Source: Candidatus Asgardarchaeum abyssi
GTDB taxonomy: Archaea > Asgardarchaeota > Asgardarchaeia > Asgardarchaeales > Asgardarchaeaceae
DNA length: 25,043 bases
Reading direction: 5' to 3'
Assembly (NCBI GenBank): GCA_040225955.1
Contig: JBECUL010000032.1
Coordinates: 1 to 25,043 of the forward strand
Shown here: positions 1-25,043 of the stretch, piece by piece
Layout: each line of letters opens with the position of its first letter
Numbering within the stretch: the first letter of the stretch is position 1
Translations under genes and position numbers: made by a program
Notes under the pieces: model-generated
Told to the model about the DNA's origin: nothing
The model's database searches: none
The model's input: the letters and a program-made list of their open reading frames with translations, nothing else

Positions 1-128
1 AAGGAGTGCGGCGGAAAAAATAATTTTTTCGCAACCAATACGGATTTTTCACCTAATTAATGCGGAAGTACTGAATAAATCATTTCAAATTAAATAATTC
101 TCTTACTAAAAAATTAAAAAGATTTATA

Positions 129-157
129 GGAGTCAAGAATCTTTATTTTTTGACTCC
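129..157. promoter_or_regulatory. Inverted repeat GGAGTCAA-N13-TTGACTCC, candidate operator upstream of the oxidoreductase
   Basis: Perfect 8-bp arms at 129-136 and 150-157 around a T-rich spacer, ending 28 nt before the ATG at 186; SD-like GAGGT precedes the ATG. Confidence 0.45.
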
Positions 158-185
158 ATTAATTATAAAAAAAGAGGTAGTTTAA

Positions 186-1133
186 ATGATAGCAAAAATT
201 GCAGTTATCGGAACTGGTGCTTGGGGCAAGAATCACGCAAGAGTATTTCATGAAATTAAAAATGCTGAACTTGTAGCAGTATGTGATATAGATGAAGAAA
301 AAGCTAAACGTATTGCAAAGATGTACAATTGTAAATGGTACACTGATTACAGAGATTTACTTCGCAATGAAAATATAGATGCCGTATCAATAGCTACGCC
401 AACAACAACTCATTTTGAAGTTGCAAAGTATGCGATAGAAAGAGGATTTCATGTTCTTGTAGAAAAGCCCTTGGCAGCTACTGTTGAAGAGGGTATAAAG
501 CTTGTTGATCTAGCAAAAGATAATAGTGTTTTATTGATGGTTGGATTCATTACAAGGTTTTGTGTGGGAGTTCAAAAATTAAAAGAATTAATTAAAAAGA
601 AAGAGATAGGAGATCCTGTTTTACTTAATGCTCGGCGTGTTGGTCCATTCTGGCCAGAACGTGTCGGTGATGTTGGTGTCGTTAAAGATGTTGCTATTCA
701 TGATATTGACAGTTTTCGCTACTTACTGGACAAAGATCCAATAGCGGTATATGCTACAGCTGGTTCTCTTAAACATAGATATGAGGATCATACTGACATT
801 ATTTTACACTTTGACGGAGATCTGAATGGCTTTATTGAAGCCAATTGGTTAACACCCAATAAAAAACGTGAGATAAGCGTAACAGGCTCACAAGCAATAG
901 TGTCTGTTGATTTACTTACTCAAGATATAATTATGGAAACTAAAGAGTGGATTATGAAATCAAAAACATCATGGGTTGAGCCTTTAAAACTAGAATTACA
1001 ACATTTTGCCGAGTCTGTTGCTAAGAAAAGAGTTCCTATAGTAACAGGTGAAGACGGCGTTAAGGCATTGCTTATCGCAGAGAAAGTTCTTGAGAGCGCA
1101 AAAGCAAGAAAACCAGTAGATATAGTTTTTTGA
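186..1133 (+). CDS. Gfo/Idh/MocA family NAD(P)-dependent oxidoreductase (sugar or nucleotide-sugar dehydrogenase-like)
   Basis: Rossmann motif IAVIGTGAWG, HVLVEKP motif, GVVKDVAIHDID (DxxxH) catalytic motif; 315 aa. Confidence 0.92.
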   Translation: MIAKIAVIGTGAWGKNHARVFHEIKNAELVAVCDIDEEKAKRIAKMYNCKWYTDYRDLLRNENIDAVSIATPTTTHFEVAKYAIERGFHVLVEKPLAATVEEGIKLVDLAKDNSVLLMVGFITRFCVGVQKLKELIKKKEIGDPVLLNARRVGPFWPERVGDVGVVKDVAIHDIDSFRYLLDKDPIAVYATAGSLKHRYEDHTDIILHFDGDLNGFIEANWLTPNKKREISVTGSQAIVSVDLLTQDIIMETKEWIMKSKTSWVEPLKLELQHFAESVAKKRVPIVTGEDGVKALLIAEKVLESAKARKPVDIVF

Positions 1134-1210
1134 AAATTTATTATTAATAATGTCTTGGCTCATTTGTTAAAATTTTTATAAAAAGACAAACAATAACTAT
1201 TTTAAAATAA

Positions 1211-2368
1211 GTGGAGAATTGTGGATTGTCAATACCTTTAATACTTATCACTTTGCAAACAATCATTACATCTTTAGCTTTTTACCTGATAGCTAGGCAG
1301 TATTCTAAAAATCGTTTAAGACCAGAGTTCTTTTTATCAATGTTATTTTTATTAATGAGTATCTGGGGCTTTATGTCAATTCTTGGTGGCTTAGCTAAGT
1401 CATACTACCTAGCAACAATTTTCTTCAAAATTGGTATCACAGCTGGTATTAGTGGATTCATAACTATCTATCTCTTTATTGAAGATTTGTTAGGAACGGA
1501 TTTTAACATATTTCATTCTTTCTCATTACTTGTTTTCTATACCACGGCCATAGTGTCTATTGTCATCTATGACGAAGCCGCTCCAGTCTTTTGTGAGGAC
1601 GTTGGAATTTATGTTCTTGTGTTTAAAACGCTACTTCCGAGGATATCATTTATGTTAATTTCTTTAGCCGTAGGGCTATACTCAATCATAATCACAATAA
1701 GGTATCTACTAAACTCTTTGAAAAGATTGAAGCATGTTAATAAATTGGCGTACCAACAAGTTTGGCTTTTATTAACCTCCGCTGCTGTAAGTATTCTAGG
1801 CAGTATGATTTTATCCTATATTGCCATGTTTTTGCCTATGGGCTATAAAACAGCGCCATTCCATATAGTTGTTGCAATAGGAGCAGTTCTTATTTTGCTT
1901 GCTTATATAATCTCTCCAAAGACTCCTTATCTTATAACCACAGATCCAATAGCACTTTATGTAGTTTCTGAAGAAGGATTACCGTTGTTTACTTTTAATT
2001 TTACTGGTGAAAAGAGAGTGAATGATATTCTTATTGGTGGTATGTTCTCAGCCCTTATACACTTTGGTAGGGAAACATTGGGTGCTTATGAGGATGTTGT
2101 AACTATTTTATGGGGAAATATTTCAATAACATTTGAACATAAAGATTCAGTTATTTTTGCTCTTGCCTCAAGAAGGAATCATAAGCTCTTAAATCAAGTT
2201 TTAAGAATATTCATGGAGAGATTTTATGAGGAGTATAAAGAATATCTAGTTGATAGTAAGGCTGTGAGGAAAACTTCAGCATTCGAGGGAGCTATTAAAA
2301 TAATTGAGGAAGTATTCCCATTCATTTCAGTACCAAAATATGGAATTAATAATAATATCAAAAATTAG
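1211..2368 (+). CDS. Seven-TM (HisKA_7TM-like) membrane protein with C-terminal longin-like domain
   Basis: Seven hydrophobic segments in aa ~7-235. From aa ~246, PIALYVVSEEGLPLF...LIGGMFSALIHFGRE...ITFEHKDSVIFAL...FMERFYEEY follows the longin beta-beta-alpha-beta-beta-beta-alpha-alpha pattern. Confidence 0.75.
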   Translation: MENCGLSIPLILITLQTIITSLAFYLIARQYSKNRLRPEFFLSMLFLLMSIWGFMSILGGLAKSYYLATIFFKIGITAGISGFITIYLFIEDLLGTDFNIFHSFSLLVFYTTAIVSIVIYDEAAPVFCEDVGIYVLVFKTLLPRISFMLISLAVGLYSIIITIRYLLNSLKRLKHVNKLAYQQVWLLLTSAAVSILGSMILSYIAMFLPMGYKTAPFHIVVAIGAVLILLAYIISPKTPYLITTDPIALYVVSEEGLPLFTFNFTGEKRVNDILIGGMFSALIHFGRETLGAYEDVVTILWGNISITFEHKDSVIFALASRRNHKLLNQVLRIFMERFYEEYKEYLVDSKAVRKTSAFEGAIKIIEEVFPFISVPKYGINNNIKN

Positions 2369-2436
2369 ATTTTAACTTCTAATAATCACAACATTTATCG
2401 AATTTAAGGGGCCTCATTAGAATTAGATAAAAAATG

Positions 2437-3345
2437 TTATGTTTTCTCCTTGGCTGATTCTATGAGGTAATTAAACACACTTTTCCAAATGAAGCCATCA
2501 TTCCTCATTTTATTTTCAAAGTTGTTAATCATTATCCAGTTCTCTAAGGCCTTTAACGCCTCGTTATCCGCTTTACCGGTAATCTCACCTTTGTAGAAGC
2601 CAATTTTCTTAAGTGCTCTTTGAATTTTCTCAGCAACATCTTCTATCTTTATTATATCACTCGGATCTTCCCTTGAAAGTAAAGTTAAATCCCAAATTTT
2701 AAATAGCCTCTTTAGTTCTGCTACTGGCTCTTGATGGTCATCCACTCTAGGATCAACATATCTATCCGTATATCCCCCATACCCCCTTTTTCTCTGACGA
2801 CTATAATAGCGGCAGACTGCTTTTCCACGCTTATCTCCACCAGCTTTATCTCCTGCTTCTAATGCTGCTAATAGTCTGTCAACAAGTTCTCCCTTTGTAG
2901 TCTCAAAGACTTTTGCCATAGCCTCTACCACTTCTGGTCCAGCTAAGATATTTCCCTGAACTGTGTAATTTTCACCCACTATGTGCCCAGCCCATTCAAA
3001 ATATTTCTTACCGGTCCATGCTGCTGCATTACCTTTCGAGTCCACAATCCCTACTTGCCGGTCATCTTTCATTTCATCATTTTCTATAAGTTTCTTTAAT
3101 ACCACCTCAGCTGTTAGCCCTTTGCTTAATAGCTCTAAACCTCTTGGGCCATATGAAATATTTGCCCATGCTTGGGTAGCAATGGCTCCAACTTTTGCTT
3201 TAGCCCAAGGAACTAATGCTCCTACAGCAATGAATTTTGATGCTACAGCAACTCCCCAGTCTCCTTTGTTCAAATCTGCTGCTACTATTGAAAATGTTGA
3301 TGGTCTTAATATTTTAAATATAATCTTTGGCACTCTTATCACCAA
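2437..3345 (-). CDS. DUF1028 family Ntn-hydrolase-like protein with C-terminal putative peptidoglycan-binding-like domain; carries a compensated double frameshift
   Basis: TFSIVAAD...WGVAVAS, GAIATQA, RQVGIVD, VQGNILAG, AGGDKRG and RVDDH motifs. The conserved QSAAIIVVREKGG segment is encoded in an alternative frame at 2782-2819. Confidence 0.85.
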   Translation of the reverse strand: MVIRVPKIIFKILRPSTFSIVAADLNKGDWGVAVASKFIAVGALVPWAKAKVGAIATQAWANISYGPRGLELLSKGLTAEVVLKKLIENDEMKDDRQVGIVDSKGNAAAWTGKKYFEWAGHIVGENYTVQGNILAGPEVVEAMAKVFETTKGELVDRLLAALEAGDKAGGDKRGKAVCRYYSRQRKRGYGGYTDRYVDPRVDDHQEPVAELKRLFKIWDLTLLSREDPSDIIKIEDVAEKIQRALKKIGFYKGEITGKADNEALKALENWIMINNFENKMRNDGFIWKSVFNYLIESAKEKT

Positions 3346-3383
3346 ACACTGTATTATAATTAAATTTGATTTTTCACAAATTT

Positions 3384-4574
3384 TTACATTTTGCTTTTTT
3401 CAAATTGTGCCATGAATCTTGTCATTAGCGATAATAGTATTATGAATGTTGATACCAAAACTACAGTTAATATCCCATAGAACCCAAATTGCGCATATAT
3501 TGGATAAGTTAATGTGGGTCCTAATGAATATCCTATAAACCTTAGGAAGTTATAGACTGACGAATATGTAGATCTCAATCTTGGGTTTATATCAACAACA
3601 ATAGTTGAAAATGTAATAAACAGCGTTGTGATACTAAGACCCATTATAATGATAAGTATGTATAAAACTGCTATCCAGTCGATGAGAAAGTATAATGAAA
3701 ATGTAATACAGAGCAAAGTTGAAGCTATCAGCGTAGTAAATCTTTTCCCAAGATTATCTATAAGAAAGCCAGCAATTGGACTGCTTAAAAGACCAGCGAA
3801 ACCAGCTGCTGAAATGTAAGAGCCAATAATTACTGGGTCAAAATAATAGGGTGGGCTTGATAATGTCTTAGACAGGTATGTATAAAAGGAAATCCTAGAG
3901 AAGAATATTAAGAAACCGAATAAACCCAGCACTATAAGTCTCTTATCACTAAGGGCGATTTTTATATTCTCAATTATGTCCTCTGATTTTGATGCTGGGG
4001 AGTATCTTATTAATGTCGATCGTTTACTGAACAAAATGGTTAGAAACACAAATGTGCCGATAGCAACAAAGTAAAAGAAAAATCTCCAATTAAAAATTGC
4101 AAGATATCCAGCAATTATTGGACTAGAAGAAATCCCAGCCGTAGCCGCTACAGCATAACCACTCATAATTTTTCCTCTGCTTTCTGGTGGTGAAAGATCA
4201 CCAAGTAATGCCATAGAAAGCGGTGTAAGAAAAGCTGCACCAATCCCTTGTAGAAATCTTGCAAGAATAAAATGATATATATTAGGTGAAATAGCAACAT
4301 AAAAGCTCGAAAAGGCAAAAATTGATGATCCAATAAGAATTCCCTTAAAATATCCAATCTTATCAGAAATAGCTCCGGAAAATAATTGAACTACACTAAA
4401 TGGAACGAGATAGAGCGTTATTGATAAAGCTATCATATCCACGGAGACAGAAAAAGTATCCTCTAAAACTGCCATAATTGCCAATATCGCATTACTAGTG
4501 AATGGCCCTATAAATGCTAAAAAGTAAGCTAATATGATCAGCGACCATATAGTTTTTTCGTAACTCTTGTACAT
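3384..4574 (-). CDS. MFS transporter (drug:H+ antiporter DHA1-like)
   Basis: About 12 TM segments, GAISDKIG motif A, ARFLQGIG motif B, second-half GFLIDNLGKR. ATG at 4574 is preferred over GTG at 4583 because the AGGTG SD overlaps the GTG. Confidence 0.9.
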   Translation of the reverse strand: MYKSYEKTIWSLIILAYFLAFIGPFTSNAILAIMAVLEDTFSVSVDMIALSITLYLVPFSVVQLFSGAISDKIGYFKGILIGSSIFAFSSFYVAISPNIYHFILARFLQGIGAAFLTPLSMALLGDLSPPESRGKIMSGYAVAATAGISSSPIIAGYLAIFNWRFFFYFVAIGTFVFLTILFSKRSTLIRYSPASKSEDIIENIKIALSDKRLIVLGLFGFLIFFSRISFYTYLSKTLSSPPYYFDPVIIGSYISAAGFAGLLSSPIAGFLIDNLGKRFTTLIASTLLCITFSLYFLIDWIAVLYILIIIMGLSITTLFITFSTIVVDINPRLRSTYSSVYNFLRFIGYSLGPTLTYPIYAQFGFYGILTVVLVSTFIILLSLMTRFMAQFEKSKM

Positions 4575-4734
4575 AGAACACACCTAATCAGCTTAATCAC
4601 GTTACAATTTTCATTTTCCAAAGATGTTATACACATTAAAAAATACATGGATAAAACCAAAAAATGAAAAATCAGTAGGTAGCTTAAAATTGTTACATAA
4701 AATAAAAAATAATAAATTAAACAATAATTCGCCT

Positions 4735-5341
4735 GCTCTCTTCTTAGAATTGCAACTATGTTTTCCTTTGTTATGCTATAGGCTGGTTTTGCAGCACCGA
4801 GTAATGCTAAAAGTATAACGATAACAAAATATGTGACCAGAGCATCCCAAGGAAATACGTATTCTAAATGTAGCACTCCTGAGGCAGCTGCGCTAGCCTC
4901 TACCGCCACTTGTAGAGAAAATGGTAAATCTATAATAGCCAGTATAAAGGCAGTAACTGATATCAAGAGAGCCTCCGAAAAAATGATTTTCGTTATGTCC
5001 CATCTTCCGAAACCAATGCTTCTTAATACACCGAATTCCCATCTCCGCTGTATTATTGTTTGTGATGCCACTATAAAAATACCAAGTCCGCCGATTATTA
5101 GTCCAACAGAGATAATCACGTAGAAGAAGGCATATATTTGATTTGAGATTGCTGAGACACGATTTATTAGGTCATCGACCGTTATTGTCTCTATTTTATG
5201 GTTGGAAAATTCTTTCTTTATATCCTTTGCAACTTCTTTTCTGTCGTATCCTTCTTTAACTGTAACTAAGAAGACACTTGCTTTTCCTTCGAATCCAAAG
5301 TTCTTCTCTGCTGTTTCTTTGCTTATGTATTTTGACTTTTC
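4735..5341 (-). pseudogene. C-terminal fragment of a MacB/FtsX-family ABC permease
   Basis: The frame is open from 5341 (after TGA 5342-5344): YISKETAEKNFGFEGKASVFLVTVKEGYDRKEVAKDIKKEF...IIQRRWEFGVLRSIGF...EALLIS...PAYSITKENIVAILRRE. There is no in-frame start or N-terminal half and no ABC ATPase nearby; the tail runs on into AT-rich DNA to 4538. Confidence 0.7.
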
Positions 5342-5543
5342 TCATGGTATAAATCTTAACTAGATTATCTGCTTTAAGTATGATTTCTTCCTTCACATAT
5401 ATCGCCTCTGTGCATATGTATGAAATTTATTATCTCATTAAAAGAGCATTATATATAGGTTTTTGACAAAACAATTTGACAGCATATATCAAAATTTTTC
5501 AACAACTATTGAATTTAACACAAAATATAAAAGAAGAAGTGAA

Positions 5544-6074
5544 TTATTCTATAGAGGCTCCACAGTTCGGGCAGAACTTTGCATTTAACGGTGCTGCTGA
5601 ACCACAATATGGACATACCTTATAACTCAATGTTTGTCCAGACTCTGAAGATATTGGCATTTGCATTGTCGGCATTGGTTGATACTGTTCACCACTTATC
5701 TCCGGTATTACTGGTCTTACACCATCAACTTCATAAATAACAAGCTCCCCTGTGTTGGGATCAAAAGTTGCTTTTAACCGTCCATCGGAGCGCAAATAAT
5801 TAATTATTTTTAATATCTTACGTCTGCTAATTTTAATCTCTCTACTCAAGTCTCTTATGCTTACTCTATGATACATTTTAAGTGTATTTGCTACGAGATT
5901 TACCTTATAGTGATACTCATAGTATTCGTGTACAGCGCCGAATAATACCCATACTCCTGCAAAGGCGATCCAAGGAGAGCCTGGAAAATCAGGGAATATT
6001 ATACAGAGTAATCCCCATCCTATGAAAATTAATCCAACACCAAGTGTTGAAACAAATTCGTGGTAATAACCCAA
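5544..6074 (-). CDS. Membrane protein with PCI-like winged helix and C-terminal zinc ribbon
   Basis: Two N-terminal TM helices, YHRVSIRDLSREIKIS...LRSDGRLKATFD winged helix, Pro/Gln-rich linker, CPYC-x10-CPNC; TTG start with AGGTGA SD. Confidence 0.75.
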   Translation of the reverse strand: MGYYHEFVSTLGVGLIFIGWGLLCIIFPDFPGSPWIAFAGVWVLFGAVHEYYEYHYKVNLVANTLKMYHRVSIRDLSREIKISRRKILKIINYLRSDGRLKATFDPNTGELVIYEVDGVRPVIPEISGEQYQPMPTMQMPISSESGQTLSYKVCPYCGSAAPLNAKFCPNCGASIE

Positions 6075-6087
6075 CTATATCACCTGA

Positions 6088-6105
6088 TTACTACTATAGT
6101 AGTAA
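6088..6105. promoter_or_regulatory. Perfect 18-bp palindrome TTACTACTATAGTAGTAA, candidate TrmB-family operator
   Basis: Lies in the 71-bp divergent intergenic region, between the TATA box TTTATAAA (6108-6115) and the SD/start of the minus-strand gene. Confidence 0.6.
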
Positions 6106-6145
6106 CATTTATAAACTTTTCTATTAAATATTTAATTGATAAGTC

Positions 6146-7243
6146 ATGAAATCTGAAGATCTAGTATCATTACTAACGGAATTTGGGTTAACGCAATATG
6201 AAGCAAGGGCTTACGTTTCATTACTTGAGTTAGGGCGAGCCAATGCCAATCAGATAGCCACTCGAGCTGAAATTCCTAGGCCAAAAATATATGAGACTAT
6301 GCAAAGTTTAATAGATAAGGGATTAGCATTTGCCACTACGACAACTCCCGTTGAATATATAGCTAATGATCCCGAGAAAGTAGTTACCATGCTAAGTGAG
6401 CGATATCTAAAAGCTGCTGAGAGATTGAAGGTGTTGCTTGCAAATCTTAAAGCTAAACAGCAAGCTCAAATTGTTGCTGAGGAAATAATATTTACAAAGA
6501 ACGAAGCATCCTTAATTCAAGAAACAAAAGATAGAATACTGAAGTCTCAAATTAAAATTGAGATTTTTGATATAAACGAGAGAATACTTGCAAATGAGGA
6601 TATTGTTAATTTGCTTGCAACGAAGAAGAAGGAAGGAGTATTCATTGTAATATATACAATTGACCTTGTTGCGAAAAAGATATCCCATGAGATAACAAGC
6701 GAGATAAGAACAGTAAGCTCTGAATTTTACACCTTTGGCGATACCTATTTACTTTTTGATAATAATACATTCGTTATATGGTTCAGCACTAGAGGTGTTT
6801 CGAATTCGTATGTTGGTTGTTATGGTAGCTTAGAGGCTGTTAACAAGCTAATAAAATTTTTCTTAAAAGTAGCACATAAGGAATCAAAACTGCATAGAGT
6901 TTCAGAAATAACAGAAGTAGATCCACTAAAATATGTAAAAATTGTAAGCCCTGAAATGGTAATTGCTTATCAAAAAATAAGCTATATAGAGCCAAAAATA
7001 ATCAATTATGAACAGCCATACTCAGCATTTATGATAATAACATCATCACGTATTATATTTCTAAGTGTTTATGGAAGTGATAGCAAAATTGTAGCTATTC
7101 CAAGACCATTTGTATTGTACGTTACACCTCTTCTTGTTAACGGGGATCAACTAATTAGAATAACCTATATGAAAGTGGGTCATTATGAAGAAATTCTTGT
7201 CAAGGTGAGAGATCCACAAGCTATCCTAAGAGCATTCATTTAA
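6146..7243 (+). CDS. TrmB family transcriptional regulator with an extra C-terminal PH/GRAM-like domain
   Basis: LTEFGLTQYEARAYVSLL...IPRPKIYETMQSLIDKGL TrmB HTH, central effector-like domain, and C-terminal FMIITSSRIIF...IP...LIRITY...VRDPQ pattern. Confidence 0.85.
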   Translation: MKSEDLVSLLTEFGLTQYEARAYVSLLELGRANANQIATRAEIPRPKIYETMQSLIDKGLAFATTTTPVEYIANDPEKVVTMLSERYLKAAERLKVLLANLKAKQQAQIVAEEIIFTKNEASLIQETKDRILKSQIKIEIFDINERILANEDIVNLLATKKKEGVFIVIYTIDLVAKKISHEITSEIRTVSSEFYTFGDTYLLFDNNTFVIWFSTRGVSNSYVGCYGSLEAVNKLIKFFLKVAHKESKLHRVSEITEVDPLKYVKIVSPEMVIAYQKISYIEPKIINYEQPYSAFMIITSSRIIFLSVYGSDSKIVAIPRPFVLYVTPLLVNGDQLIRITYMKVGHYEEILVKVRDPQAILRAFI

Positions 7244-7245
7244 CA

Positions 7246-8532
7246 CTAACTCGTATCATCTATTACTTTACCCTTAGTTTCTGGAAGTAACCATATGCTA
7301 ATACCTAAAAGTGTGTTAAACAGTATTGCTAAGGCCATACCCCCAGCGAATCCAGCACCAGGATAGATTAGTGTGACTAATAGAGGAGTATATGGAGCAA
7401 AAAACGAAAGCCCTCTAGCTGTATTGTAGCATAGTCCACTTAGTGTGCTTCTTAACTTTGTTGGAAATATTTCGGCAAACACAGGACCGAATCCTGCAAA
7501 ATAGCCAATTCCAATTCCTAGGAAGAAAATTGAAATCAGTGCCATTAAATCAGAATACCAAAGTAGTGTTATGAAGAGTATACCTATCGATTGAACGGTT
7601 GTGAATATAGTAAATGATAACCTTCTGCCTATCTTATCCGCTAAGGCACCAAATAGTAGATGGCCTATTAATGCGCCTACTTGTGAAACAACAATCCAAA
7701 TTCCTGCTCCAACAATACCTAGGCCCCTCTCAGATGCAAGATAATGAGGAAGCCATGTAAAGATGAGCCAATAAGCGTACATACCAAGCGTTGCCAACAT
7801 AACTCCAAGTAATGTATTCTTAAAGACTGGCCGTAATTTTTCCCATGTTAATTTCTCTTTCTTTAATTCAATATGTTGCCTTCTAGACTTTAGCCAAATA
7901 TCTGATTCTGGAAGCCAAAGAAACATACCAATTGCTATTATTAATGACGGAGCTGCAGAATACATGAAACACATGCGCCAACCAAAGGTCTCCATCAAAA
8001 ATCCACCGATTATGGCAGATAAGCTAACCCCTATTGGTGCTCCTGATTGAAGAATAGCACCAGCTCTTCCTTTCATTTCTGGCGGGAATGTTTCATTTGT
8101 TAACGCTTGTGCGACTCCCCACTCTCCTCCAACACCAAATCCTGTTATGATTCGATAAATCAATAAGTCATATAGCCCAATGCTTAATCCGCAGAGAAGA
8201 GTTCCTATGGAGTACGTTAAAGTAGTTATTATAATGACTGGTTTTCTTCCAAGTCTGTCGGCAACAAAGCCAAAAAATATACCACCTATTGCCGTAGCTA
8301 AAAGCGAAAAACCCATGATTAAAGCAACTTCTGCGTTTGAGAGAAAAAATTCAACTTTAATCTGTTCAAGCAAAAATGTATAAAGTATCAAGTCATAAAA
8401 GTCGAAAATCCAGCCTAGTAGGGCAAAGGTTAAAATTTTCCAGTGTATCCAAACAGGTTTTTCGTACTGATAAAGCATCAGTGTCCCACTACTATTGGGA
8501 ATATATGCCTCTGAATGTGTGTTTGCCTCCAT
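7246..8532 (-). CDS. MFS transporter (sialate/carboxylate/aromatic acid:H+ symporter-like)
   Basis: GWIFDFYD, GFVADRLGRK, RIITGFGVGGEW, ETFPPEMKGRA, EIFPTKLRS and LPETKG motifs. Confidence 0.92.
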   Translation of the reverse strand: MEANTHSEAYIPNSSGTLMLYQYEKPVWIHWKILTFALLGWIFDFYDLILYTFLLEQIKVEFFLSNAEVALIMGFSLLATAIGGIFFGFVADRLGRKPVIIITTLTYSIGTLLCGLSIGLYDLLIYRIITGFGVGGEWGVAQALTNETFPPEMKGRAGAILQSGAPIGVSLSAIIGGFLMETFGWRMCFMYSAAPSLIIAIGMFLWLPESDIWLKSRRQHIELKKEKLTWEKLRPVFKNTLLGVMLATLGMYAYWLIFTWLPHYLASERGLGIVGAGIWIVVSQVGALIGHLLFGALADKIGRRLSFTIFTTVQSIGILFITLLWYSDLMALISIFFLGIGIGYFAGFGPVFAEIFPTKLRSTLSGLCYNTARGLSFFAPYTPLLVTLIYPGAGFAGGMALAILFNTLLGISIWLLPETKGKVIDDTS

Positions 8533-8848
8533 GTTTGTTCCTCTCTCTTTGGTAACACATTTTGTTGCTCTAAAGAACTTAAAAATTTAACCTAAATTAA
8601 TGAAAAACTAACTTTGTTTTTTGAAAGAAATCTATAATGCAAAAAATTTTTCTTTTTGGCTATTTTATTCCAAAAATCTTGTCTCATAAACTACCTTGAC
8701 GTTTTGAGAATATAATTTTGTTTAACTTCAAAAGTTATATTAAAATAGCATGTTGCTTCATATTTTATGATTTTTTAAGATTTAAACAGAAATATTTATA
8801 AATTTTTTACAAAAAGAGTTCTAACAATAAAAATTTTAGTGATTAAAG

Positions 8849-9349
8849 ATGTTTAGTGAAAAAAATCAAAAAAGGTATATTGTTACATTAATACTGAGAG
8901 ACGAGGACGGGCTATATAATTATCATCTAGATAGATTACTTACAATATTGAATGATATAGGGCAAGCTAGAGTTTTAGAGAAAAAGCAAATACTTTTAAC
9001 TTGTATTGGTTTTCAATGTATCAATGCATTATTGGTCAAAATAGAGGTTTTCATGAATTTTTCTGATCTCTCTTTGTCTCTTGCTGGATTTCAATATGTG
9101 AAATTAGGTAAAATCAATCCATTTATAGATAAGGTTGTTGATATCGAAATTATTAGCATCATAGAAGCTGAGGAGAACCGTCCCTTATTTTATGATTATG
9201 AGCAACATAAGAAATCTGGTGCTGATACAAGAATAAAATTAGAAAGAAAATTAAGCAATGTTGCATTAAAAAGGTTATACACTATTGAGAGTGAACTTAT
9301 TAATACTGCATTAAAATATGATGATTTAGCATTAATGTCTCTTGATTAA
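8849..9349 (+). CDS. Hypothetical soluble protein
   Basis: 166-aa ORF with normal composition downstream of an AT-rich promoter-like region; no recognised motif. Confidence 0.6.
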   Translation: MFSEKNQKRYIVTLILRDEDGLYNYHLDRLLTILNDIGQARVLEKKQILLTCIGFQCINALLVKIEVFMNFSDLSLSLAGFQYVKLGKINPFIDKVVDIEIISIIEAEENRPLFYDYEQHKKSGADTRIKLERKLSNVALKRLYTIESELINTALKYDDLALMSLD

Positions 9350-9454
9350 AATTCATTGTTATTATTCAACTTTGAAAATTTTAATCTAAAATTTTCTCTT
9401 TTTAAAAAAAATTTAAATTTAATAAATCCATATCTTGATATTGGTGACATTGAG

Positions 9455-9910
9455 ATGGCAAAGGGTGGATTCTACTATTCAATAATAATCGGCGTTTTGA
9501 TGTATTATCTGCTATATTTTAGTAACTATGGAAAAATAGTACTTAATTACATTCCTAGCGTACCTATTTTACCAAAAGAAGTAGTTGTAGCGGCTCTTGT
9601 TATTTTCATAGCAGCAATATTCTCTGGAGGACCTATTGGAGGACTTATTTCTGGGTTGGTATTAGGTATAATTTTTTATGAATATAATTATTATGTTAAT
9701 ATAGCATTCTCTATGGTAACTGATATCATGACCCAGAATGTGGATTCTATTATGTCGACGCTATCAATCGTATCGGATCACGTAGTGTATTATATGCTTA
9801 GCTCTTCAGAGTATCAAATGTTTATTGGCATTGCTGCTATTGTTGGGTTGATTGCTGGAGTCATAAGTAAGAAGCTTTTAGGAGCTCCTTCGGAGACCGA
9901 AGAAGAATAA
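9455..9910 (+). CDS. Small 4-TM membrane protein (Gly-rich helices, acidic tail)
   Basis: ATG at 9455 with GGTGA SD is preferred over 9356, whose extension is AT-rich promoter-like sequence; four hydrophobic segments. Confidence 0.75.
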   Translation: MAKGGFYYSIIIGVLMYYLLYFSNYGKIVLNYIPSVPILPKEVVVAALVIFIAAIFSGGPIGGLISGLVLGIIFYEYNYYVNIAFSMVTDIMTQNVDSIMSTLSIVSDHVVYYMLSSSEYQMFIGIAAIVGLIAGVISKKLLGAPSETEEE

Positions 9911-9955
9911 ATTTTATTTTTACGTTAACTATTATTTCTATATTCTATATAATAC

Positions 9956-10012
9956 TTTATTATTAATAATAATTAATTAATATAAATAATATAATAATAA
10001 TTAATAATTTAA
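9956..10012. repeat. 57-nt pure A/T tract with AAT-type repeats and palindrome TTATTATTAATAATAA (9957-9972)
   Basis: No G or C between 9956 and 10012, directly upstream of the 10017 gene. Confidence 0.7.
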
Positions 10013-10016
10013 GGAA

Positions 10017-11246
10017 GTGGTTGGCTTGGCCAACCAGCTTTTTGTACAAACTAGAGATGTAGCTGTTGAAGTATGGAGAAATTGGAAAATTGCAGCTATC
10101 CTAGCGATATTTTATTCACTTAATGCTTTATTTATAGGAAAGGCCAAATTGTTTGCTGGCCATGGCGAGGTAAGAATGTTTATATTTATCCCTGCAATTA
10201 CAGCTGTTTGGTTTGGTCCAGTGGTTGGTGGCTTGGTTGGAGGATTTGGCAACCTATTAATAGATATAATTGATGATGTAATACTAAGCGGAGAGTCCTT
10301 AGAGATTTCCAACTTTATAGGCTTTCTCGCTAATCTAATCGGTGCGTACATAACTGGTATTTTACGTGACCCTCTTGAAGTTACAAAAGATGAGAGCATA
10401 ATCTCACTAAAACAAATAATAAAATACATTAGAAATACCATTGCAGCTATAATAGGAATGGGTGTAGTAACAGGTGAAATCATAGGGCTGGGTCTTTATG
10501 CTGCAGGATACTTCCCTAGTCCAGAAATAGGGTTTATACTAGCATGGGAGATTACAAAGATAAACTCTATGTTTCTTTTAATAGCAATGGTTCCAGTGCA
10601 GATTTTTGTCACTGCCTTTGAAAGGCATAGAATAAAAGCATATTATGAGCAAGCGGATCTTACTAGGAAACCTGTAATGGTTGAAGGACCTAAAGATTCC
10701 CCTATAGAGATAAAAAGATTTCATATAGTCGGCGGTGATGGTCTAGTTCAAGAAAAATGGGGCCTCTTAGAGATGGTATTAAAAAATAATTCAAATGCTT
10801 CTCTACAATATAGAATAGAGCTGAACTCCGATGACAAGATAGATCCATCAGTATCATATACAAAGATTTTGAAAAGTGGAGAGGATGATGAAAAATACTT
10901 TAAGATTTATCCGTTTGATGATGGAGTTAGAGAGATGGATATATACATCAAACCGTGGATGAACTCTATTTCTCTTCTAGAACAGAACTTTGGTAAAAAC
11001 CTTACATATCACTATAAGTATCGCTATCGTGTAATGGCACCACTTTCAGATAAGTTTCATGGTGTGATATCGTTTATTACAATGCTTGCTTTTATAGGTG
11101 TTACTATAAGTGCTTTACAATCTGTTCTTGGAACAATCTCCAGCATTAAGGCTACGTACTTCGGCTTAGCAATAGCTATTGTGATTGTAGAATTTATCAT
11201 ACTAATTGCGTATTACATGCGACTTAAGAGGAGGTTGAAAGGATGA
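10017..11246 (+). CDS. ECF S-component-like membrane domain fused to an Ig-like beta-sandwich and two further TM helices
   Basis: IPAITAVWFGPVVGGLVGGFGNLLIDII S-component signature; soluble beta-rich segment at aa ~230-340 (LEMVLKN...LKSGE...YP); two C-terminal TMs and a basic tail. Confidence 0.7.
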   Translation: MVGLANQLFVQTRDVAVEVWRNWKIAAILAIFYSLNALFIGKAKLFAGHGEVRMFIFIPAITAVWFGPVVGGLVGGFGNLLIDIIDDVILSGESLEISNFIGFLANLIGAYITGILRDPLEVTKDESIISLKQIIKYIRNTIAAIIGMGVVTGEIIGLGLYAAGYFPSPEIGFILAWEITKINSMFLLIAMVPVQIFVTAFERHRIKAYYEQADLTRKPVMVEGPKDSPIEIKRFHIVGGDGLVQEKWGLLEMVLKNNSNASLQYRIELNSDDKIDPSVSYTKILKSGEDDEKYFKIYPFDDGVREMDIYIKPWMNSISLLEQNFGKNLTYHYKYRYRVMAPLSDKFHGVISFITMLAFIGVTISALQSVLGTISSIKATYFGLAIAIVIVEFIILIAYYMRLKRRLKG

Positions 11247-12019
11247 AAATCGGCAGTACAGTTACACTGATTTTAGGATTTTTACTTTTAATTGTTGCAG
11301 CATTTGATTTCACAGTTGGTATTGTTACTATTCCAAGGTACCTTTTTGGCGTAATCTCCTTATTCCTGATAGTTGTCATAGTGGTTCTTTTATATCTAGA
11401 GAGACGTATGGAAAAAGTGATCTCTGCAGAAGTGCCTAGTATTGAAGAAATGAAGGAAGCAGCTCGCGGAAGAAAAGCGGCTCTTTCAATAATTCCTGAA
11501 GGTGTTTTTGAGGTTTATAAACCAGCTAAGTTGCATATAAAGATGAAAAATGTTACTGGTTCACGTGGAATGAGAATCTACTTCAGCAGTCTTGATTATG
11601 TTAATCCTAATAACATAATCCTATGGCTAGAACCTGATGAGAAACAAGACATAATACTTCGTGTAATACCTGTAGGTAAAGGAGAGCGAGAATTGGCAAT
11701 CGAAGTAAGGCCATTATTTGACGAAAATGGTAATTTAATACCTGAGGCCGATGCTGACCCTATTTCGTTTCAAAGCTTTAAATACAACGCAAAAGAAAGA
11801 ATGGTTGGTGGCTTGACAAGCACTCAAAGAAGCATTATAAAAAACATAGCAAAAGTAGCCGCAATTTTCACGGTCATCAGTGGTGCTCTCTTTGCATATT
11901 TCCCAGAGTTGGTGGCTAGTGCGGAAATAATAACCTCATTTGTTCCATTATTCATAACGTTACAAGTGCCGTTGCTGTACATATATTTCTACTTAGTAAA
12001 TAGGTTACCTATTTCCTAA
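11243..12019 (+). CDS. 2TM-Ig-like-2TM membrane protein, paralogous to the C-terminal half of the upstream gene
   Basis: ATGA overlap with the upstream stop; shared pattern L..KN...RI...S.D...P...L...E...P...G.RE..I...P. Confidence 0.75.
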   Translation: MKIGSTVTLILGFLLLIVAAFDFTVGIVTIPRYLFGVISLFLIVVIVVLLYLERRMEKVISAEVPSIEEMKEAARGRKAALSIIPEGVFEVYKPAKLHIKMKNVTGSRGMRIYFSSLDYVNPNNIILWLEPDEKQDIILRVIPVGKGERELAIEVRPLFDENGNLIPEADADPISFQSFKYNAKERMVGGLTSTQRSIIKNIAKVAAIFTVISGALFAYFPELVASAEIITSFVPLFITLQVPLLYIYFYLVNRLPIS

Positions 12020-12028
12020 TCTACATGT

Positions 12029-12928
12029 CTACTCTATTTTTATGTTCGGACATCGTTTCTTAATATAGTCCAATGACTGCTTAGCCCAACTAAGTTGCAA
12101 TTCAAAAATGATAGGCCCTTTGAAATTATGCTTATCTAGGTACGTTAAAAACTCACAAACTGGAAGTTTTCCTTCACCTAAAGGTATGTGGTCCTTTATC
12201 TCTACATAACCATTTTTCTTTATCTTATATCCGTCGTGAAGATGTATCTCTGCAATTTTATCATAGTTCCATTCAAGAAATTCCATAACATCATAATTTC
12301 CTGAGTAGCCAGCTAGCAAATGACCAGTGTCAAAACAGATCGAAGTATCTAACTCATCAACTATTTTTCGTGTATATTTAAATTCAAATTCTACATTTTC
12401 TATTGCCAATCGTCTTGAATTAATTCCTGTGGCCTCTAAGAGATTTTCCACACTTTTTAAAGCATTAGAGTAGAACATTTCATTTACAATATTTTTTAAG
12501 GCCGGAGGCCCCTCAATCCTAGAAAGCTCAGATGCTAAAGCTCCAGTGGCATGAATAACATAGACTTCTGGTGAAAAAATCTCAGCGATATTAATTATTT
12601 CAGCTAATGATTTAACAGAAGCGTCTCTTATATGAGGTACTGGGCTAGCGGGCTCTATGGACCACAATGGTAAATGGGCCGTATATATCAAATTCAGTTT
12701 TTTCTTAATTTCCTTTAGCTCTTCCGCTACCTCCTCTGTGAGGGAGTTTGGTATCACATAAGCCATATCTAAGGTAAGTTCAATAACTCTAAATCCATTA
12801 TCATATGCCCTTTTCACCAGATTTTTAAAATTTAAGAGACTCATTATTTCAAGGAGACTTACTTCGGAAGCAAGTTTTGTAAGCTCTATAAGGTGCTCAA
12901 GATCTATGGACGTGATGCCAAAATTCAT
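12029..12928 (-). CDS. AP-endonuclease-2/xylose-isomerase-like TIM-barrel metalloenzyme, possibly cobamide-remodelling phosphodiesterase CbiR-like
   Basis: IEL, YTAHLP, YVIH, IENV, ICFDTGHL, IHLHDG, DHIPLG and IFE metal motifs; ATG 12928 follows a GAGGTG SD. The CbiR assignment is tentative. Confidence 0.75.
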   Translation of the reverse strand: MNFGITSIDLEHLIELTKLASEVSLLEIMSLLNFKNLVKRAYDNGFRVIELTLDMAYVIPNSLTEEVAEELKEIKKKLNLIYTAHLPLWSIEPASPVPHIRDASVKSLAEIINIAEIFSPEVYVIHATGALASELSRIEGPPALKNIVNEMFYSNALKSVENLLEATGINSRRLAIENVEFEFKYTRKIVDELDTSICFDTGHLLAGYSGNYDVMEFLEWNYDKIAEIHLHDGYKIKKNGYVEIKDHIPLGEGKLPVCEFLTYLDKHNFKGPIIFELQLSWAKQSLDYIKKRCPNIKIE

Positions 12929-13139
12929 GTGCACACCTCACTATATATGTAACTTAGTAATAACATAAAAATTAATATATTCCTTAAAATTTGTTATTCA
13001 CAGCATGGAATATTGCAACACAAAAGTACAATAGTAAGCACATTCTGCCAAGAGTATTTATATGTAAAGTCTATGAAATATACATTAAGAGGCCCTATAT
13101 TCATCTGATCGCTAAAGTATCCAATAGAGGAAATAATTC

Positions 13140-14555
13140 ATGATTTGTAAAAAAGCCTACCTGATTGCATTATTAATTATTGTAGTTACAAAGTTTGTTA
13201 TCCATGCATATATATTGCTTAAGGCACCATTGCTTCCAGGACTTGATGGAGGGTACTATGCAGTTCAAGTTAGATCCATACTTATAAATGGAAAATTATA
13301 TTATTCAGCTCCTCCAATCACCTTTTATATTTTTGCACTTTTCGCTCAAGTGCTTTTAGCCCTAGGATACGGACCGCTAAATATATGTGTAATTGATGGT
13401 ATCAAATTAGGACTATCAGCTATGGTAGCCCTAAGCGGCGTGCCTGCGTACCTTTTTGCATATGAGCTATTTAAAAGAAGAGATATTGCAATATACTTTA
13501 CGTTAATTCTGCTGTGGCACCCTTATTTTATAATAATTTCTGGTGGAGCATCATTGTATAAAAATTCGGTTGGAGTTTTCTTTCTCTTTTCATACCTATA
13601 CTTTTTGTTTAGAAGTATTGATGAGATCGATAGTAGAGTACATATCTTAACTATAATATTTTTTGTGTTGAACGCTTTAACACATATACTAATCTTCGGA
13701 ATAGCTCTAGCCTTAACATTGGTTATTAATATTATTTACGTATTCCTTTGGAGAATCAAAGGCTTGCCTTTGAATAATAGATTCATAAAAACGATTATTG
13801 CAAACTACATATTAGTTATTTTTGCTTTTGTCGCGATAATTCTCTTCTTCCCCGAATTTTTCGGCACATATTATAAATTTGAGAGTTTCATCGAAAGGTT
13901 TCCCTTTGAGTTCATACCACTGATTCTTCCAATAATTCTTTTTGGTTTTGACTTAATAGTGGTTATCACTTGGCTCTTAATCCTTGTAACAGCTTATGAG
14001 TTGATTTTTAGAAGGAAACATTTTCTATCGAAGAATAAAGCTCCCCTATTGATGATTCTCATTGCTATGGAAGTGTTAGCTATCTTCTTATTATGGCCGT
14101 TTTTTGAGTCTCAATATCGTATTCGATTTCTTTTTGTATCGTTCATCCCATTTACTGTACTATCATCCTTTAATATCTCTAATTTATTAAAGAAAAAAGG
14201 AGAGGCGCTGGTTGCCTTTTTAACTATAATGTTGATTTTCACGCCAGCCATTCTTAGAAATTACTCTCACACATTTCCATGTATCTCATTCGCTGAGACA
14301 CAAGATATACTCGTAATGAGGCAATATGTAGAAAAGGAAAAATCCATTGTGTATACAAGACCTGGTTTGCATTATTGGGTAACTTGGTTTCTTGATGTAC
14401 CATCAGATTATCATCTTAATAAAGAGAATCTTGAAAATGCTAAGGAATCGTATAAGTATGTTTATGTTATACTTCCAAAATTGGTAAGAAATGTACCACC
14501 ATGGTGGAAGCTGATTTTCAGAGGGAGTTCGCTTTCACTTTATTTAGTCACATAA
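13140..14555 (+). CDS. Polytopic membrane protein, probable GT-C fold glycosyltransferase
   Basis: Conserved Asp in the first loop (PGLDGGYY), about 12 TMs, C-terminal soluble domain; architecture typical of archaeal GT-C proteins. Confidence 0.6.
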   Translation: MICKKAYLIALLIIVVTKFVIHAYILLKAPLLPGLDGGYYAVQVRSILINGKLYYSAPPITFYIFALFAQVLLALGYGPLNICVIDGIKLGLSAMVALSGVPAYLFAYELFKRRDIAIYFTLILLWHPYFIIISGGASLYKNSVGVFFLFSYLYFLFRSIDEIDSRVHILTIIFFVLNALTHILIFGIALALTLVINIIYVFLWRIKGLPLNNRFIKTIIANYILVIFAFVAIILFFPEFFGTYYKFESFIERFPFEFIPLILPIILFGFDLIVVITWLLILVTAYELIFRRKHFLSKNKAPLLMILIAMEVLAIFLLWPFFESQYRIRFLFVSFIPFTVLSSFNISNLLKKKGEALVAFLTIMLIFTPAILRNYSHTFPCISFAETQDILVMRQYVEKEKSIVYTRPGLHYWVTWFLDVPSDYHLNKENLENAKESYKYVYVILPKLVRNVPPWWKLIFRGSSLSLYLVT

Positions 14556-14695
14556 TAGTGTAATTATATGTGTCTATTAGAACAACAATATTATTAGGGT
14601 CGAGATCACAGTGGTGTGCTCGATGGTATAGAATAAAAATCTTGATATCAAAAAATCCCAGGATAACATATTACTTAGGGTAGTGGTGTACTCAC

Positions 14696-14932
14696 ATGAA
14701 GTCTCTTGGATACATTTTGAAAAGATATGCTCATATATTTCTTCTAATTGTTGCAATACTTTTTGGATATGGACACGCATGTTTTACTTTCCTTCGTTAA
14801 TTAGAGAAAAGTTGCATGGATATACTTATCTATAGACCTGAGTATCTGAAGATTATAGTTAATGATTGCGGAAATGTTTACATGACAGATGGAGTTTTCC
14901 TATTTAGAAACGCGACAGACTATCAAATATAA
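14696..14932 (+). pseudogene. Probable relic of a secreted or membrane-anchored protein gene
   Basis: GTGGTG SD-like motif, then MKSLGYILKRYAHIFLLIVAILFGYGHACFTFLR*LEKSCMDILIYRPEYLKIIVNDCGNVYMTDGVFLFRNATDYQI* in one frame with an internal TAA at 14798-14800. Confidence 0.3.
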
Positions 14933-14981
14933 TCCTAATCCTTTCTATTATTCTTGCTAATCATAATTGCAGGGAATGTTA

Positions 14982-15965
14982 CTATTTAAAAACCCTTCTA
15001 AATACGCGTAAGAAGTTCTCTCCAAGAATTTTTCTTATCTCATTATCAGAGTATCCTCGTGAGACTAATCCCTTCACTATGTTAACGAACTTTGTCACAT
15101 CTTCAAAACCTTTAGGCCATGTGTATATTTTGCCATCTATTTCTAATAGGCGAATTCTTCTTTCTAAACTCTCGCTCCACCCTTCTGCAAAATCAGATCC
15201 TATTCCAACATGGTCTACGCCTATGAGGTCAACTATATAGTCAATGTGATCTAGCATGTCATTAATCGTACAATTTTCTCCACCTAGAAGTCTTGGAAAG
15301 CCAGTAACTCCAATAACTCCACCTTTTTCAGCTAACGCTTTTAGCTCATCATCATAATGATTTTGATAAGTATCAACTAATGCTCTCGCACTTGAATGGG
15401 AGAAAATCACTGGATCTTTAGAGACTTCAATCGTTTCTAATGATGTTTTGGGACCCACATGAGCTAAATCTATCAAAATTCCCAATTCATTTAGTTTTTC
15501 AACCAATTCTAATCCAAACTTAGTTAGTCCGGTATCGTGTCGTTCAGCACCTCCAGTACCTGCGATATTTTGAAAATGATACGTCAATTGGAAGATTCTG
15601 AGACCTAACTTATAATAAATATCAAGCATGTCAAGTCTACCTTCCAGAGGGTCTACATTTTGAAATCCGATTAGAAATGCTGTTTTATTCTCCTTTTTTG
15701 CAGTTAGTATATCCTCAGCTGTTGTTGCCAACATTATTAGGTCGCTATGTTTCTTAAAGTAACCATAAAGACGAGCAAAACGTTTAATTGTCTCTGATAT
15801 GTTCTGGTTCATTGCAATTGTATAATTTATTGCTGTTATACCAGCGTTACGTAACTTCTCAAAATACCCACGATACATCAGTGAGGCATTTAACCCATCA
15901 ATCACTATACATTTCCTATAAAGTTCCTCAGCATGCTCCTCTTCATCTTTTGAAAGATTAAACAT
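14982..15965 (-). CDS. Membrane dipeptidase (peptidase M19) family protein with atypical metal site
   Basis: GLRIFQLTY, DTGLTKFG, IDLAHVG, FSHS, DHIDY and GIGSDF motifs; the canonical HxD is replaced by DGLNA and the bridging Glu by Gln (GFQN). Confidence 0.85.
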   Translation of the reverse strand: MFNLSKDEEEHAEELYRKCIVIDGLNASLMYRGYFEKLRNAGITAINYTIAMNQNISETIKRFARLYGYFKKHSDLIMLATTAEDILTAKKENKTAFLIGFQNVDPLEGRLDMLDIYYKLGLRIFQLTYHFQNIAGTGGAERHDTGLTKFGLELVEKLNELGILIDLAHVGPKTSLETIEVSKDPVIFSHSSARALVDTYQNHYDDELKALAEKGGVIGVTGFPRLLGGENCTINDMLDHIDYIVDLIGVDHVGIGSDFAEGWSESLERRIRLLEIDGKIYTWPKGFEDVTKFVNIVKGLVSRGYSDNEIRKILGENFLRVFRRVFK

Positions 15966-15987
15966 ATTCTCACCTCACCTCGAGTAA

Positions 15988-17379
15988 TTACTTATTGATA
16001 AAATTAGTTTTCTCTTTTAGAGTTTCAAGAAAAACCTCCTTTAACTCTGGCTCTATTTTCTCTTTTACCCTATCAAGAATTTTTTGCTCATCTACTGTTA
16101 GAATTTTTCGATCTCTCATTACTACTCTGCCATCAATTATTACCGTCTCTACATCATGGCCATTAGCCGCATAAACTATTGTATTAATAACATCACAAAC
16201 TGGTTGCAAATGCACCTTTTGTAGGTTGATAATTGCAATATCAGCTTTCTTACCAGCTTCTATACTTCCAACTTCATTTTCCATAAAGACCGCTTTGGCT
16301 CCTTCGATAGTAGCCATCCTTAAAACATCTTTTCCTGTTAATGATCTTGCTTTTAAGGTTGATACTTTAGATAGGAAGGCTGCTGCTCTCATAGTTTCTA
16401 TCATATCCAGATTGTCGTTACTAGCTGCACCATCTGTTGCCAGAGATACGGTAATTCCTTTGTCAAGCATCTTCCTTATTGGTGCTATACCAGACGCCAG
16501 CCTCATGTTTGACTTTGGATTATGAGATACTTTAACACCAGCTTTTGCAAGCATATTAATTTCTTCATCATCCAACCAAATGCAGTGAACAGCTAATAGT
16601 CTATCGTCCAGTAAACCAACTTTCTCTAAAAATCTGATAGGAGTTAACCCAGTTTCCTTTTTGGTCAGTTCAACCTCATATGGTGCCTCAGAGACATGAG
16701 TAGTTATGGGAACTCCAGTCTCATTAGATTGCTCTTTGATCATTCTAAGAAAGTCTTCAGTACATATATAGGGAGTCGACGGAGCATATATCATCTTTAT
16801 ACGGCCGTTTCTAGAATTATGCCACTCATTAATAGATTCCCTTATATCCTTAAGCACTTGTTCAGGAGGTCTTATGAGGTCCTCTGGTATCCATTTATTA
16901 GCTAAAGTGACGCCAGCTATGCCACGAATACCCACATCGTCAAATGCTTTAAGTGACATTTTATAATTGGCACTAAAATCAAGTATAGTGGTGGTTCCAG
17001 TTTTTATAGCTTCTATTGAAGCAAGTAATGCTCCATAATAATAAAATTCGTTGAATCCGTTAGAAATGAACTTTTCGGATAGCCGAACTATAGGAAATAA
17101 AACTAAGTTGCACCATGGCTCTAACTCAAGATCATCATGCCAGCCTTTCATGAAGTTTTGGTAGGTATGAGAGTGCGTATTTATAAATCCTGGGACCACT
17201 GCTTTTCCCTTAGCATCTATAATTTCGTAATCCTTAGAATTATATTTTTTCTCGATTTTTGAGCACTTTCCAACATCTACAATTTTGTTACTCTCGATCA
17301 CAACAGCTCCGTTTTCGATTATTTGATTGCTTTTATCGCAAGTGATAACATATCCACCTTTTATGAGGAGGTTCAACAA
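15988..17379 (-). CDS. Amidohydrolase superfamily deaminase (MtaD/TrzA/8-oxoguanine deaminase group)
   Basis: PGFINTHSH, GTTT, HVSE, VHCIWL, HNPKSNMRLASG, TDGAASN and GSIEAGKKAD motifs; TTG start with a strong SD. Confidence 0.9.
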   Translation of the reverse strand: MLNLLIKGGYVITCDKSNQIIENGAVVIESNKIVDVGKCSKIEKKYNSKDYEIIDAKGKAVVPGFINTHSHTYQNFMKGWHDDLELEPWCNLVLFPIVRLSEKFISNGFNEFYYYGALLASIEAIKTGTTTILDFSANYKMSLKAFDDVGIRGIAGVTLANKWIPEDLIRPPEQVLKDIRESINEWHNSRNGRIKMIYAPSTPYICTEDFLRMIKEQSNETGVPITTHVSEAPYEVELTKKETGLTPIRFLEKVGLLDDRLLAVHCIWLDDEEINMLAKAGVKVSHNPKSNMRLASGIAPIRKMLDKGITVSLATDGAASNDNLDMIETMRAAAFLSKVSTLKARSLTGKDVLRMATIEGAKAVFMENEVGSIEAGKKADIAIINLQKVHLQPVCDVINTIVYAANGHDVETVIIDGRVVMRDRKILTVDEQKILDRVKEKIEPELKEVFLETLKEKTNFINK

Positions 17380-17414
17380 TCACCACTCCTCGCTGGTAAT
17401 ATTAAACACAGTTA

Positions 17415-17435
17415 TATGTGTCATATAAGGCATAT
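17415..17435 (-). promoter_or_regulatory. Operator copy 1 (ATATGCCTTATATGACACATA on the minus strand) upstream of the deaminase-dipeptidase operon
   Basis: 17/21 identity to the site at 18365-18385; overlaps the palindrome TTATATG-N3-CATATAA (17412-17428); abuts a TATA-like AATTAATAT. Confidence 0.7.
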
Positions 17436-17562
17436 TAATTTTTTTATAAGAAACAGCATAGTTTTCAAAATCCTTATAAGTATAGCAAGCGTAAATTTTA
17501 AAAAATGTTATATTGAAAAGCTCAAAATAGACTCAGTATAGCAAGTTCCGGGTGAAAATATA

Positions 17563-18264
17563 TTGTTTAGAAGATTGTTAAACGCTAGACTTGATGAGGA
17601 GTTCATACTGCAGAATATCTTAAGTGAGATTAGGGTGAAAATACTCAGAAGTATAACAAAAGAGCCAAAAACTGCCTTTCAATTATCAAAAGAATTAGGG
17701 TTACATACCTCAACTATTTATCGGAATTTAGATGTGCTAGGTGCTTATGGATTGGTGCGTGTTTTTAAAGTTGAGAGCTTTAAGCATCTTCTTAAAAAAT
17801 ATTATATGGTAACGCTTAAAGGATTTTATGTCGCGTTTGATTTTTTGAAAGATCTAAGTTATGAGTTTTATTATAATTTTGAAAAGTACTTTTCATATAG
17901 ATGGAGCATTCAAATCCCTGAAGAGTGCATTTCAGAGTACGCAAAAATATCTTCAAACGAGAAATTAGTTAAAGTTGAACATGAGATGATGAAAAAGTTT
18001 CTTAAGGAAACTCCGTTTACTTTAGAGGACTTAAATGATCTGGATACCATCCTTACGTTCATAGTATATGTTATTAAGAATTGTAATGACGAAGAGATAA
18101 GAAAATTGGAGGTTGAGAGAATTAAAATCCATGCAAAGACTGTTTCTAAAATGCCTCAATTTATTGATATATTACGGAGACGTCTTACTGAAAAAATAGA
18201 AAGTGCTAAGATGTACTTGGAGATTCTATATAAAGCAACTCAAGAAAAGAAACCTATTTCATGA
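17563..18264 (+). CDS. ArsR-like winged-helix transcriptional regulator with extended C-terminal domain
   Basis: RVKILRSI...KTAFQLSKELGLHTSTIYRNLDVL...GLV...KKYY; GGTGA SD before the TTG. Confidence 0.85.
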   Translation: MFRRLLNARLDEEFILQNILSEIRVKILRSITKEPKTAFQLSKELGLHTSTIYRNLDVLGAYGLVRVFKVESFKHLLKKYYMVTLKGFYVAFDFLKDLSYEFYYNFEKYFSYRWSIQIPEECISEYAKISSNEKLVKVEHEMMKKFLKETPFTLEDLNDLDTILTFIVYVIKNCNDEEIRKLEVERIKIHAKTVSKMPQFIDILRRRLTEKIESAKMYLEILYKATQEKKPIS

Positions 18265-18364
18265 CAACTAAGAATGTTTGCTTAGATGGATTTTTAGATA
18301 AAAGATTTTGTTATTTTTAAGCTAATTTATTATTTCTATATGTAAACACTTACGCAAATTATTT

Positions 18365-18385
18365 ATATGACTTATGTGTCATATA
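18365..18385 (+). promoter_or_regulatory. Operator copy 2 (ATATGACTTATGTGTCATATA) upstream of the ECF operon
   Basis: Palindrome TATATGAC-N6-GTCATATA (18364-18385) overlapping a TATA-like TTTATAT; matches copy 1. Confidence 0.7.
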
Positions 18386-18445
18386 TGTTCTCAAAGAATT
18401 TCATGCCTACCACTATTTTAACTTAAATTAAATAAGGTGAAAGAC

Positions 18446-19234
18446 ATGGGCGAAGAAGAAAAGATGATTCCAGTTTGGACTCCTGGAACACCAATCATTG
18501 GTGGAGTCCATATCGGACTTATCATTGCTTGGGTTGCAATAAAACTAGCTGCTGCTGCTATTCCAACTTTTCCTATTCCTGGTCTTCCTGGCTCATTATC
18601 CGCCGCCATGTTCCTTAAAGGTCTAACGGGTCCATTGCTAGGACCATATGCAGGCTTTATAGGCGGCTTGGCTTTTGGAATATTGAATCAGTTTATCTTT
18701 CCATATACTGCCTTTTTCGGTCCACTGACTTTCCTAACAAATGTTACTGGCTTCACTTTTGAGGGTCTTGCACTTTACCCCAGAAAGAAAGGCTGGATAA
18801 TTACGGTTATCTATTTCATTGTTATGTTGCTACTATGGTACTTCTATAAGGGTGGTGCTGGATTAGTTGGAGGAATGCCACTAGTCACATGGGAGCACTG
18901 GTTTGCAATTCTAATCCTAGTAATACCATGGGTTCGTAACTTCATGCAAGAATCCATAATTAAACGGGACAATCCTGCAAAGCTATTCATAGCGCTATTT
19001 TTGATTGGCTGGGTTGGATCTATGGCAAACAACATTATGGGCTGTGTCCTTGCATTCTATATGTGGGACTTTACCAATCCTATCTATTGGGTGCCAATGA
19101 TTCCATACTATGCTGCAACGGACATTCTAGCATCTATAATTGGTTCCATAGTAGGTACTGCAGTTTTAATATCATTGAAGCGAGCAAACATAAGGGTATT
19201 CATCGATGAGCTGCTGGTAGTAGAAGAAAGTTAA
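18446..19234 (+). CDS. ECF transporter substrate-specific S-component
   Basis: GPLLGPYAGFIGG signature, multiple TMs, directly upstream of ECF ATPase and T genes; ATG 18446 follows AGGTGA. Confidence 0.8.
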   Translation: MGEEEKMIPVWTPGTPIIGGVHIGLIIAWVAIKLAAAAIPTFPIPGLPGSLSAAMFLKGLTGPLLGPYAGFIGGLAFGILNQFIFPYTAFFGPLTFLTNVTGFTFEGLALYPRKKGWIITVIYFIVMLLLWYFYKGGAGLVGGMPLVTWEHWFAILILVIPWVRNFMQESIIKRDNPAKLFIALFLIGWVGSMANNIMGCVLAFYMWDFTNPIYWVPMIPYYAATDILASIIGSIVGTAVLISLKRANIRVFIDELLVVEES

Positions 19235-19237
19235 TTA

Positions 19238-19252
19238 TTTTTTTCTTTTTTT
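19238..19252 (+). terminator. Oligo-T tract (T7-C-T7), possible internal archaeal terminator
   Basis: Immediately after the S-component stop and before the ATPase SD. Confidence 0.4.
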
Positions 19253-19274
19253 ATTAAACTTAAGGTGTGGGTAA

Positions 19275-21044
19275 ATGAACAATACTGAGGAAAGAGTAAT
19301 ATATATAGAAAATCTATCTTTTAAGTATTCTGGCTCGAAACGGGAAGCACTAAAGAATATCTCTCTTTCTATTAACAAGGGAGAATTTGTCGCGATAATG
19401 GGCCCTACTGGTGCTGGTAAATCAACATTATGCTTAACCTTAAATGGAAGCATACCTTATATGATACATGGTCATTTAAAAGGAAAAGTCTTGGTGGATT
19501 CCATTAATACTCAGGAAACCCTTATGCAAAAACTAGCAAGTATTGTTGGATTGGTCTTTCAAAACCCTAACTTACAATTATTTTGTCTCGATGTAGAAAG
19601 TGAACTAGCCTTTGGACCTGAAAATTTAGCTGTTGAACGTGAGGAAATTGCAAGAAGAGTTCATGAGATTGCGAAGCTTCTTAGATTAGAAGACTTGCTT
19701 GAACGATCACCATCACAGCTTAGTGGGGGTCAAAAACAAGCTGTTGCCATAGGCGCAGTTTTAACTATGTTACCAAAGGTATTGGTTTTAGATGAACCAA
19801 CTAGCAATTTAGATCCCATAGGAACAAAGCAAGTGTTTGAAATACTGAAAAGGCTAAAGAAGGAAAAAGGAATAACAGTAATCATAGTGAGTCACAAGAG
19901 TGAAGAGATCGCAGAGTTTGTTGATAGAATAGTAATTCTACGAGATGGAGAAAAATTCATGGATGGGAAACCTGAAGAAATCTTTAGCGAGAAGGATATT
20001 GTAAATAAAACATTTATTCGTCCTCCACAAGTTAGTGAGCTGATTTATAAACTTATTCAGAGAGGATATGCATTTGAGAAAATACCAACAACAATAGATG
20101 AGGCAGCCGAACTCATTAGAGATTTTCTAATTAAGAATAATGTTAATGTTAACAAGAAGGTGACTCTGAACTCAAGCAATCAACAAAAATCTCTTGGAGA
20201 AAGCAGTAGCGTAAAAAATGAGCCTATCATAAAAATACGCAATCTATGGCATATTTATCGTGGTGGAGTTGTTGCAGTAAAGGACATAAACCTTGATATA
20301 TATCCTGGTGAATTTATCTCTATTATTGGACAAAATGGTGCTGGTAAAACAACACTTGTTAAACACTTTAATGGTCTTCTTAAACCAACAAAGGGCTTTG
20401 TAATGGTTAAAGGATACGATACACGTACTATGCAAGTTTCAGAGCTATCTAAATATGTAGGGTATATTTATCAAAATCCTGACGATCAATTGTTTGCAGA
20501 TACTGTTGAAGAGGAAATCGCATTCGGCCCTAGAAACTTAGGTTGGAGCGAGGAGGAAATTAAAAGGAGTGTTAACGAAGTTCTAAAGAGATTAAACTTA
20601 GAACATCTTAGGGACGAGCACCCCTTATCATTAGGACTTGGGGATAGACATCGTGTTGCAGTAGCATCTGTTCTTTCAATGAAACCAGATGTCATTATAT
20701 TAGACGAGCCTACAACTGGGCAAGACTTTCGAGGAAGTCGTGAGATTGTAAACCTAATTAATGACCTAAATAAGGAAGGAAAGACTGTCATTATGATCAC
20801 TCATGATATGTATTTGGTAGCTGAATACTCGCACCGTGTAATCGTAATGGCTCAGGGAGAAATTCTATTAGATGGTACACCAAAAGAGGTTTTCTCAAAA
20901 TCTGAAATTCTTGCAAAGTCTTATCTGTCACCACCTCAGATTACATTGTTGGGTCAGAAGTTGAGTGATGTTGGTTTCCCAAGTGATATACTATCTGTAG
21001 ATGAATTTTGTGATGTATTTGAAAGAATAGTTAAGGGTGGTTAA
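19275..21044 (+). CDS. ecfA: ECF transporter fused dual ATPase (EcfA-A')
   Basis: Two ABC domains: GPTGAGKS / FQNP / LSGGQKQ / LDEPT and GQNGAGKT / YQNPDDQLF / LGLGDRH / LDEPT. Confidence 0.95.
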   Translation: MNNTEERVIYIENLSFKYSGSKREALKNISLSINKGEFVAIMGPTGAGKSTLCLTLNGSIPYMIHGHLKGKVLVDSINTQETLMQKLASIVGLVFQNPNLQLFCLDVESELAFGPENLAVEREEIARRVHEIAKLLRLEDLLERSPSQLSGGQKQAVAIGAVLTMLPKVLVLDEPTSNLDPIGTKQVFEILKRLKKEKGITVIIVSHKSEEIAEFVDRIVILRDGEKFMDGKPEEIFSEKDIVNKTFIRPPQVSELIYKLIQRGYAFEKIPTTIDEAAELIRDFLIKNNVNVNKKVTLNSSNQQKSLGESSSVKNEPIIKIRNLWHIYRGGVVAVKDINLDIYPGEFISIIGQNGAGKTTLVKHFNGLLKPTKGFVMVKGYDTRTMQVSELSKYVGYIYQNPDDQLFADTVEEEIAFGPRNLGWSEEEIKRSVNEVLKRLNLEHLRDEHPLSLGLGDRHRVAVASVLSMKPDVIILDEPTTGQDFRGSREIVNLINDLNKEGKTVIMITHDMYLVAEYSHRVIVMAQGEILLDGTPKEVFSKSEILAKSYLSPPQITLLGQKLSDVGFPSDILSVDEFCDVFERIVKGG

Positions 21045-21888
21045 AATTAGTTCAAGAGGATATGTTGTTTATTATGCGGGTGACACCTTAATACACAAAT
21101 TGGATCCTCGAGCAAAATTAATAATGCTAGCTTATTTCATTGGCCTAGCTTTACTTTTCAGTAACCCCATTCATCTAGCGTTAGTCCTTCTAGCAGCGAT
21201 TCTGATTTGGTTTTATGCGAGGATACCAGCAAAAGAAGTGTCCCGAGTTTATAAATATGTCTATGGAACTCTGGCACTGGTTATTATTATCCAAGGCCTT
21301 AGTTTTCCAACTGGAACCGAAATTCTAAGAATAATCCCAGAGAATCCATTATTAGGAAACGTAGGAGCGTTGACCATAGAGGGTCTAGTCTATGGAATAG
21401 CAATCTCTGAAAGAATCCTAATAATGATGATAATTGGCCCACTGGTAATCTACACAACACCACTTGATAGATTAATCTTAGGAATGGTTAAAATGAAAAT
21501 GCCATACACAATTGCCTATATAATGAGCTCTGCACTCAATATACTACCAAGTGTCCAATTAGAAATAGCGACTATTATTGAAGCTCAGACTGCAAGAGCT
21601 TTTACAAAGCTGGAAACAGGTGGGTTTGTTGAAAGAATGAGAGCGTATATCCCGATATTAGTTCCATTAATAGTAAGTATGGCTAGAAATAGCACACAAT
21701 TATCCCTAGCAATGGCTGCAAGGGCATTTGGTGCATCAAAGGAAAGAACATTTTACCGAGATATTAAAGCTGAGACAAAGGATTACATAGTAATAGGTAT
21801 CATGGTTGTTACATTTGCTATTTTTGTCTACGCATACATAGTATATGGGTTTGGAGCATTTGACTTCTACGCAATAAAGTTCTTCTAA
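21037..21888 (+). CDS. ecfT: ECF transporter transmembrane T component
   Basis: IHKLDPRAKL and two ARA motifs (AQTARA, AMAARAF); overlaps the ATPase stop. Confidence 0.93.
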   Translation: MVKISSRGYVVYYAGDTLIHKLDPRAKLIMLAYFIGLALLFSNPIHLALVLLAAILIWFYARIPAKEVSRVYKYVYGTLALVIIIQGLSFPTGTEILRIIPENPLLGNVGALTIEGLVYGIAISERILIMMIIGPLVIYTTPLDRLILGMVKMKMPYTIAYIMSSALNILPSVQLEIATIIEAQTARAFTKLETGGFVERMRAYIPILVPLIVSMARNSTQLSLAMAARAFGASKERTFYRDIKAETKDYIVIGIMVVTFAIFVYAYIVYGFGAFDFYAIKFF

Positions 21889-21900
21889 ATGGTGAGAAAC

Positions 21901-22554
21901 ATGTTAGGAGAATTTCTTGAGTTCCTTTTAATAATATTCCTTGTGCTTCTCGGAATATACTTCGTGGAGCCTACCATAATAGCTAATATGATGAGGACCT
22001 TTAGTGGAATTCCTGCTTGGAGATCCCTAGCTCTAGCACTTTTTCAGAGAGCACTGTGCTTTGATTCTCCTGGAGCCTCTCAACTAAATATCATAGAGCT
22101 TAACTTTGGAGACATCTACGTAGTAGCATTTTGGCTGTTAACAGGTTTACTCTTTGGTTATAGACATAAAAGCATCAAGAATGTTCTAATTATAGGACTA
22201 ATAACACCACTAGCTACTGCACAAGTTTATATTATGATGCTTCAACAGTACACTCCTGATCTTTGGAATAGCTTTTCTCCTAAAATGCAAGAAACGATTA
22301 CGCACACCGCTTACATGAATGGCTTACAATTGAGTTTAGTCTTAATTGCAGGTTTACTAGCGATGGCAGTAGTCAGAAAAATAAAAATGCGAAAACCAAT
22401 GGCAATTTACATAATTCCTGAAGAGGAGAAAAAGCCACTATTAATAAAATGTCCAGCTTGCAGGAAAGTTCATTATTCGAATGCAAGATTTTGCAGTAAT
22501 TGTGGGACTCCCATGGCAGAAAAGGTAGAAACAACTGAGGAAACAACTATATAA
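21901..22554 (+). CDS. Membrane protein with C-terminal zinc ribbon
   Basis: About four TMs, then CPAC-x10-CSNC; ATG 21901 follows GGTGAG (ATG 21889 also possible). Confidence 0.75.
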   Translation: MLGEFLEFLLIIFLVLLGIYFVEPTIIANMMRTFSGIPAWRSLALALFQRALCFDSPGASQLNIIELNFGDIYVVAFWLLTGLLFGYRHKSIKNVLIIGLITPLATAQVYIMMLQQYTPDLWNSFSPKMQETITHTAYMNGLQLSLVLIAGLLAMAVVRKIKMRKPMAIYIIPEEEKKPLLIKCPACRKVHYSNARFCSNCGTPMAEKVETTEETTI

Positions 22555-22567
22555 TAGAGGGACACTA

Positions 22568-23431
22568 ATGAACATCGGATTCACATCAATGTATTTTTTC
22601 GAACTTCCAATAGATGAAATCTTCAAAATAGCTAATGAACTAAATTTTTCCTTTATAGAACTAAATTCTGAGCTGTATTGCCTTGAGTCTTCAAATAAGT
22701 CAGAGAAAATGATAGCTTCCGAGATTATAGACTTAAAAAATAGCTATAACGTAAATTTAGAGCTACATGCACCCTACGTTGACATTAACCTTTTAAGCTA
22801 TAATAAGGAAATTCAAAAAACATCTTGGAAAGAAATTCTAAAAGCTCTACATTTTGCATACCTAACAGAGATTGATATTGTAACTCTGCATCTTGGGAGG
22901 TTTCCATTTGGGCTTGAATTAAAACAAGATGAAAATAGTTTTCTTAAAAAGATATACCAGAGAGGGGTTAATTATCTTAAGAATATATTACAATTTGCAA
23001 AGACCCATGAAATTAAAGTTGGTGTCGAAAATTTGCACTTTTTCCCCGGTAAGTTTCCGAAATATCCAGAGGATTTTGAGATGCTTATCAGTGATATACC
23101 AGATTTAAAAATAACTTTTGATTTGGCACATGCTTATACAATATCTGACGTCTTGGCTGAGGAATTAATGAAAAGGATGCATGATAGGATTATAAACATA
23201 CACGTAAGTGATGTCGATGATACAACCAATGATCACCATATTAGCATTGGTGATGGTAAGGTCGATTTCTCTTTATTTTTTAAGAATATGAAAAAGTATA
23301 AGATTGAAGCTCCAATAGTAATCGAACTAGATGCAATAAAAGTTTGTGGAGATAAAATCTCAAACCTCCGTTATCGTAAGGATATGCTTCTAAAATCAAA
23401 ATCAAAACTTCTTAATTTTGCAAAGCAATAA
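22568..23431 (+). CDS. AP-endonuclease-2/sugar-phosphate isomerase-like TIM-barrel metalloenzyme
   Basis: IEL, LHAPY, VTLHLG, VENL, TFDLAHA, IHVSD, DHHISIGDG and VIE motifs. Confidence 0.88.
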   Translation: MNIGFTSMYFFELPIDEIFKIANELNFSFIELNSELYCLESSNKSEKMIASEIIDLKNSYNVNLELHAPYVDINLLSYNKEIQKTSWKEILKALHFAYLTEIDIVTLHLGRFPFGLELKQDENSFLKKIYQRGVNYLKNILQFAKTHEIKVGVENLHFFPGKFPKYPEDFEMLISDIPDLKITFDLAHAYTISDVLAEELMKRMHDRIINIHVSDVDDTTNDHHISIGDGKVDFSLFFKNMKKYKIEAPIVIELDAIKVCGDKISNLRYRKDMLLKSKSKLLNFAKQ

Positions 23432-23487
23432 ATTAAGCATCAAAACCTTTAATCATCGACATACCCTAATAATAATCTCTCTTTTTA

Positions 23488-23988
23488 TTAATCTACGAAA
23501 ACACCTAAGTCTTCAAGTTGGTCCACAATTCTTCTCATGACCGGAGTAAAGCCTACAATCAATATAAATTCGGGAATCGCTATAAATGGTAATATCCATA
23601 AAAACGGGATCCCCAATACAAAGGATAGCATAAATGAAACAGCAAATGTGATAGATGCTGCGAAAAAAGCACTTCCGATTAAAGGATGTATCTTCTGGGA
23701 AAGATAATATGCACCCATAGCACCAATAAAGTTCCACAAAGGCATCCAAGTATATTCAAGGAACCCAAATGGACTAAATAAGTTTGATATAAAGTTGCCA
23801 ACAGCAAATGCATATGCAAACCATTTTCTCTTTGTTGCCATCCCCTTTAGAGCTTCTGAGACTCTAAATTGTATTACTGCATACGATATTGGTGCTACGG
23901 CCCATGTTATTGCAGCATACACCGAAGCCAACATACCAATTTGAATGAGCATTTTAAGAGATTTTGTCTTCTCTGAAATTTCTGACAT
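23488..23988 (-). CDS. queT: QueT family ECF S-component (queuosine/7-deazaguanine precursor transporter family)
   Basis: ASVYAAIT..APISYAVIQFRVSEAL...GNFISNLFSPFG signature; ATG 23988 follows GGTGGTGA. Confidence 0.85.
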   Translation of the reverse strand: MSEISEKTKSLKMLIQIGMLASVYAAITWAVAPISYAVIQFRVSEALKGMATKRKWFAYAFAVGNFISNLFSPFGFLEYTWMPLWNFIGAMGAYYLSQKIHPLIGSAFFAASITFAVSFMLSFVLGIPFLWILPFIAIPEFILIVGFTPVMRRIVDQLEDLGVFVD

Positions 23989-24140
23989 TTTAATCACCAC
24001 CAAGATGGCGTGTGGTTATGAAAGTTAAGATTCACTTCTCTTAAATTTTGTGATAAAGTAGCCAATATCTGTGTTCTATGGTTTTTCAAGACTTTAGATA
24101 CATTTTATATCTATTCAAGCTAAAAATTGGTATTAAAGCA

Positions 24141-24577
24141 ATGGAGTTGTTACTTGTGTTTATTAAGGTTGAAGGGAAAAAATCGGAGGCAAAATAGTTT
24201 TTGACCTGCTCAAATCATATGGCTTTAGGTTAAAATACCTTGACGAAAGCGAAGATAATATCATACATGGATTTTTTCGATTTTAGTGAGTTTAGCGGTG
24301 AAGTTGCCCTCTTAGGAGGGCGTGAGGTCCTCTTTGTTTCATTCACTCTCATGAAAGAGTTAGAATATCTAAAGAAGAAAATTAAAAGCCTAGTTGTAAC
24401 ATTAGTTGATAATGAAATATCAGTTCATAACCCGGCTTTAGTAACGTTCGATGGTGAAGATGTATACATAGAAATTATAGTTAAGGAAGGAACACAATAT
24501 CCTCTAGATGCAAATTTAAATGTTAAGACAACTTTGCGCAATAAAGGAAAAGAGAAAATGGTTCTTAAGAATATTAC
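24141..24577 (+). pseudogene. Disrupted hypothetical gene truncated by the IS insertion
   Basis: ORF 24240-24668 runs into the GC-rich IS end after ...LKNIT. Its last native part (YIEIIVK..QYPLDANLNVKTTLRNKG) looks like the start of an Ig-like domain. The 5' part can be joined from ATG 24141 through two homopolymer frameshifts. Confidence 0.4.
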
Positions 24578-25043
24578 AAGAATACCGCAGAAAGCCCCCA
24601 GATTATATCTGGGGGATGAATGCGGTCTGGGAGGGAGGGGGCTGGGTGGTGGGAACGCAAAATTTTAAAAACAACAAAACAAACAAAAGAAGAAATGTGA
24701 GTAGCCATGCCAAGACGCAAACACGCCAAATGGAGAATAACGTACCACATCGTCTAGATACCAAAGTACAGGAAGAAGATTCTGAAAGGCCGCATCGCAG
24801 AAACACTGAGAAAAGCGATAATGGACAAGACCAGAGAGCCCGACATCGAGACGATAGCTCTAGTAGTAATGCCAGACCACATACACCTCATAGTCTCAGC
24901 ACCACCAAGTATATCGCCAAGCGAGCTGGTCAAGCATCTCAAGGGGCATACGGCGAGGAGATTGGGCGAAGAGTACCCATGGCTTAGGAGGAGAAGCCAT
25001 ATCTGGGCCAGAGGCTACTGGGTCTCGACACTCGGAGATGTCT
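24578..25043 (+). mobile_element. IS200/IS605-family element (left end plus tnpA, running off the window)
   Basis: Abrupt rise in GC; TTAC (24574-24577), AAAG (24591-24594) and hairpin CCCCCAGAT-TAT-ATCTGGGGG (24595-24615), followed by the Y1 transposase. Confidence 0.88.
24707..25043 (+). pseudogene. tnpA: IS200-type Y1 HUH transposase with in-frame amber stop (not in the ORF track)
   Basis: MPRRKHAKWRITYHIV*IPKYRKKIL...MPDHIHLIV.APPSISPSELVKHLKG...IWARGYWVSTLG; TAG at 24755-24757 replaces the conserved Trp of YHIVWxPKYR. Confidence 0.9.

Follow-up and report, generated by a model that had tools for sequence, protein, structure and literature searches.

An S-component-fold protein paired with a paralogous Ig-like partner in Asgard archaea

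What does an S-component fold do when it is built into a larger membrane protein and encoded in tandem with a partner that repeats part of that protein? The question is raised by two overlapping genes, here A and B, in a 25,043-nucleotide stretch of the Candidatus Asgardarchaeum abyssi genome (the window). Asgard archaea are the closest known relatives of eukaryotes, and we found no description of this pair's architecture in the papers and databases that we searched. The S-component fold has recently been shown to connect vitamin transporters, sensor kinases and MreD (PMC11109136); the A/B family adds a different build, in which a duplicated module, made up of a predicted cytoplasmic Ig-like domain and a transmembrane (TM) hairpin, is permanently attached to the fold, and it defines a lineage-restricted, uncharacterised membrane complex in these archaea. 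On balance, we consider it probable that A and B are the halves of one 12-TM membrane protein that acts as a tethered S-fold receptor or as an ECF-independent carrier.

Layout of the gene pair

The features of the locus are as follows.

9911..10016, + strand: AT-rich spacer of 106 bp 5' of gene A, read from the sequence, with a Shine-Dalgarno-like AGGAAG at 10012-10017
10017..11246, + strand: gene A, an S-fold domain followed by an Ig-like sandwich and a TM hairpin; 409 aa if started at GTG 10017, or perhaps 406 aa with TTG 10026 as the start
10065..10649, + strand: six-helix ECF S-component fold, A residues 17-211 (PF07155 E 3.2e-5; Atlas match; hhalign)
10674..11045, + strand: Ig-like beta-sandwich 1 (E-set, MG / transglutaminase-C type), predicted cytoplasmic, A residues 220-343 (pLDDT 80-90; VIA Z up to 12.5; K+R-rich flanking loops)
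11052..11222, + strand: TM hairpin (TM7-8), A residues 346-402, with invariant Glu392 within TM8
11230..11246, + strand: translational coupling junction, with GGAGGT at 11230-11235, the B start ATG at 11243-11245 and the A stop TGA at 11244-11246
11243..12019, + strand: gene B, 258 aa; TM hairpin, Ig-like sandwich paralogous to that of A, and TM hairpin
11255..11401, + strand: TM hairpin (TM1-2), B residues 5-53 (AlphaFold2 secondary structure and hydrophobicity)
11441..11812, + strand: Ig-like sandwich 2, predicted cytoplasmic, B residues 67-190 (pLDDT ~88; VIA Z up to 9.8; hhalign)
11834..11995, + strand: TM hairpin (TM3-4), B residues 198-251, with invariant Gln241 aligned with Glu392 of A

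A sequence-only reading of the window had described A as an S-component followed by a beta-sandwich and two TM helices, and B, joined to A by an ATGA overlap, as two TM helices, the same sandwich and two further TM helices. Both open reading frames are present as described, and AlphaFold2 (AF2) secondary structure combined with hydrophobicity bears out the two layouts, with six helices (22-200), the sandwich (220-343) and two TM helices (346-402) in A. TM6 and the linker to the sandwich form a single unbroken helix, 169-215, in the AF2 model of A made here. Gene B, which starts inside the ATGA overlap, has a ribosome site of its own (GGAGGT). Gene A may in fact start at TTG 10026, since AGGAAG lies 8 nt upstream of it, homologues are 405-406 aa long, and the ESM Atlas record of A begins at residue 4.

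The 106-bp spacer, probably a promoter region of gene A's own, separates A from the upstream genes at 8849 and 9356/9455. These had been suggested as further members of the system, a suggestion that did not survive comparison, as neither of them (P0003 and P0004) has a homologue in 20 other loci (tblastn). No conserved neighbours of the pair were found; two 565-aa genes near the fused forms were considered as such and proved unrelated.

The S-component fold of A and its ECF relatives

The S-component fold proposed for the N-terminus of A is confirmed. The Atlas model of A (residues 17-211) matches a PF07155 cluster with a TM-score of 0.81 by target over 179 aa, and the domain aligns with the operon-encoded S-component of the same genome at 94.3% (hhalign). 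The suggested check against ECF S families was borne out for the family and less so for the window protein: at E<=0.01, PF07155 is matched by 25 of 33 family N-domains and PF12822 by 10, while none matches PF07694, the 5TMR receptor family; A itself stays below threshold for PF07155 (22-24.8 bits, against a Pfam gathering cut-off of 26.7), which the relative P0038 clears with 33 bits. Judged by sequence, the N-domain of A is thus a divergent relative of the PF07155/PF12822 superfamily and not a curated member.

ECF S-components (RibU/UPF0397 type, PF07155; PF12822; QueT, PF06177) share with A the six-helix fold, an N-in/C-in topology, the R-P start of helix 2, GPxxG...GNLLxD and small residues on helix 1. 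In A, helix 1 carries A26/A27/A30 and Y33 and is followed by the motif GPxxGGxxGGFGNLLxD; across the family, the residue 3 before the invariant Tyr (Y33) is almost always A, S or G, and the one 7 before it is small in about 60% of members. Unlike these S-components, which are free-standing subunits of ~20 kDa, A is 409 aa long, twice their size, is fused to a predicted cytoplasmic Ig-like domain and a TM hairpin, and occurs obligately with a paralogous 4-TM partner, as a pair or as a fusion.

A could nonetheless be a genuine, if oversized, ECF S-component that imports a micronutrient on a shared EcfAA'T module, with B and the Ig-like domains as accessories in the way that CbiN and NikN serve CbiM and NikM, and although we regard this as unlikely, several observations speak for it. 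In addition to the sequence affinity to PF07155 and PF12822 and the alignment with the operon-encoded S-component, A26 and A30 are small and AxxxA-like, the criterion discussed for this fold in PMC11109136, although the register of A26xxxA30 could not be anchored to any solved S-component because no PDB match was obtained in sequence searches that used three profiles or proteins, even at E<=10. The genome encodes nine EcfT proteins, an ECF operon lies 7 kb downstream of the pair in the window, and in L002 one lies 5 kb away from it. However, no EcfA, EcfT or other ECF gene adjoins the pair in any of 10 contexts examined, the nearby modules have candidate S genes of their own and differ in position and strand, and, as 296 of the 301 genomes in the phylum have EcfT, its co-occurrence with the family is uninformative. 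Moreover, six extra helices and two cytoplasmic domains would load the TM6 end, which faces EcfT in solved complexes, making a 90-degree toppling hard to picture.

Paralogy, pairing and fusion of A and B

The soluble domains of A and B had been aligned with one another in the sequence-only reading, and the alignment was reproduced by BLASTP (E 7e-5). Family profiles of the two align at 90% (hhalign, E 1.6e-6), rising with deeper alignments to 97.9% probability and E 3.4e-13 over 165 columns, a similarity far beyond chance, which shows that the two are paralogous. In structural superposition, the sandwiches of A and B match the same stretches of three solved domains (7e1y_A 532-640, 4u48_A 1010-1120, 4kty_A 628-725), with VIA Z of 11-12.5 for A and 9.2-9.8 for B, so that the two share one fold. 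They also share an R-x6-D-x3-P motif, and sandwich 2 conserves a PLFDxxGxxIP loop. Similarly, Glu392 of A and Gln241 of B are each invariant and are aligned to one another (family alignments, hhalign).

This fold is that of the E-set Ig-like domains, including CARDB, macroglobulin (MG) and transglutaminase C-terminal barrels, which the sandwiches resemble at VIA Z 9-12.5 and with an rmsd of 2-3.7 A over about 100 residues. They differ from these in sequence, as neither region has a Pfam match and so neither is a sequence member of PF07705 (CARDB), and in being predicted cytoplasmic and inserted between TM hairpins, whereas CARDB, MG and transglutaminase C-terminal domains are mostly extracellular or soluble. 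Pfam and NCBIfam hold no model for the C-terminal modules; one relative gives Transglut_C and TMEM131_like_N matches in its Ig-like regions, both weak, and fold searches with the sandwiches returned generic Ig-like neighbours and no functional lead. The cytoplasmic placement, also anticipated in the sequence-only reading, is predicted from Lys/Arg charge bias under the positive-inside rule: the predicted inside loops of A have a mean K+R of 16.5 and its outside loops one of 3.1, the corresponding means for B are 7.5 and 0.3, and the linker of fused forms is rich in Arg/Lys.

The two genes belong together throughout the family. In loci L001-L005 and L044 a B-like gene comes after A, and in all of the about 18 loci of sufficient length tblastn places B beside A; the junctions between the genes vary between a gap of 2 nt and an overlap of 14 nt. 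In the majority of distant relatives, A and B are fused into one protein of ~700 aa; at least 26 of 57 representatives combine N-domain, C-module and B in one chain of 670-741 aa, and residues 400-702 of P0023 match the B profile at 99.5% (E 3.8e-23). Given this co-occurrence everywhere and the fusion in relatives, the heterodimer that had been proposed for A and B is very likely. Complex prediction, which had been put forward as a check, adds weak support, with an ipSAE of 0.37 (runs 0.37/0.33/0.43) against 0.00 for the best of three controls, at least 76% of contacts agreeing between runs and a partner pLDDT of at least 64. In a benchmark whose counts hold only roughly for A and B because our own alignments were used, 58 of 80 solved complexes passed the mark, as did 2 of 110 mismatched pairs; those passing with an ipSAE no higher than 0.60 comprised just 7 of the 80 complexes and both of the mismatches.

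The family is small, with 57 representatives among 1.84 billion proteins, and was found in 28 of 301 genomes of the phylum. In its tree, 18 of 19 split forms make up one clade (support 100/97) nested among fused forms, which stand on both sides of the midpoint root. A second split after the S-domain, suggested by P0057 and P0060 (about 200 aa), probably reflects assembly ends, since both lie at contig ends, in contigs of 1-2 kb, and it is there that they diverge. Contig C14 carries a 402-aa S-like ORF that falls outside the family, and a search of the genome contigs for related loci found nothing.

A further 5-8 representatives add a tail of about 370 aa to the fused chain, Lys/Glu-rich in the relatives of 1064-1113 aa; other relatives have an acidic, Pro-rich tail. 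These tails would suit an MreD-like structural scaffold that has no small-molecule ligand and anchors cytoplasmic partners via its Ig-like domains, helped in some relatives by long coiled-coil tails, and the fold of these domains is akin to protein-docking domains (appendage 'ear', MSP, MG), with MreD itself a precedent for an S-fold outside transport (PMC11109136). We judge such a scaffold improbable, as polar residues inside the S-domain helices (Y33, R53, N79, D83, N106, N140, N183) are kept family-wide and are pocket-like, helix 1 is without the bulk seen in MreD, and a conserved partner gene is absent.

Receptor, carrier or importer

In the reading that we prefer, an ancestral Asgard protein of ~700 aa and 12 TM helices would have been divided, in a single event, into two genes coupled in translation. 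Once assembled, the complex would hold a six-helix S-component-fold domain with its pocket open to the outside, the last helix continuing directly into a cytoplasmic Ig-like domain, and duplication in B of the Ig-like domain and TM hairpin of A would yield a pseudo-symmetric scaffold of six extra helices with two Ig-like domains on the inner face. The S-domain may be expected to bind a small molecule, as its relatives do, and being tethered to the scaffold it probably does not topple on EcfT as a free S-component would. The complex could then serve as a ligand receptor ('transceptor') that relays its occupancy to the cytoplasmic Ig domains, which would form a docking platform, or, alternatively, as a self-contained ECF-independent carrier. 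The buried Glu392 and Gln241, at equivalent membrane positions, would probably clamp the halves together or bind an ion.

Known systems offer partial parallels. CbiM-CbiN and NikM-NikN also combine an S-type subunit with a small TM accessory subunit, sometimes fused, and as in A/B the S-type subunit needs a second small membrane protein and both fused and split versions exist; CbiN, however, lacks an Ig-like domain and is not paralogous to any part of CbiM, and these systems are encoded together with their EcfA/T (CbiO/Q) genes. The S-fold is also known as a receptor domain with cytoplasmic modules after helix 6 (PMC11109136). In 5TMR-LYT sensors (PF07694; Partipilo & Slotboom 2024, PMC11109136), as in A, a cytoplasmic domain follows helix 6 of an S-fold domain, and from them comes the concept of a non-toppling, ligand-sensing S-fold, with which we draw a parallel for A/B. 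In contrast to these sensors, A has no extra N-terminal helix H0, its residues 1-21 not being hydrophobic, and no PF07694 match; its attached domain is an Ig-like sandwich, with no kinase, GGDEF, MCP or PPM/phosphatase output domain in A or B; its helix 1 carries small residues, where receptors and MreD have bulky residues at the S-component AxxxA positions (PMC11109136); and A/B has six additional TM helices.

Several of these points weigh against a receptor or carrier: the N-domain is nearest in sequence to transport S-components and not to PF07694, the small residues of helix 1 are retained, any of the nine EcfT proteins is a possible motor, a signalling output domain is absent, and in our AF2 model of A the N-domain is poor (pLDDT 30-55), whereas the sandwich reaches 80-90. 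Even so, a receptor or ECF-independent carrier is more likely than a toppling S-component, although unproven. With this permanently attached S-fold and its one-gene and two-gene versions, the family offers a natural way to test whether such a fold functions when it does not topple on an ECF module, and the natural split point and fused homologues make the complex accessible to co-expression and cryo-EM. It is possible, if doubtful, that the family adds a fourth functional class to the S-component fold, one specific to Asgard archaea, in which a built-in scaffold replaces EcfT and no ABC motor is used; such a class might comprise ion-coupled, elevator-like carriers using the buried Glu392/Gln241 pair or, alternatively, transceptors that recruit cytoplasmic partners via the Ig pair and, in some lineages, a coiled-coil tail.

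The ligand would be a flavin-type compound if the pair imported the deazaflavin FO for F420 synthesis, or riboflavin, which we consider very improbable. The nearest Pfam family is of the RibU type, and in both L001 and L002 nitroreductase-CofD-CofC stand immediately upstream of the pair; CofD and four CofE genes are present in the window's genome, whereas CofG, CofH and lumazine synthase are missing from it. PF07155, however, also includes non-flavin S-components. As a general role, import of FO or F420 is contradicted by family-positive genomes, of which 13 of 27 lack CofD and 7 have CofG. Riboflavin import fares similarly: 17 of the 28 positive genomes lack lumazine synthase, but so do 39 of 50 negative ones, which shows no association; the absence of the enzyme tracks lineage and not the family.

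Domain architecture of the paired proteins

Genes upstream of and within the pair, and domain layout of A and B as read from hydrophobicity and AlphaFold2 models
8849-9349, P0003, upstream of A
9356-9910, P0004, upstream of A
10017-11246 (+), gene A, 409 aa from GTG (ORF listing)
A residues 22-200, six helices (hydrophobicity and AlphaFold2)
A residues 220-343, beta-sandwich (AlphaFold2, pLDDT 80-90)
A residues 346-402, two TM helices (hydrophobicity and AlphaFold2)
11243-12019 (+), gene B, 258 aa (ORF listing)
B residues 5-53, first pair of TM helices (hydrophobicity and AlphaFold2)
B residues 67-190, beta-sandwich (AlphaFold2, pLDDT about 88)
B residues 198-251, second pair of TM helices (hydrophobicity and AlphaFold2)

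Gene B overlaps gene A as the sequence-only reading described, since the junction sequence (GGAGGT-7 nt-ATGA) places the B start within the A stop codon, with a strong ribosome-binding site ahead. An AT-rich spacer of 106 bp lies 5' of A, whose start is probably the TTG at 10026, with AGGAAG 8 nt upstream, rather than the GTG at 10017; the TTG start fits both the homologue lengths of 405-406 aa and an Atlas record of A beginning at residue 4. At the very start of A (10018-10036) lies a perfect hairpin of 8 bp (TGGTTGGC/GCCAACCA) with a T-run behind it; this element overlaps the candidate start codons and might affect translation initiation.

Hydrophobicity and AlphaFold2 agree on the proposed layouts, an S-component followed by a beta-sandwich and two TM helices in A, and a sandwich between two TM pairs in B. 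The six-helix N-terminal part of A (N-domain) is an S-component fold. It scores slightly under the 26.7-bit cut-off of PF07155 (ECF-ribofla_trS; E 1.8e-4 to 3.2e-5, 22-24.8 bits), and the relative P0038 lies above it (33 bits); among 33 N-domains of the wider family, 25 match PF07155, 10 match PF12822 and none matches the 5TMR receptor family (E<=0.01). Moreover, the ESM Atlas model of A (residues 17-211) aligns with a PF07155/UPF0397 cluster at a TM of 0.81 by target, spanning 179 of 181 residues, and the canonical S-component of the same genome, whose gene sits between those for EcfA and EcfT on contig C49, aligns with the N-domain profile of the family (94.3%, E 1e-7). Sequence search of the PDB reached no solved structure. 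The N-domain was poorly modelled in this AlphaFold2 run (pLDDT 30-55) because of a shallow alignment; the model draws a single continuous helix (169-215) from TM6 through the linker to the sandwich.

Contig C14 of this genome (L025:1402-2607) encodes another fused S-like protein, 402 aa long. Its N-terminal domain resembles PF12822 (28 bits, under the cut-off) and is followed by a further hydrophobic stretch and an unrelated soluble domain, Tyr/Trp-rich and about 180 aa; this protein does not belong to the A family.

The sandwiches of A and B are paralogues, as had been read from their alignment. The C-terminal half of A finds B by BLASTP (E 7e-5), and profile-profile comparison strengthens from 90% (E 1.6e-6) with close homologues to 97.9% (E 3.4e-13, 165 columns) with deeper alignments, where the match takes in the sandwich and both TM helices after it (A 238-408, B 84-257). 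Both sandwiches carry an R-x6-D-x3-P motif, and their models superpose on identical regions of the same solved domains (7e1y_A 532-640, 4u48_A 1010-1120, 4kty_A 628-725 and 8cem_B 825-934), with Z at 11-12.5 (A) and 8.4-9.8 (B). In fold both are generic E-set Ig-like sandwiches of the MG / transglutaminase-C / CARDB kind, and fold comparison returned generic Ig-like neighbours and no functional lead.

Both sandwiches are predicted to be cytoplasmic, in line with the earlier suggestion from basic residues: with Lys and Arg counted per loop across the alignments and the canonical N-in S-component layout assumed, inside and outside loops average 16.5 vs 3.1 in A and 7.5 vs 0.3 in B. In fused relatives an Arg/Lys-rich linker joins the A part to the B part, which fits A ending and B beginning inside. 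Positions that are invariant or nearly so in A, across split and fused forms, are Y33, R53, G67-P68, G71, G76, G78-N79, D83, N106, G114, N140, N183 and E392; those in B are N103, G109, R111, D118, P122, P143, G147, G190, Q241, P243 and N253. Conserved polar residues within the S-domain helices suggest that a putative binding pocket has been kept. E392 aligns exactly with Q241, each lying within the last helix of its protein, and these buried, pseudo-symmetric residues may form a clamp joining the halves, or an ion site.

Pairing, fusion and distribution

A and B are one machine. The co-occurrence anticipated for the pair was found in all six loci fetched around homologues and, by tblastn, in every further locus of sufficient length. 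In the six, a B gene (258-320 aa) directly follows A, the two lying up to 2 nt apart or overlapping by up to 14 nt, and the flanking genes differ. At one locus (L041, genome G077) a B-like C-terminus (12-254) lies upstream of A (305-1489), and the 1.5 kb downstream of A yielded no B; this may be a tandem array or a changed order of the genes.

Only 57 proteins (E<=1e-3) came out when 1.84 billion representatives were searched exhaustively with the profile; most of the distant ones are single chains of 670-741 aa ordered, by domain mapping, as N-domain, C-module (sandwich plus TM hairpin) and B. In one fused relative, P0023, the C-terminal 300 residues align with the B profile (99.5%, E 3.8e-23), and a subgroup of 1064-1113 aa carries a further tail, Lys/Glu-rich and about 370 aa long. 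A maximum-likelihood tree built on the A part and rooted at its midpoint places 18 of 19 split forms in one clade (support 100/97), has fused forms on both sides of the root and groups the tailed forms in one clade; the simplest history would be a fused ancestor followed by a single gene fission in the lineage including the window. Long tails of low complexity, predicted to lie in the cytoplasm, occur in some members: acidic, Pro-rich and about 160 aa after the last helix of A in P0014 and P0016 (L004:1636-3348), and Lys/Glu-rich, coiled-coil-like and about 370 aa after the B part in P0046-P0051.

Given the fusion evidence, the prior for an A-B complex was already high. The complex prediction proposed earlier gives weak support to the pairing: its ipSAE of 0.37 stands above the best of three controls (0.00), with contacts agreeing at least 76% between runs and partner pLDDT of at least 64. 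Of 80 solved complexes 58 attained the ipSAE mark, as did 2 of 110 mismatches; only 7 of the 80, and both of those mismatches, did so at 0.60 or under, counts that hold only roughly here as our own alignments were used.

The family profile matches 28 of 301 genomes sampled from the window's phylum (17 of 70 genera). The NCBI source of one B homologue is 'Candidatus Asgardarchaeia archaeon', and among the neighbouring genes at related loci are Ras/Arf/Roc GTPases, NAC and a member of the tubulin family. Several studies contributed metagenomes, of marine sediment and of hydrothermal vents, that contain near-identical DNA. The upstream genes (8849, 9455), which had been suggested to belong to the system, are not part of it: P0003 and P0004 have no Pfam or NCBIfam match, and their homologues are absent from all 20 other loci carrying the pair. 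Just downstream of the pair lies a convergent AP_endonuc_2 (xylose-isomerase-like TIM barrel) gene (12029-12934, -), and the same placement recurs at L004:4392-5243 (-), whose A is only 36% identical; a remnant of synteny or a link in function could explain this.

Searches of Pfam, NCBIfam and ESM Atlas features gave no family for B or the C-terminal module of A, and the literature searched describes neither an S-fold joined to Ig-like domains nor Asgard S-fold fusions. Neither the S-fold nor the Ig-like fold is out of the ordinary by itself; their duplicated, split-or-fused 12-TM combination, with the Ig domains inward, is.

Transport or reception

The S-fold is common to ECF S-components, 5TMR sensor kinases and MreD, and those proteins among them that dock on EcfT are recognised by an AxxxA motif in helix 1, the receptors and MreD being bulky there (Partipilo and Slotboom, PMC11109136). 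Helix 1 of the family reads A26-A27-x-x-A30; the residue three before an invariant Tyr is A, S or G in nearly all members, and that seven before it is small in about 60%. With the register taken from the family Tyr rather than a solved S-component, this pattern would resemble the transporter state. Packing against the additional helices of the family itself could equally account for such small-xxx-small motifs.

ECF genes adjoin the pair in none of 10 contexts. An ECF operon lies 7 kb downstream in the window and another at L002, differing in position and strand, and with nine CbiQ/EcfT genes in this 2.6-Mb genome an ECF operon near the pair comes as no surprise. With EcfT in 296 of the 301 genomes, its co-occurrence with the family is uninformative. 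TM6, tethered to a cytoplasmic domain and held by six more helices, would argue against free toppling. We therefore lean towards a non-toppling protein, which would be a receptor (or 'transceptor') or else a self-contained carrier; that A is a conventional ECF S-component is less likely.

Nine EcfT genes represent an unusually large number of ECF modules for a genome of this size. The window's operon is tightly packed:

ECF operon, 18437-23431
Membrane protein, 265 aa, no Pfam match, candidate S
Fused double ABC ATPase, 589 aa
EcfT/CbiQ, 283 aa
Then membrane protein with C-terminal zinc ribbon, 221 aa
Then AP_endonuc_2 TIM-barrel enzyme, 287 aa

Substrate candidates

Riboflavin import was considered and rejected. 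The window's genome, 93% complete, lacks lumazine synthase (PF00885), which the profile found in 14 of 14 control genomes; the absence of this enzyme from 17 of 28 family-positive vs 39 of 50 family-negative genomes of the phylum tracks lineage, not the family. The enzyme is missing from 56 of the 78 sampled genomes, several of them 97-100% complete, and riboflavin auxotrophy may be widespread in the phylum.

Import of the deazaflavin FO was raised by two loci (L001, L002), where the pair follows nitroreductase-CofD-CofC, and by the window's genome, which encodes one CofD (C6:63865-64680) and four CofE (F420 ligase) paralogues (C12, C3, C101, C1), with no CofG or CofH above cut-off. FO or F420 import was likewise rejected as a general role of the family, since 13 of the 27 other family-positive genomes are without CofD and CofG occurs in 7. 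The CofD and four CofE of the window's genome could mean FO salvage, or use of these enzymes outside F420 metabolism.

Follow-up and report, generated by a model that had tools for sequence, protein, structure and literature searches.

A putative operator links an ECF importer to amidohydrolase genes in an Asgard archaeon, with a possible pterin-type cargo

Three predicted transcription units in Candidatus Asgardarchaeum abyssi are shown here to carry a common, TATA-proximal putative operator. They are a leftward unit encoding an amidohydrolase (AH1) and an M19-like protein, a rightward ECF operon of the order S-AA'-T-ZnTM-TIM, and an operon on another contig, C12. The first two lie in the window, by which we mean the whole 25,043-nucleotide stretch analysed. 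Tentatively, at somewhat less than even probability, we read this regulon as importing and processing a pterin of the methanopterin type, or a large part of such a molecule. A pterin-type cofactor is suggested because the S subunit of the importer stands among genes for methanopterin, a one-carbon cofactor, in other archaea; the basis of the assignment is orthology and gene context in those archaea, and nothing in the window itself. The source genome (G000) is a 2.6-Mb MAG, 93% complete with 7.8% contamination, and gene absences reported for it are provisional.

Results

Three transcription units share an operator

The eight-gene layout given in a preliminary description of this DNA was recovered in full, each gene at the position assigned to it. 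In the leftward unit, AH1 (15988–17379, minus strand) is first and is followed after 22 nt by the M19-like gene (14982–15965, minus strand). The genes of the rightward operon are spaced by +40, −8, 0 and +13 nt.

An exact 13-mer, TATGTGTCATATA, occurs at 17415–17427 and 18373–18385, which bears out the earlier observation that both window promoters have the same operator. There are three copies in the 2.6-Mb genome against ~0.4 expected from base composition, and each sits after a TATA-like box, 21–55 nt upstream of a start codon. Operator O1 of the AH1-M19 unit (17406–17447, minus strand) consists of the TATA-like box and then TAATATGCCTTATATGACACATAT in the direction of the gene, and operator O2 of the S operon (18356–18388, plus strand) reads TTTATATGACTTATGTGTCATATATG. 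The third copy lies on C12, in the promoter of a four-gene operon encoding a GlcD-like flavoenzyme, a CCG/4Fe-4S protein, a second amidohydrolase (AH2) and a nitroreductase-family protein. With this third unit the regulon extends beyond the window, and its characterisation as self-contained has to be given up. The AH1 and C12 promoters are identical over 24 nt, although identity between the AH1 and AH2 proteins is only 67%.

The operator is an imperfect palindrome, ATATG-N3-CATAT, within a block of ~24 nt. Upstream of S it is conserved in two orthologous contigs, as TTATGTGACATATA in L014 (S identity 79%) and TTATGTGTCATATA in L015 (S identity 71%), while the remainder of the spacer has diverged in the promoter alignment. 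With the block present at the AH1-M19, S-operon and C12 promoters and conserved before S in both relatives, the proposal of a regulon stands.

Between the two window operators lies the gene for an ArsR/TrmB-like wHTH regulator (17563–18264, plus strand; HTH_5 29.5 bits, HTH_20 27 bits), whose C-terminal domain of ~140 residues is uncharacterised. This protein is presumed to be the repressor of the regulon, binding to the operators being inferred. Among the orthologous contigs compared, only L012 and L013, which are near-identical, were found to have its gene. A convergent neighbour encodes a QueT-type S-component (23488–24003, minus strand; PF06177, 80.3 bits). It is not counted in the regulon, since the operator motif was not found in its upstream region (24004–24240); its product could share the AA'T module.

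A predicted ECF importer with a new S-component

The S-component (18437–19234, plus strand; the ATG at 18446 is a likelier start than 18437) is a membrane protein of a small archaeal RibU-like family, with five or six hydrophobic segments. The protein itself has no Pfam match. Its family comprises only 10 database relatives, 3 of which match PF07155, the family of riboflavin-type ECF S-components, and its atlas neighbours are PF07155 clusters. A strong match was found in only 2 of 400 Asgard genomes, G000 and G111.

The fused ECF ATPase A-A' (19275–21044, plus strand) scores 524.8 bits with TIGR04520 and 534.6 bits with TIGR04521, exceeding the curated cut-offs of 315 and 330 bits, and contains two Walker A motifs, two Walker B motifs and one exact LSGG signature. 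The CbiQ-type T component (21037–21888, plus strand; PF02361, 86.7 bits) has two Ala-Arg coupling motifs, TARAF and AARAFG, and is encoded by one of nine T genes in G000. It is followed by a zinc-ribbon membrane protein, ZnTM (21889–22554, plus strand), with ~4 TM helices and a C-terminal CxxC...CxxC ribbon; MxQQY...W and CxxC...CxxC are invariant in its alignment, and its gene stands after T in every orthologous operon (L012, L014, L015, L010 and L016). The first four genes of the operon, S-AA'-T-ZnTM, make up a predicted ECF importer of the dedicated group-I kind, in which the RibU-like S-component is new.

Enzymes encoded with the importer

The last gene of the operon encodes a TIM barrel of the MJ1311 family with an AP_endonuc_2 fold (22568–23431, plus strand; PF01261, 101 bits). 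It matches MJ1311 (PDB 3WQO) with 79 bits as a single sequence and 158 bits as a family profile; M. tuberculosis endonuclease IV (5ZHZ, 42 bits) is the next match, and epimerases come after. Residues H67, H108, E154, D185, H188, H212, H224 and E253 are invariant and make up an endonuclease IV-like set of metal ligands. The TIM barrel announced earlier is present, with one correction: the protein belongs to the xylose-isomerase/endonuclease IV fold family and is no demonstrated hydrolase. Its activity may be that of a phosphoesterase or an isomerase, and not the hydrolysis of an amide or ring.

AH1 is a cog0402-type amidohydrolase/deaminase (Amidohydro_1, Pfam PF01979, 246 bits) of the TRZ/ATZ, MTA/SAH/5'-deoxyadenosine-deaminase-like class, and its catalytic residues are in place: H69/H71 (HxH), H228-x-x-E231 (HxxE), H265 and D316. 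The best NCBIfam matches, PRK06038 (423 bits) and PRK07228 (400 bits), are both under cut-off, and AH1 and AH2 alike fall below every curated equivalog cut-off. The best PDB match is the MTA/SAH deaminase 4F0R (238 bits); Tm0936 gives 180 bits and 2PAJ, which we take to be an isoxanthopterin-deaminase-type structure, 96 bits. G000 contains ~13 copies of this family, of which AH2 is the closest to AH1.

The M19-like protein has the renal-dipeptidase fold (Peptidase_M19, Pfam PF01244, 299.9 bits), with 'IDGLNAS' at the position of the His-x-Asp zinc ligands and 'GFQN' at that of the bridging Glu. Dipeptidase chemistry cannot be assumed for it, since the canonical binuclear zinc site is not kept. 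Its best solved relative, 2I5G, for which no assigned function was found in the literature searched, has identical substitutions, and the change of the bridging Glu to Gln is seen in nearly all Asgard M19 homologues. The best of these are 43–46% identical to the window protein. Across 30 homologue loci, each with only ~1.5 kb of flank, none had an adjoining amidohydrolase or ECF gene, and the link of M19 to these genes was seen in G000 only.

Gene context in other archaea

The S-AA'-T-ZnTM core and the TIM barrel are conserved together down to 57% S identity (L012, L014, L015, L010 and L016), with synteny between the TIM-barrel and ECF genes in four or five of these contigs. Synteny in relatives is thus upheld for the ECF core with ZnTM and the TIM barrel, but not for M19. 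An amidohydrolase adjoins the ECF operon in one further lineage: the gene order in L015 is CCG, AH, S and then the rest of the operon, so that the CCG-AH pair, located on C12 in G000, is there contiguous with the importer genes.

In the Asgard genome G111, whose S is 57% identical, the operon order is S-AA'-T-ZnTM-FTR, FTR being formylmethanofuran:H4MPT formyltransferase. The operon is flanked by FwdDBAC, Mch, RimK-like ATP-grasp, CitG-like, B12-radical-SAM and NTase-like genes, and the TIM-barrel gene is divergent from S, beside a CofE-like (F420_ligase) gene. Bathyarchaeia have a solitary S homologue, with a CitG-like gene on one side (23 of 36 loci) and two or three paralogous NTase-like genes on the other (27 of 36); the group adjoins Mch-FwdCABD, and FTR is close by in some loci. 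The korarchaeal S homologue has PPAT and mevalonate kinase as neighbours instead. We hypothesise that the archaeal CitG-like and NTase-like genes build the methanopterin side chain.

A possible pterin-processing pathway

The suggestion of a 'pterin or similar' substrate, made earlier from the window, fits this cross-phylum context of the S family; no transporter for a pterin-type cofactor was found in the literature searched. Against a pterin, the gene context that points to one spans only two or three lineages (G111, Bathyarchaeia), and AH1 and AH2 are closest to adenosine-analogue deaminases (4F0R against 2PAJ).

Genome searches of G000 returned no match for Pterin_bind (DHPS/MptH), RFAP synthase or an MptE-like protein, and none for the CitG-like and NTase-like families. 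RFAP synthase is often missing from FTR-bearing Asgard families as well, so that its absence does not single out G000. The genome does have SHMT and an Mch-like gene. The Mch-like protein is only ~35% identical to the Mch of G111 and Bathyarchaeia, which are 47–49% identical to each other, and FTR, Fwd subunits A, B and D, and CODH/ACS were not found, apart from a weak FwdC-like GXGXG match; a need for H4MPT in G000 is therefore not established.

Under the pterin reading, the wHTH protein would bind the two window operators and block RNA polymerase, with release once the ligand or one of its derivatives appears. The compound would be captured by the S-component, with AA'T powering uptake, and the MJ1311-type TIM barrel might act on a side-chain phosphoester, much as CbiR attacks cobamides. 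An amide, for example that of a terminal glutamate, could be cut by the M19-like protein, while deamination or hydrolysis of the heterocycle, or of a by-product, would fall to AH1 and AH2, and the flavo-iron-sulfur pair and the nitroreductase-type flavoprotein might oxidise a 2-hydroxy acid set free in the process or return the pterin to its reduced form. The pathway could end in salvage, C1-carrier pterin synthesis genes being undetected in G000, or in breakdown for carbon and nitrogen; a deaminase acting on a pterin would destroy the cofactor, which is one point in favour of breakdown.

Alternative substrates and the unity of the regulon

An adenine-nucleoside-type compound (5'-deoxyadenosine, methylthioadenosine, S-adenosylhomocysteine or a modified adenosine) could instead be imported and broken down, with AH1 and AH2 deaminating the adenine and the remaining enzymes disposing of the sugar and side chain. 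The best solved relatives of AH1 are indeed MTA/SAH deaminases, the NCBIfam model for 5'-deoxyadenosine deaminase gives it 400 bits, and genes for an ADP-ribosylglycohydrolase-family protein and a ribokinase-like PfkB protein are transcribed divergently to the C12 operon; ECF systems are also known for nucleoside-like cargo (queuosine precursors), and the importer operon has a QueT gene as its neighbour. We regard this as unlikely, though far from negligible. Both amidohydrolases score under the curated cut-offs, in a genome with ~13 family copies likeness to a single characterised branch is a poor guide to substrate, and the three operator-bearing units lack a nucleoside phosphorylase or hydrolase; the terminal FTR and methanopterin/methanofuran island of G111 and the Bathyarchaeial CitG-like/NTase-like neighbourhood would also be left unexplained. 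A split into separate pathways is likewise unlikely: the ECF operon and TIM barrel would then have one function, and AH1-M19 and the C12 operon would be parts of unrelated scavenging routes, tied to it by chance through a common regulator or duplicated promoter. The M19 link unique to G000 and the varied contexts of the much expanded amidohydrolase family would suit this, and duplication might account in part for the 24 nt in common, as AH1 and AH2 are recent in-paralogues. However, the S promoter is no duplicate of the AH promoters and has the operator block, which it keeps in orthologues with 71–79% S identity; all three genomic copies of the 13-mer are at these promoters, and the CCG-AH pair is contiguous with the S operon in L015.

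Another phosphodiester-bearing cofactor, be it coenzyme F420 or a deazaflavin core, a flavin or methanofuran, seems to us improbable. The RibU-like S would take a (deaza)flavin-type compound and the TIM barrel would clip a phospholactyl or phosphoester link, in keeping with PF07155 in S relatives and the CofE-like gene abutting the TIM barrel in G111; the C12 nitroreductase-family protein matches BluB (105 bits) and the FbiB C-terminal domain (77 bits) best, released lactate could be oxidised by the GlcD/CCG pair, and FTR and Fwd, adjoining S in other archaea, use methanofuran. Yet the scores cited all lie below cut-offs, and PF07155 is too broad a family to define specificity. G000 may make F420 itself, having a CofD-family gene, and would be without use for methanofuran, since FTR and Fwd A, B and D are missing; moreover, CitG-like/NTase-like ribosyl-phosphate transfer, as inferred from known structures, fits the methanopterin side chain and neither F420 nor methanofuran. 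Cobamide uptake and remodelling, by an ECF corrinoid importer with the TIM barrel as a CbiR-like phosphodiesterase opening the nucleotide loop, is very improbable indeed. CbiR belongs to the same superfamily as the TIM barrel, and in G111 the operon has a gene for a B12-binding radical SAM protein in its vicinity. The match to the CbiR model NF041277, however, is 42 bits, far under the cut-off of 105, and a paralogue on C65 scores higher (48.6 bits); CobS and CbiB, with which a cobamide would be rebuilt, were not detected in G000, and none of the orthologous loci contains cobamide salvage genes. A methanopterin-type pterin remains our preferred, if tentative, candidate.

Comparison with known systems

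The importer has the module set (S, two ATPase domains and T) and the operon logic of group I ECF transporters with RibU-type S-components. It differs in that its S belongs to a small archaeal family without a Pfam match, its ATPases are fused, and the zinc-ribbon membrane protein and TIM barrel are constant members of its operon. AH1 shares the full catalytic set of the cog0402 deaminases (4F0R, Tm0936 and the 5'-deoxyadenosine deaminase DadD) and aligns with them end to end, but is under all curated equivalog cut-offs and one of ~13 copies in its genome. The M19-like protein shares its fold with renal dipeptidase but not the canonical binuclear zinc site; it resembles the Pseudomonas aeruginosa 'amidohydrolase' 2I5G, in which His-x-Asp is likewise replaced and the bridging Glu changed to Gln. 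Beside archaeal S homologues, a PF01874 protein occurs with nucleotidyltransferase-fold proteins as in the CitG/CitX and MdcB/MdcG systems, although the archaeal proteins score 43–69 bits against cut-offs of ~280.

MJ1311 of Methanocaldococcus jannaschii, listed as a predicted endonuclease IV homologue (PMC2770678), is the closest solved relative of the TIM barrel. Identity is low, the match covers residues 7–278 and the His/Asp/Glu motifs are common to both; no assigned function for MJ1311 was found in the literature searched. CbiR, a cobamide-remodelling enzyme of Akkermansia muciniphila, is an AP_endonuc_2 TIM barrel that hydrolyses a phosphodiester inside a cofactor (PMC7733943). At 42 bits only, and with no cobamide genes at the loci, its likeness to the window protein is a functional analogy only. 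Both are AP_endonuc_2 TIM barrels encoded with cofactor uptake or salvage genes, and CbiR may serve as a model for a metal-dependent phosphodiester cut.

An ECF importer operon and its putative S component

Every gene named in the preliminary description was recovered at the locus by ORF listing and family scans. The window is contig C32 of a 2.6-Mb metagenome-assembled genome (G000; 189 contigs, 93% complete, 7.8% contamination), and one of the encoded proteins has a database relative that carries the label Asgardarchaeia. The rightward operon proved as tightly packed as described there, with gene gaps of +40, -8, 0 and +13 nt, and the operator noted there at both promoters is indeed an exact 13-mer, TATGTGTCATATA, present in each of the two intergenic regions. 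The operon begins with the S component (18437-19234, plus strand), followed on the same strand by a fused ECF ATPase of 589 aa (AA'), a CbiQ-type T component, a membrane protein of about four transmembrane helices with a C-terminal CxxC...CxxC ribbon (ZnTM; 21889-22554) and, as its last gene, an AP_endonuc_2 TIM barrel (TIM; 22568-23431). A second small membrane protein with a C-terminal zinc ribbon, unrelated to ZnTM, is encoded at 5544-6074 on the minus strand.

The fused ATPase matches TIGR04520 (524.8 bits, cut-off 315) and TIGR04521 (534.6 bits, cut-off 330) and carries two Walker A and two Walker B motifs, while the T component matches PF02361 (86.7 bits, cut-off 25) and contains the Ala-Arg motifs TARAF and AARAFG. 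The S protein has five or six hydrophobic segments and no match in Pfam or NCBIfam; the Pfam scan likewise returned no match to PF12822, considered with a view to FolT and other known pterin/folate S components. Its database relatives P0010, P0011 and P0016 carry PF07155, and its atlas neighbours, at 0.94, are PF07155 clusters, so that its putative place in the ECF family is one assigned purely by homology. By its gene content, the locus encodes a dedicated group-I ECF importer whose putative S component represents a new family and for which uptake is predicted. Convergent with the end of the operon lies a QueT-type S component (23488-24003, minus strand) that has neither ATPase nor T genes of its own and may borrow the module encoded by the operon.

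One operator at three units

The 13-mer occurs three times in the genome, against approximately 0.4 copies expected from base composition. The third copy lies on contig C12 and marks the promoter of an operon of four genes. Two of these encode a GlcD-like FAD enzyme and a TfrB/LdhH/GlpC-type CCG/2x[4Fe-4S] protein, the other two a cog0402 amidohydrolase (AH2) and a nitroreductase-family protein that scores best, though below cut-off, with the models for BluB and the FbiB C-terminal domain. AH2 is the closest paralogue (67% identity) of AH1, the amidohydrolase that opens the leftward unit of the window (15988-17379, minus strand). The AH1 and C12 promoters have 24 identical nucleotides and a common layout of TATA-like box, operator, leader, GGTGA-type ribosome site and start codon; at the S promoter the block recurs, in an unchanged orientation relative to the gene. 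The operator core is an imperfect palindrome, ATATG-N3-CATAT. Upstream of S, the block is retained in two orthologous contigs with S identities of 79% (L014) and 71% (L015), where the remaining spacer has diverged. Three units thus carry one operator, in the regions 17406-17447 and 18356-18388 of the window and about 39100-39150 of contig C12. A near-match at C21:13531 was dismissed as a chance occurrence because it falls inside an ORF.

Archaeal repressors commonly act just downstream of the TATA box. The wHTH gene located between the two window operators (17563-18264, plus strand) is the obvious candidate repressor and is predicted to bind them; its product has an ArsR/TrmB-type winged-helix domain (HTH_5, 29.5 bits, cut-off 22; HTH_20, 27 bits, cut-off 27), and the C-terminal 140 residues match no family. 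The gene was found only in near-identical contigs. The C12 operon is flanked (L072 1933-3892 and 9682-10500) by a divergent ADP-ribosylglycohydrolase-family gene and ribokinase-like PfkB gene on one side, and by a convergent, two-domain gamma-glutamylcyclotransferase-like gene downstream.

Enzymes of the regulon

AH1 has the complete deaminase-type catalytic set of cog0402 proteins (HxH, His, HxxE, His, Asp), comprising H69/H71, H228-x-x-E231, H265 and D316. Its closest solved structure is the MTA/SAH deaminase 4F0R, and its top model match is PRK06038 (423 bits, cut-off 609), with PRK07228 (5'-deoxyadenosine deaminase) at 400 bits (cut-off 522) and PRK15493 at 237 bits (cut-off 779). AH1 falls under all curated equivalog cut-offs among the NCBIfam models, and was rejected on that ground as a DadD or MTA/SAH deaminase equivalog. 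The family is expanded in this genome, with about 13 cog0402 copies in 2.6 Mb. Further copies lie on contigs C12, C18 (three), C106, C31, C6, C181, C99, C95, C38 and C10; those on C18 fall within 14 kb, beside a luciferase-like monooxygenase and an IS110-type transposase.

The second gene of the leftward unit (14982-15965, minus strand) starts 22 nt after AH1 and encodes a protein with a family-level match to PF01244 (299.9 bits). It had been described as an atypical M19 hydrolase, and its zinc-ligand positions are indeed atypical: 'IDGLNAS' occupies the His-x-Asp position and 'GFQN' the bridging-Glu position of renal dipeptidases, and the protein still has both distal His (DLAH, FSHS) and the Asp of GSDF. 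Since the M19 binuclear zinc site (His-x-Asp, bridging Glu, two His) is incomplete, the protein should not be classed as an M19 dipeptidase. Both substitutions are common to its best solved relative, P. aeruginosa 2I5G, and to nearly all Asgard M19-like homologues. Such genes occur in 117 of 301 Asgard genomes, the best match being 46% identical to the window protein, and none of 30 Asgard loci had an amidohydrolase or ECF gene within the flank of about 1.5 kb inspected on each. Tandem arrays with as many as seven M19-like paralogues are found in some Asgard genomes (G101:C6:88898-95544; also G252:C138, G138:C2, G240:C119, G282:C8 and G210:C20), in most of which the bridging Glu is replaced by Gln.

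The closest solved relative of TIM is MJ1311 (3WQO), matched end to end over positions 7-278 with 78.9 bits from the single sequence and 158.2 bits from the profile. The family profile places MJ1311 ahead of M. tuberculosis endonuclease IV (5ZHZ, 42 bits), followed by sugar epimerases. Eight residues are invariant in the family (H67, H108, E154, D185, H188, H212, H224 and E253) and appear to correspond to the ligand pattern of endonuclease IV as in E. coli Nfo, whose trinuclear site has nine metal ligands; D222, the third-site Asp, is not conserved, and no nfo model matches the window protein. Genes for remote relatives, among them those of Hadarchaeota and Nitrososphaeria, have neither ECF nor C1 genes in their vicinity.

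Conservation of the locus and distribution of the S family

The S family is small, with ten database relatives and a strong match in only 2 of 400 Asgard genomes. The order S-AA'-T-ZnTM followed by TIM is kept in L012 (98% identity), L014 (79%; here the contig stops within the TIM gene) and L015 (71%), and in L010/L016 (57%) TIM lies on the opposite side of S, still adjacent to it. Of the self-contained regulon envisaged in the preliminary description, the linkage of the ECF core and TIM therefore held in relatives, whereas that of the M19-like gene was not confirmed outside this genome. In L015 the order runs CCG protein, amidohydrolase, S and onward, so that the CCG-amidohydrolase pair, which in G000 resides on C12, is there contiguous with the ECF operon. 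The L015 amidohydrolase is 57% and 53.5% identical to AH1 and AH2, respectively; as these two are closer to each other, they are in-paralogues, each of which has kept the operator.

L010 belongs to a second Asgard genome, G111, where the importer forms part of a compact C1-cofactor island on contig C18 (L126, 30000-49999), in a genome with no recognisable RFAP synthase. This island begins with FwdD-B-A-C, Mch, a RimK-like ATP-grasp gene and a CitG-like gene, continues with an unclassified 232-aa gene, a B12-binding radical SAM gene and an NTase-like gene, and meets a convergent string of FTR, ZnTM, T, AA' and S, then TIM and a CofE-like gene. The ECF string thus ends in formylmethanofuran:H4MPT formyltransferase (FTR).

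More distant S homologues (30-39% identity) occur in Bathyarchaeia as solitary genes. Across 36 genome loci, 23 have a CitG-like gene divergent from S, and in 27 S is followed by two or three unclassified NTase-like paralogues. This cluster adjoins Mch-FwdCABD, and FTR is nearby in some loci. A neighbouring 'AA_kinase', considered as a methanofuran kinase, is actually a carbamate kinase. The Korarchaeal homologue is found instead beside archaeal phosphopantetheine adenylyltransferase (PPAT), mevalonate kinase and HAD hydrolase genes; in the MAG Kor1 (L124 7438-8774) it is 43% identical and divergent from PPAT, 36 nt apart. Dephospho-CoA is the product of PPAT and the substrate of canonical CitG. 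The GHMP-kinase-family neighbour, considered as an RFAP synthase, is the mevalonate kinase. Overall, the gene contexts are consistent with an S family associated with methanopterin-linked genes.

Pterin genes in G000 and other Asgard families

In G000, read as a 93% complete genome, we found no CitG-like, NTase-like, FTR or Fwd A, B or D genes, and Pterin_bind (DHPS/MptH), RFAP synthase and MptE-like genes were not detectable. Serine hydroxymethyltransferase is present, as is a single Mch-family gene (L125 452-1432, on C6) with no C1-pathway neighbours. Its product shares about 35% identity with the Mch proteins of G111 and Bathyarchaeia, which are 47-49% identical to each other; this divergence weakens the gene as proof of H4MPT dependence, and the protein may not be a genuine methenyl-H4MPT cyclohydrolase. 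The absence of RFAP synthase was rejected as a special mark of G000, given that whole FTR-bearing Asgard families lack it: above cut-off, FTR versus RFAP synthase was found in 4/4 versus 0/4 genomes of family f2 and in 54/76 versus 1/76 of f5, and families f14, f15, f20 and f26 follow the same pattern. It is mainly in these FTR-positive, RFAP-synthase-negative families that the S-family profile finds its weaker matches (E 1e-13 to 1e-19). The gene pattern of G000 is consistent with dependence on a C1-carrier pterin that the organism is unable to make.

Interpretation of the regulon

The best reading of the regulon is import and processing of a pterin-type cofactor. The wHTH protein would control the three units by ligand-responsive repression, and the importer would take up a methanopterin-type compound. 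Thereafter TIM could act on a phosphoester, by analogy with the cofactor phosphodiesterase CbiR (PMC7733943), the M19-like protein on an amide, and AH1 and AH2 on the heterocycle or a by-product, with redox steps presumably carried out by the flavo-iron-sulfur pair and the nitroreductase-type flavoprotein. Salvage fits the missing biosynthesis genes; breakdown fits the roughly 13 amidohydrolase copies, the deaminase-type active sites and the lack of tail-building genes.

A more specific version, in which an archaeon unable to make its C1-carrier pterin salvages and remodels environmental methanopterin-family cofactors, is a long shot. The new S family would bring in methanopterin or sarcinapterin, TIM would serve as a CbiR-like phosphodiesterase on the hydroxyglutaryl-phosphate tail, and the M19-like protein would cut off the terminal glutamate; the released 2-hydroxyglutarate would be oxidised by the GlcD/CCG pair and the oxidised pterin re-reduced by the nitroreductase-type flavoprotein.

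Catabolism of adenine nucleosides, suggested by the resemblance of both amidohydrolases (AH1, AH2) to MTA/SAH deaminases, is unlikely, as it leaves the G111 and Bathyarchaeial contexts unexplained. That the genes serve no single pathway is decidedly unlikely given the conservation of the operator at the non-duplicated S promoter and the contiguity of the CCG-amidohydrolase pair with the ECF operon in L015. Uptake of F420, a flavin or methanofuran is suggested by the sub-threshold PF07155, BluB/FbiB-like and CofE-like matches; however, G000 has a CofD-family gene and is missing FTR and most Fwd subunits, and we regard this option as quite improbable. Cobamide remodelling, with TIM as a CbiR-like enzyme, is extremely improbable. 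Its starting point is a weak match of TIM to the CbiR model NF041277, but the 42 bits obtained do not reach the cut-off of 105, and orthologous loci contain no cobamide loop-assembly genes; TIM was rejected as a CbiR on both score and gene context. We rejected the pathway as a whole because CobS and CbiB were not found in G000 and TIM scores below a paralogue elsewhere in that genome.

Significance and relation to known systems

To our knowledge, no transporter, salvage route or remodelling pathway has been described for methanopterin-type cofactors. Full-text literature searches returned no paper joining methanopterin, ECF transporters and Asgard archaea, and those on MJ1311, on 2I5G, and on CitG or ECF together with methanopterin returned nothing assigning a function. 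With its defined operator, candidate repressor and compact importer, the system opens a directly testable way into the exchange of cofactors within uncultured Asgard and Bathyarchaeial communities. In addition, the regulon joins three function-unassigned enzyme families to one pathway, namely the MJ1311-type TIM barrels, the metal-site-deficient 2I5G-type M19 proteins and one cog0402 branch, which narrows the substrate search for each. Salvage and remodelling, if true, would provide a function for the MJ1311 and 2I5G-type families; breakdown of an N-heterocycle would still represent an undescribed catabolic route in an Asgard archaeon.

In its operating mode, the system resembles a group-I ECF vitamin importer, here under a predicted local repressor. 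The novelty lies in the S family, in ZnTM and the MJ1311-type TIM barrel as two fixed accessory genes, and in a regulon that spans three units of uncharacterised enzymes.
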